Assembly (NCBI GenBank): GCA_016181305.1 | Contig: JACOZN010000021.1 | Location: 1-30,203 of the forward strand | DNA length: 30,203 nucleotides | Direction of reading: 5' to 3' | Origin: Candidatus Woesearchaeota archaeon | Lineage (GTDB): Archaea; Nanobdellota; Nanobdellia; Woesearchaeales; GW2011-AR4 | Shown: in pieces, positions 1 through 30,203 of the stretch | How positions within the stretch are numbered: position 1 is the stretch's first letter | How the letters are laid out: every line of letters begins with the position of its first letter | Made by a program: the position numbers and the translations under genes | The notes under the pieces: generated by a model | The model's database searches: none | What the model was told of the DNA's origin: nothing | The model's input: only the letters and a program-made list of their open reading frames with translations

Positions 1-13
1 ATTAATTTAAAAA

Positions 14-702
14 ATGATTGATATAAAATTAGCTTCCTTGGCATTTTCAGCAGGGTTAATTTCATTTTTGAATCCATGCGGATTTGCATTATTGCCAGTT
101 TATATAACGTATTATTTTAAAAACGAAGGCTTGGAAAAAAGCACCTTGCTTAGAAGAATATTTGCAGGCTTGCTATTTGGTTTGATGGTAAGTCTCGGCT
201 TTGCTGCAACATTTTTACTAATAGGTGCAATAGTCAGCTATATTGGAAGAGGCCTTTTGAAATATGTTGGCTGGTTCGACTTCTTTATAGGGATTTTATT
301 GGTCATTATTGGAATTTTTTATTTATTTAATTTAAATGCAAGAATCAATCTAAACATATTGACAAATTTTGGAGAAAAGCTTAAATCAAATAAGCTAAAA
401 AACAAATACGCTTCCTTCTTTTTATATGGCATGGGATTTGCAATAGCCTCTCTATTACAGCAGCGGCAAAGGCTGGCGGTATTTTAAATGGACTTGCAGT
501 ATTCCTAATCTACGCAACAGGTATGAGCTTTTTCATGATTTTTTTTTCACTGGCAGTAGCCCTTTCAAAGACAGCTATGGAAAAATTATTGAAAAGATGG
601 ATGCCTTATCTTTACAAGCTTGGCTCGATTATTGTAATACTTGCAGGCGCTTATTTGATTTATAACCAAGTAGTGCTTGGGAGATTGTTTGTTTATACAT
701 AA
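14..702 (+). pseudogene. ccdA: CcdA/DsbD-type transmembrane disulfide reductase, frameshifted near 453 with apparent internal deletion
   Basis: The N-terminal part has FSAGLISFLNPCGFALLP (first catalytic PC motif). After GFAIASL the frame runs off (stop at 487). Frame 454..702 encodes the expected hydrophobic C-terminal half (ITAAAKAGGILNGLAVFLIYATGMSFFMIFFSLAVALSK...LFVYT*). The second catalytic Cys segment is absent from both frames. Could be an assembly error. Confidence 0.75.
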
Positions 703-837
703 TTTGAAGAAAAACCTCAAATAATCCCCTATGAACGGAAATAAACCATTTTAAGCCTTTTTTTGCTTAACAAAGCTTTTTAAATAACATGGTTTTTCAA
801 ATAAAGTATATATAACAGGGTAGCAATTCATATAAAA

Positions 838-1968
838 ATGACACATCACGAAAATAATGACGATGCCTTTTTAGAGAAAGTCATAATGTTCTTAGTTATT
901 GTTGTAGGCGCAATCCTTGTCTTCAACCAGTTCCAGTTTGCAAGACTTTTGCCGAGCATTTTGCTCAATGCAGTTTCATTCATTCTGATTCTTGCGCTTA
1001 TCGGCTTGGTTGTATGGCTGTTTCTGAGCAAAGAGGAGCATGAAAAACATCATCCAGCGCATCATGGAGTTCATGCTGTTCATGAGCATGTTCAAAAAGA
1101 AAAAACGCCATTAACCTTTCATGAAAGGTTAAGCTATGGAATTGTTGCCTTTGTTGCTGTTCTGATTTTATTCAATCAATTTCAAATATCCCAAGTGAAT
1201 GCACTGGTAAGCGGTACAACATCATCTATAGGAAGCATTGTTAAATCAACTTCATCAGCTCCTGCAAGGCTTCTTGGCTCCGGCAAAGGCGGCATTGTAA
1301 TTGGCCCACAGCTTAACCCTGATGGAAGAACAACAAAGCTTGTTGAATGGACTACAATAAGCGAAACTCCTCCTCCAAAGAGCACTGGCAATCCTACACA
1401 AGATGCGATAGCAACAGTTGTACCTATAGGAACCCCATTTTATGTGTTAGAAGGTCCAGGTGCTGAAAATGTAAAAGGAGCTAGCTTTGACGACCCTTTA
1501 ACAAGCCAAAAAGTCTGGGCTTCATTGCTTGGCTCGAGAAGGTTTGGCACAGCAAATGCAATTCAATTAACTCCAGAAGAAGAGCAGAGATGGCAAAGGC
1601 TTACATCAGTCTTTACATGCGACTTTTGCTGTGGCGGGCCAAACAGCGTCACAACAATTAACAGATGTGGTTGCGCCCATAGCTATGCGTGGCAGGGCAT
1701 GGCAAAATTCTTCATAAAGTACTATCCTGATTACACAGACGAGCAAATACTGGGAGAAATGACCAAGTGGAAAGGGCTTTGGTATCCTCAAGGCATGATA
1801 CAGGATTATCTTGTTTACACAGGTCAGCAGCCTGCAACAATACTTACCCATGGAGGCTCAATTGGAATAAGGCAGCAATTTTTGCAGCAAGCATCAAGCA
1901 CCCAACAGCAAACCCATGCTCAAGTTACTCCATTAGATGAATTGCCCTCAATGGTAGGCGGCTGTTGA
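838..1968 (+). CDS. Membrane protein with His-rich linker, Cys-cluster domain (CDFCCGG...CGCAHS) and C-terminal LPSMVGGC tail
   Basis: 376-aa ORF with three N-terminal hydrophobic helices, a repeated FNQFQ motif, HEKHHPAHHGVHAVHEH and the Cys cluster. Function not recognised. Confidence 0.85.
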   Translation: MTHHENNDDAFLEKVIMFLVIVVGAILVFNQFQFARLLPSILLNAVSFILILALIGLVVWLFLSKEEHEKHHPAHHGVHAVHEHVQKEKTPLTFHERLSYGIVAFVAVLILFNQFQISQVNALVSGTTSSIGSIVKSTSSAPARLLGSGKGGIVIGPQLNPDGRTTKLVEWTTISETPPPKSTGNPTQDAIATVVPIGTPFYVLEGPGAENVKGASFDDPLTSQKVWASLLGSRRFGTANAIQLTPEEEQRWQRLTSVFTCDFCCGGPNSVTTINRCGCAHSYAWQGMAKFFIKYYPDYTDEQILGEMTKWKGLWYPQGMIQDYLVYTGQQPATILTHGGSIGIRQQFLQQASSTQQQTHAQVTPLDELPSMVGGC

Positions 1969-2239
1969 AATAAATGAAAATTAAATTCAGAATTATGCCA
2001 ATTAAAATCCAAATATTTAAATAAAAACCAACAACACAAGGAGGTTATAAAATGAACAGGAATGTTATAATTGTGGTGGTGCTTGTTGTTTTGGTGCTGC
2101 TCACCGCGGTCCAGGCAATACAGCTTAACAGCCTTAAGACAAGCATAGCAACAGGCAAAGTCAGTGTCGGAAGCGCTCCAGCACAAGGCTCCGGAAGCCT
2201 TCCGTCAAACTTGAATGACCTGCCCTCAATGGTAGGCGG
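1943..2239 (+). repeat. 19-bp identical direct repeat TGCCCTCAATGGTAGGCGG (1943-1961 and 2221-2239) encoding the shared LPSMVGG tail
   Basis: Read directly from the sequence; both copies are followed by TGT TGA (Cys-stop). Confidence 0.95.
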
Positions 2240-2246
2240 ATGTTGA
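2052..2246 (+). CDS. Small membrane-anchored protein ending in LNDLPSMVGGC
   Basis: 64 aa; SD GGAGG at about 2040-2044; one hydrophobic helix, a Ser/Gly-rich linker and the same tail as the upstream gene. Confidence 0.85.
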   Translation: MNRNVIIVVVLVVLVLLTAVQAIQLNSLKTSIATGKVSVGSAPAQGSGSLPSNLNDLPSMVGGC

Positions 2247-2268
2247 ACATTTTAACGGGTGGTAAAAA

Positions 2269-2481
2269 ATGAACATAAAAACAGCCATATTGGCAGTGTT
2301 AGTGGTTAGTGTTTTTTTGGTTGGCTGCAGCAAGCAGTATGACACAGCGGGCTATGCAACCTACAACCAGCAGGGGCAGCAGCAGGGGCAGTATGTCGGC
2401 GGCGGCTGCGGAGTATCTCCTAGCGGAGATTATGCAGACACGCCAATAGAAGCTTTGGGTTCAGAAGACTCTGCACTTTAA
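2269..2481 (+). CDS. Small predicted lipoprotein with Gln-rich linker and VGGGCG motif
   Basis: 70 aa; SD GGTGG upstream; lipobox-like VFLVGC; QQGQQQGQ followed by YVGGGCGV. Confidence 0.75.
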   Translation: MNIKTAILAVLVVSVFLVGCSKQYDTAGYATYNQQGQQQGQYVGGGCGVSPSGDYADTPIEALGSEDSAL

Positions 2482-2492
2482 CCTAAAGTAAA

Positions 2493-2957
2493 ATGGAGCT
2501 TACAAGAAGAGAGAAGCGCAAGCTTAGGCTGGAGAAGCTTAGGCAGCAAAGCTCAGAAGCCCAAAAAGAGCATGAGCAAAGGCTTGAGCAGCAGGCTGTA
2601 CAAGAGCAAAGCAAGCCGAGCAAATCAAAATATTACATCATAGCAGCCGTAATCGGCTTTGTTGTGCTTGCAACTGTTGCTTACTCTGCCTATTCAATCA
2701 ACAAGCCAGGCCCTTATAACGATTTTGCCAAGTGCCTCAGCGATAAAGGCGCTGTCATGTACGGCGCAATGGGCTGGTGCAAATACACACAGGCCCAAAA
2801 AGGAATGTTTGGCAAATCTTTCAAGTACATAAATTATCACGAATTTAATGACTTGCCCGGCATCAAGAAAACCCCAACATGGGTTATAAACGGCGCATGG
2901 CATGAGAATGTGCAGTCATTTGACAGGCTGTCGGCATTGACAGGCTGCAAGCTGTAA
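2493..2957 (+). CDS. Membrane-anchored thioredoxin/glutaredoxin-like protein with CxxT active site
   Basis: Charged N-terminus and one TM helix, then FAKCL..GAVMYGAMGWCKYTQAQKGMFG...TPTWVING...LTGC, resembling the VKOR-associated Trx-like domain. WCKYT replaces WCxxC. Confidence 0.75.
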   Translation: MELTRREKRKLRLEKLRQQSSEAQKEHEQRLEQQAVQEQSKPSKSKYYIIAAVIGFVVLATVAYSAYSINKPGPYNDFAKCLSDKGAVMYGAMGWCKYTQAQKGMFGKSFKYINYHEFNDLPGIKKTPTWVINGAWHENVQSFDRLSALTGCKL

Positions 2958-2971
2958 TGTTATGAGGTTTT

Positions 2972-4135
2972 ATGGATCCTGAAAAAAAAGAGGCAATGAA
3001 TTTTCTTAAAAAGCTTAAATTAGCTGACATTTTCATAGGATTGACTATTCTGCTTGGAATTATTCTTATAATAAACCTTATTTTAACATTAAACATAAAC
3101 AAGGACTTGAAAAAAGCTTCAGAAGCAGTTCAGGAAAAGCTGAAGCCTGCAAAAATAGAGCTTACATCAATAATAAACCCTAAATGCCCTGACTGCTTTG
3201 ACATATCGGCAGTAATAAGCGGCATAAAAGGCTCCAATGCCAACATAACAAAAGAATCAGTGCTTGAGTTTGATTCGGCAGAAGGCAGGAAAATCATAAA
3301 AAAGTATGGGCTTGAGAAAATACCTGCTATTGTCGTGACAGGCGAAATTGACAAAGTTAATGTAAATGGCTTGCGAAAGGCTCAAGACGCCTTGTTGCTT
3401 GCAGGGGCAGATGTTCCTTACACAAATGCGCTCACAGAAAAGATAGAAGGCAGGGTCACTTTATACCATTTGAAAGATGCCTCATGCGAAAAATGCAATG
3501 ATATGGGCTTTCTGGCAGGTCAGATAAAAAGGGCAGGAGTCAGTATCTACGAAGAAAAAATAATTGATGCAGGCAGCAATGAAGGCCAGGAAATAATAAG
3601 CAGGTATAAAATTGGCTTTGTTCCTTCCATTGTACTGTCAAAAGAAGCCTCTGCCTACCAGGTCATGCAGCAGGCATGGCCTCAGATAGGAAGCGTAGAA
3701 TCTGACGGCTCCCATGTTTTAAGAATGGTCAGCCCGCCTTACATCAACCTGACTACAGGAAAATTAAGAGGTCTTGTGGATATTACTTATTTAACAGATA
3801 AAAGATGCACAGAATGCTACAATGTAAGCCAGCATAAGCTTATACTCGCAAATCCGCAGGGGTTTGCCATGAAGCTTGATAAAGAAGAAAATTATGATGC
3901 AAGTGATGCAAAAGGAAAAGAGCTGATTGCAAAGTACAACATAACGCAAGTTCCGACAATAATATTGTCAAAAGAAATTGATGTTTATCCCTCAAGCACT
4001 GGTTTAAGGCAGTTTTTCTCTTTGGAAGAGGATGGCTCGTACGTATTTAGAAAGCTATCAGTTGTCGGGACTTACAAGGATTTGGCTAAAAACGAGATTG
4101 TACAGCCTCAGCAAATAGAGGAGCAAGGGCAATGA
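2972..4135 (+). CDS. Membrane-anchored protein with three tandem thioredoxin-like CxxC modules
   Basis: N-terminal TM helix; CPDC, CEKC and CTEC each followed about 40 aa later by a (K/R)Y(G/K/N)(L/I)xx(I/V)P cis-Pro-like motif. Confidence 0.75.
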   Translation: MDPEKKEAMNFLKKLKLADIFIGLTILLGIILIINLILTLNINKDLKKASEAVQEKLKPAKIELTSIINPKCPDCFDISAVISGIKGSNANITKESVLEFDSAEGRKIIKKYGLEKIPAIVVTGEIDKVNVNGLRKAQDALLLAGADVPYTNALTEKIEGRVTLYHLKDASCEKCNDMGFLAGQIKRAGVSIYEEKIIDAGSNEGQEIISRYKIGFVPSIVLSKEASAYQVMQQAWPQIGSVESDGSHVLRMVSPPYINLTTGKLRGLVDITYLTDKRCTECYNVSQHKLILANPQGFAMKLDKEENYDASDAKGKELIAKYNITQVPTIILSKEIDVYPSSTGLRQFFSLEEDGSYVFRKLSVVGTYKDLAKNEIVQPQQIEEQGQ

Positions 4136-4695
4136 GAAAAAAAGACTTGTTTTTGTATGCTGTGATTTTAGTCTTGACAGCCTTATTTCTGTGGCAGTGG
4201 CTTTCAAAAGGCGCTTTGATTCAGCAGCTTCATGAAATGCAGATGGATAATAACGATTTGCATTTGCTGAGCGGTATTGGGAATTTGCGCTCAACCCACA
4301 AGCACGCTGATGTAAAGGTCTACATAAACGGCAATTCAATTGACTTTTCCCAGAGGAAATACCAGCTTGCATCACGATTTATTCATTTTGAGGAAGGCAT
4401 TGGAGATGTTGTCCATGTCCATGCAACAGGCTTGACAATCGGGCATTTGCTTAAGTCGCTGAAAGGCAGCCTGAACAACAACTGCCTTGTTCTTGACGGG
4501 AATAATTACTGCAGCGATAACAGCGGCAAATTAAGGTTTTATGTCAACAACAAGCCAAACAGCGATTTTGGCAGTTATGTTTTCAAGGACTTGGATAAAA
4601 TGCTGATTTCTTACGGCGATGAAGACGATTCAGTGATACAAAAGCAGCTTGATTCTGTGACTAATCTGGCTGCGAGATATAGTGCAGAAGGCTGA
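4132..4695 (+). CDS. Membrane-anchored His-rich putative metal-binding protein
   Basis: N-terminal TM helix; THKHAD..., FIHFEEG...VHVHATG. Start overlaps the upstream stop (ATGA). Recalled similarity to archaeal domains linked to disulfide isomerases is unverified. Confidence 0.75.
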   Translation: MRKKDLFLYAVILVLTALFLWQWLSKGALIQQLHEMQMDNNDLHLLSGIGNLRSTHKHADVKVYINGNSIDFSQRKYQLASRFIHFEEGIGDVVHVHATGLTIGHLLKSLKGSLNNNCLVLDGNNYCSDNSGKLRFYVNNKPNSDFGSYVFKDLDKMLISYGDEDDSVIQKQLDSVTNLAARYSAEG

Positions 4696-4760
4696 TATTT
4701 TATTTGGCTGAAAAATAATTTTTATTGTGTTTCGTCGCCTAAATCACTAAATTCGAAACC

Positions 4761-4831
4761 TTTAAATACTCCCTATATAATGCAAAATATATTCTGAAAT
4801 AGATATGTCGGTAAATGCATAGCATTTCCGA
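4761..4831 (+). promoter_or_regulatory. TATA box (TTTAAATA, 4761-4768) followed by palindromic operator candidate TCGG(T)AAATGC-ATA-GCATTTCCGA (4808-4831)
   Basis: Seen in sequence, directly upstream of a wHTH regulator gene. Confidence 0.5.
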
Positions 4832-4875
4832 GCATTTTGAAAATCTATGATTTTCAACATATGGGGGTTGTATTG

Positions 4876-5145
4876 ATGGTTAACAAGGAGATTTTCAACG
4901 TTTTTTTCAGGGAAAAGCCCGCCATGATGCTGGTTGAGCTGAAAAACGCCAAAGGCGAGATTTATGCTTCTTCAATAGCAAAACAGGTTGACTGCACTTA
5001 TTCACATGTTGTCAAAATATTGCAGGAGATGCAGAAAGCAGGCTTGATTAACTTTGAGAAACAGGGCAGATTAAAGCTTCTTACATTGACAAAGACAGGG
5101 CAGGAAGTAGCCGACAAGATTGACGGGATAAGGACGATATTGTGA
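4876..5145 (+). CDS. Winged helix-turn-helix (MarR-like) transcriptional regulator
   Basis: YASSIAKQVDCTYSHVVKILQEMQKAGLINFEKQGRLKLLTLT is a typical wHTH. Start placed at ATG 4876, after GGGGT, rather than the TTG at 4837. Confidence 0.85.
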   Translation: MVNKEIFNVFFREKPAMMLVELKNAKGEIYASSIAKQVDCTYSHVVKILQEMQKAGLINFEKQGRLKLLTLTKTGQEVADKIDGIRTIL

Positions 5146-5178
5146 GTTATGTTCTAATTTCTATTACAATAATCACTG

Positions 5179-6000
5179 TTACCTTAAATAAAGTGGACTA
5201 TGATAATAAGGGACCCTCGGTAAATTAGTTTTTAATTTTTTATAGTTGCGATGAACTTTTTGCCTAAGCTTGGAATTCTGGGCAATTACTCCATTAGAAC
5301 AAGCATTTAATTCAGTAGAATTACTACCCTCAGTACTCCCGTTATTGTATGATTGGTGCGAATCATAAGCGTATCTGGGCCCAGTAGGGTAATGCCTATA
5401 TCTTTCATCTAGGATATTAAGATGGGTATTTGCTTTTTTTTCCCCCTCCCTAGCCCTTGCATTCTTAACAACTACATTTCTAAGAATCCATTGCAGCTCT
5501 TTTAAATAACCCTCTGCTTGACTATACAGCTGTAGAATAAATTTCTTCTGGCTATTCTTCCTTAGAAGAGGATTATCTTTTTGGATTTCTTCAACATCAT
5601 AGGCTTCAGCAAGTCGTCTAGCCCACCCATTTCTAATATGATTCCTGAGAATTTGGTATTGGTTACCAAGCCAAGATTCGATGTTTCTTGTCTTTCTTTT
5701 TCCAAAATAATCCTCAATAGAAGGTTTATATAGTGCCATATGGAGCATAGTATTTAGAGGGCGTGTCAAAGAAAGCTGAAGAAATCTCTCTAGCCCGATA
5801 TTTTTGATTATTTTAGGTATTTCTACTTCTCCTTGCTCATTCTTGTGGATTCCTTGAATTGTTTTATATAAACTTAAACCTATCTGTTTTAATGTCCCTT
5901 CCCAACGCATGCTTAATTCCTTAGATACTTTATCCTCAAGTGTGTCATCCTCGGAAGAATGGCTTTCGTCTATTTTTTTAGCTTCGGTTAAATTTTCCAT
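5179..6000 (-). CDS. Hypothetical protein (orphan-like, AT-richer than neighbours)
   Basis: 273-aa ATG ORF with SD-like AGGAG and TATA-like element upstream; no motif recognised. Confidence 0.7.
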   Translation of the reverse strand: MENLTEAKKIDESHSSEDDTLEDKVSKELSMRWEGTLKQIGLSLYKTIQGIHKNEQGEVEIPKIIKNIGLERFLQLSLTRPLNTMLHMALYKPSIEDYFGKRKTRNIESWLGNQYQILRNHIRNGWARRLAEAYDVEEIQKDNPLLRKNSQKKFILQLYSQAEGYLKELQWILRNVVVKNARAREGEKKANTHLNILDERYRHYPTGPRYAYDSHQSYNNGSTEGSNSTELNACSNGVIAQNSKLRQKVHRNYKKLKTNLPRVPYYHSPLYLR

Positions 6001-6088
6001 TATAGCTCCTAAAACATGTATTTACTTAATAATAGTAACAATTTATAAACCTTTTGGTTTGTTTATACTTCCCAGAATAAAAATATGG

Positions 6089-7510
6089 TTACCCAATCCT
6101 CTCTTCCATCGCATACTTCCCGAGAACTTCCTTTGCCTGCCCTATGAAATTTGCTTCTTTGTCTGTTGGAATAACAGCTCCAGCAGCATTCTGGTGCCCT
6201 CCGGATTCAGAATTGCCAATGCCATCAATGATCTCCTCAATAATGTTTTTCAAGTCCAGATTGCCGTTAAGGTTGTTTGTTGTCCTCAATGAAACTTTTG
6301 TGCTGCCGTCAATAGCTTGGGCCATTGAAAGTATAAAAACATTGTTTGTCATGACATTTGACTTTGACAATATAGAAGCCAAAGTGCCAATCATTGTTGA
6401 CATCACGTTCTGCTTAGCATTTATTATTACAAACTTATTGCCCCAGTAGATGTCATCAGTGAACTTGTTGTTATTGTACCAGTTCAAGGCATTGACAATC
6501 TCTTTTTTGTAGTCTCCCAAGCTTCTTATAGCCTGCTGCTTTGTTTTTTTGTCATTCAGGCAGGCTCCAATGCCGAATGAAGCCCTTCCAAGCCTGCCGC
6601 ATGCATTCAGCAATGTTGCAAACTCCTTTGCGTCCCTTGTAGGGCTTTCTTCCTCTTCATGAGGCAGTATGTAAACATTGCCAAGAACATCATCTGGGTT
6701 GGCTTCATTAAGCCTCTTCATTATTATGCCTGTGACAAGCTTTTTCATTTCATCTTCATCAAGATGCACGATCTTTTTCCAGCCGTTGCCGTTTTTCGGC
6801 TCAATGCCAATCTGATAAAGAAACTGGATTGCTCCTGATTCAGAGCCGGAAACTCCCGGAATGTAAGGGTCTGTGCAGTATTCAAGGGCCTTGTGCAGCG
6901 GCTTTGTCTGGGAGCCGAAAATCCGAAGCCCTTTTTTGACTTGGATTTTGCCCTTCTTCACAGCAATGTCCAGTATTTCCTGATTCAGCCTCAAAAACCC
7001 CTTCTGCTCCTGCAAATCCCCGATTGCTCCGATGATTGCAATATGCGCAAGCTCTTCCATAGCCTTGTCAACAGCGCACGCAAACCTAAAGACAACCCCT
7101 GCCCCTGAAATTTCCTTGCCGCCGTCAATGCCGCAAATGTGGGGGTTGACTAGAACAACTCCGTCAGTAGCGCTGTAGCCCTCTATGCTATGATGGTCCA
7201 AAACAAACACTTTCCTGCCGTTAAGAAGCTCTTTTATATCGCTAATCACTCCTGAGCCTATATCAGTGAAGATAAAGCATTTATAAGGCTCTGCAGCCAG
7301 TTGGCTTAAAACAGCCCTGTTAAGCTGCTGGACTATTGAAACAGAGTATTTCCTGTTTTCATTGTTGAGCAGCTTTATCATTATCGCGCATGCGCTTATG
7401 CCGTCAGCGTCAAGGTGGCTTATAACCCTTATAATTTCTTTCTTGTCAATCTGCCTGAAAGCCTCGGCGGCATTTCTCGCCTGCAATTCAAACTCCCCAT
7501 AGCAATCCAT
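6089..7510 (-). CDS. recJ: RecJ/GAN-like DHH-DHHA1 family phosphoesterase (single-stranded DNA exonuclease family)
   Basis: Motifs SHLDADG, FTDIG, LDHH and GGHQNAAG. ATG at 7510 is preceded by AAGGTG (track start 7519 is the GTG within that SD). Confidence 0.9.
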   Translation of the reverse strand: MDCYGEFELQARNAAEAFRQIDKKEIIRVISHLDADGISACAIMIKLLNNENRKYSVSIVQQLNRAVLSQLAAEPYKCFIFTDIGSGVISDIKELLNGRKVFVLDHHSIEGYSATDGVVLVNPHICGIDGGKEISGAGVVFRFACAVDKAMEELAHIAIIGAIGDLQEQKGFLRLNQEILDIAVKKGKIQVKKGLRIFGSQTKPLHKALEYCTDPYIPGVSGSESGAIQFLYQIGIEPKNGNGWKKIVHLDEDEMKKLVTGIIMKRLNEANPDDVLGNVYILPHEEEESPTRDAKEFATLLNACGRLGRASFGIGACLNDKKTKQQAIRSLGDYKKEIVNALNWYNNNKFTDDIYWGNKFVIINAKQNVMSTMIGTLASILSKSNVMTNNVFILSMAQAIDGSTKVSLRTTNNLNGNLDLKNIIEEIIDGIGNSESGGHQNAAGAVIPTDKEANFIGQAKEVLGKYAMEERIG

Positions 7511-7578
7511 CAAAAGCACCTTGTAAATTTGATTTCAATCTTTATTGATTTTTGGCAAGCCCTTGTTTTTATATCTTT

Positions 7579-8265
7579 TCATTCCCCAAATCTTCTCTCC
7601 CTTTTGTTGTACTCGGCAATGCACTTGACTAAGTCTTCTTTTGTAAACTCGGGCCACAGCTTTGGCACAAAAATCCACTCTGAATATACGCTCTGCCATG
7701 TCAAAAAATTGCTCGTCCTTATCTCTCCGCCAGGCCTTATAACCAATTCAGGCTCGCTTTTTAAGTAAAGGTTTTTTGCTATCATTTTTTCATCAATTTT
7801 TTTATTTTTTATTTTTTTGGCTGCCTTGTTGACAGCATCAGCAATCTCCTGCCTGCCACCATATGCCATCGCAAAATTAACTATGAGCCTGTTGCGCTTC
7901 TTTGTCTTTTGCATTACCTCCAGCATGGGCTTTCTCATGGAATCGGGGAACATGCCGAGCCTGCCGATGAAATTAAACCTTATGCCGTTTTTGAATATGC
8001 CTTTTCCGTCCTTGATCTTTTCAACCTCGTGCCTGAACAGGCTGAACAGGTAATTAACTTCTCTTTTTGCCCTTTTGAAGTTCTCTGTGGAGAAAGCGTA
8101 AAGAGTCAATTCCCTCACTCCAGTGTCCTGGCACCATTTGAATAGCTCCTCCAGCTTTTTCAAGCCAAACTCGTGCCCTTTCCACGGCTGCACGCCAATC
8201 TTTCCGGCATACCTCCTGTTGCCGTCCAGAATTATGGCTATGTGCCTTGGAGCTTTAGAAACCAT
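7579..8265 (-). CDS. uppS: Cis-prenyltransferase (undecaprenyl/polyprenyl diphosphate synthase)
   Basis: PRHIAIILDGNRR, LYAFSTENFKR, YGGRQEI, IRPGGEIRTSNFLTWQ. Confidence 0.95.
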   Translation of the reverse strand: MVSKAPRHIAIILDGNRRYAGKIGVQPWKGHEFGLKKLEELFKWCQDTGVRELTLYAFSTENFKRAKREVNYLFSLFRHEVEKIKDGKGIFKNGIRFNFIGRLGMFPDSMRKPMLEVMQKTKKRNRLIVNFAMAYGGRQEIADAVNKAAKKIKNKKIDEKMIAKNLYLKSEPELVIRPGGEIRTSNFLTWQSVYSEWIFVPKLWPEFTKEDLVKCIAEYNKRERRFGE

Positions 8266-8297
8266 GAAAACTGGGAACTTTGAGGGTTTAAATAAGT

Positions 8298-8549
8298 TTA
8301 TATTTTGCGGTTTGCATCAAACCTAACCAAGAACATCACACCCATTATAAAGCTTACAATCGAGTACGAAAAGGCAATTCCTGCCAAATAGTCATAGCCC
8401 CACATTGGCACAGGAGGCTGCGTAGCTATGTTAAATATGGCATTGCCTGTGACTTGCGAATGGCTGCCGTAATTTATGTCTATGATGGCGCCTGCAGCCA
8501 GCGAAATCAGGCTGCTTACAATTAAAACCACTCCAATCAGCTTCACCAT
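8298..8549 (-). CDS. Small two-helix membrane protein
   Basis: 83-aa ATG ORF with two hydrophobic segments. Confidence 0.7.
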   Translation of the reverse strand: MVKLIGVVLIVSSLISLAAGAIIDINYGSHSQVTGNAIFNIATQPPVPMWGYDYLAGIAFSYSIVSFIMGVMFLVRFDANRKI

Positions 8550-8650
8550 TTTTGTTAAAATATCAAAAGCGGGCGTCCTTCAACACTATGCAGCCAAAGG
8601 ACGCTCTAGTTTTATTTTTTAATTGTTTTTTATGTTGTAGCATCTTATAT

Positions 8651-9139
8651 CTACTTATATAATTTTCCAAACAAACCGACAAAGACATTTTGAGGCACCT
8701 TAATGCCGGCCTCGACAAAAGCCCTCGCAAAGCGATAACCGTCATTTTCCTCGTCGCCTTCAGCCCTGAACTCCAGCAGGTTCCTCAGGGTAAGGCTGCA
8801 CATAAAGCCTTCATTAATGTGGAATGCAACTTTTTTGCCGTTTTTTTCAATCCTTGCATTGGCTAAGTCAATCAAAAACTCATCTTTGCTTATGCCGTGC
8901 CTCAGAATCTCCCACTCAGCCAAATCCTTTATTATTTTTGCAAAATCGCCGCTTTGCAGGTAGGATTCAGCATCCTCAATATTAAAGTGTTTGAAAAAAT
9001 CAGCCTCATTTTTAAGATTGAGCCCGTAAACCCTCCCAATATAGCCTTTAACCTTCTGCCTGCTTCCCTTCCTCTTCCAGGAATTCTCTACAATGTATGC
9101 GTATTCCCTGCCCTTTATTTTCTTTATCCTGAAGAACAT
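8651..9139 (-). CDS. Hypothetical protein with basic N-terminal module resembling IS1634-type transposase N-termini; no catalytic domain
   Basis: MFFRIKKIKGREYAYIVENSWKRKGSRQKVKGYIGRV. At 162 aa it is too short for a DDE domain, and no terminal repeats were seen. Confidence 0.7.
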   Translation of the reverse strand: MFFRIKKIKGREYAYIVENSWKRKGSRQKVKGYIGRVYGLNLKNEADFFKHFNIEDAESYLQSGDFAKIIKDLAEWEILRHGISKDEFLIDLANARIEKNGKKVAFHINEGFMCSLTLRNLLEFRAEGDEENDGYRFARAFVEAGIKVPQNVFVGLFGKLYK

Positions 9140-9402
9140 TTTATTTGTTTTATTTTATTTGTTTTTATAGTATATTTATTCAATCGAATCCAACAGCAAA
9201 AGCAGGTCTCCTCTTTCGCTACTGCTTTCAGAGGAAGCTCTCGTTTGGTTTATTTTTTATGTATTTTATCAATAACATTTCAAAAATTTGTAATAAGTTA
9301 GGCACTATGAATTTATAAGCTTTTTGGTGGCTTTTAAGAATTATTTTCCTATATAAAATGATATTTTAGACGAACTTTGAAAAATATGGGAAATATCTTT
9401 TT

Positions 9403-9681
9403 TTACCTTATCTCCTTTGCAAATTCCTTTTTGAACTTTGCATTTGTCTTGTGCAGCCTTTCAACAGCATTTATAAGGGCGTTTCTCGGGCTTTCCTCGC
9501 CGTCAGTTTCCACAATAATCTGCGGCAGGCTTATCTGGGGGTGCCTTATGGAGTAAGTGGCAATCCTGACATGTTTGTCGTTGTACAGCTCAGCCTTCAG
9601 CGCATTGCAAAGAGTGTGGTCAGCGCCCTTTACTTCAATCATCAGTTTGCTTTTTTTATCGTCGAGAATTTTTATTTCCAT
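9403..9681 (-). CDS. rpoL: DNA-directed RNA polymerase subunit L (Rpo11)
   Basis: EVKGADHTLCNALKAEL...ATYSIRHP...IIVETDG pattern, 92 aa. Confidence 0.95.
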   Translation of the reverse strand: MEIKILDDKKSKLMIEVKGADHTLCNALKAELYNDKHVRIATYSIRHPQISLPQIIVETDGEESPRNALINAVERLHKTNAKFKKEFAKEIR

Positions 9682-9770
9682 TTTTCAGGGATTGTAGGGT
9701 TTCAGCCTTATTTAAAAACCTTTTGCTGCCTGATTTTGCCTTGCTTGCTTGTTTTTGTCGACGGCAAAAT

Positions 9771-10403
9771 TTATTTTTGCGCCTCAATCCTCAGGCAGCT
9801 TACGTCAATCCTGTGAATTTGCCGTCGATGAAATGAAAAAGTAGCCTTCAGCGGAAACTTGAAGTCCCAGGCATGGGTTATCACGGCATTTTTTCCCCTG
9901 AAAAACCGCTCCAAAAAGCCCTTAGTCTCACTTTTGTGGAAGGAGTACACAACAGGTGCTGTTTCAAGTGCCTTTTCGAGAAAAACAATGTCGCTATGGG
10001 CTGCTTTTGTGCCAAAAGGCGGGTTCTGCAGCACCGTATTAGCCCTTATCTTCAGCCTGCCTATGTCACCGGCAATAAGCTCGGATTTTCCCAGCCTGTA
10101 ACCCTCACTTTTCAGCTTTGAGATGTTCTTTGCAGCTGTTTCAAGTGCTTTTTCATCGTTGTCAGCCATATAAGCCTGCTTCGCACCCATCAATAAAGCC
10201 CCTATTCCCAGCATTCCCGTGCCGCAGCCTAAGTCAGCCACTTTATTTCCCAATATATCGCCAAGCAGGCAGGCATTCCACAGTACAGATGCCCCTATTT
10301 CGCTGTCCATCATGTACTGCTCCTGTCTCACTTTTGGCTCTGAAAAGCCCTCCAAGCGCGACAAAACGATCGCAAGCCCTGATTTTGAGGTGATTTCCTT
10401 CAT
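9771..10403 (-). CDS. METTL5-family SAM-dependent (rRNA adenine-N6) methyltransferase
   Basis: EQY motif, VADLGCGTG, QNPPFG, AHSD, FPLKATFSFH. Confidence 0.9.
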   Translation of the reverse strand: MKEITSKSGLAIVLSRLEGFSEPKVRQEQYMMDSEIGASVLWNACLLGDILGNKVADLGCGTGMLGIGALLMGAKQAYMADNDEKALETAAKNISKLKSEGYRLGKSELIAGDIGRLKIRANTVLQNPPFGTKAAHSDIVFLEKALETAPVVYSFHKSETKGFLERFFRGKNAVITHAWDFKFPLKATFSFHRRQIHRIDVSCLRIEAQK

Positions 10404-10667
10404 TTTAAACTCTCACTTTTCACGAGTAAAGTTGTATTAATACTTTATTTTCCATATTGAAAATAATATTTACAATTAATCTTCCAATTTTGCCCGAATT
10501 CAATTAAAATTCCTGCTCCTTGCAGGCAAAACCGGTATTTCGCATGTTTTTATTTAACTTCCTAAAAAATTATGCCTGATTCCATTCAACTGCCCGCTTT
10601 TTTTATTTTAATTTTTCATTTGCACAACCGTTGCAAAATTAATCTTGGGCCTGCCAATAAAACACCC

Positions 10668-10812
10668 ATTCCCAAAAAGTCCCAATACATTCCCAAAATT
10701 ATCCTATTTTAGTCTCAAATATATAACTTTATCGTCTATAATTATTCCCAATATGGTCTTACTATAATCCCAAAATATTCCCAAGAATGAAAAGATTTAA
10801 ATAATTGGGAAT
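10668..10812. repeat. Cluster of ATTCCCAA motifs: direct copies at 10668, 10689, 10744, 10777; near-copies at 10679, 10767; inverted copy at 10805
   Basis: Read directly. The copies at 10777 and 10805 straddle a TATA-like TTTAAATA (10796-10803). Confidence 0.85.
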
Positions 10813-10826
10813 ATCGGCACTCAACA

Positions 10827-11483
10827 ATGTTCTGGAAAAAAGACAATACGGAAAAAAGCCTGAGGCAGATGAACGATCTGCTGAAGAAGTCATTTGCAAA
10901 CGTAAAAAGGGACACGACAAACATTTTCCAGTGGATAAACTATTTCTACAGGAGGAGTGTCGAGCAGGAGCAGCTTGTAAAAAGGCTTCAGCTTGAGCTT
11001 TCGTACATGCCAAGAACAAGGGACGACATAAGAAGAATTATTGATGATTATTACTCTTTTGAGGGCATAATGTCAAGAATAAGGGAATTAAACGGGAAAG
11101 TTGAAGCGCTTGCTGTGGAGAGGCAAAGCGAGAGGCATGCCGTGCAGCAGGTGCAGCCCCAGCGTGAGATTATGGACCTGTCGCACATCGAGAAGCGGCT
11201 TCAGATGCTAGAGCAGAAAAAGCCCTCAATGAGAGAGAAGATAATAAAAAGGCTTACAAGAAACTCAAAGGAGTATGTGAAGAGCGTGATGCTTTCCTAC
11301 ATTAAAAAATACGGGAAGATATCGGCTTTGCAGCTCAAGGAAATGGTTGTTGACGAGCAGAATTTGTGCTCAAAAAGCTCGTTTTACAGGCTTCTTGAGG
11401 AGCTTGAGGAGATTGATGACATAGGCGTCATAAGGCAGGGCAAGGAGAAACACTATATCTCAAAGGCGAAGGTATTTCATTAA
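10827..11483 (+). CDS. Coiled-coil protein with C-terminal winged-helix domain
   Basis: 218 aa; heptad-rich N-terminus; C-terminal ISALQLKEMVVDEQNLCSKSSFYRLLEELEE...IRQGKEKHY. Confidence 0.8.
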   Translation: MFWKKDNTEKSLRQMNDLLKKSFANVKRDTTNIFQWINYFYRRSVEQEQLVKRLQLELSYMPRTRDDIRRIIDDYYSFEGIMSRIRELNGKVEALAVERQSERHAVQQVQPQREIMDLSHIEKRLQMLEQKKPSMREKIIKRLTRNSKEYVKSVMLSYIKKYGKISALQLKEMVVDEQNLCSKSSFYRLLEELEEIDDIGVIRQGKEKHYISKAKVFH

Positions 11484-11505
11484 AACGCATTAAAACATAA
11501 ACCAT

Positions 11506-11551
11506 CGAAAATTCTAAAGAATTTTCGGGGTTTCTGGAATTTCAAATTCCA
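11506..11551. promoter_or_regulatory. Two palindromes upstream of the second coiled-coil/wHTH gene: CGAAAATTCT-AA-AGAATTTTCG (11506-11527) and TGGAATTT-C-AAATTCCA (11535-11551)
   Basis: Perfect 10-bp and 8-bp inverted repeats just upstream of TATTTAAA. The first could also act as a terminator of the upstream gene. Confidence 0.55.
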
Positions 11552-11590
11552 AAAACTATTTAAACAACCTCTCTGCCCAGCATTTTTGGG

Positions 11591-12142
11591 GTGATTAATA
11601 TTTTTGGAAGAATTTTTCTTAGGGGGAGGAGTCTGTGCCTCAGCATCCTTAACAAAAGGCTGAGGGCGGAGTTTTTAGGAATAAAGCACGAGCTGGAGGA
11701 GCATTTGCAGGCAATAAACGAGAACACAAACGAGATAACTGCGAATTATGAGTACATCGGCGAGATAGAGGGAAAGCTCGACAGGCTGGGCGAGAGGGTT
11801 GACCAAATCCAGATGTTCCTTGAGTCAAAGCTTGCCATGCCGGCAGCCCAAAGGAATCGCTTTGAGTTAAAGAGGCTGAACAGGATGGAGCAGCGTGTTT
11901 TTTTAGTCATATACACTCTTGAAGAGGAGAAAAGCGGCGTGACTTACTATGACATAGCAGAAAGGCTTGGCATGTCTGAGCACCTTGCAGGCACTTACGT
12001 GACTTCAATCATAGAAAAAGGCGTTCCAATCCTCAAGAGGTACATCAACTCAAAGCCTTATCTGCGGCTTGAGCCAGAGTTCAAGACGCTTCAGGCCAAG
12101 GAAAACATACTCCAGCTGAGCTTGCAGGAGTTTGGATTCTGA
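11591..12142 (+). CDS. Coiled-coil protein with C-terminal winged-helix domain
   Basis: 183 aa; IKHELEEHLQAINENTNEI coiled coil; VTYYDIAERLGMSEHLAGTYVTSIIEKGVPI HTH. Start codon uncertain. Confidence 0.8.
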   Translation: MINIFGRIFLRGRSLCLSILNKRLRAEFLGIKHELEEHLQAINENTNEITANYEYIGEIEGKLDRLGERVDQIQMFLESKLAMPAAQRNRFELKRLNRMEQRVFLVIYTLEEEKSGVTYYDIAERLGMSEHLAGTYVTSIIEKGVPILKRYINSKPYLRLEPEFKTLQAKENILQLSLQEFGF

Positions 12143-12273
12143 AAACTTTTTATATTTGATAATAAGTTTTAAGCGCATATGTGATTAAAGCTGAAAGCGA
12201 GGCAACAGACTATTTTTCCTTTTTAGATAATGTTTTTATACTCGCTTGAATAATCCATTTTAAAGAGGTGATA

Positions 12274-12834
12274 TTGATCAGCTTTTTTGGCATAGTTTCA
12301 TCGACGTTCTTGGCTATATGGCACTTGTTCCTGCACTGGCTGAGCATATTCGCAGCCCCGATTGAAGAGCCCGAGATGTTCTGGATAATCATTCCTATAT
12401 GGATCAACTGGTTTTTCACTGAGTTTTACCAGGAGAAGAAAGGCACGAGCTTCGGCAACGCCATAAGCAACGGCGCGATTGCAATACTTGCAAGCATTGA
12501 CTGGGCAAGGTACATGCATCGCCTCATTGCAGACGGCATCATAACTAAATTAACTTTTGGAGTCTTTCTCAAATTTTTTACCGCATTTGCAGTTTTTGCA
12601 TACGGGATTTATGTCATTATTGCAGGCATAAAGACAAAAAAGATTGTTTTTTTCATCGGCAAAATAAGGTGGGTTACTTACATCCTTGTCATGTTCACCC
12701 CGATTGTATACAACGTCATAAGAATGGACATCTTTACTTTAATGGCAATACTTGCCTTTTTCCCGCTTTACTACGGCATTATCGAAATTTTTGACAGAAT
12801 AACACCTGAGCCCAGGACTTACCAGCATTCATAG
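12274..12834 (+). CDS. Polytopic membrane protein of unknown function
   Basis: About six hydrophobic segments; SD GAGGTGA at 12265-12271 points to TTG at 12274. Confidence 0.8.
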   Translation: MISFFGIVSSTFLAIWHLFLHWLSIFAAPIEEPEMFWIIIPIWINWFFTEFYQEKKGTSFGNAISNGAIAILASIDWARYMHRLIADGIITKLTFGVFLKFFTAFAVFAYGIYVIIAGIKTKKIVFFIGKIRWVTYILVMFTPIVYNVIRMDIFTLMAILAFFPLYYGIIEIFDRITPEPRTYQHS

Positions 12835-12850
12835 GCTGTCATAGGCTGTC
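12831..12850. repeat. Perfect 10-bp tandem duplication ATAGGCTGTC x2 at the convergent stop codons of the membrane gene and the recombinase
   Basis: Read directly. Confidence 0.9.
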
Positions 12851-13654
12851 CAGGGGGCTTTTCACTTTCTTAAGCTGCTGCGTTGAAACCTTTGTGTAAA
12901 TCTGCGTTGTTGACAGGTCAGCATGCCCGAGCAGTTCCTGGATTACCCGTATGTCTGTGCCTGCCTCGAGCAAATGTGTTGCAAAGCTGCTTCTTAGCGC
13001 ATGGCAGAAAACCCTTTTTTTTATGCCGGCTTTTTTTGCGGCTTCCTTGACAACCTTCTGGGCCTGCCTTGCTGTAATTGGGCGGTTTTTCACTGAAAAA
13101 ATATAGGAGCTTTCATCTCTTTTTGCCTTGATGTAATCAGTCAAATGCTGCATCAGTGTATCCGATAAAATGATATACCTTTCCTTGTTGCCCTTGCCGT
13201 GCTTGATTTTGCCGATTTTTTCAGCCAAGTCAAGATCATCAAGCTTTAATGAAACACATTCGCTCACCCTTAATCCTGAGGAGTACATGAACTCAATCAG
13301 TAATTTGTGCTTTGGGTTTTTGACAGCTTCAAGCATTTTTTTTATCTCTTGTTTTGTCAGCACTGTCGGAAGCTTCTTCTCTGATTTTGGGGCCTTGACT
13401 GCATTAAAGGCTGGATTCCGCAAGATTTCATTGTAGAAGAACTTGAGCGAGCTTAAGGCAAGATTTACGCTCCTTGGCTTGAATTTCCGCTCTGACATCA
13501 GGTAAGCAATGTAGCGCTTTGCATCATTCTCATCAACGCTTTGAGGCTCTTTCTTAACAAAATCAAGGAATTTCCTGTTGTGGTAAATATAAGAGTCAAC
13601 GGTTCGCTTGCTGAAACCCCTTATTTTCAGTTCTGTTTCGAGTTTGTCAAGCAT
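12839..13654 (-). CDS. xerA: Xer-family tyrosine recombinase (XerA-like)
   Basis: Intact catalytic residues: GLRVSE (R), GKGNKER (K), HALRSSFATH (HxxR), LLGH, TTQIYT (Y). SAM-like N-terminus and LPTVLT motif. No IntI-specific insertion before HxxR. Confidence 0.9.
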   Translation of the reverse strand: MLDKLETELKIRGFSKRTVDSYIYHNRKFLDFVKKEPQSVDENDAKRYIAYLMSERKFKPRSVNLALSSLKFFYNEILRNPAFNAVKAPKSEKKLPTVLTKQEIKKMLEAVKNPKHKLLIEFMYSSGLRVSECVSLKLDDLDLAEKIGKIKHGKGNKERYIILSDTLMQHLTDYIKAKRDESSYIFSVKNRPITARQAQKVVKEAAKKAGIKKRVFCHALRSSFATHLLEAGTDIRVIQELLGHADLSTTQIYTKVSTQQLKKVKSPLDSL

Positions 13655-13699
13655 TTTTCACCTTTTTCATTAAAACTTTGACAGAACTAGTATAAAAAA

Positions 13700-13725
13700 C
13701 TTCGCCCAATCCGTATTAGGCGAAC
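13700..13725. repeat. dif-like palindrome CTTCGCCCAAT-CCGT-ATTAGGCGAAC
   Basis: Inverted arms with AAT-N4-ATTA core, the same geometry as E. coli dif (CATAAT-GTAT-ATTATG); lies 46 bp upstream of the xer ATG. Confidence 0.6.
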
Positions 13726-13776
13726 ATTTGCGGACACTTTTTATAATTTCACTCATTAACATTCGTATTAACCAAC

Positions 13777-14313
13777 GAAATAATGGCTTTGATACGCATT
13801 AACTGATGTTTAAGCCTACTGCTAAGCTAAAAATGTAGCATTTTTTAATGCATTTGAAGTTTTTGGTGAAAATGCTCCATTAACTAAAAAAACAAAATCA
13901 ATCCTTCCACCCACCAAACCCCCACCCTCCCGCCCTATGACAATGTTTTTATATTTTGAAATTTTTGAAAGTAATAGATGAAATTTTGGAAAAAGTTGAA
14001 ATATTGGCAGAAAGGTGGTGTTATAGGTTTGATTATTGGATTAGTTAAAATACCATTTTTTGTCTTAATGGGAGAGAGTATGCCTTCTATTTTTGTCTAT
14101 TACGCTGGACTGATACCAGATCAGATGTTATGCAATTTTTTAAATTTAGGCTCTGGGGAAAGTTGTGGTTGGTTTGCCTTGATTTATGGTTTCATTTATA
14201 ATCCAATTTTTTTTGGGATGATAGGGATGATTCTAGGTTTATGTTATTCCTTAATTAAAAAAAAGAGTTCGTCTAATGCCCATAACTAATTTTACAATCA
14301 AAGCCATTATTTC
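13777..14313. repeat. Perfect 17-bp inverted repeat GAAATAATGGCTTTGAT (13777-13793) / ATCAAAGCCATTATTTC (14297-14313) flanking cargo gene 1
   Basis: Read directly. An outer inverted repeat also exists: 13724-13737 / 14382-14395 (14 bp) and 13713-13723 / 14436-14446 (11 bp). Confidence 0.95.
13978..14289 (+). CDS. Cargo gene 1: small AT-rich membrane protein
   Basis: 103 aa with 2-3 hydrophobic helices; TATA-like TTTTTATA upstream; 3' end overlaps half-site GTTCGTCTAAT (14267-14277). Confidence 0.75.
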   Translation: MKFWKKLKYWQKGGVIGLIIGLVKIPFFVLMGESMPSIFVYYAGLIPDQMLCNFLNLGSGESCGWFALIYGFIYNPIFFGMIGMILGLCYSLIKKKSSSNAHN

Positions 14314-14504
14314 TCCTTTTGTCTTCGCCTGTACTTTCGTAAAGCGAACTTTATTTCATAAAGTACAACAAAAGCATTTTTGTGTCCGCAAATGTCTAAT
14401 TTTTCTGCGGAAAAATTGGTGGGCATAAAGCCCACTCGCCTAATACTCGTTTCGTGGCAAAATCGAATTCCTTGCGTCATTCAGATTTATGGAAAACTAT
14501 CGTA

Positions 14505-14974
14505 AAATCGGGTTTGAGAACGCATTAACTAAAACAAATTCAATCCAGCCCCCGTCCAATCCCCCCCGCCACCCACCCCAACGTGAAAACGAGGATTTAA
14601 ATAAAAGAAGTATTCTAAAGAAAATAATGGAAATGATTGGAGAACATAAGTATAGAATTTCTTTTGTTTTGATAACTTTTGTATTTGTAGCTGTTATGGC
14701 ATATTTGCTTATTACCTTTAACTTAAACTCAACCTTCAAACAAATAATCAGCAATCCTATAAATTGGGTTATTATAATTATTATAGTTTATATATACAAA
14801 GATATTAAGCCTATAGTAAAACAGATATGGACTCAAACAGAGGTTAGAGATGATATAGAAAAAGAAACAAAAAATAAGTTGCAATTGGAAAATGAGAAGT
14901 TGAGACTTGAAATTGAAATATTAAAACAAAAAAGTCCGTCTAATAGCCCACGATGAAACACTCAAACCCGATTT
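14505..14974. repeat. Perfect 14-bp inverted repeat AAATCGGGTTTGAG (14505-14518) / CTCAAACCCGATTT (14961-14974) flanking cargo gene 2
   Basis: Read directly. Confidence 0.95.
14627..14956 (+). CDS. Cargo gene 2: AT-rich two-TM protein with C-terminal coiled coil
   Basis: Start moved from 14489 to ATG 14627 because 14489-14626 is the repeated non-coding leader, with TATA-like TTTAAATA at 14596. 3' end overlaps half-site GTCCGTCTAAT (14934-14944). Confidence 0.7.
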   Translation: MEMIGEHKYRISFVLITFVFVAVMAYLLITFNLNSTFKQIISNPINWVIIIIIVYIYKDIKPIVKQIWTQTEVRDDIEKETKNKLQLENEKLRLEIEILKQKSPSNSPR

Positions 14975-15263
14975 CACTCTTTGAACCTTCGCCTAATCCC
15001 TATGGATTAAGCAAACTTTTTAATAAAAAGTCCAGTTCAAACAAGATACTCGCCCAGCAAAGTTTAAAACCTTTCAGGCGTATAATACTCGTTTGGCAAA
15101 CTTTTCTGCGGAAAAGTCAAGCCATTGTGGGTTGCCTCAATGGTCGCCAAACTTTGGGCATTAGATGAACTTTTTTCCCAGAATTATCGACTTTGCCCAG
15201 ATTTTATGCCCGGAGGCAGGGCTTTTTGTGCAAAACACCCAAATATTTTGATTTTTGTTGTTT

Positions 15264-15416
15264 TCACCTGTGATACTTAGGATTCACTCCAATCGCTTTC
15301 ATCTCCTCTGCGCCGCACTCGTTGCACTTGTACAAGTCATACTTTGAATTGCCGCTCTGAATTATTCCTCTCTTCATCATGTTCTCGTTGCATTTCCTGC
15401 ATTTTACATCTGCCAT
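15264..15416 (-). CDS. 50-aa zinc-ribbon protein (missed by the ORF track)
   Basis: MADVKCRKCNENMMKRGIIQSGNSKYDLYKCNECGAEEMKAIGVNPKYHR*, with two CxxC pairs and a TATA-like element upstream. Confidence 0.8.
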   Translation of the reverse strand: MADVKCRKCNENMMKRGIIQSGNSKYDLYKCNECGAEEMKAIGVNPKYHR

Positions 15417-15502
15417 GGCTGTTTTTGTTCAGCGCTTGTTTAAATATCTTTGGATTTCTATTTATTATTTTTAATGTATTGCCTTTCTTTTGTTATTTTT
15501 AG

Positions 15503-15973
15503 TCAATCGCTGGTTTTAGCTGGAATTCTTATTTTGTCGCCGAGGCTTATCCTGTTCCTTATTGCAAAATTTTCATTCACTTCCAAAACATACTTTGCCG
15601 GCTTCGCAGATTTGTACAACGCGCAAGGCTCTGCCCAGCAGGGGACAGCATGCCTGATCTCGACAATCTCAAAATTTCCGTCAATGAAAATCATGTCCAG
15701 AGGAATCAGGGTGTTCTTCATCCAGAAAGTTCTTACTGCATTGTCGCCGAAAACAAACAGCATTCCTGCATCTTCATTTAATTTCCCGCGAAACATCAAG
15801 CCCTTTTCAATTTCATCGCTGTCGTCGGCAATTTCAACGTTTATCTTGATTAGATTTTTTCCATTATCAATCCAAACTTGATTTACACTAACATTTTTTG
15901 CGCAATTTGCTGAAAAAAACAATAAAAAAACTACAAGAAAAATCATCAAAAATTTTGCAGTTTTTTGGCGCAT
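15503..15973 (-). CDS. DUF192 family protein
   Basis: VEIADD...EKGLMFR...GMLFVF...FWMKNTLIPLDMIF...KYVLEVN. ATG at 15973 preferred over TTG at 15994. Confidence 0.9.
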   Translation of the reverse strand: MRQKTAKFLMIFLVVFLLFFSANCAKNVSVNQVWIDNGKNLIKINVEIADDSDEIEKGLMFRGKLNEDAGMLFVFGDNAVRTFWMKNTLIPLDMIFIDGNFEIVEIRHAVPCWAEPCALYKSAKPAKYVLEVNENFAIRNRISLGDKIRIPAKTSD

Positions 15974-16044
15974 TTTTAATGAAATTTTTTTCAAAACTTA
16001 TTAAATTTTTGCTTAAAAATCATACAAAAATCCGGAAAATCACA

Positions 16045-16235
16045 ATTAGAATTTATTAAAATATTTAGTTTTTAATCATATATCTTGAGTGTATTAATAT
16101 ATTTTATTATACCTTTTATATTAATATTATTAAAATAATTATTATTTTATAACTATTTACTAAACTATATTTTCTAATATATATTTTACTCATAATTTTA
16201 TTTTCTATATAGAAAAATATATCTAAAAAGTAATG
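16045..16235. other. Extremely AT-rich non-coding tract in a divergent intergenic region
   Basis: About 190 bp with very few G/C; includes palindrome TTTTCTATATAGAAAA (16201-16216); followed by two TGAG..GTTCC motifs. Confidence 0.7.
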
Positions 16236-16347
16236 TTACAGAGTAAAAAGTGAGAGTTCCTAGAGCAAAAATGAGTGAGTTCCCTATCAGAAAATAACAG
16301 ATTCTTAGCAAAATAGTGTTAGCTGGTAAATCAATACTATCAAGAAA

Positions 16348-16533
16348 ATGGCAACCCTCTTAACAAGATGCTTTGACAAAGCAACAAGGCACTCATATGC
16401 AAAAATGCCAAGCCATAGTTTTGCCCAAATAACCCAGCTTACACATCAAAAATCACTATCTCTTGTTGTGGCGCAGTCAAAAGACACTCAAATTTACATG
16501 CCGTTAGCAAAAAGTGAGACTTTAAGCAATTAG
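16348..16533 (+). CDS. Possible small hypothetical protein
   Basis: 61-aa ATG ORF in otherwise empty space; no motif recognised. Confidence 0.35.
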   Translation: MATLLTRCFDKATRHSYAKMPSHSFAQITQLTHQKSLSLVVAQSKDTQIYMPLAKSETLSN

Positions 16534-16667
16534 GCACCATGAAATTAGACACATATTTTCTATTTATAGGATGTATAAAGCCTGAATTCAGCCTTTATAG
16601 GCGTTTTGGAGAAAATCACTAAAAATATAAACTAAATCAAATTAACTTAAAGTGAGGCAAGCCAAAA

Positions 16668-17468
16668 ATGCACTATTCAGGTAATCTGGAATACATTGTC
16701 GGAGATTCTTATCGTCGGCAAAATCCCATAAGCGTAAATTATTTTTCCAAAAGCCTCGACGACAACTATGGTTTTAGGGGTGAAAATCCGGTTATTTTTG
16801 AAAGGCAATATACTGAAACATTTACTAATCCAACCAAACTCAGTCAATATCAAAATCAGCAAAAATACATGACAAACTACGCCACAAGCCATTCGTTCCA
16901 GCCAGAAATCTTCCTCAACCAGTCTCGCCCAAAAACAAGATTTATCGACGACAATGATAAAATAAAAGATATTGTAAAAGAAGCTTTTGAATTAATGACT
17001 GGCAAAAAATTACCCGATGAAATTTCAATAAGCATCCTGCCTTTTGATGAATTCAGATTATTGCATTCTGGCTTTGGCGCATGGAGCAATGGTATTCTGG
17101 GCTTCTCCATCAATGGAAAGAAAAAGCAAGTATTTGTCAGGGAAAACCATCTTGATGCTTTGATGCTTGTCATAGGGCATGAAATCGGGCATGTCTTGAC
17201 AGATGTATTGCCCAACAGGCACGATGAAGAGGCAAAAGCCTTTGCCTTCTCAATAGAGTGGGCTAAAACAATCAAAAATCACAACATAGACAATTTGGGG
17301 CTGGGCATAAAAGACAGCATTGACTTCCAGCCTGCAAGAAACGGCCTGCATGATGTTGCCTTTGCATTTGTTGACTTTATGGTTAAGAAAGGAAGAAAGG
17401 CTATTGAGCTGCATAAGGATTTGGTTAAGGGTTATGTTTCGGTGTTTGGTGAAATTTATCTTATCTAG
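16668..17468 (+). CDS. Putative zincin-like metalloprotease (HExxH)
   Basis: LVIGHEIGHVL followed by HDEEAKAFAF; SD GAGG upstream. Confidence 0.7.
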   Translation: MHYSGNLEYIVGDSYRRQNPISVNYFSKSLDDNYGFRGENPVIFERQYTETFTNPTKLSQYQNQQKYMTNYATSHSFQPEIFLNQSRPKTRFIDDNDKIKDIVKEAFELMTGKKLPDEISISILPFDEFRLLHSGFGAWSNGILGFSINGKKKQVFVRENHLDALMLVIGHEIGHVLTDVLPNRHDEEAKAFAFSIEWAKTIKNHNIDNLGLGIKDSIDFQPARNGLHDVAFAFVDFMVKKGRKAIELHKDLVKGYVSVFGEIYLI

Positions 17469-17838
17469 GGCTTTCCTTTTTCGGCTTGTAAACTCCAACA
17501 TAAAACCTTGTGTTGTATTCCATATCAACTTGGAAGAAGGATATATGGACTCCTTTTTCCCTGCCAATCTCTCTCACCCTGTCTTCAAGACAGCTTAGGT
17601 ATTCCAGCCCAGCTCCCGGTGGAAATTTATAGTGCAAACTGACTTCTTTTGAAATTGGGTTATATCCGGGATGGTTTGCAATTTTTTTCCATTCAGATTC
17701 CAATTGCTCTACAATTTTCTGGGCATCCTTTTGGCATGGAAAATATTTTAGAATGTTTTGAAGTAATCCTTTTAATAAATAACCTGTAAGAAAGCCCGCT
17801 GCTAGTATCACAAGTCCCCGTTTATACTTTGTTTCCAT
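17461..17838 (-). CDS. Hypothetical protein with N-terminal membrane anchor (AT-richer)
   Basis: 125-aa ATG ORF, hydrophobic residues about 8-25. Confidence 0.7.
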   Translation of the reverse strand: METKYKRGLVILAAGFLTGYLLKGLLQNILKYFPCQKDAQKIVEQLESEWKKIANHPGYNPISKEVSLHYKFPPGAGLEYLSCLEDRVREIGREKGVHISFFQVDMEYNTRFYVGVYKPKKESPR

Positions 17839-17890
17839 TTTATAGGGGTAATAGAATATAGTTTTTAAATATTCGTTAATAAATACAGAA

Positions 17891-18589
17891 TCACAAATAA
17901 AGGTTCTCGCTTATGTCCTGCGCTTCCTGGCTTTTCTGCAGTATGGTTTTCAGCTTTTCCTCAAACTTCTGCGCCTGCTCCATCAGGGGCTTGTAGTCCA
18001 AGTCCATTCCAAGGTATTTGTCAAGGGCCTCGATAAGCTTGGCCGCAGCCTTGCTGTCAGGCAAATTAGAGTGTGTTTCGGCAAACAGGCAGCTTACAGG
18101 CGTTTTTTCAATCCTGAGCAGCACTGCGCCCGTAACCCCGATTATGATGCCTTCCTTCAAAGCCCCGATTCCGGCTTTCTCAAAAGCCTTTACGCTCTTT
18201 TCATTGCCGGAGTGGTAAAATACCCTGCCGCCTTCGCTGTCCTCTCCTGATCCCACCCCCTCAAGGGATATGATTTCTTTCGCCTGCAAGTCAGACGCTA
18301 TCCTGGCTATTGTATCAGCCATTTCCCACTCGTAATGGCTTGCGGCTATTATCGCATGCAGAATCACGATGTTGTATTCCTTGTTGTAAAATATGCCCAG
18401 CGGCTCAACTATCCTGCTTTCGTGGATTGCAATCATGGCAGGCATGTCATTAAACAAAATCTTGCCAATCTGCTCTGTCTTTAAATGTTCTACCAAGAAC
18501 TCCGATGCAATCGTGCCTACAAGCCCAAAGCCCGGAAAACCCTCGATTATGATGCAGTTTTTCGGCTTCTTCCACAGCTTTACTTCCAT
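17891..18589 (-). CDS. PAC2-family proteasome assembly chaperone (PbaA/PbaB-like)
   Basis: IIEGFPGFGLVGTIASEFL, ISLEGVG, LPDSKAAAKLI; C-terminal LYL fits the HbYX motif; SD GAGGTG before ATG 18589. Confidence 0.9.
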   Translation of the reverse strand: MEVKLWKKPKNCIIIEGFPGFGLVGTIASEFLVEHLKTEQIGKILFNDMPAMIAIHESRIVEPLGIFYNKEYNIVILHAIIAASHYEWEMADTIARIASDLQAKEIISLEGVGSGEDSEGGRVFYHSGNEKSVKAFEKAGIGALKEGIIIGVTGAVLLRIEKTPVSCLFAETHSNLPDSKAAAKLIEALDKYLGMDLDYKPLMEQAQKFEEKLKTILQKSQEAQDISENLYL

Positions 18590-18683
18590 CACACACCTCT
18601 TTTGCTGAAATGGCACAAGCAAATAGAAATATTTAAATATATGCTTTTTCAGGACTTAATTAATCAAATCAAAAGGTGATTTC

Positions 18684-18818
18684 ATGAAGATTTTCAAGAG
18701 TAAAAAAGGAATGATATCAGCGCATCCGGTGTACATGTTCCTCATAGGAGTTGTGGCCGGCTTGGTTCTGGCTTATGTGTGGATTAAATATATAAATTTT
18801 CCAAATCCATACGTATAA
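18684..18818 (+). CDS. 44-aa protein with class III (pilin-type) signal peptide, copy 1 (missed by the ORF track)
   Basis: MKIFKSKKG/MISAHPVYMFLIGVVAGLVLAYVWIKYINFPNPYV*; SD AGGTGA. Confidence 0.8.
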   Translation: MKIFKSKKGMISAHPVYMFLIGVVAGLVLAYVWIKYINFPNPYV

Positions 18819-18833
18819 ATGGAAGGTGACTGC

Positions 18834-18980
18834 ATGAAAATTTTTAATGATAAGAGAGGAATTGTAACACATCCGGTTACAATGTTTATTTTTGCGCTGG
18901 TTCTCGGCTTGGTTCTGGCTTATATTTGGGTGCATTACATAAATATCCCAAACCCATACTGCAGCGCGCCTAAGCCATAA
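18834..18980 (+). CDS. 48-aa protein with class III (pilin-type) signal peptide, copy 2 (missed by the ORF track)
   Basis: MKIFNDKRG/IVTHPVTMFIFALVLGLVLAYIWVHYINIPNPYCSAPKP*; SD AGGTGA; clear paralog of copy 1. Confidence 0.8.
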   Translation: MKIFNDKRGIVTHPVTMFIFALVLGLVLAYIWVHYINIPNPYCSAPKP

Positions 18981-18986
18981 GAAATT

Positions 18987-19361
18987 TTACAGTTCCATTG
19001 CAAAAGTGGCAACCATCAGGAAAGCGCCTTCTATAATCAATATGAAATTGTATACTGTGCCGGGCAGCCACTTCAGCTCAAACCAGCCCCATCCAATGCC
19101 AAAGCTGTGAAGCACAGGCAGCAATCCTGAAAGCAATGCTATTCCCGCAATTGCAATCGAGAATGTGCCTATAATATTGCTGTTTGTTATTTCAATAATC
19201 GAATTCCAGACTAGGTATAAAGCAGCAACTGCAACTATCCATACAACAACAGAAACCTTCAGGTCATTCAAAAATGTAAAATAGCCGAGCATTGGCAGCA
19301 GCCCAAGCAAGCCAACAGCCAGTCCGGCAAAAAAAGAAACCCAATCCCTTGCCTGCATCAT
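18987..19361 (-). CDS. Four-helix membrane protein of unknown function
   Basis: 124 aa, almost entirely hydrophobic; SD GAGG upstream. Confidence 0.8.
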   Translation of the reverse strand: MMQARDWVSFFAGLAVGLLGLLPMLGYFTFLNDLKVSVVVWIVAVAALYLVWNSIIEITNSNIIGTFSIAIAGIALLSGLLPVLHSFGIGWGWFELKWLPGTVYNFILIIEGAFLMVATFAMEL

Positions 19362-19397
19362 TTTAAAGCCTCTTTTTTGAATTTAGTATTATAAAAT

Positions 19398-20390
19398 TTA
19401 TGCTGCTTCCCTTTTCGTCTGTGCAGCTGCCTCTATTCCCAAAGCCAGCTTCCCGGCTTCCTCTTCTGCTGCCATTATCCTTCTTAATCCCTGCGCAAGC
19501 ACATGCGCATGTTCAGCCAGCTTTGTCTTCAGCTCCTCAAAGTCCGTTATCCTCTCGTTTTCCGGAAGTTTTGGCATTACCTGATCGCGGTAATATTTTT
19601 CCATCAATGTTTCGTCATCATCAATATACTTCAAGGTAAGCAGTGTCAGCAGGAAGTCCCTTTTTGCAATGATGGTATCATTGTGCAGTTCTGTTTCTAT
19701 GTCCTTTTGTATTTCAGCCAGCGCAGTTTTAATATGCAACTCTGCAAGCCTTTTGTCTTTTTTGACTCTATCCCAGGTGTATAAGGCATCATACACGCGT
19801 TTTTTGTCGCGCCTGAGCTTGTTAAGCCCCTTGCTTGCTGCCCTCACCTCGAGCCTTAGCGCAAGCGCTGATAATATATTCAACAAACTTTCATCATCCT
19901 TCATGCTTAATCTAAGCCTTTCCATCAAGGCTTTGTAGTCACCTCTTTTTTCAGCAACCCTTATAATCGGTTCTAAATACTTGAAATAAAGCTCCCTGTC
20001 CTCTCCATGTGCGTTTGCAAGTATAGTTTTGATTTTACGCCCAAACTCAGCTTCGTTACTTATAGGGCCGTGCAATTTTTCATGCTCCATCAACCTTTTT
20101 TCTATTTCCTCAACTTCTTTAAGTGAAAGGGTTTCTTCTACCTGCTCATTAAAGCCAAGCTCAAACTCTGATTCAACTGCCTTTTTGGAATCTTTGAATA
20201 ATGTTTTCTGCTCTTTCAGTGCAGGCGTAACATCATGCTTCAGAACCTTCTCAGGAATGCTGTTGTAGATTTTAAACCTCATGTGCCTCAGAACGCGAAA
20301 AACAGTCCTGCCTTCACCCCTCATTTCCCATCGCATGATGAACGGAGCCTTGAATATCTTACTGAAAAACTTGGTTAACCATCCAGCCAT
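19398..20390 (-). CDS. Helical/coiled-coil hypothetical protein
   Basis: 330-aa ATG ORF, charged and alpha-helical; SD AGGTGA upstream. Confidence 0.8.
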   Translation of the reverse strand: MAGWLTKFFSKIFKAPFIMRWEMRGEGRTVFRVLRHMRFKIYNSIPEKVLKHDVTPALKEQKTLFKDSKKAVESEFELGFNEQVEETLSLKEVEEIEKRLMEHEKLHGPISNEAEFGRKIKTILANAHGEDRELYFKYLEPIIRVAEKRGDYKALMERLRLSMKDDESLLNILSALALRLEVRAASKGLNKLRRDKKRVYDALYTWDRVKKDKRLAELHIKTALAEIQKDIETELHNDTIIAKRDFLLTLLTLKYIDDDETLMEKYYRDQVMPKLPENERITDFEELKTKLAEHAHVLAQGLRRIMAAEEEAGKLALGIEAAAQTKREAA

Positions 20391-20666
20391 TATTTTTCAC
20401 CTTTTTATATCCAAACCCTTTTACTCTCTTTATATAAATCTTTCTTTTTTGTTGAGTTTTTGGGAGTGGTAAAAGAAATAGATGTAGCTGGTAATTAAGT
20501 AGAATAAACACAAGCGAATTACTTCTATCGCGTTTTGAATCAGGAAGTCGCTCTCGTTTTTTGTTTATTTTTATCATGTTTATACATACCCATTGAGTGG
20601 AAATTTATTTTAACAGCCTCTCTGAAAATAAAAAACCCTTATAAACTATAAAAATACCCAGGAAGT

Positions 20667-22538
20667 ATGCTGACCGAAGAGCTTCAAAAAGAAATCTGCT
20701 TTCCTTATTCTAAAATAAGAGATGTGCAAGGCAATATGATTTCCGATGTTTATAATGCCATTAAGGGCAAAAAGCGCATAATAATGCATGCTCCTACGGG
20801 CATAGGCAAGACCATTGCAGTTTTGGCGCCTGCCTTGTCGTTAGCAATCAAAAACAACCTGACAATATTCTTCCTTACTTCAAGGCAAACCCAGCATAAA
20901 ATCGTTGTTGACACATTGAAGCAGATAAGGCAGAAATTTGATATTGATGCCGGGTGCGCTGACATAATCGGCAAGAAATGGATGTGCCTGCAAAAGGGCG
21001 CTGATGCAATGGCTACAGGCGCTTTCCACGAGTACTGCAAGTCACTGAGGGATGAAAGCAATTGCGAGTTCTATTCAAACACAAGAAAGCAGGGCATGCA
21101 GCCCACTATAGGCGCTGCCCAGGCAATTGAGGAGCTTAAAGTTATCGGGCCGTGCCATGTGCACGAGTTCGTCGAGCAGGGCAAAATCAAGAAGATGTGC
21201 CCTTATGAGCTGGCTGCGCTGGCAGCCTCAAATGCAAAAGTGATAATAGCGGATTACTATTATATTTTCAATCCGTCCATCAGGGATTCTTTCCTGCTCA
21301 AGATAAAAAAAGAGCTTGAAAACGTAATCCTGATAGTTGATGAAGCCCACAACCTGCCAAACAGGGTCAGGGAGCTTTTGACTCATAAGACATCAAGCCT
21401 GTTAATAGATAACGCCAAAAAAGAGGCTGGAAGGCATGGCTGTGACGAAGCAGTTGCCAGCCTGGAGATTGTAGAGAATGCTGTTTTTGAAGTTGGGAAA
21501 GACATAGAAAATGAGGGTGTTGTCAGCAAAAATTCACTGGTTGACGCCGTAAGCAGGTCAAAAAACTACGATGATATGGCAGCTGAGCTTTTCTTTATTG
21601 GAGAAGGCATAAGGGACAAGCAGAAGATAAGCTATGTGCTAAGCGTTGCAAAGTTCCTGGAGGCATGGCTCGGCTCCGACATAGGCTTTGGAAGGATTCT
21701 GAAAAAAGAAATGGACAAGAAGCTCAAAATAAGCCTGGTCTACAGGTGCCTCGACCCTTCGCTTGCGGCAAAGGACGTGATTGGGAGAAGCTGCTCTGCA
21801 ATTTTAATGTCAGGCACTTTGACCCCAACTTCAATGTACAGGGACATTCTCGGCTTTAACGAGGCTGTTGAAAAGGAATACAAGAGCCCTTTCCCAAAAA
21901 AGAACCGCCTCAATCTTATAATCCCAAAGACGACGACAAAGTTTGTTCAAAGAAGCAACAGGCAATACGCTGAAATAGCAAATGTCTGCTGCGATATTGT
22001 TGATTTGGTTAATGGTAATTCGGCGATATTCTTTCCAAGCTACGAGCTGATGCTTAATGTTAATGAATACCTGCAAAAACAATCAAAAAAACCGGTATTT
22101 ATAGAAAAACAAACTCAAACAAAAAAAGACAAGGAAGAGCTTTTGGCTGCATTCAAAAGCCATAAAGGCAAAGGAGCCGTGCTTCTCGGCATCTCAACAG
22201 GCTCTTTTGGGGAGGGAATTGATATGCCCGGAGTGCTCAAGTCGGTAATCATAGCTGGCCTGCCGCTGGAGAAGCCCGATGTTGAGAAAAAGCTGCTTAT
22301 AGAATATTATGATGACAAGTTTGGCAAAGGCTTTGAGTACGGCTATGTTTTGCCTGCCATCACAAAATGCCTTCAGAATGCAGGCAGGTGCATCCGCTCA
22401 GAAACAGACAAAGGAGCCATTATTTTCTTGGACGAAAGATACGCCTGGAGAAATTATTACAGCTGTTTTCCTGAAGAATGGGATATGGAAGTCAGCCTGG
22501 ATTATGAAAGTGCTTTGAAGGAATTTTTTGGGAAATGA
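20667..22538 (+). CDS. xpd: XPD/Rad3/DinG-family Fe-S DNA helicase
   Basis: APTGIGKT, Fe-S cysteines (WMCL, YCK, NCEF, MCPY), DEAH, MSGTL, EGID, QNAGRCIR. Confidence 0.92.
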   Translation: MLTEELQKEICFPYSKIRDVQGNMISDVYNAIKGKKRIIMHAPTGIGKTIAVLAPALSLAIKNNLTIFFLTSRQTQHKIVVDTLKQIRQKFDIDAGCADIIGKKWMCLQKGADAMATGAFHEYCKSLRDESNCEFYSNTRKQGMQPTIGAAQAIEELKVIGPCHVHEFVEQGKIKKMCPYELAALAASNAKVIIADYYYIFNPSIRDSFLLKIKKELENVILIVDEAHNLPNRVRELLTHKTSSLLIDNAKKEAGRHGCDEAVASLEIVENAVFEVGKDIENEGVVSKNSLVDAVSRSKNYDDMAAELFFIGEGIRDKQKISYVLSVAKFLEAWLGSDIGFGRILKKEMDKKLKISLVYRCLDPSLAAKDVIGRSCSAILMSGTLTPTSMYRDILGFNEAVEKEYKSPFPKKNRLNLIIPKTTTKFVQRSNRQYAEIANVCCDIVDLVNGNSAIFFPSYELMLNVNEYLQKQSKKPVFIEKQTQTKKDKEELLAAFKSHKGKGAVLLGISTGSFGEGIDMPGVLKSVIIAGLPLEKPDVEKKLLIEYYDDKFGKGFEYGYVLPAITKCLQNAGRCIRSETDKGAIIFLDERYAWRNYYSCFPEEWDMEVSLDYESALKEFFGK

Positions 22539-22622
22539 ATTTTTTAAATAATCAATATACATTTCCCTATACTAGTATCTAAAAGCGAAATGTTTATATA
22601 CTGGTTCTGCTTTCTGTTAGAA

Positions 22623-23033
22623 ATGGTTATCCTTTTTGACAGGTTCAACCTGCCTGAGGATATATATGAGGTTATTTTTGCGACAAAGCAGCAAATCATC
22701 GTTGCTAAACTGCTCATAGAGATGATGAAGGACAATGGCGGAGAGATTGGCAAAACAGAGATGTCTTTGTTCGCAACCAAGCTTCATGAAGGCAGCTTGA
22801 TAACAGACTTGATAGAGGAACCTCCGTACAAGGGCAAGAAAGTCAAGGTAAGCTATAACAAAAGGCAGTTTTACGACAGAATATTGACGCCCATGAAAAG
22901 CATGGGGCTTATCGACTACGACTTGTACAAGAAGACATACAGGATAAGCGACAAGTTCAACAAGGACTTGCAGCACATCGGCTTGCTGTGGATACGCGAA
23001 ATGCGAAAGCCGCCAAAATCGGTTGTAAGGTAA
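22623..23033 (+). CDS. Conserved hypothetical protein, possibly winged-helix
   Basis: RQFYDRILTPMKSMGLIDYDLYKKTYRIS resembles a wHTH wing. Start moved to ATG 22623. Confidence 0.75.
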   Translation: MVILFDRFNLPEDIYEVIFATKQQIIVAKLLIEMMKDNGGEIGKTEMSLFATKLHEGSLITDLIEEPPYKGKKVKVSYNKRQFYDRILTPMKSMGLIDYDLYKKTYRISDKFNKDLQHIGLLWIREMRKPPKSVVR

Positions 23034-23085
23034 CGAGTTCACAATAAAATCAAAAAGTAGAGGTGAAAAAGCTTACACTCTTCAA

Positions 23086-23152
23086 ATTTGGCCCCCCGAA
23101 AACGTTTTCTTCTCAAACCACCCCCACGTATAAACGAAAAAGGGGGCCAAAT
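23086..23152. repeat. 11-bp perfect inverted repeat ATTTGGCCCCC / GGGGGCCAAAT enclosing a C-rich loop
   Basis: Arms at 23086-23096 and 23142-23152; intergenic once starts are corrected. Confidence 0.8.
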
Positions 23153-23159
23153 AATCTTC

Positions 23160-23426
23160 ATGGCGCATGAGCATCTTGTCAAATGGGGAAAGCACGCCTT
23201 TGAAAAAGGCTTGTCGCTGGCCCACATCGAAAACTATCTTCTGAAAAGGGGCATGAGGCAAAGGGAAGCACTGGAAGCCCTGCATGAAATCACGGCATTT
23301 GAGCATAAAATGCACGAGGAGGCATTGCAGTTGAGAAGGGTGCTGTTCAGCATCCCAATAACGCTGCTGCTGATCGCATCCGGCTTGGTATTCCTTTACC
23401 TGGCTGGCGTTTTAAAGAGCAAGTAG
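23160..23426 (+). CDS. Small protein with C-terminal TM helix
   Basis: ATG at 23160 gives MAHEHLVKWG...; hydrophobic C-terminus. Confidence 0.7.
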   Translation: MAHEHLVKWGKHAFEKGLSLAHIENYLLKRGMRQREALEALHEITAFEHKMHEEALQLRRVLFSIPITLLLIASGLVFLYLAGVLKSK

Positions 23427-23427
23427 A

Positions 23428-23781
23428 ATGAAAACTGAGCTGTCGCACAGGGAATTGGTGAAGCTTGGAAGATTCTACTCAAAGAAGGGGATTTCCCTGA
23501 AAAGGATTGAGGCTGATTTTGGAGAGAAAGGAATCAGCAGAAAAGCCGCGCTCAAGGCTCTAGACGAAATTGAATACCTCAACAAAAAGGAGGCGTTGCA
23601 GGCAGAGCGCGAAGCCGAAGCCAAAAAAGTACAGCCTGAGAAATCAGCCCCCAAGTCTGCCTCCAGCCAGTCAAGCCAAGAATCCGGAGATGAAAAATCA
23701 TCGTTTTGGGCTTATTTCATAGTATTTCTGGTGCTGGTCGGATTGGTGTTGTTTTACTATTTATACAACAACAAATTTTAA
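23428..23781 (+). CDS. Small tail-anchored protein, distant paralog-like of the upstream gene
   Basis: 117 aa; LVK.G...G.S...IE...G...AL.ALDEI pattern shared with the upstream ORF; C-terminal TM helix. Confidence 0.7.
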   Translation: MKTELSHRELVKLGRFYSKKGISLKRIEADFGEKGISRKAALKALDEIEYLNKKEALQAEREAEAKKVQPEKSAPKSASSQSSQESGDEKSSFWAYFIVFLVLVGLVLFYYLYNNKF

Positions 23782-23806
23782 ATAAACATTTTCTATTCTT
23801 TTTGCA

Positions 23807-24454
23807 ATGATTGATTTTGAAAAGCTGAAAGAGGAGCAGCTCAAGCTGGCTAAAAAGGTGATTGTAAGGGATTCTTTTGACAAGCCGGAGCTGATAGGGG
23901 GAGTTGACTGCGCTTTCAGCAACGATAATGTTGTAGCTGCAGTTGTTGTTTGCGATTTCAGGACAATGGAGATTAAAGAAAAGGTTTTTGCTGTGAAAAA
24001 AGCAAATATGCCTTACATTGCAGGATTTCTTGCGTACAGGGAAGGGCCTGCAATTTCAGAGGCATTTACAAAGCTGCAAAACAAGCCGGATATTATGATT
24101 TTTGACGGCAATGGCATACTTCATCCAAGAAGATTTGGCTTGGCTTCTCATATGGGGGTTGCTTTTGATGTTGCTTCAATCGGCATTGCAAAGCAATTGC
24201 TTGTTGGCGAGGAAAAAGGAAATGTCGTTTACGTAGACAAGGGGGCAAGGGCAGCAGTTGTAGTGACAAGGGAAAAGTCAAAGCCCGTTTACATAAGTCC
24301 GGGGCACAAAATAAGCCTCAAGACAAGTGTTGAAATCGTCAAAAAGTGCATGAAATTCCCGCACAAGCTGCCGGAGCCGTTGCATCTTGCTCATAGGTAT
24401 GCGAATGAAGCAAGGGATAAAGTTGAAAAAGGCGAGTTAAAGGCTGAATCATAA
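23807..24454 (+). CDS. nfi: Endonuclease V
   Basis: IGGVD, PYIAGFLAYRE, DGNGILHPRRFGLASH, IGIAK, PVYISPGH, LPEPLHLAH. Confidence 0.95.
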   Translation: MIDFEKLKEEQLKLAKKVIVRDSFDKPELIGGVDCAFSNDNVVAAVVVCDFRTMEIKEKVFAVKKANMPYIAGFLAYREGPAISEAFTKLQNKPDIMIFDGNGILHPRRFGLASHMGVAFDVASIGIAKQLLVGEEKGNVVYVDKGARAAVVVTREKSKPVYISPGHKISLKTSVEIVKKCMKFPHKLPEPLHLAHRYANEARDKVEKGELKAES

Positions 24455-24526
24455 AGTTTCCACAATAATTCCCAATAAATCAAAAAATAAATAAATTTTA
24501 TAAAAGAAACTAATTTCTAGCCGTTT

Positions 24527-24597
24527 GGGCCCATGGTCTAGTGGCAGGACACAACCTTCACAGGGTTGGGGCAGGAGTTCAATTCTTCTTGGGCCCA
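24527..24597 (+). tRNA. tRNA-Val(CAC), CCA not encoded
   Basis: Acceptor stem GGGCCCA/TGGGCCC plus discriminator A; anticodon stem CAACC/GGTTG with loop TTCACAG; T arm AGGAG-TTCAATT-CTTCT; TATA-like TTTTATAAAA upstream. Confidence 0.95.
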
Positions 24598-24852
24598 TTA
24601 TTTCTCGTATTTTATCTTGAGAAAAAGCTGGTAGGCAACAACGAAAAAATAGATGATGTTCAAGACTATGACTGGCATCCCTTGTACCATAATGCCATAG
24701 GCAATCCAGAAAGCTGTGCCAATTAGGATTGAAATAAGCATTAATATGGAAATGTCCTTTACGCTTTTAGTTTTGTAGGACTTTATTATCTGCGGCACTA
24801 TGCTAAAAAGAATGAAAACGCCGGCGATATAGCCTATCATATCCTGAATCAT
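24598..24852 (-). CDS. SemiSWEET/PQ-loop family transporter
   Basis: 84 aa, three TM helices, IVPQIIKSYKTKSVKDIS, PVIVLN. Confidence 0.9.
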   Translation of the reverse strand: MIQDMIGYIAGVFILFSIVPQIIKSYKTKSVKDISILMLISILIGTAFWIAYGIMVQGMPVIVLNIIYFFVVAYQLFLKIKYEK

Positions 24853-25310
24853 CTTAGCTTCTTCTCCATATAATAAACTATTAATTTCTGATTTTTTATT
24901 GAGAATTTTGTTTTTCTGACAATTCTGTAACCATGCATTTTATAAAAATCTTTTGCTGTTATGGTAGAATACATATAAAATTTTTTAATCCCTTTTTGTT
25001 TAGCAGATTCTTCTAGTTTTTTAAGCAGCAAATAGCCAGCGCCTTTTCCTTGATACTCCTTGTGTACATAAAGTCCAGCTAATTCACCTTCTTTTTTAAA
25101 ATCTCCATAGCCAACTATTTTACCGTTATCTACAGCAACAAAACGATAAAACATATCAATAGAATTTCTAAATCTTTTTGCTGACGTTCTGTCCGCCCAA
25201 ATTTTGATTTGCTTTTGAGGATAATCTTTACTATTAACAAATCTTATCGTATTGCGATGCATTCTTGCCACTTCTGCAGCATCAGAAATTCTAAATTTTC
25301 TAGCATGCAT
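24849..25310 (-). CDS. GNAT-family N-acetyltransferase
   Basis: LYVHKEYQGKGAG acetyl-CoA motif A; AKDFYKMHGY. Confidence 0.9.
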   Translation of the reverse strand: MHARKFRISDAAEVARMHRNTIRFVNSKDYPQKQIKIWADRTSAKRFRNSIDMFYRFVAVDNGKIVGYGDFKKEGELAGLYVHKEYQGKGAGYLLLKKLEESAKQKGIKKFYMYSTITAKDFYKMHGYRIVRKTKFSIKNQKLIVYYMEKKLR

Positions 25311-25319
25311 TGTATTAAC

Positions 25320-25548
25320 TTAGATCCCCAGCGCAATCTTCGCTTCCTCAGTCATCTTTTCAGGGCTCCAGACAGGGCTGAATGTCAAGTCAATGGCAAC
25401 TTCGCCAACGCCTTCAATTGCAGAAACCTGCCTTCGTACATCGTCCATAAGCTGCGGCCCGTAAGGGCACATCGGTGTTGTGAAAGTCATCAGTATCTTT
25501 ACTTTGCTGCCTTCAATCTCAATGTTGCTCTTTCTCAACCATAGCCAT
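25320..25548 (-). pseudogene. DUF59/MIP18 (Fe-S assembly, PaaD-like) protein with internal deletion and frameshift near 25525
   Basis: The C-terminal part MTFTTPMCPYGP...VWSPEKMTEEAKIALGI is typical. The natural N-terminus M(AM)VEKEQ is in another frame, and the DPEL-containing segment is missing. Confidence 0.7.
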
Positions 25549-25585
25549 AGCAATCTTTTTATGCTATAAAAATGTTTTGACTCAT

Positions 25586-27016
25586 ATGGCAGGCTGGTGC
25601 ACTATACAATACCTAAGCCCTGGGAAAATAATAAAATTACAAGACAGGCTGTTGAGAAATTTTATCAGAAACCAAATCCCATACAATCCTTTCTATTATA
25701 AATTATTCAAGAAAAACAAGATAAATTTTTCAGGCATAAAAACAACAGAAGACCTGAAAAAACTCCCGTTTACTGCAAAGGAAGACATTGCCCCGACTGA
25801 AAAGCAGCCTGAAAAATCCCTTGATTTTGTGCTGCAGCCAAACAAGCAGTTGATAAGCCGGTATGCTTCATTGAATAAAAAAATAAAAATAATATTCAAC
25901 AAAAACCAGCTATATCATGAATACAAGCCATGCCATATTCATTTTACAACAGGAAGAACGGCAAATGCAACACCTGTTTTTTACACAGCCTATGACATGC
26001 AAAGGCTGGAGGAAAGCGGCAGAAGGATGATTAATGTGCTGGATGTTTCCGCTAACGACATTGTCATCAATGCCTTTCCTTACGCGCCTCATCTGGCTTT
26101 TTGGCAGACATTTTATGCCGCAAAAGGCACAAATTTGCTTTGCCTGCATACAGGCGGGGGAAAAATTTTAGGCACAGACAAAATAATAAAGTCGATTGAA
26201 GGCATGAAAGCAAACTGCCTTGCGGGCATGCCCGGATACCTCTACCACCTAATAAGGACTGCAAAAGAGCGAAAAAGCAATTTCAGAAATCTGAATCTGG
26301 TTGTTTTCGGCGGCGAGAGGGTAGCTCCTGGTTTAAGGGACAAGGTAAAAAGTGATTTAGCTTCGGCTGGCTCAGAAAATCCAAGAGTTTTGTCAACATA
26401 TGCCTTTACAGAGGGAAAAGCAGCCTGGGTTGAGTGCAATGAGGAATCAGGCTACCATCTTTACCCTGATTTTGAGTTCATAGAAGTTGTTGACAAAAAC
26501 GGGGAAAGGGTGAATGAAGGAGAAAAAGGCGAGATTGTTTATACCTCTTTAGATTGGCGCGGCTCTGTTTTTTTAAGATATAAAACCGGAGACATAACAA
26601 AAGGCTTGTATTATGAAAAATGCCATCATTGCGGAAGAACTTTGCCAAGGATTGACGCTGCTATTGAAAGAAGCTCTGAATACAGGGAATTTGCCTTGAC
26701 TAAAATAAAAGGCAGCTTTGTCAACCTTAATGCCTTCTTTTCCATAATGGCTCATAAAGGTATTGAGGAATGGCAAGTTGAGATAAGAAAGAAAAACAAT
26801 GATCCATATGAAATCGACGAGCTTGTTGTTTATGTTGCACCGAAGAAGAAGGCTAATTTTGAGAAATTAAAGAATGAGCTGAAAAATAAAATAATTGCAG
26901 AAACTGAAGTAACACCGGCAATTGTAAAGGCAGAATTGAAAGCATTGCTGCAAAAACTAGGAATGGAAACAGAACTGAAGGAGAAAAGGATTGTTGATAA
27001 TAGGAAAAAGATTTAA
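25586..27016 (+). CDS. Phenylacetate-CoA ligase (PaaK)-like adenylate-forming enzyme
   Basis: LKKLPFTAKED, YAFTE, HLYPDFEFIEVV, GEKGEIVYTSL...FLRYKTGD. The P-loop is divergent (HFTTGRTANATP). Likely start ATG 25586. Confidence 0.8.
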   Translation: MAGWCTIQYLSPGKIIKLQDRLLRNFIRNQIPYNPFYYKLFKKNKINFSGIKTTEDLKKLPFTAKEDIAPTEKQPEKSLDFVLQPNKQLISRYASLNKKIKIIFNKNQLYHEYKPCHIHFTTGRTANATPVFYTAYDMQRLEESGRRMINVLDVSANDIVINAFPYAPHLAFWQTFYAAKGTNLLCLHTGGGKILGTDKIIKSIEGMKANCLAGMPGYLYHLIRTAKERKSNFRNLNLVVFGGERVAPGLRDKVKSDLASAGSENPRVLSTYAFTEGKAAWVECNEESGYHLYPDFEFIEVVDKNGERVNEGEKGEIVYTSLDWRGSVFLRYKTGDITKGLYYEKCHHCGRTLPRIDAAIERSSEYREFALTKIKGSFVNLNAFFSIMAHKGIEEWQVEIRKKNNDPYEIDELVVYVAPKKKANFEKLKNELKNKIIAETEVTPAIVKAELKALLQKLGMETELKEKRIVDNRKKI

Positions 27017-27041
27017 GTATCTGCTTATCTTTACAGTTGAT

Positions 27042-27683
27042 ATGGCACAAAAACCTGAGCTTTTAAAATTCTGGAAGGATAATTTTGGCTTTAAAGATGC
27101 CGAGCTAAACGCATTTAGGGAAGTCCACAGGGAAGAGTTTATACCTCAAGAGCTTAGGAATGCGGCTTACCATGACATGCCTCTGCCTTTGCTGAGGGGC
27201 AAGACAATTTCCCAGCCTACAACAGTCATGATAATGACTCATGCACTGGAATTGCAGAAAGGCGAGAAGGTTTTTGAAGTTGGCACAGGCTCCGGGTATC
27301 AGGCAGCGATAATTGCAAAAATAGTGGGTGAAAAAGGCAAAGTCATAACAACAGAGGTTGTGCCCGAGCTTGTGAGCTTTGCAAGGCAGAATTTGAAGAG
27401 AGCAGGCATAAAAAATGTGAATATTTATGAGGAAGACGGCTCAAAGGGCATGCCTTCAGAAGCGCCTTTTGACAAAATCATAATAACAGCGGCATGCAAA
27501 GAGTTTCCAAAGCCTTTATTGGAGCAGCTAAAGCCGGAAGGCATTATAGTAGGGCCTGTCGGCAGCCAGCAGGAGCAGGAGATGATTCGGGGAGTGAAGG
27601 GCAAGGGCGGGCGCATCGAGCTGGAGTTTCTGGGGCCGTTTTTATTCACCCCAATGTACGGCAGGTACGGGTTTGAGGATTAG
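27042..27683 (+). CDS. pcm: Protein-L-isoaspartate O-methyltransferase
   Basis: HREEF, AYHDMPLP, TISQP, FEVGTGSGYQAA, APFDKIIITAA, IVGPVG. Confidence 0.92.
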   Translation: MAQKPELLKFWKDNFGFKDAELNAFREVHREEFIPQELRNAAYHDMPLPLLRGKTISQPTTVMIMTHALELQKGEKVFEVGTGSGYQAAIIAKIVGEKGKVITTEVVPELVSFARQNLKRAGIKNVNIYEEDGSKGMPSEAPFDKIIITAACKEFPKPLLEQLKPEGIIVGPVGSQQEQEMIRGVKGKGGRIELEFLGPFLFTPMYGRYGFED

Positions 27684-30203
27684 CCAAGCTTTATTATAAC
27701 AGAGCCGTTTATTCTTTCCATATAATTGGTTGCTGTTGTTAAAGTTCCTTCCAGCTGGAGTTTCTTCTTAATCCTATCAAGTTTTGTTTCCTGCTTTGAT
27801 TTTTCTTGTTTTATACCATCCAAATCAATTTCATAATCTTTTTCTATTTCTTCTATATCTTTATCATCCTCTTCCAATAATCTTTCCTCGTTTATGTTTG
27901 AGATTGCATTTGATGTTGTTATCTGGATGAAGGCTGAAATCATTCCTTCAGGGCTGTTTAATGGCTCAAGTGCCCTGCCTATAAGCACAACAGAATCTTC
28001 GTCTGCCTTCATCGCATAGCCTGCTTTTGAAGACGCTGTTAGGTAATCTCCCGGGAGTATGTTGCCGTTTTCATTGGTTGCCTTGAGGAAAGTGATTGAG
28101 TTATGGGTTGCAATTATTGCGTGCTCCCCCTTGTTTGTCATCCCATTGCTTTGGTTGCTTTTCGGGCTTTCAGGAGACTTTTCAAAAACAACACCCACAA
28201 TGTTGATGTCATTCTTGCTTTTTGCCTTCACAGCCTTGAATATCGGAATGTTGTTGCCGGTCATGTTCTCATCAACACCATTAAAGCTTATGCTCACCAA
28301 GTCTCCTTTCTCCAGAGGCTCATCGCCGTCATTTTTCACTATATCTCCAAGGAAGCCTGTTTTAGTTCCTGTTGTCCTCAAGTTGCCTGTGACATCCAAA
28401 GTGAAGGCTGGAGATGTTGTATTGATGCCGACGTTGCCGGAATCAGTAATTCTCATTCTTTCCGTAAGCGAGCCAGATGATGCTTTAGTAGCAAATGTCA
28501 GATGTGCTGCGTTTTCGGATGTGCCTGATGCCATTGCAAGCACTTGGGCAACAAAGGTCTGTGTCGCAGAACCGGCGATAAACCGTATCGCACTTACATC
28601 ATCTCCGTTGGCAACAGCATCGCTCTTAATGCTCATCTCTAGGTAACCGCCGAGTGCACTTTCAATTGTAAGTGCTTTGGCAGCGCCAATACTAGTTAAA
28701 GGAGTTACCGTCGTCCCGATGCCGATGTTTCCGTCTTTGTCAATGCGCATTTTCTCAATTACAGCACCGGCTCCTGTAGCTGTCCAAAATGTAAGGCTCC
28801 CTCCATTCGTACCTGCCCCAAAGGTCTCAAGGGCAATCCGTGCTCTTTCTAAATTAGAACCATCCAAAGGACCATCAGACCAGAACTCAATCTGATTGAG
28901 ATCTCCATGATTCACAGTTGTGTCCGCTCCAAGCCGCAGCATGCTGAGGTTTCCAGGTCCATCCTTATGAACTTCAAATCTCGCTGTCTCTGGGGTGCCT
29001 CCAATGCCGACTCTTCCATTAGTTGTATCAACATCAAATATTGTGCTTCCTTCTTTTGATTTCACTTGGAATGCAGTTGTCGAGTTTGTTACAGAGCTGT
29101 GTATAAATGTTCCATTGCTATGGAGAGTTGCTGCAGGGCCTGTAGTTCCGATGCCGACGTTGCCAGCAGAGGTTATTCTCATCCGCTCTGCAGGGTTATT
29201 TGCACTTCCGGCATAGAATACTAAAGCTCCTGTGCTGATGGCTGTGTCTGTTATGCCCTCTATGGCTGACAAGTTGAAGTTAGCGCCTGCAGTGTTACCG
29301 AATATCAATCTGCCAAGAGGCCTGCCGGCACTATCCGAGTGCCCTATGATTTCTACTGCTGCAGTATCCTCAGAATTACCTGCCTGAAGTGTAAGTGCCA
29401 TCGTATTTTTATTGACATTTATTGCACTAGTTCCGGGCGTTAGTATGCCTACGCTGCTAGAACTTGAATTTACAAATAATGTACCACTTAAATTTACACT
29501 ACGCCCGTCTGTTCCTGAAGCAACTTGCAGTAAGTAGTTTGGAGATGCCGTCCCGATGCCGACGTTGCCTGATGTTGCATTAGCAACCAGAGTATTTGTC
29601 CCGACTAATAAAGTGCCATCCAATCTTGAAATGCCATCATCCACCCACAAGGCATAATTGTTTTCTCCTTCTGTTGGCGTATTCCTAACATAAAGAGTTA
29701 CAGCGTTGGTGAGTGTGCCGGGATTTTGGATATTAGGCTCGTCAACACGAAGAGAAGAAATGGTAGTATGGGTTCCTTCTTGAACATTTATGCCGCCATC
29801 CAAATCAATGAAAGCAGCGTCATTCGTGTGGCCCGCCGGCAGAGTAAGCGTGGACAACAGCCTCATAAAGGAAGCCGCCTCAGAGGTGGTTGGGACAGTA
29901 TACGAACCAATTGAGAAAGCGGTTTCAGGACGCTCATTATTGTCATTGATATGTATGGGCCCATTTACATCTAAGGTAGATTTAGGATTCGCAAATCCAA
30001 TCCCGACACTTCCATTTGTCCCATTCACATAAAGCACATTGCTCAAATTAACGCTTCTTCCGTCAGTGCCGGATGCAACCTGCAACAAATAGTTAGGAGA
30101 AGTCGTCCCAATCCCAACCCTATCGCCAGTAGCATCCACAAACAAAGTATTGCCATCAATCGATAAGTTCCCATCAACAGAAAGATTGCCCTTAATAGAA
30201 ACA
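27680..30203 (-). CDS. Large tail-fibre/adhesin-like protein with GNVGIGT repeats (5' end beyond the window)
   Basis: The frame stays open to the window edge. Multiple G(N/R)VGIGT modules, ERMRI linkers, a C-terminal LEKGDLV...PGDYL...GYAMKA...IGRALE domain, an acidic linker and terminal GSVIIKLG. Confidence 0.8.
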   Translation of the reverse strand, partial: VSIKGNLSVDGNLSIDGNTLFVDATGDRVGIGTTSPNYLLQVASGTDGRSVNLSNVLYVNGTNGSVGIGFANPKSTLDVNGPIHINDNNERPETAFSIGSYTVPTTSEAASFMRLLSTLTLPAGHTNDAAFIDLDGGINVQEGTHTTISSLRVDEPNIQNPGTLTNAVTLYVRNTPTEGENNYALWVDDGISRLDGTLLVGTNTLVANATSGNVGIGTASPNYLLQVASGTDGRSVNLSGTLFVNSSSSSVGILTPGTSAINVNKNTMALTLQAGNSEDTAAVEIIGHSDSAGRPLGRLIFGNTAGANFNLSAIEGITDTAISTGALVFYAGSANNPAERMRITSAGNVGIGTTGPAATLHSNGTFIHSSVTNSTTAFQVKSKEGSTIFDVDTTNGRVGIGGTPETARFEVHKDGPGNLSMLRLGADTTVNHGDLNQIEFWSDGPLDGSNLERARIALETFGAGTNGGSLTFWTATGAGAVIEKMRIDKDGNIGIGTTVTPLTSIGAAKALTIESALGGYLEMSIKSDAVANGDDVSAIRFIAGSATQTFVAQVLAMASGTSENAAHLTFATKASSGSLTERMRITDSGNVGINTTSPAFTLDVTGNLRTTGTKTGFLGDIVKNDGDEPLEKGDLVSISFNGVDENMTGNNIPIFKAVKAKSKNDINIVGVVFEKSPESPKSNQSNGMTNKGEHAIIATHNSITFLKATNENGNILPGDYLTASSKAGYAMKADEDSVVLIGRALEPLNSPEGMISAFIQITTSNAISNINEERLLEEDDKDIEEIEKDYEIDLDGIKQEKSKQETKLDRIKKKLQLEGTLTTATNYMERINGSVIIKLG

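Follow-up and report, generated by a model that had tools for sequence, protein, structure and literature searches.

An integron-like array built from different parts beside the xerA gene of a tiny groundwater archaeon

Integrons are the textbook platform for gene capture, and few routes of gene exchange are known for ultra-small archaea. Integrons are thought to have arisen once, from an Xer-like ancestor that gained a special domain for folded DNA (PMC4792948). IMEX and CTXphi (PMC3442271, PMC5357621) have no recombinase of their own and use the Xer/dif system of the host, forming hybrid sites and tandem arrays at dif; they are bacterial phages, plasmids or islands with replication or transfer genes, and rely on XerC/XerD. 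CTXphi attP folds as a single strand: two dif-like sequences in inverted orientation pair with each other while the centre stays mismatched, and the exchange involves one pair of strands (PMC3442271, PMC5357621). The pdif modules of Acinetobacter (PMC6449649, PMC13141974, PMC7399989) are small, recombinase-less gene modules bounded by Xer sites, commonly with toxin-antitoxin cargo, that are shuffled among contexts; their sites alternate in orientation and are mostly plasmid-borne, with neither a linked xer gene nor a long structured element. In the XerS/difSL and archaeal xerA/dif systems, such as Sulfolobus, where dif lies near xerA (PMC5357621, PMC2958812), the gene is directly beside an 11-6-11-type site, and these single-recombinase modules have been described for chromosome dimer resolution only. 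The archaeal dif design consists of two 11-nt inverted arms and a 6-nt centre (PMC8371274). In archaeal Xer/dif systems, each chromosome carries one full site, located in the region where replication terminates.

We analysed a 30,203-nt stretch of DNA from a Candidatus Woesearchaeota archaeon (the window), in which an integron-like layout built from different parts lies beside xerA; our search of the searchable literature returned no published description of a cassette array inserted into an xerA/dif site. The integron comparison set comprised IntI/attI/attC arrays, sedentary chromosomal integrons and the archaeal integrons of Ghaly et al. 2022 (PMC9668308). As in integrons, of which the locus would be a functional analogue, the recombinase gene is divergent from the primary insertion site and the array is co-oriented; the cassettes are non-autonomous, hold a single or few genes and each end in a structured imperfect palindrome; the crossover falls at one edge of the site, so that the last part of the site belongs to the neighbouring unit; and the cassette sites are similar within a lineage around unrelated cargo, which includes toxin-antitoxin genes in relatives. 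One-strand exchange with a folded partner, established for integrons (PMC4792948), is what we infer here. Unlike integrons, the locus combines an XerA-type enzyme, which lacks the IntI insertion and falls below the integron-integrase cut-off, with a canonical dif as the primary site and with cargo on either strand that has promoter-like sequences of its own. The integron attC has R''/L''-L'/R' boxes and AAC/GTT cores and spans 57–141 nt, whereas the cassette site here takes up ~450–560 nt in total, of which ~80–220 nt are at the cassette 5′ end, and includes several dif-like subsites; its cores read TAA/TTA, which bears out an initial reading of cores other than AAC/GTT.

The window units also share with IMEX and CTXphi the use of host Xer/dif without a recombinase of their own, and the geometry of CTXphi attP is the one predicted here for site B with site C. 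Unlike those elements, they are tiny cassettes devoid of replication or transfer genes in an archaeon with single-recombinase XerA. The preliminary description had pointed to a resemblance to pdif modules; small size, missing recombinase and movement among contexts are indeed common to both, but the arrangement is unlike pdif because the sites are co-oriented, and they are also chromosomal, adjoin xerA and lie within a conserved backbone. All elements of the preliminary description were recovered at the positions given there. The features are as follows.

12839–13654, minus strand: xerA-type tyrosine recombinase, 271 aa (Pfam, NCBIfam and alignment; catalytic R-K-H-R-H-Y motifs visible)
13686–13698, no strand assigned: A/T-rich TATA-like box abutting the dif-like site; probable xerA promoter, possibly bidirectional (sequence reading)
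13699–13726, plus strand: primary dif-like site, a hybrid with left arm ACTTCGCCCAA from the chromosome, centre TCCGTA and right arm TTAGGCGAACA from the first cassette (unique full site; conserved)
13716–14488, plus strand: cassette 1, truncated at its 3′ end, with R' arm, backbone 5′ region, cargo c1 and element E1 (backbone comparison with G016 and L042)
13724–13737, plus strand: left arm of inverted repeat a; partner 14382–14395 (14/14 complementary)
13777–13793, plus strand: left arm of inverted repeat b; partner 14297–14313 (17/17 complementary)
13878–13935, plus strand: backbone element rich in C, the other strand having a G-quadruplex-like run; second copy at 14523–14583
13978–14289, plus strand: cargo c1, hydrophobic orphan protein, 103 aa (ORF; no Pfam family)
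14257–14488, plus strand: element E1, the 3′ cassette element, lacking its tail and terminal site C (compared with the complete L042 homologue); it holds a half-site (14264–14276), the repeat b right arm, internal site A (14320–14352), the repeat a right arm, hairpins and site B (14433–14460)
14489–15160, plus strand: cassette 2, truncated at its 5′ end (no R' arm, no repeat a left arm), with the repeat b left arm (14502–14518), C-rich element, cargo c2 and complete element E2
14627–14956, plus strand: cargo c2, orphan protein of 109 aa from an internal ATG, two hydrophobic helices and a coiled-coil tail (ORF; no Pfam family)
14926–15160, plus strand: element E2, complete, with half-site 14931–14943, repeat b right arm 14961–14977, site A 14984–15019 (10-nt spacer), site B 15075–15102 (centre TACTCG) and terminal site C (left arm 15139–15151 and CTTTGGGCA at 15152–15160)
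15161–15173, plus strand: chromosomal right arm of dif (TTAGATGAACTTT), 1445 bp from the left arm owing to the insertion (comparison with the empty site of G001)
15264–15416, minus strand: zinc-ribbon gene, 50 aa, conserved; the variable region ends here on its distal side (genus-wide synteny)

The recombinase matched PF00589 at 2.5e-47 and carried the SAM_4 domain PF13495. It scored 268.2 bits against the NCBIfam archaeal XerA equivalog NF040815, passing the cut-off of 220, and 232.7 bits against the integron-integrase model TIGR02249, below the cut-off of 265. Its alignment with Pyrococcus abyssi XerA (4a8e) ran end to end with the conserved motifs visible. At the IntI insertion, residues 177–195 (19 aa) were aligned opposite IntI4 residues 183–244 (62 aa), in agreement with the earlier assignment of an Xer-type enzyme lacking this insertion. 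No exact-protein match is on record for the window XerA.

The dif-like site lies ~45 nt upstream of the recombinase gene and is palindromic, with arms at 13699–13709 and 13716–13726 around the centre at 13710–13715. With a full-site matrix it scored 46.8 bits, compared to 19.4 bits for the runner-up in the 1.07-Mb genome, and it is the only canonical 11-6-11 dif-like site within this 78%-complete, 22-contig assembly. The preliminary description had called it att-like: a palindromic site beside the recombinase promoter is indeed present, but it is better named a canonical dif-type 11-6-11 site. Since the site is dif-type and the enzyme passes the archaeal XerA equivalog model, the platform is the xerA/dif module itself. 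At least 13 genomes of the same genus have both the site and the TATA-like box at the same position upstream of xerA; the site also occurs in G040, a genome of another family, and in G009 it is a perfect 12-6-12 palindrome. For relatives, only palindromic full-site hits with at most one mismatch were used, all of which adjoined xerA; a two-mismatch pattern was dropped as noisy, with higher control counts. The box is probably the xerA promoter, and it may work in both directions.

Half-sites of at least 13 bits numbered 25 in the 1.07-Mb genome, of which 7 lay in 13697–15173, where we estimate that chance would place ~0.03; shuffled genomes contained 28–38 genome-wide, indicating that the genomic background is at chance level. 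An nhmmer search of the same genome with the element family returned E1 and E2 as the only copies, apart from a weak, partial hit next to the second xer gene (C5:59284–59379), and BLAST of the array region against the genome gave chance-level matches only. The clustered half-sites, the unique full site and the confined element family agree with the earlier proposal that the repeats are tied to xer and not dispersed, and the pattern as a whole greatly exceeds what chance would give. Among known RNAs, the Rfam gathering threshold was passed by a tRNA only, and the array had two chance-level matches (E = 0.2–0.7).

Comparison with relatives identified positions 13716–15160 as an insertion into dif. 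The site is uninterrupted in the same-genus genome G001, whose 160-bp empty site corresponds to the left half of the window site joined to the right half and flank. In seven genomes with conserved flanks, the gap between xerA and the zinc-ribbon gene measured 160, 204, 205, 240, 1602, 1609 and 7483 bp. Contigs often end within this region; in G015 and G022 the contig end lies exactly at ...TATTA, inside the site. The zinc-ribbon gene served to recover contigs L042–L049, which include two contigs of a sister species: L043 is empty and L042 is longer by exactly 1174 bp, or one cassette, with flanks 100.000% identical over 8261 bp and 99.94% identical over 5221 bp. Gene content beside xer, predicted at the outset to vary among relatives, therefore differs even between near-identical strains, and empty and occupied alleles differ exactly at dif.

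The cassette borders always fell between the site centre (6 nt in the chromosomal site, 9 nt in cassette sites) and the right arm. One cassette, with a 184-aa cargo (99.4% identical), was preceded by the chromosomal centre or by site C of another cassette and followed by the chromosomal right arm or by another cassette, giving two left and two right contexts. The junction motif had 17 matches in 12 of the 43 genus genomes (control pattern, 1), located in the xerA contig wherever the assembly permits checking, and all junction sites were co-oriented relative to xerA. Recombination among local repeats, whether homologous or illegitimate, together with their tandem duplication and with no site-specific mobility, would account for the paralogy of the two window units at ~642-nt spacing and for a deleted internal junction of the kind that such recombination leaves; we consider it very improbable, as independent insertions have their borders exactly at the boundary of dif centre and right arm, empty and occupied alleles have 100% identical flanks, and one cassette meets its various neighbours at one and the same nucleotide.

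Exchange at this site would be catalysed by XerA. The genome encodes three PF00589 proteins, so that another recombinase could move the cassettes while XerA only shares or adjoins the site. The candidates are a second Xer paralogue on contig C5, 39% identical to the window XerA, and a tyrosine recombinase of 410 aa on contig C19. The C5 paralogue has its own adjacent site with cargo and contig breaks, and its similar arm sequences, its own variable locus and the weak E-tail-like match near it speak for such a role. Nevertheless, the left arm and centre of its site differ from those of the window, and it scored 211 bits with the archaeal XerA model, under the cut-off, compared to 268 bits for the window gene, immediately upstream of which the array is inserted. 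In the closed genome G039, the window-type Xer is the only type. Movement by another recombinase is therefore an improbable explanation.

Cassettes measured ~0.7–1.8 kb and carried one or two small genes; no recombinase, replication or structural genes were found in those examined. The backbone was conserved around unrelated cargo: relative to G016, the window was 94% identical over the 5′ region (13655–13935) and 87% identical over E1 (14257–14461), with unrelated genes between, and in L042 the same backbone carried the 184-aa cargo. The cargo occupied either strand while the backbone was unchanged, and gene-less units consisting of the backbone only were also present. Elements spanned 230–340 nt, with a further 80–220 nt in the 5′ part, and each contained about seven arm-like sequences. 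Cargo in relatives included ParE with an antitoxin, HicAB, a DnaJ-domain protein and a metallophosphoesterase; Pfam gave no family for c1, c2 or the 184-aa and 133-aa cargos, and no exact-protein match is on record for c1. Upstream of xerA in G013 is a stretch whose ORFs resemble, by eye, an HNH endonuclease and an IS200-type transposase.

These data bear on whether the module might be an ordinary xerA/dif into which unrelated plasmids or viruses of the classical IMEX type integrated and then decayed, leaving the repeats as hybrid sites and no cassette system. Integration of Xer-borrowing elements at dif is well established in bacteria (PMC5357621, PMC3442271), hybrid dif sites bound the array, and the G013 ORFs also speak for this reading. 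The small size of the units with one or two genes and none for replication or structure, the different cargos within one 87–94% conserved backbone, the gene-less units and the recurrence of nested cassette-specific repeats in ~21 units all argue against decayed elements, and we regard this explanation as quite improbable, slightly more so than movement by another recombinase.

In the window, c1 and c2 are small membrane-protein ORFs on the plus strand, each followed by a homologous ~230-nt element that is branched in predicted folds, as the preliminary description had it for its orphan genes with foldable 3′ elements. The same description assigned each gene a leader of its own. This could not be maintained: the C-rich leader is present with opposite-strand cargo and in gene-less mini-cassettes, and so belongs to the backbone and not to the cargo; related copies occur in G004, G011, G012, G013 and G024. 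The internal ATG of c2 was chosen, although the longest ORF begins at 14489, because the C-rich element occupies 14523–14583. Of the unit boundaries proposed earlier, the outer borders at 13716 and 15160 are intact and the internal junction of the array is gone. The array is best read as two fused cassettes with their shared junction deleted, which may no longer be separable. The segments 14320–14352 and 14984–15019 had been considered as cassette borders and were rejected: they are copies of site A, a conserved subsite inside the 3′ element, and have 7–10-nt spacers.

The cassettes are bracketed by inverted repeats of their own. We found ~21 different cassette-specific pairs, perfect, nested and 13–18 nt long. 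The window held three long-range exact inverted repeats (14–17 nt) compared to none in shuffles, and G016 held 12 compared to 0.6. The longest complementary run with the cassette's own partner was 14–17 nt in 7 of the 9 cassettes and 9–10 nt in two cassettes of G016; unrelated pairs mostly gave 7–11 nt, with two cross-matches of 13 and 15 nt. Two of the repeat pairs in the window occupy homologous positions; 6 of their 17 nucleotides differ, and every difference is compensated. In 8 of 10 cassettes, the variable dinucleotide in the left arm of site B agreed with the right arm of the same cassette; agreement with the right arm of the next unit was seen in only 1 of 8. The single-stranded folds predicted for E2 and E1 had z-scores of −6.15 and −3.2, respectively. 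Folds of the circular junction predicted for four different backbones shared a common architecture with z-scores of −12 to −19, and in all four of these independent backbones two inverted dif-like sequences were predicted to pair around a mismatched centre.

Several properties of these repeats restrict how far they can be read. All are perfect with sharp edges, which fits an origin by copying as well as selection for folding, and their flanks show no wobble bias; mismatches around the helices were G-T in 34 and A-C in 39 cases, and perfect, abruptly ending helices give no strand information. The folded model is also not unique: in the integrated form, the block-1 half-site is predicted to pair with the next right arm, and this pairing could not coexist with helices a and b. 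For the circle, a pairing between the block-1 half-site and the right arm of the same cassette was rejected from the main model, since it also crosses helices a and b.

Insertion by Xer may also be real but act on double-stranded sites, with the elements and repeats serving at the RNA level (processing, stability or translation) or as accessory binding sites for the recombinase. Nesting of helices a and b around the cargo is just as good in the linear, integrated form, the arm-like sequences of each element are possible accessory binding sites, and the TATA-like box at 13690 could drive rightward transcription of the array. This explanation, to which we give more weight than to the other alternatives while still holding it unlikely, has to accommodate the lack of G-U type pairs in ~300 paired positions, unusual for RNA helices; the 9-nt centre of the cassette site, which puts the arms out of register for a duplex substrate; the match of site B to the cassette's own right arm, expected for pairing in an excised circle; and the indifference of the backbone to cargo strand.

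We consider it likely that the xerA/dif module doubles as a gene-cassette platform, at which cassettes are gained and lost at the dif-like site, the window carrying a fused pair. Small non-autonomous cassettes, each consisting of cargo and conserved backbone, would enter and leave the site upstream of xerA, and successive insertions would build a co-oriented array up to the zinc-ribbon gene. A single pair of strands would be exchanged on the right-arm side; because the partner centres share neither sequence nor length, the junction would need resolving by replication. As with attC of integrons and attP of CTXphi, the substrate on the cassette side would be a single strand in folded form. Once the cassette is excised as a circle, its 3′ element would fold together with its 5′ region into one long, branched hairpin; within it, site B (internal) would pair with terminal site C plus the right arm of the same cassette, and the centres would stay open as a bubble.

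A further step is more tentative, and we hold it to be possible but short of probable: the housekeeping archaeal XerA may also be the cassette integrase of an integron analogue with an origin independent of IntI. Cassettes would leave as circles, in which the ~500-nt backbone would fold as single-stranded DNA into a branched hairpin mimicking dif, site B being paired there with site C and the right arm of the same cassette and the centre being mismatched. This mimic would exchange one strand with chromosomal dif at the border of centre and right arm, followed by resolution through replication. On integration the hairpin would be split, and this would account for the cassette-specific, covarying inverted repeats on either side of each cassette.

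An unmodified XerA/dif module appears to do a job comparable to that of integrons in ultra-small archaea. If this is confirmed, cassette capture would have been solved a second time, and independently. The module would then be a natural model for the possible beginnings of integrons, would account for a hot spot that recurs in DPANN genomes as a place of assembly breaks and strain variation, and could serve as a compact system for site-specific insertion that needs a single protein.

The proposed mechanism predicts particular joints. In occupied populations, the dif left arm and centre should also be found running directly onto TTAGATGAAC; in a circle or tandem copy, ...CTTTGGGCA should run onto the same cassette's own TTA..CGAACATTT. 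Metagenome contigs contained no match to the circular junction predicted for the cassette with the 184-aa cargo; a looser junction pattern identified one additional array contig, L066, among them. Empty and occupied alleles coexist in public aquifer metagenomes.

The window, contig C12 of a genome of 1.07 Mb assembled at 78% completeness, carries the following two features:

12839–13654, minus strand: tyrosine recombinase gene xerA, 271 aa
13699–13726, about 45 nt upstream of the xerA start codon: dif-like site with two 11-nt inverted arms and a 6-nt centre, TCCGTA

The recombinase passed the NCBI archaeal XerA equivalog model (268 bits, cut-off 220), remained under the cut-off of the integron-integrase model (233 bits, cut-off 265) and aligned end to end with XerA of P. 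abyssi. Where IntI4 of Vibrio has 62 residues, the window enzyme has 19, indicating that the IntI-specific domain is missing. The layout of two 11-nt inverted arms around a 6-nt centre is that of archaeal dif (PMC8371274, PMC5357621), and a TATA-like box abuts the site upstream of xerA. Scanning with a matrix trained on 11 same-genus sites gave 46.8 bits for the window site and 19.4 bits for the runner-up anywhere in the 78% complete assembly. In the intergenic region flanking the gene for RNA polymerase subunit L (9366–9378), a right-arm half-site scored very high, at 20.7 bits (TTAGACGAACTTT, plus strand), and stands alone with no partner arm; this half-site could be a chance match or a relic.

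Comparison across the genus revealed a common order: a pair of coiled-coil/HTH genes, in some genomes a gene for a membrane protein, xerA, a gap and a 50-aa zinc-ribbon gene, usually followed by DUF192 and the genes past it. The gap was short in G001 (160 bp), G018 (204 bp), G007 (205 bp) and G010 (240 bp), where it held a single intact site, and long in G006 (1602 bp), the window (1609 bp) and G016 (7483 bp). The intact site of G001 corresponds to the left arm and centre of the window site fused to the window sequence from 15161 onward. Since the two window halves rejoin as the G001 site, 13716–15160 is, by this sequence comparison, DNA inserted into the dif-like site. At over half of the loci in the genus, the contig ends within the gap region, and the G015 and G022 contigs end on the identical nucleotide (...TATTA) within the site, which is what is expected of an assembler where the population branches. 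Between the HTH gene and xerA, a gene for a 188-aa membrane protein (window 12268–12834) is variably present in the genus, being missing from G011, G017, G022, G020, G013, G016, G010 and G018. In L029 (G009:C94:1-2435), xerA is reversed, with its 3′ end towards the zinc-ribbon gene, and DUF192 is missing, so the xerA/dif segment of G009 is inverted or rearranged. Upstream of xerA in L033 (G013:C4:1-3248) are ORFs resembling, by eye, an HNH endonuclease, a PIN/antitoxin pair and an IS200/IS605-type transposase.

An empty and an occupied allele were recovered by a look-up of the zinc-ribbon protein, which returned sister-species contigs from several aquifer metagenomes with ~89% identity to the window. 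The gap of L043 is empty (168 bp) and that of L042 is exactly 1174 bp longer, with flanks 100.000% identical across 8261 bp and 99.94% identical across 5221 bp. The L042 insert begins with the right arm TTATACGAAC... and ends with a left-arm-like sequence and CTTTGGGCA, followed at once by the chromosomal right arm TTAGATGAAC. The same cassette (99.4% identity) lies in L057 with a different cassette distal to it, and in L061, as similarly in L066, it follows the terminal site of another cassette rather than chromosomal dif. Its border, centre to TTA, is identical in all contexts. The junction motif gave 17 matches in 12 of the 43 genus genomes, compared to one for the reversed control, and lies on the xerA contig wherever the assembly permits checking. 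The right arm of the cassette with the 184-aa cargo varies by sample, reading TTATACG in L042 and L047 and TTAGGCG in L044 and L045, and its site B agrees only with TTAGGCG; this difference may reflect crossovers within the arm or arm swapping.

Each cassette has a 5′ region of ~80–220 nt, in which the right arm is accompanied by a pair of cassette-specific repeat arms and, in many cases, a C-rich element, and a 3′ element E of 230–340 nt with the following conserved blocks:

Block 1: half-site overlapping the cargo end
Site A: arms separated by 7–10 nt
Site B: 6-nt centre TACTCG
Hairpins: several
Terminal site C: 9-nt centre CTTTGGGCA

The backbones of the first window cassette, the first G016 cassette and the L042 cassette are 87–94% identical, and they enclose cargos with no relation to each other (103 aa, 110 aa and, on the opposite strand, 184 aa; BLASTP of the window against the G016 cargo, E = 42). 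Both window cargos are small hydrophobic orphans; those of G016 include ParE with an antitoxin, HicA/HicB, a DnaJ-domain protein and a metallophosphoesterase. The window element E1 breaks off ~110 nt short of site C relative to its L042 homologue, and the second unit has no right arm. We therefore read the window array as two cassettes that a deletion has probably fused, so that just the outer borders remain intact. Copies of the conserved C-rich element lie at 13878–13935 and 14523–14583; the opposite strand has at least four G-runs and is G-quadruplex-like. The element recurs in cassettes of G004, G011, G012, G013 and G024. It is also present in mini-cassettes that lack a gene (L066:1880-2140; L061), where a complete 3′ element with its terminal site directly follows it; the backbone thus exists without cargo.

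The 6-nt chromosomal centre varies by species and remains with the left arm, and the conserved 9-nt cassette centre remains with the left-arm-like end of the cassette. Retention of each centre on the left side would place the crossover at the border between centre and right arm. Homology between the two centres is lacking, which excludes a classical two-step exchange over a common overlap. The simplest alternative would be exchange of one strand pair at the centre/right-arm border followed by replication, the route established for integration of CTXphi (PMC3442271) and in integrons (PMC4792948). Circular junctions of four independent backbones, folded as DNA, converged on a single architecture (z = −12 to −19). 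In this predicted fold, helix b, one of two cassette-specific inverted repeats, would be outermost, with site A as a side hairpin; helix a would continue into pairing of the right arm with the left arm of site B, placing the centres opposite each other in a small bubble, past which the right arm of site B would pair with the inner part of the left end of site C. The predicted structure resembles the CTXphi attP forked hairpin and the folded attC of integrons. In an alternative fold predicted for the integrated element alone, the first half-site pairs with the centre and the next right arm.

Long-range inverted repeats matching exactly over 13–18 nt were strongly enriched, with three in the window and 12 in G016 compared to 0 and 0.6 after shuffling. 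They are nested, helix a beginning within the right arm and helix b ~50–60 nt farther inward, and each arm has its partner in a fixed block of E of the same cassette, with ~21 distinct sequences filling these positions. When the arms were compared in an own-versus-other matrix, the longest run complementary to the own partner was 14–17 nt in seven of nine cassettes and 9–10 nt in the other two, both from G016; unrelated pairs mostly reached 7–11 nt, apart from cross-matches of 13 nt and 15 nt in two cases. Of the 17 positions of helix b, 6 differ between the two window pairs, every difference being compensated. The variable dinucleotide of the site B left arm equals the own cassette's right arm in 8/10 cases and the next unit's in 1/8. 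Thus, the pairing partners belong to a single cassette, a pattern expected if the functional form were the excised circle, where the 5′ region would directly adjoin E. All helices are perfect and lack wobble bias, a pattern that fits either strand as the reacting one and either selection or templated copying as the origin.

The locus is functionally like an integron but lacks the defining IntI and attC features, which archaeal integrons use (Ghaly et al., PMC9668308). IMEX use dif likewise, but the units here are non-autonomous. Relative to Acinetobacter dif modules, the locus differs in the orientation of its sites, in its location and in having a structured backbone. Adjoining xerA and dif are known from some archaea (PMC2958812, PMC5357621), and we found no description of a cassette array within xerA-adjacent dif in the searchable literature. 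The locus contributes a clean pair of empty and occupied alleles whose flanks are identical, a cassette that recurs in several contexts, a centre/right-arm crossover rule and the match of site B to the right arm of its own cassette.

The window genome also encodes a distant 410-aa recombinase on contig C19 and, on contig C5, a 260-aa paralogue 39% identical to the window XerA. The paralogue scored 211 bits against the XerA model, under the 220 cut-off, making the array enzyme, at 268 bits, the better XerA candidate; the assignment of either enzyme to a site is putative. The closed relative G039 has the window-type Xer only. The C5 paralogue has its own conserved upstream site (left arm AAACTGCGTTTAA, centre TAGTTG, then TTA...), and contigs of G004 and G015 stop directly past the TAGTTG centre of this type of site. 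Beyond the site, the second Xer locus (C5:54914-59400 of G000, the window genome; partly covered by L010) contains an RHH/PIN toxin-antitoxin pair together with a gene for 780 aa, followed by a weak E-tail-like sequence at 59284–59379, and may represent a second cassette platform.

Follow-up and report, generated by a model that had tools for sequence, protein, structure and literature searches.

Single-gene cassettes in a dif-like site beside xerA of Candidatus Woesearchaeota

The xerA locus and its dif-like site

The window analysed here is an entire 30.2-kb contig (30,203 nt) of a genome of 1.07 Mb (22 contigs, ~41% G+C) whose assembly is 78% complete. Its minus strand carries the gene of a 271-aa tyrosine recombinase (12839–13654), identified as xerA by the NCBIfam model XerA_Arch, by alignments, and by its orthologues. 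The product scored 268 bits against the XerA_Arch equivalog, above the NCBI cut-off of 220 that defines archaeal XerA, and 232.7 against the integron-integrase model TIGR02249, which is under the cut-off of 265. It aligned continuously from end to end with XerA of Pyrococcus abyssi (4a8e), showed the R, HxxR, H, and Y motifs, and lacked ~43 insert residues of Vibrio IntI4, query residues 176–196 facing IntI4 residues 182–245. Orthologues with 73–91% identity were found in most of the ~40 congeners searched and on ~45 metagenome contigs; the relatives are groundwater 'Candidatus Woesearchaeota' MAGs. All comparisons of the locus are between species; the best xerA match of the metagenome scan was 91%, with no conspecific contig among the matches, and metagenome clusters with at least 95% xerA DNA identity had identical upstream sequence where both contigs extended.

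Upstream of xerA, a TATA-like box on the minus strand (13691–13699), read from the sequence as a putative promoter element of this gene, abuts the left arm of a complete dif-like site at 13696–13729. The site comprises a left arm (13696–13710), a 4-nt spacer (13711–13714), and a right arm (13715–13729) that is assigned below to an inserted cassette. The initial annotation had proposed dif geometry for the pair of 11-bp half-sites at 13700 and 13715, in agreement with a palindrome that is kept directly upstream of the xerA start across the genus and touches the TATA box in the same TATA-plus-arm layout. In the relatives, this dif-type site reads four A/C/G, TTCG, two variable bases, TAAT, four bases, and then the mirror image. 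Divided as ...TAA / T-4 nt-A / TTA..., it is an 11-6-11 site, and archaeal dif sites have 11-bp inverted arms and a 6-bp spacer (PMC2958812). The BRE/TATA region of xerA and the left arm overlap, and XerA bound there may therefore repress its own gene, which would amount to autoregulation. In the relative G059, neither GC skew nor tetramer skew switched clearly at the site along a contig of 306 kb, so that a role as the terminus dif gains no independent support.

Eight copies of the 11-bp half-site had been listed for the locus, and a sequence check located each of them, five forward (13700, 14267, 14434, 14934, and 14987) and three reverse (13715, 15006, and 15160). Further half-sites make up a degenerate palindrome at 14323–14349 and the right half of each of the two sites that surround TAATACTC. 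Of the five exact matches to the 11-bp consensus in the 1.07-Mb genome, three fall between 13715 and 14997. A short-word blastn search with the locus as query yielded only short exact matches and was too insensitive, and local alignments and a position matrix were used instead. This 15-nt arm matrix was derived from the xerA-proximal sites of 28 relatives, leaving out the window to avoid circularity. Thirteen arms scored at least 14 bits genome-wide with this relatives-only matrix, of which five are within 13696–15174 (~1.5 kb; expected 0.011; Poisson P ~1e-12) and two lie near the gene of a Xer paralogue on contig C5. The comparison with the rest of the genome that had been suggested as a check therefore revealed a strong concentration of the motif at this locus, and 13696–13729 is the only full two-arm site (4-nt gap AAT/ATTA, 11-6-11) in the 1.07-Mb, 78% complete assembly. 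Enrichment and site conservation together support the original view that these motifs form a family of recombinase half-sites.

Comparison with relatives separated chromosomal from inserted DNA. In the relative G001 the site is empty and is immediately followed by a zinc-ribbon gene and then a DUF192 gene. Positions 13655–13729 and 15160–15452 of the window are colinear with this empty locus, which leaves 1,445 extra bp (13715–15159) in the window. The empty sites of G001 and other relatives support the view that the two cargo genes are insertions. Among 23 loci with xerA and the zinc-ribbon gene on one contig, ~13 are empty and ten hold 1.5–7.6 kb, with synteny kept on both sides of the variable region. 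In the window, the region is closed by the same conserved chromosomal flank, a 50-aa zinc-ribbon gene on the minus strand (15264–15416), recognized by its position in empty and filled relatives; its distance from the start of xerA is 310–382 nt where the site is empty and reaches 7.6 kb where it is filled. Many other contigs break off no more than a few hundred bases from where xerA starts, as expected if arrays vary or repeat, and cassette arrays would thus explain the frequent metagenome assembly breaks beside xerA.

Architecture and mobility of the cassettes

Aligned with its relatives, the 1,445-bp insert resolves into two single-gene cassettes, fused to each other, whose family is mobile across the genus. 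Cassette 1 (13715–14488, plus strand) consists of a 5' module (13715–13935) with the right arm, stem halves, and a C-rich leader, a promoter and ORF1 (13936–14289), and a 3' module (14263–14488) that is a truncated tail. The 3' module opens with a lone arm (14263–14277, plus strand, 17.7 bits) at the boundary to the cargo, within the last codons of ORF1. It continues with the degenerate palindromic dif-like site at 14323–14349, which aligns with 14987–15016 and with long-spacer palindromes of other tails, and then with tail site 1 (14430–14463, plus strand), which is composed of a left arm (14434–14444), the spacer ACTC, and a degenerate right arm and belongs to a site type conserved in tails. 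The right arm with which the cassette starts, at 13715, and the left arm of tail site 1 are complementary. The tail is of a long type, cut at 14488 and complete in loci L127 and L072, while the version of cassette 1 in genome G016 has a short type of tail.

Cassette 2 (14489–15159, plus strand) is truncated at its 5' end and comprises a leader (14523–14578), ORF2 (14627–14956), and a 3' module with a complete tail (14930–15159), leader and tail being homologous to those of cassette 1. Because cassette 2 lacks its 5' end and the tail of cassette 1 is cut at 14488, the two are taken as fused, and all matches from relatives break at 14488/14489. The lone arm of cassette 2 (14930–14944, plus strand, 17.8 bits) likewise marks the boundary between cargo and 3' module and lies in the last codons of ORF2, in the same frame as in ORF1. 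It is followed by a long-spacer palindrome (14983–15020) with two arms and an 8-nt gap, formed by the copies at 14987 and 15006, and by tail site 2 (15072–15105, plus strand) with a left arm (15076–15086), the spacer ACTC, and a right arm (15091–15101) that pairs with 15146–15152 in the predicted fold. The order of parts in tails is lone arm, 8-nt-gap palindrome, ACTC tail site, one to three hairpins, and pseudo-arm. In sequence and in its ACTC spacer, the tail site agrees with genuine dif sites found in other lineages (L072, G040). From these alignments, the internal half-site copies are identified as built-in parts of the conserved 3' modules of the cassettes.

The motif TAATACTCGTTT is present at 14441 and at 15083, as had been observed, and had been considered a shared overlap flanking cargo 2. 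It proved instead to belong to a homologous dif-like site, of which each element tail has about one copy, so it does not prove a target duplication, and the reading as a target-site duplication around cargo 2 was set aside. One copy lies in each of the two tandem, fused elements, which makes a circle of 642 bp possible, although not indicated.

Both cargo ORFs (13978–14289; 14489/14627–14956) were confirmed to end in a common 22-nt motif read in the same frame, which would also fit a shared C-terminal peptide, Lys-Lys-Ser-x-Ser-Asn, in place of a DNA site. This explanation is hardly credible in view of the lone arms of the relatives. Only five of 20 distinct copies are read through by an ORF, and these in two frames, whereas the other 15 are kept without read-through, including copies beside minus-strand cargo and past stop codons. 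The chassis of cassette 1, moreover, bears three unrelated cargos, in the window, in L069 of G016, and in L127, and the L127 copy retains the core of the motif without the lysine-coding flank; these comparisons contradict the peptide. Homology of the three chassis copies ends right after the C-rich leader (13935|13936) and starts again at the core of the lone arm (~14267). This accounts for the two window ORFs 'ending in' the half-site, since each reads on into the start of the conserved 3' module. The earlier proposal that both genes overlap a recombination half-site holds in the sense that a DNA element sits at the right-hand breakpoint where one chassis has different cargo in three species.

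TATA-like boxes can be read 20–25 nt upstream of both ORF starts. Both cargo proteins of the window are small and membrane-like; Pfam and NCBIfam searches with them gave no hit above threshold, and their look-alikes by language-model comparison were confined to unnamed clusters or weak matches. Most cargo ORFs of the relatives likewise have no Pfam family. The remainder include ParE, PIN, HicA, and four-helix-bundle (23S IVP/bAvd-like) proteins, a metallophosphoesterase, and two IS200-type transposases, and one of the 77 cargo ORFs of the relatives is a serine recombinase; replication, capsid, or transfer domains were not found among the cargo ORFs.

The genomes of the window (G000) and of G016 are 70–75% identical in core-gene DNA. 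Between the same genomes, cassette 1 is 98% identical in the 5' module and 87–92% in the tail. Element segments of 150–500 bp are 90–98% identical across arrays of species whose xerA DNA is 72–78% identical, and such near-identical segments occur at different array positions and in both orientations. Tail-bearing elements were also found away from xerA.

Junctions, predicted folds, and a proposed route of integration

A junction rule was derived from a list of every right arm with its context. The left arm and the 4-nt spacer track the host lineage and the right arm tracks the element: the left arm and spacer GTCT of a single lineage, for example, precede five different element ends, and every right-arm variant keeps a particular downstream flank, namely an element's 5' end. 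An element type may rank differently from one array to another. At its 3' end an element finishes with a pseudo-arm, TTT, and GGGC (or a close variant); next comes the right arm of the older neighbour, and the chromosomal flank adjoins the outermost such arm. Two arrays, L077 and L162, do not obey the arm rule. In the window, the distal junction (15142–15174) is formed by a pseudo-arm (15142–15152), a 7-nt spacer (15153–15159), and the arm at 15160–15174, whose sequence and flank align with the right half of the G001 empty site; this form of junction recurs at element ends in relatives. By this rule the left arm and spacer (13696–13714) and the outermost right arm (15160–15174) are assigned to the chromosome, and the right arm at 13715 to cassette 1, with which it came. 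The regularities of the junctions indicate a crossover at the border of spacer and right arm, on one side only. Each insertion leaves a complete site beside xerA and a wrongly spaced junction behind.

The same junctions bear on which enzyme moves the cassettes. A candidate other than XerA is the Xer paralogue on contig C5, which is 42% identical to XerA and conserved in the genus. An arm-like site and variable cargo lie next to the paralogue as well, together with tails of the same family, so it may also act on the cassettes. Either this enzyme or a plasmid or virus integrase acting in trans might use the xerA-proximal site as a favoured target, which would also suit the tail-bearing elements away from xerA. 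The insertions are nevertheless placed exactly inside a XerA-type site beside xerA, with arms that fit the consensus of that site, and G016 has large arrays but no match to the paralogue at E<=1e-20 (genome ~92% complete). We give another enzyme a slim chance.

Tails are strongly structured as single-stranded DNA, with fold z-scores of -3.1 to -8.3; the tail of cassette 2 (z = -3.1) forms a closing helix and two hairpins. A consensus fold computed from seven tails contains 41 base pairs, and compensatory double changes affect 14 of these. Its helix between the right arm of the tail site and the pseudo-arm exists in at least three compensatory versions in the seven-tail set and in others in further tails, and one hairpin combines a conserved 10-nt loop with a stem that has at least eight different sequences.

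Pairing extends to the other end of the same element. The left arm of the tail site matched the element's own right arm in seven of eight informative cases, in four different dinucleotides, and the neighbour's in none. Joining 3' ends in silico to their own 5' ends created a perfect helix of 13–16 bp just past the arm, often together with a third helix. The gain was 14.6–22.1 kcal/mol, compared with a mean of 4.2 for foreign heads, and the own end was the best partner in eight of nine elements; the ninth had no own-end pairing. The inverted repeats of cassette 1 correspond to three such helices (13712–22/14436–46, 13724–37/14382–95, and 13777–93/14297–313), and only the inner helix (14502–18/14961–77) remains in cassette 2 because its 5' end is missing. 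The modelled junction, with an arm duplex, a small bubble, a second arm-like duplex, and apical hairpins, is a predicted mimic of dif, and cutting it just before the right arm yields exactly the observed integrated layout. XerA of P. abyssi has been reported to bind stem-loop att sites (PMC8371274).

The cassettes might, however, exploit Xer as plain double-stranded DNA in the manner of VGJ-phi/TLC-phi elements or Acinetobacter dif modules, duplex circles entering via their one good arm and the repeats and hairpins being by-products or sites of accessory factors. The junction rule and the comparison of empty and filled loci require only a duplex site, and the tail sites are themselves duplex dif-like sites with a spacer equal to the real dif spacer of other lineages. 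We regard this as unlikely, since the stems vary in sequence between element types while complementarity is retained, whereas a protein site would conserve sequence and not complementarity. The pairing is furthermore specific to the element's own end, and in duplex form the pseudo-arm is 3 bp out of register.

A function in RNA, with the repeats and hairpins as an mRNA panhandle, 3' stabiliser, or terminator and the internal half-sites as inert insertion relics, is very improbable. It would accommodate the TATA-like box in each cassette, the T-runs at which tails finish, and the position of the inner stem half 13777–13793, which is downstream of a TATA-like box and could be transcribed together with its partner past the ORF. 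The outer and middle 5' stem halves are upstream of the same box, however, and the paired regions rebuild the arms and centre of dif, for which RNA offers no rationale. Rfam contributed no family at threshold, and a permissive threshold produced sub-threshold, chance-level matches only.

We therefore consider it probable that the 11-bp family represents XerA-binding arms and that the cassettes were inserted in the dif beside xerA via a folded, dif-mimicking junction. The free cassette would be a circle, and one DNA strand at the circle junction would fold into a long hairpin. Sequences identical to such circle junctions are also present in linear arrays of other genomes. In this hairpin, the left arm of the tail site would pair with the cassette's own right arm and the right arm of the tail site with the pseudo-arm, and the small bubble between the two paired arms would complete a folded copy of dif, comparable to attP(+) of CTX-phi or attC of integrons. 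XerA would then exchange one strand at the border of spacer and right arm, with the chromosomal dif as partner, and integration would be completed by replication or by a Holliday-junction resolvase. Such an event would recreate a working dif beside xerA as the entry point for the next cassette, which would let cassettes stack, and would leave a crippled junction behind. We infer XerA binding, the exchange of one strand, the circular and single-stranded intermediates, and their resolution from the sequences of integrated elements.

A broader reading, which we advance only tentatively and hold slightly on the doubtful side, is that the housekeeping XerA of this DPANN lineage doubles as an integron-type integrase, with dif in the place of attI, the folded single-stranded hairpin in the place of attC, and one-strand exchange stacking the cassettes.

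Significance and comparison with known systems

Integrons and elements that exploit Xer are central to bacterial gene flow, and gene capture at dif is undescribed for archaea in the literature that we found. Full-text searches returned no description of Xer-dependent cassettes or of IMEX (integrative mobile elements exploiting Xer) in archaea. A 2021 review of archaeal tyrosine recombinases leaves both unmentioned (PMC8371274), and the Xer and archaeal recombinase reviews consulted treat XerA only as a dimer resolvase and list no archaeal IMEX. At the locus described here, a housekeeping-type XerA and its dif appear to serve a whole genus of genome-reduced archaea as a platform for gene capture, which gathers toxin-antitoxin pairs and small membrane proteins. 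The predicted folded, dif-mimicking junction would tie together three paradigms, namely dif, attP of CTX-phi, and attC, and would provide a testable model for an origin of integron recombination from Xer. A derivation of IntI from Xer-like enzymes has been proposed. If the integron-type reading of XerA is true, the locus would be a natural Xer-based counterpart, or an ancestor model, of integrons.

Like the IMEX of Vibrio cholerae (CTX-phi, VGJ-phi, and TLC-phi) and the gonococcal island, the cassettes are inserted in a chromosomal dif that is empty in relatives. They share with these elements the lack of an own recombinase (in the window cassettes), one good and one crippled arm, a crossover on one side of the spacer, and tandem stacking, and they share with CTX-phi two inverted dif-like sites ~100 nt apart that can fold into a mimic of dif. 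Their dependence on the host Xer is deduced from this similarity of sites. Unlike IMEX, they reside in an archaeal host with a single XerA, without FtsK, and with dif directly at the xerA promoter, they are single-gene cassettes of 0.6–2 kb without replication, transfer, or virion genes, and the folded stem runs on into cassette-specific helices.

As in integrons, small cassettes, mostly unknown or toxin-antitoxin, form an array from which the recombinase gene points away, insertion takes place beside this gene, the cassette site is split by integration, and ORF ends overlap the site. The modelled fold resembles attC in its two paired boxes, central bubble, and variable apical part (R box, central spacer, L box, and variable loop). 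The recombinase, however, is a housekeeping-type XerA without the IntI insert, the sites are dif-like in sequence, and each cassette keeps an entire arm at its start after the crossover, instead of 6 nt. The cassettes also appear to carry their own promoters, as judged from the TATA-like boxes, unlike the promoterless, Pc-driven cassettes of integrons. The integron analogy of the initial annotation thus does not extend to membership, as the IntI insert is absent and the cassettes have TATA boxes of their own. The archaeal integrons of Ghaly et al. 2022 have canonical IntI and attC (PMC9668308).

The dif (pdif) modules of Acinetobacter are nearest in cargo and size, as small modules of accessory genes, often toxin-antitoxin, that are bounded by Xer sites and shuffled between replicons. 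Those modules are plasmid-borne and dependent on XerC/XerD, with alternating sites and no reported conserved structured tail, whereas this locus is chromosomal, lies between conserved core genes, and has a single recombinase type. The combination of XerA with an 11-6-11 site is that of archaeal XerA/dif dimer resolution (Cortez et al. 2010, PMC2958812), and a linked xerA/dif module has been mentioned for some archaea (PMC5357621). In Thermococcales, by contrast, dif is not adjacent to xerA and no insertions have been described. In its mode of operation the locus resembles an IMEX array, and in its appearance an integron, but it departs from both in the features by which they are defined.

Leader and 5' module of the cassettes

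Both cargo promoters are preceded by a conserved C-rich leader (window positions 13889-13935 in cassette 1 and 14531-14578 in cassette 2), whose end marks the exact start of cargo replacement. The opposite strand of the leader is a series of G-tracts that could form a G-quadruplex. The 5' module of cassette 1 carries the motif CATTAAC three times (13754-13885), whereas cassette 2 has a single copy; from this difference, the approximately 81 bp between two of the cassette 1 copies look like an internal duplication or a mini-insert.

Surroundings of xerA and elements elsewhere

Two genes from the recombinase gene xerA, the block at 10668-12142 comprises, as read from the sequence alone, a cluster of iteron-like repeats together with two genes of the coiled-coil/wHTH type. 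Locus comparison showed that its synteny is kept in relatives, which places the block in the core genome and not in a cassette. Within the ~600 nt immediately upstream of xerA, one sublineage (loci L082, L070, L078, L085, L086 and L137, among other relatives) has a 172-aa double-zinc-ribbon ORF between the gene and the dif-like site; the full site is shifted by ~550 nt and a partial arm, or half-site, is retained beside the xerA TATA box. Two relatives (G016:C30:26500-32500, L118; G001:C3:192086-195222, L047) also carry, distant from xerA and adjoining unrelated genes, elements that share the leader and tail of the cassettes. Some cassette arrays (L070/L126) contain IS200/IS605-type transposase genes and thus also pick up ordinary insertion sequences.

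Long-type tails and the second Xer-like locus

Long-type tails (L072, L121, L127, L137, and positions 59290-59365 of C5, another contig of the same genome) have two to three tandem partial arms, AAAC/G-TTCG..., every 15-16 nt immediately before the pseudo-arm, and these may provide additional recombinase contacts. Contig C5 also encodes a second Xer-like protein (within 54923-59380; locus L002 and beyond) with 42% identity to the xerA product and a score just under the cut-off of the XerA model. An arm-like site lies ~50-90 nt upstream of its gene. Next comes a 3.6 kb cargo of an RHH/PIN pair and a 780-aa protein, which terminates in a tail of the same family as those of the window cassettes and has the top-scoring arm of the whole genome at its end. 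Relatives carry wholly different cargo at this type of Xer locus, namely restriction-modification-like genes, and their contigs frequently terminate there.

Follow-up and report, generated by a model that had tools for sequence, protein, structure and literature searches.

Matching repeats around gene cassettes of a groundwater archaeon look like two halves of a folded joining site

Two neighbouring small genes of a Candidatus Woesearchaeota archaeon each lie within an inverted repeat of their own, and the locus raises the question of why arms that differ between the two genes match so closely across each of them. The window analysed here is a stretch of 30,203 nucleotides, in which the initial annotation had noted a 17-bp repeat, a 14-bp repeat and a split 25-bp repeat. 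In our reading, the matching repeats resemble a folded joining site of mobile cassettes that has been cut into two halves, an integron-like design for which we found no published description.

Repeats and cassettes at a dif-like site

The locus contains the following features, in window coordinates:

12839–13654, minus strand: gene for a 271-aa tyrosine recombinase of the XerA family, oriented divergently to the array; Pfam Phage_integrase at 161 bits plus a SAM-like N-domain
13700–13725, plus strand: hybrid dif-like palindromic site, host left arm with element A right arm, about 45 nt from the recombinase start on its upstream side; relatives keep this site ahead of the orthologous gene whether or not they have cassettes
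13713–13737, plus strand: left copy of the outer repeat, made of the element A right site arm (13713–13723) and an outer arm (13724–13737); outer arms lie at the equivalent relative place in types A, C, D and H
13777–13793, plus strand: element A inner left arm, 17/17 with 14297–14313
13794–13935, plus strand: element A conserved leader, with ACGCATTAACT, a hairpin region, a second CATTAACT (13878) and a C-rich block (13896–13935); the leader precedes cassettes in many relatives
13978–14289, plus strand: cargo gene 1, a small hydrophobic protein of 103 aa with no family match; TATA-like box near 13943–13952 (by eye)
14268–14278, plus strand: tail half-site TTCGTCTAATG at the 3′ end of cargo gene 1; the equivalent tail of relatives often gives the stop codon
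14297–14313, plus strand: element A inner right arm, pairing with 13777–13793
14316–14374, plus strand: element A local folded module, in which helix s (14316–14322 with 14368–14374) encloses an internal palindrome (14324–14349) and hairpin h2 (14348–14364); covariation in 10 aligned right frames
14382–14446, plus strand: right copy of the outer repeat, made of the outer arm (14382–14395), a two-hairpin 40-nt insert (14396–14435) and the element A left site arm (14436–14446)
14502–14518, plus strand: element B inner left arm, 17 nt at 94%, with a perfect 14-nt core (14505–14518)
14519–14592, plus strand: element B leader, with ACGCATTAACT and a C-rich block
14627–14956, plus strand: cargo gene 2, 109 aa from the ATG at 14627, with a hydrophobic N-part and a coiled-coil-like C-part; no family above cut-off; frame open from 14489
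14961–14977, plus strand: element B inner right arm
14980–15041, plus strand: element B local module, with helix s (14980–14986 with 15035–15041), an 11-6-11 palindrome (14988–15015) and hairpin h2
15161–15190, plus strand: host right arm of the dif-like site and host flank (ATTAGATGAAC TTTTTTCCCAGAAT), end of the inserted array; equal to the sequence right after the empty site in relative L180

The recombinase scores 268.2 bits against the NCBIfam model recomb_XerA_Arch, above its cut-off of 220, and 232.7 bits against the integron integrase model TIGR02249, below the cut-off of 265; the latter match falls into two stretches, the first of which covers profile positions 1–181 of 315. Orthologues with 78–87% identity occur in about 28 Woesearchaeota records. 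The whole array (13712–15160) sits within the dif-like site beside this gene. In relatives, the site before the orthologous gene is empty in some cases and followed by cassettes in others, and alignment of the window with the empty site of L180 and L172 places the host left arm at 13700 and the host right arm with its flank at 15161–15190. The gap between the recombinase gene and the Zn-ribbon gene is 1609 nt in the window and 161, 206, 735, 743, 1433, 1603 and 4139 nt in relatives, with Zn-ribbon and DUF192 genes downstream of the array as in these relatives. The dif-like palindromes are co-oriented, with the TTCG arm on the left and the CAAA arm on the right. These sequence comparisons show the array as inserted DNA that occupies a dif-like site next to a Xer-type recombinase gene, at a conserved place in conserved synteny.

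The inner arms of element A (13777–13793, GAAATAATGGCTTTGAT, and 14297–14313) are complementary at 17/17 positions around gene 1, and those of element B (14505–14518 and 14961–14974) at 14/14 around gene 2. When the latter are widened to 14502–14518 and 14961–14977, the match is 16/17 (94%), with one A.C mismatch. The 25-nt outer repeat of gene 1 pairs 13713–13737 with 14382–14395 plus 14436–14446, its right copy being divided by the 40-nt insert with two small hairpins inside; element B of the window has no outer repeat. All three repeats of the initial annotation are therefore present at these positions, with nothing comparable among 500 shuffles. This chance control used dinucleotide shuffles of 13600–15300 and inverted repeats at a spacing of 100–1500 nt: the longest repeat in any shuffle was at most 15 nt, against 17, 14 and 14 in the real sequence, and any repeat of at least 14 nt appeared in 18/500 shuffles, three such repeats in 0/500.

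ACA stands directly 5′ of both inner right arms, as claimed before. ACGCATTAACT follows both left arms (13794 and 14520), its sole two exact copies in the 1.07-Mb genome, but this motif is not general among relatives. An Rfam scan of 12500–16500 (E up to 1) returned SNORD12 and pan only, both sub-threshold and at chance level. Each window cassette encodes one small protein and no recombinase, and neither cargo protein has a match above cut-off in Pfam or NCBIfam. Read by eye against the consensus, the repeat of each cargo appears to contain a BRE/TATA-like promoter for that gene, and T5–T7 runs (also by eye) lie between left arm and gene.

Covariation of the arms and exchange of the cargo

This architecture recurs in related Woesearchaeota, where no fewer than seven arm sequences occur, each complementary to its own partner. 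Across seven types in nine cassettes, 148 of 153 cells of the inner arms are Watson–Crick and 13 of the 17 positions show two or more pair types. The proposal that every cargo gene has its own covarying repeat, to be checked for complementary arms in the homologous cassettes of other genomes, stood for both window genes and for most cassettes under a strict anchor, where arms match at 15/17 or better in 11/14 cassettes, but only for half (8/16) under a looser one; the rest (3/14 and 8/16, respectively) are chimeric, with non-matching arms. Non-cognate arm pairs scored 14 or less in 150 of 178 combinations. Since some cassettes have non-matching arms, a cassette can persist in the chromosome without pairing. 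In many matched cassettes the frames are identical from one genome to another (A type in the source genome G000 and in G016, G022 and G049), so that these do not count as independent. As arms covary over independent cassette types, the sequences support the view, already put forward in the initial annotation, that complementarity itself is maintained by selection for pairing.

The strict right-frame pattern was found at nine places in 7/43 genus genomes. A pattern scan covering 80 of 113 metagenome stretches (L050–L129) found the tail and/or the palindrome in seven; within 4 kb, no matching left arm accompanied any of these, a leader preceded only two, and for three the sequence available upstream was shorter than 1 kb. 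One of the seven, contig L066, holds another cassette with matching arms.

The arms turned out to belong to a conserved non-coding frame inside which cargo genes are exchanged, and not to the individual gene as had been thought: no fewer than five different cargo genes occur between the same A-type arms. Between G000 and G016, identity is 96.9% in the left non-coding frame, 90.9% in the right frame and 78.7% in the recombinase gene, and 54% in the cargo segment. Homology between relatives stops just past the C-rich leader block, and read joints fall at 13935/13936. In four metagenome runs from one study, the frames are 10–50 times deeper than the cargo. We read this difference in depth, and the identities of frame, recombinase and cargo above, as signs of mobility. 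The units are multi-copy within genomes, and their cargo is diverse and found on either strand between the same frames; in relatives it includes a DNA methylase, a GmrSD/HNH protein, J-domain proteins, small membrane proteins and one IS200-like Y1 transposase.

Three further element-specific pairings lie across the same junction and nest with the inner arms: one between the outer arms, one between the two site arms that belong to the element, and a local helix that encloses the internal palindrome. The outer arms (13–16 nt) lie 42–65 nt before the inner left arm and 68–77 nt after the inner right arm and differ in sequence among types A, C, D and H; inserts of 13–47 nt interrupt the outer hairpin. 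The own site arms are complementary and element-specific, with AGGCG in A and E, ATACG in C and H, and TTAAATG in D (by eye). In the local module, aligned over 10 right frames, 87.7% of cells are paired and 12/24 pairs have changed on both sides, including 7/8 pairs of helix s. None of 500 shuffles scored as high, and sliding the partner columns lowered pairing to 31–52%. RNAalifold recovered helix s and h2 unaided.

A putative folded domain and its alternatives

We put at roughly 45% the probability that the repeats form the helices of a large att domain, folded and specific to each element, of small mobile cassettes, with circularisation joining the two halves of the frame. The integrated element would read, in order, own right site arm, outer arm, AT-rich linker, inner left arm, leader, cargo with its own promoter, tail, inner right arm, a small module (helix s round the palindrome, with the hairpin), outer arm and own left site arm. 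If the element were cut out as a circle, its two ends would meet; left, right and outer arms could then form one long bulged hairpin or palindrome of 23–25 bp, and the 17-bp inner arms would close a domain of ~200 nt containing both palindromes. Integration by crossover in the site spacer would split this domain and leave its halves flanking the cargo. On this model, the gene seems to be looped in its own covarying repeat because integration splits a folded domain around it.

Among the alternatives offered by the initial annotation, arms brought together by circularisation fits best, given an array inserted in a dif-like site beside a Xer-type recombinase. For these elements we infer circularisation, cutting and joining by the neighbouring recombinase, and folding as single-stranded DNA. 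Folding of virtual junctions with DNA parameters gave −37.4 to −51.4 kcal/mol for cognate joins against −11.4 to −31.3 kcal/mol for cross-type joins, and the predicted junction fold holds the inner stem, the s module and the outer hairpin. On the plus strand, helix s and the palindrome have 23 A.C and no G.T mismatches, whereas the inner arms have three G.T and one A.C; as the two sets are inconsistent, the mismatch classes do not indicate which strand would fold. In principle, ordinary Xer recombination on double-stranded DNA could proceed with the internal palindromes alone, so that a fold is not required, and we know of no single-stranded intermediate in these archaea.

The search for circles in reads that had been proposed gave none. 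The four runs that held half or more of the sampled words belong to one groundwater study and are kept as contigs, in which rare circles are not visible; they showed neither a circle nor an excision joint, and no single population had the site both empty and filled. A backward joint from 15173 to 14489, with 22 other letters, is present in three runs; we attribute it to a different order of the array or to a B-type element with a fuller left frame, and not to a circle.

Pairing at the level of RNA would account for part of the same data. Here an RNA containing the left arm, either a short one initiated upstream of that arm or a read-through transcript, would pair with the right arm in the 3′ UTR of the cognate cargo mRNA, as a cassette-specific regulator resembling a type I toxin–antitoxin system or as mRNA end-pairing. 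TATA-like AT-rich boxes lie ~35 nt upstream of several left arms (by eye), the right arm is placed between stop codon and T-run, both window cargos are small and hydrophobic, and the three mismatches of the type C arms are all G.T on the plus strand, which RNA tolerates. We nevertheless consider this reading unlikely, as it explains neither the outer arms, one of which precedes the putative promoter while the other comes after the T-run, nor the complementarity of the own site arms. The 3′ strand of helix s lies past a T5–T7 run, and the right-frame helices have no G.U-type cell in 235. Large non-toxin cargo such as the methylase, GmrSD/HNH and J-domain proteins, and cargo on the opposite strand between the same frames, also argue against such a regulator. 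A single RNA containing both arms, as once suggested, is unlikely given a promoter inside the repeat and T-runs between left arm and gene, both judged by eye against the consensus. None of the runs recorded as RNA holds the stretch.

It is similarly improbable, in our judgement, that the repeats are a by-product without present function, left by insertion into a pre-existing palindrome or by recent copying of frames from a few palindromic masters. The persistence of chimeric cassettes and the identical, non-independent A-type frames of four genomes would suit this reading. Against it, no empty hairpin of the arm family was found with a stem of at least 12 and a loop of up to 150 nt in the G000 genome and L010–L029 (an N-run in L027 flooded the output) or with a loop of up to 200 nt in the retrieved loci; the 43 genus genomes contain no type A arms paired across a loop of up to 30 nt. 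Cargo-less frames were likewise absent among 83 leaders (duplicates included), where the minimum leader-to-tail distance was 320 nt. Seven diverged arm types stay near-perfectly paired at 13 variable positions and four nested helices covary together, and both findings require that pairing be maintained at least in the master copies.

Very unlikely, we believe, is an origin of the arms as terminal inverted repeats of a MITE-like, non-autonomous element with its transposase encoded elsewhere. Perfect, terminal-looking repeats of 16–18 nt do surround a short multi-copy unit, and one relative has the Y1 transposase as cargo. Several features speak against a MITE or TIR transposon, however: the arms differ between copies while the outside flanks are conserved, the reverse of transposase-bound ends, no target-site duplication is visible by eye, and the units stand in a row at one site beside a recombinase in conserved synteny. 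Invertible segments flipped by the neighbouring tyrosine recombinase, as in a phase-variation switch or shufflon, are suggested by inverted repeats next to such a gene but are scarcely credible, since promoter and gene both lie inside the repeat (by eye), so that a flip would not switch expression, the arms are variable and without internal dyad symmetry, 0/65 unique arm contexts (seven types) join the outer-left to the inner-right flank, five flagged rows having been checked by eye, and no strand-changing joint is among the 15 of 16 joints listed for the four metagenome runs; the inversions looked for at the suggestion of the initial annotation were thus not seen.

Relation to integrons and other Xer-based systems

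We compared the locus with known systems. Like integrons, including the archaeal ones of Ghaly et al. 2022 (10.1101/2022.02.06.479319), it combines a tyrosine recombinase gene and a primary insertion site with a series of cassettes, most of which hold one gene and whose accessory cargo is diverse; the array adjoins both the recombinase gene and the insertion site. As in integrons, cassette sites have conserved core motifs and variable self-complementary arms, and a folded single strand is a plausible substrate. The tables of the same work (10.1101/2022.02.06.479319) list integrase-less cassette clusters in Nanoarchaeota, which might overlap the present arrays. The differences are several. The recombinase here lacks integron-integrase status, for which the additional domain specific to IntI is expected (271 aa, below the TIGR02249 cut-off), the sites are dif-like 11-6-11 palindromes, and cassettes have their own promoters. 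In an attC site, an R″ core (RYYYAAC) and an R′ core (GTTRRRY) end an imperfect palindrome of 55–140 nt. A motif pattern search for such cores (RYYYAAC...GTTRRRY at 40–130 nt) found no pair on either strand of 13600–15300, the plus strand of 13690–15260 holding one RYYYAAC and no GTTRRRY. The integron hairpin follows the cargo, whereas here the crossover would split the hairpin so that its halves flank the cargo, in a predicted folded domain of ~200–450 nt with four nested helices.

Archaeal IMEX, or Xer-exploiting elements, are not mentioned in the accessible portions of two reviews (PMC8371274 and PMC5357621). The known IMEX resemble these cassettes in being recombinase-less elements at a dif-type site, with arrays bounded by dif-like sites; integration here is of the dif type, with host arms at both ends of the insertion. 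An IMEX relies on the Xer enzyme that resolves host chromosome dimers, and in the source genome either of two Xer-type genes may encode it. CTXphi uses a folded single-stranded hairpin as attP, a substrate made by pairing of inverted sites in single-stranded DNA; the nested covarying helices and cognate-specific predicted folds of the present elements point only indirectly to a putative substrate of this type. Here, moreover, the hosts are archaeal, a single XerA-type enzyme would serve each site, and the site lies beside the recombinase gene; the elements are tiny (0.7–3 kb), with one gene, no replication or virion genes, conserved modular frames and exchangeable cargo.

The pdif modules of Acinetobacter plasmids are small gene modules bracketed by inverted XerC/D sites and shuffled between replicons. 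The cassettes are likewise small and bracketed by Xer-type sites, but a pdif module was rejected because the dif-like palindromes are co-oriented and not inverted, and the 17-nt inner arms do not resemble the arms of Xer or dif-like sites.

Literature searches found no publication on Xer-linked cassette arrays in DPANN or Woesearchaeota. We tentatively suggest that the locus might be an independent integron-like capture platform in Woesearchaeota, at which a XerA-family recombinase would insert and excise single-gene cassettes at the adjacent dif-like site. Vehicles would be recognised through a folded single-stranded DNA domain of four nested, element-specific helices split around the cargo, and cargo would be exchanged at second boundaries (the C-rich leader end and the tail half-site). 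If this is true, folded, self-complementary cassette capture arose a second time, on Xer/dif and not on IntI/attC parts, in DPANN genomes of ~1 Mb, and gives host-dependent archaea a concrete route to exchange accessory and defence-type genes. It would also make it a testable question whether an archaeal Xer-type enzyme acts on structured or single-stranded substrates, and the covarying arms define the exact mutations and compensatory mutations to make.

Archaeal dimer resolution by XerA/dif (Cortez et al. 2010, PMC2958812) shares a XerA-family enzyme and a 28-bp site of 11-6-11 geometry. A linked xerA/dif module is described for some archaea in one of the two reviews. In the present case, by comparison, the site serves as a hotspot occupied by gene cassettes, and the source genome has two Xer-type genes (the second on contig C5), 39% identical to each other, both of whose lineages are widespread in the genus.

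Repeats of the two cassettes and their layout in relatives

As the initial annotation had described, both cassettes of the window are enclosed by perfect inverted repeats, and an outer 25-nt repeat has a split right copy. We refer to the cassettes as elements A and B, carrying cargo genes 1 and 2, and to the repeats nearest the cargo as inner arms.

Features of the window
12839-13654, minus strand: XerA-family tyrosine recombinase ORF (NCBIfam recomb_XerA_Arch 268 bits, cut-off 220)
13713-13737 with 14382-14395 and 14436-14446: outer 25-nt repeat, right copy interrupted by a 40-nt insert
13777-13793 with 14297-14313: inner arms of element A, 17/17 paired
14505-14518 with 14961-14974: inner arms of element B, 14/14 paired, or 16/17 when lengthened to 17 nt

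In 500 dinucleotide shuffles of 13600-15300, the longest repeat was at most 15 nt, and none held three repeats of at least 14 nt. The motif ACGCATTAACT directly follows both left arms, again as annotated, and has no other copy in the 1.07-Mb genome. The products of cargo genes 1 and 2 are small and hydrophobic, with no family match.

Matches to the non-coding pieces, not to the genes, were found in 22 of the 24 same-genus genomes sampled, and comparison of 40 regions and 46 recombinase loci gave the following layout.

Typical cassette, in order
Left arm, with ..ACCAAC ahead of it
Conserved leader: hairpin, CCATTAAC, A-rich run, C-rich block
BRE/TATA-like box, then the ORF
Tail AAGTYCGYCTAAT, often the source of the stop codon
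..TTACA, right arm, TCTTTG
dif-like palindrome TTCGnnTAATn-5/6-nATTAnnCAAAC

Judged by eye against the archaeal consensus, the BRE/TATA-like box is the putative cargo promoter. The C-rich block (13896-13935 and 14537-14592; every leader in relatives' loci L010-L049) carries at least four runs of G when read on the minus strand, as in a G-quadruplex-type motif. No other part of the frame is as well conserved, and directly after the block cargo homology breaks off. Cargo ORFs extend into the conserved tail (14261-14282 and 14930-14945 in the window; also L010 and L011). Several relatives terminate at the TAA of GTCTAAT, with a protein end of ..KKSV*; both window ORFs run on through it in another frame.

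Insertion in a dif-like site beside a Xer recombinase

Most orthologous loci have a dif-geometry palindrome, e.g. CTTCGCCTAATCCGTATTATACGAAC, ~45 nt ahead of the recombinase start. The gene order is a 188-aa ORF, the recombinase, the site, a gap, a Zn-ribbon gene and a DUF192 gene. The gap between the recombinase and the Zn-ribbon gene measures 1609 nt in the window, against 161, 206, 735, 743, 1433, 1603 or 4139 nt among relatives. Certain loci are empty, among them L180, in which TTTTTTCCTAGAAT and host DNA come after the site. Since the host arms of the window lie at 13700 (left) and 15161-15190 (right, with the L180 flank), the stretch 13712-15160 is inserted in the site spacer. In contigs of three metagenome runs, 15173 is joined to 14489 via 22 other letters. 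Many contigs part exactly at 14488, so a recombination junction may lie 13 nt upstream of the left arm of element B.

Solely from its adjacency, we infer that the recombinase at 12839-13654 acts on the cassette array. In 31 of 43 genus genomes, a recombinase of this type exceeds the XerA cut-off. The same genome encodes a second Xer-type recombinase of 260 aa (contig C5:54932-55663; locus L210:1468-2250, minus strand), 39% identical to the first, which scores 210.6 bits against the XerA model, under the 220 cut-off, and adjoins coaE (dephospho-CoA kinase) and coaD. Both lineages are widespread across the genus. As the genome holds two Xer-type genes, we do not call the neighbouring recombinase the housekeeping resolvase.

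The cassette system could work like an integron or like an array of IMEX, the integrative elements that exploit Xer. The integron-integrase model gave a score under its cut-off, with the match broken into two stretches, and the attC-core test was negative. Insertion in a dif-type site, as in IMEX, was found for the window array. Our search, which covered part of the literature, turned up no account of arrays of this kind in DPANN archaea.

Arms, frame and cargo

The initial annotation gave each gene its own repeat. This did not hold, as identical A-type arms and flanks surround five different cargos. The arms are a property of the frame and not of the cargo.

Cargo within the A-type frame
Window genome: 103-aa protein
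G016 (relative), contig C2: 110-aa protein
G022 (relative), contig C73: 138-aa protein
G049 (relative), contig C52: 113-aa protein
G016, contig C30: 2.9-kb cargo including a GmrSD/HNH protein

Between relatives, homology ends just past the C-rich block and starts again at the tail. Identity between the window genome and G016 is 96.9% in the left and 90.9% in the right non-coding frame, 78.7% in the neighbouring recombinase gene and 54% in the cargo segment. Metagenome contigs show joints from 13935/13936 to 14288-14294, and the depth of the frame is 10-50 times that of the cargo. The tail of gene 1, TAATGCCCATAACTAA (14281-14290), resembles the leader-hairpin end plus CATTAACTAA (13869-13888), a likeness hinting that cargo exchange may also use site-like boundaries at a second level, farther in.

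Relatives' cargo comprises J-domain proteins, an N6/N4 DNA methylase (L087:420-1370), SAM methyltransferases, a GmrSD/HNH protein (L012:7545-8867, minus strand), an IS200-like Y1 transposase (L167:930-1481, minus strand) and unknowns. The transposase, GmrSD/HNH and methylase cargos point to defence-type and mobile functions.

Pairing of the arms and a proposed folded joining domain

Seven arm types were distinguished, two in the window (A and B) and five in relatives (C, D, E, F and H). Across the inner arms of nine cassettes, 148/153 cells are Watson-Crick, with at least two pair types at 13/17 positions; the other five comprise three G.T, one A.C and one G.A. Anchored strictly on helix, palindrome and hairpin, a census gave 23 unique right frames, of which 15 had a leader no more than 4 kb away and 14 were scorable. 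Eleven of these 14 cassettes match their own partner at 15/17 or better, seven perfectly, and 150 of 178 non-cognate arm pairs reach at most 14. A looser anchor, which missed the A-type cassettes, gave matched arms in 8/16, and a manual tally across censuses ~16 unique cassettes with matching arms and ~10 without. Clear chimeras include L020 (G-type left arm, A-type right arm, cargo on the opposite strand), L023 (A-like left arm, C-type right arm) and L087. The arm covariation proposed in the initial annotation is present in homologous cassettes, and arm matching is not a universal rule. At ~4291-4330 of L014 (genome G011, contig C27), an A-type arm that is truncated, GAGAAATAATGG, directly borders the 3′ end of an apparent tRNA gene on the other strand, with a complete right arm of type A 1 kb downstream.

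Further pairings are element-specific. Outer arms of 13-16 nt lie directly 3′ of the element's right site arm (one half of the dif-like site) and recur 68-77 nt past the right inner arm; types A, C, D and H each have an outer-arm sequence of their own. Past the right outer arm and an insert of 13-47 nt comes a left site arm that, by eye, complements the element's own right site arm. The internal palindrome lies inside a helix of 7-8 bp, helix s, together with a small hairpin. In the right-frame helices of ten frames, 87.7% of cells are paired and 12/24 pairs are altered on both sides, seven of these among the eight pairs of helix s. None of 500 shuffles scored as high, slid controls paired 31-52%, and RNAalifold recovered helix s and the hairpin without guidance.

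A purely historical origin of the pairings from occupied palindromes is countered by a search for an empty palindrome site, which found none with loops up to 150 nt in the window genome and L010-L029, with loops up to 200 nt in the collected loci, or, for type A, with loops up to 30 nt in 43 genus genomes. Pairing of a left-arm RNA with the 3′ untranslated region of the cargo leaves the outer arms, the site arms and helix s unexplained, and the right-frame helices hold zero G.U-type cells. Inversion of the DNA between the arms is contradicted by mixed flanks in 0/65 arm contexts, and arms as transposon ends by arms that vary while their flanks stay conserved.

We propose a folded joining domain. 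If an element left as a circle, its two ends would be joined; the outer and site arms would then combine into one bulged 23-25-bp hairpin or palindrome, and the inner arms would close a ~200-nt domain holding both palindromes. Virtual junctions for five elements, in which a neutral linker connected a right part to a left part, were folded with DNA parameters and gave -37 to -51 kcal/mol for cognate parts and -11 to -31 kcal/mol for different types, values that illustrate complementarity and are no independent test; the predicted fold contains the expected three-way layout. The metagenome contigs of one groundwater study contained no circle or excision joint. The model is limited by arm matching that is not universal, by element B, which has no outer arms, and by inserts that break the outer hairpin, and the mismatch classes indicate different strands in different helices.

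At no fewer than seven places, the window genome carries paired hairpins of another repeated family, AGAGAACTTTGAAT..ATTCAAAGTTCTCT and then TAGAGAATTTTGA..TCAAAATTCTCTA.

Paired-hairpin family (contig:position)
C4:40750
C6:4461
C14:3334
C15:448
C19:61502
C19:130359
C20:4116
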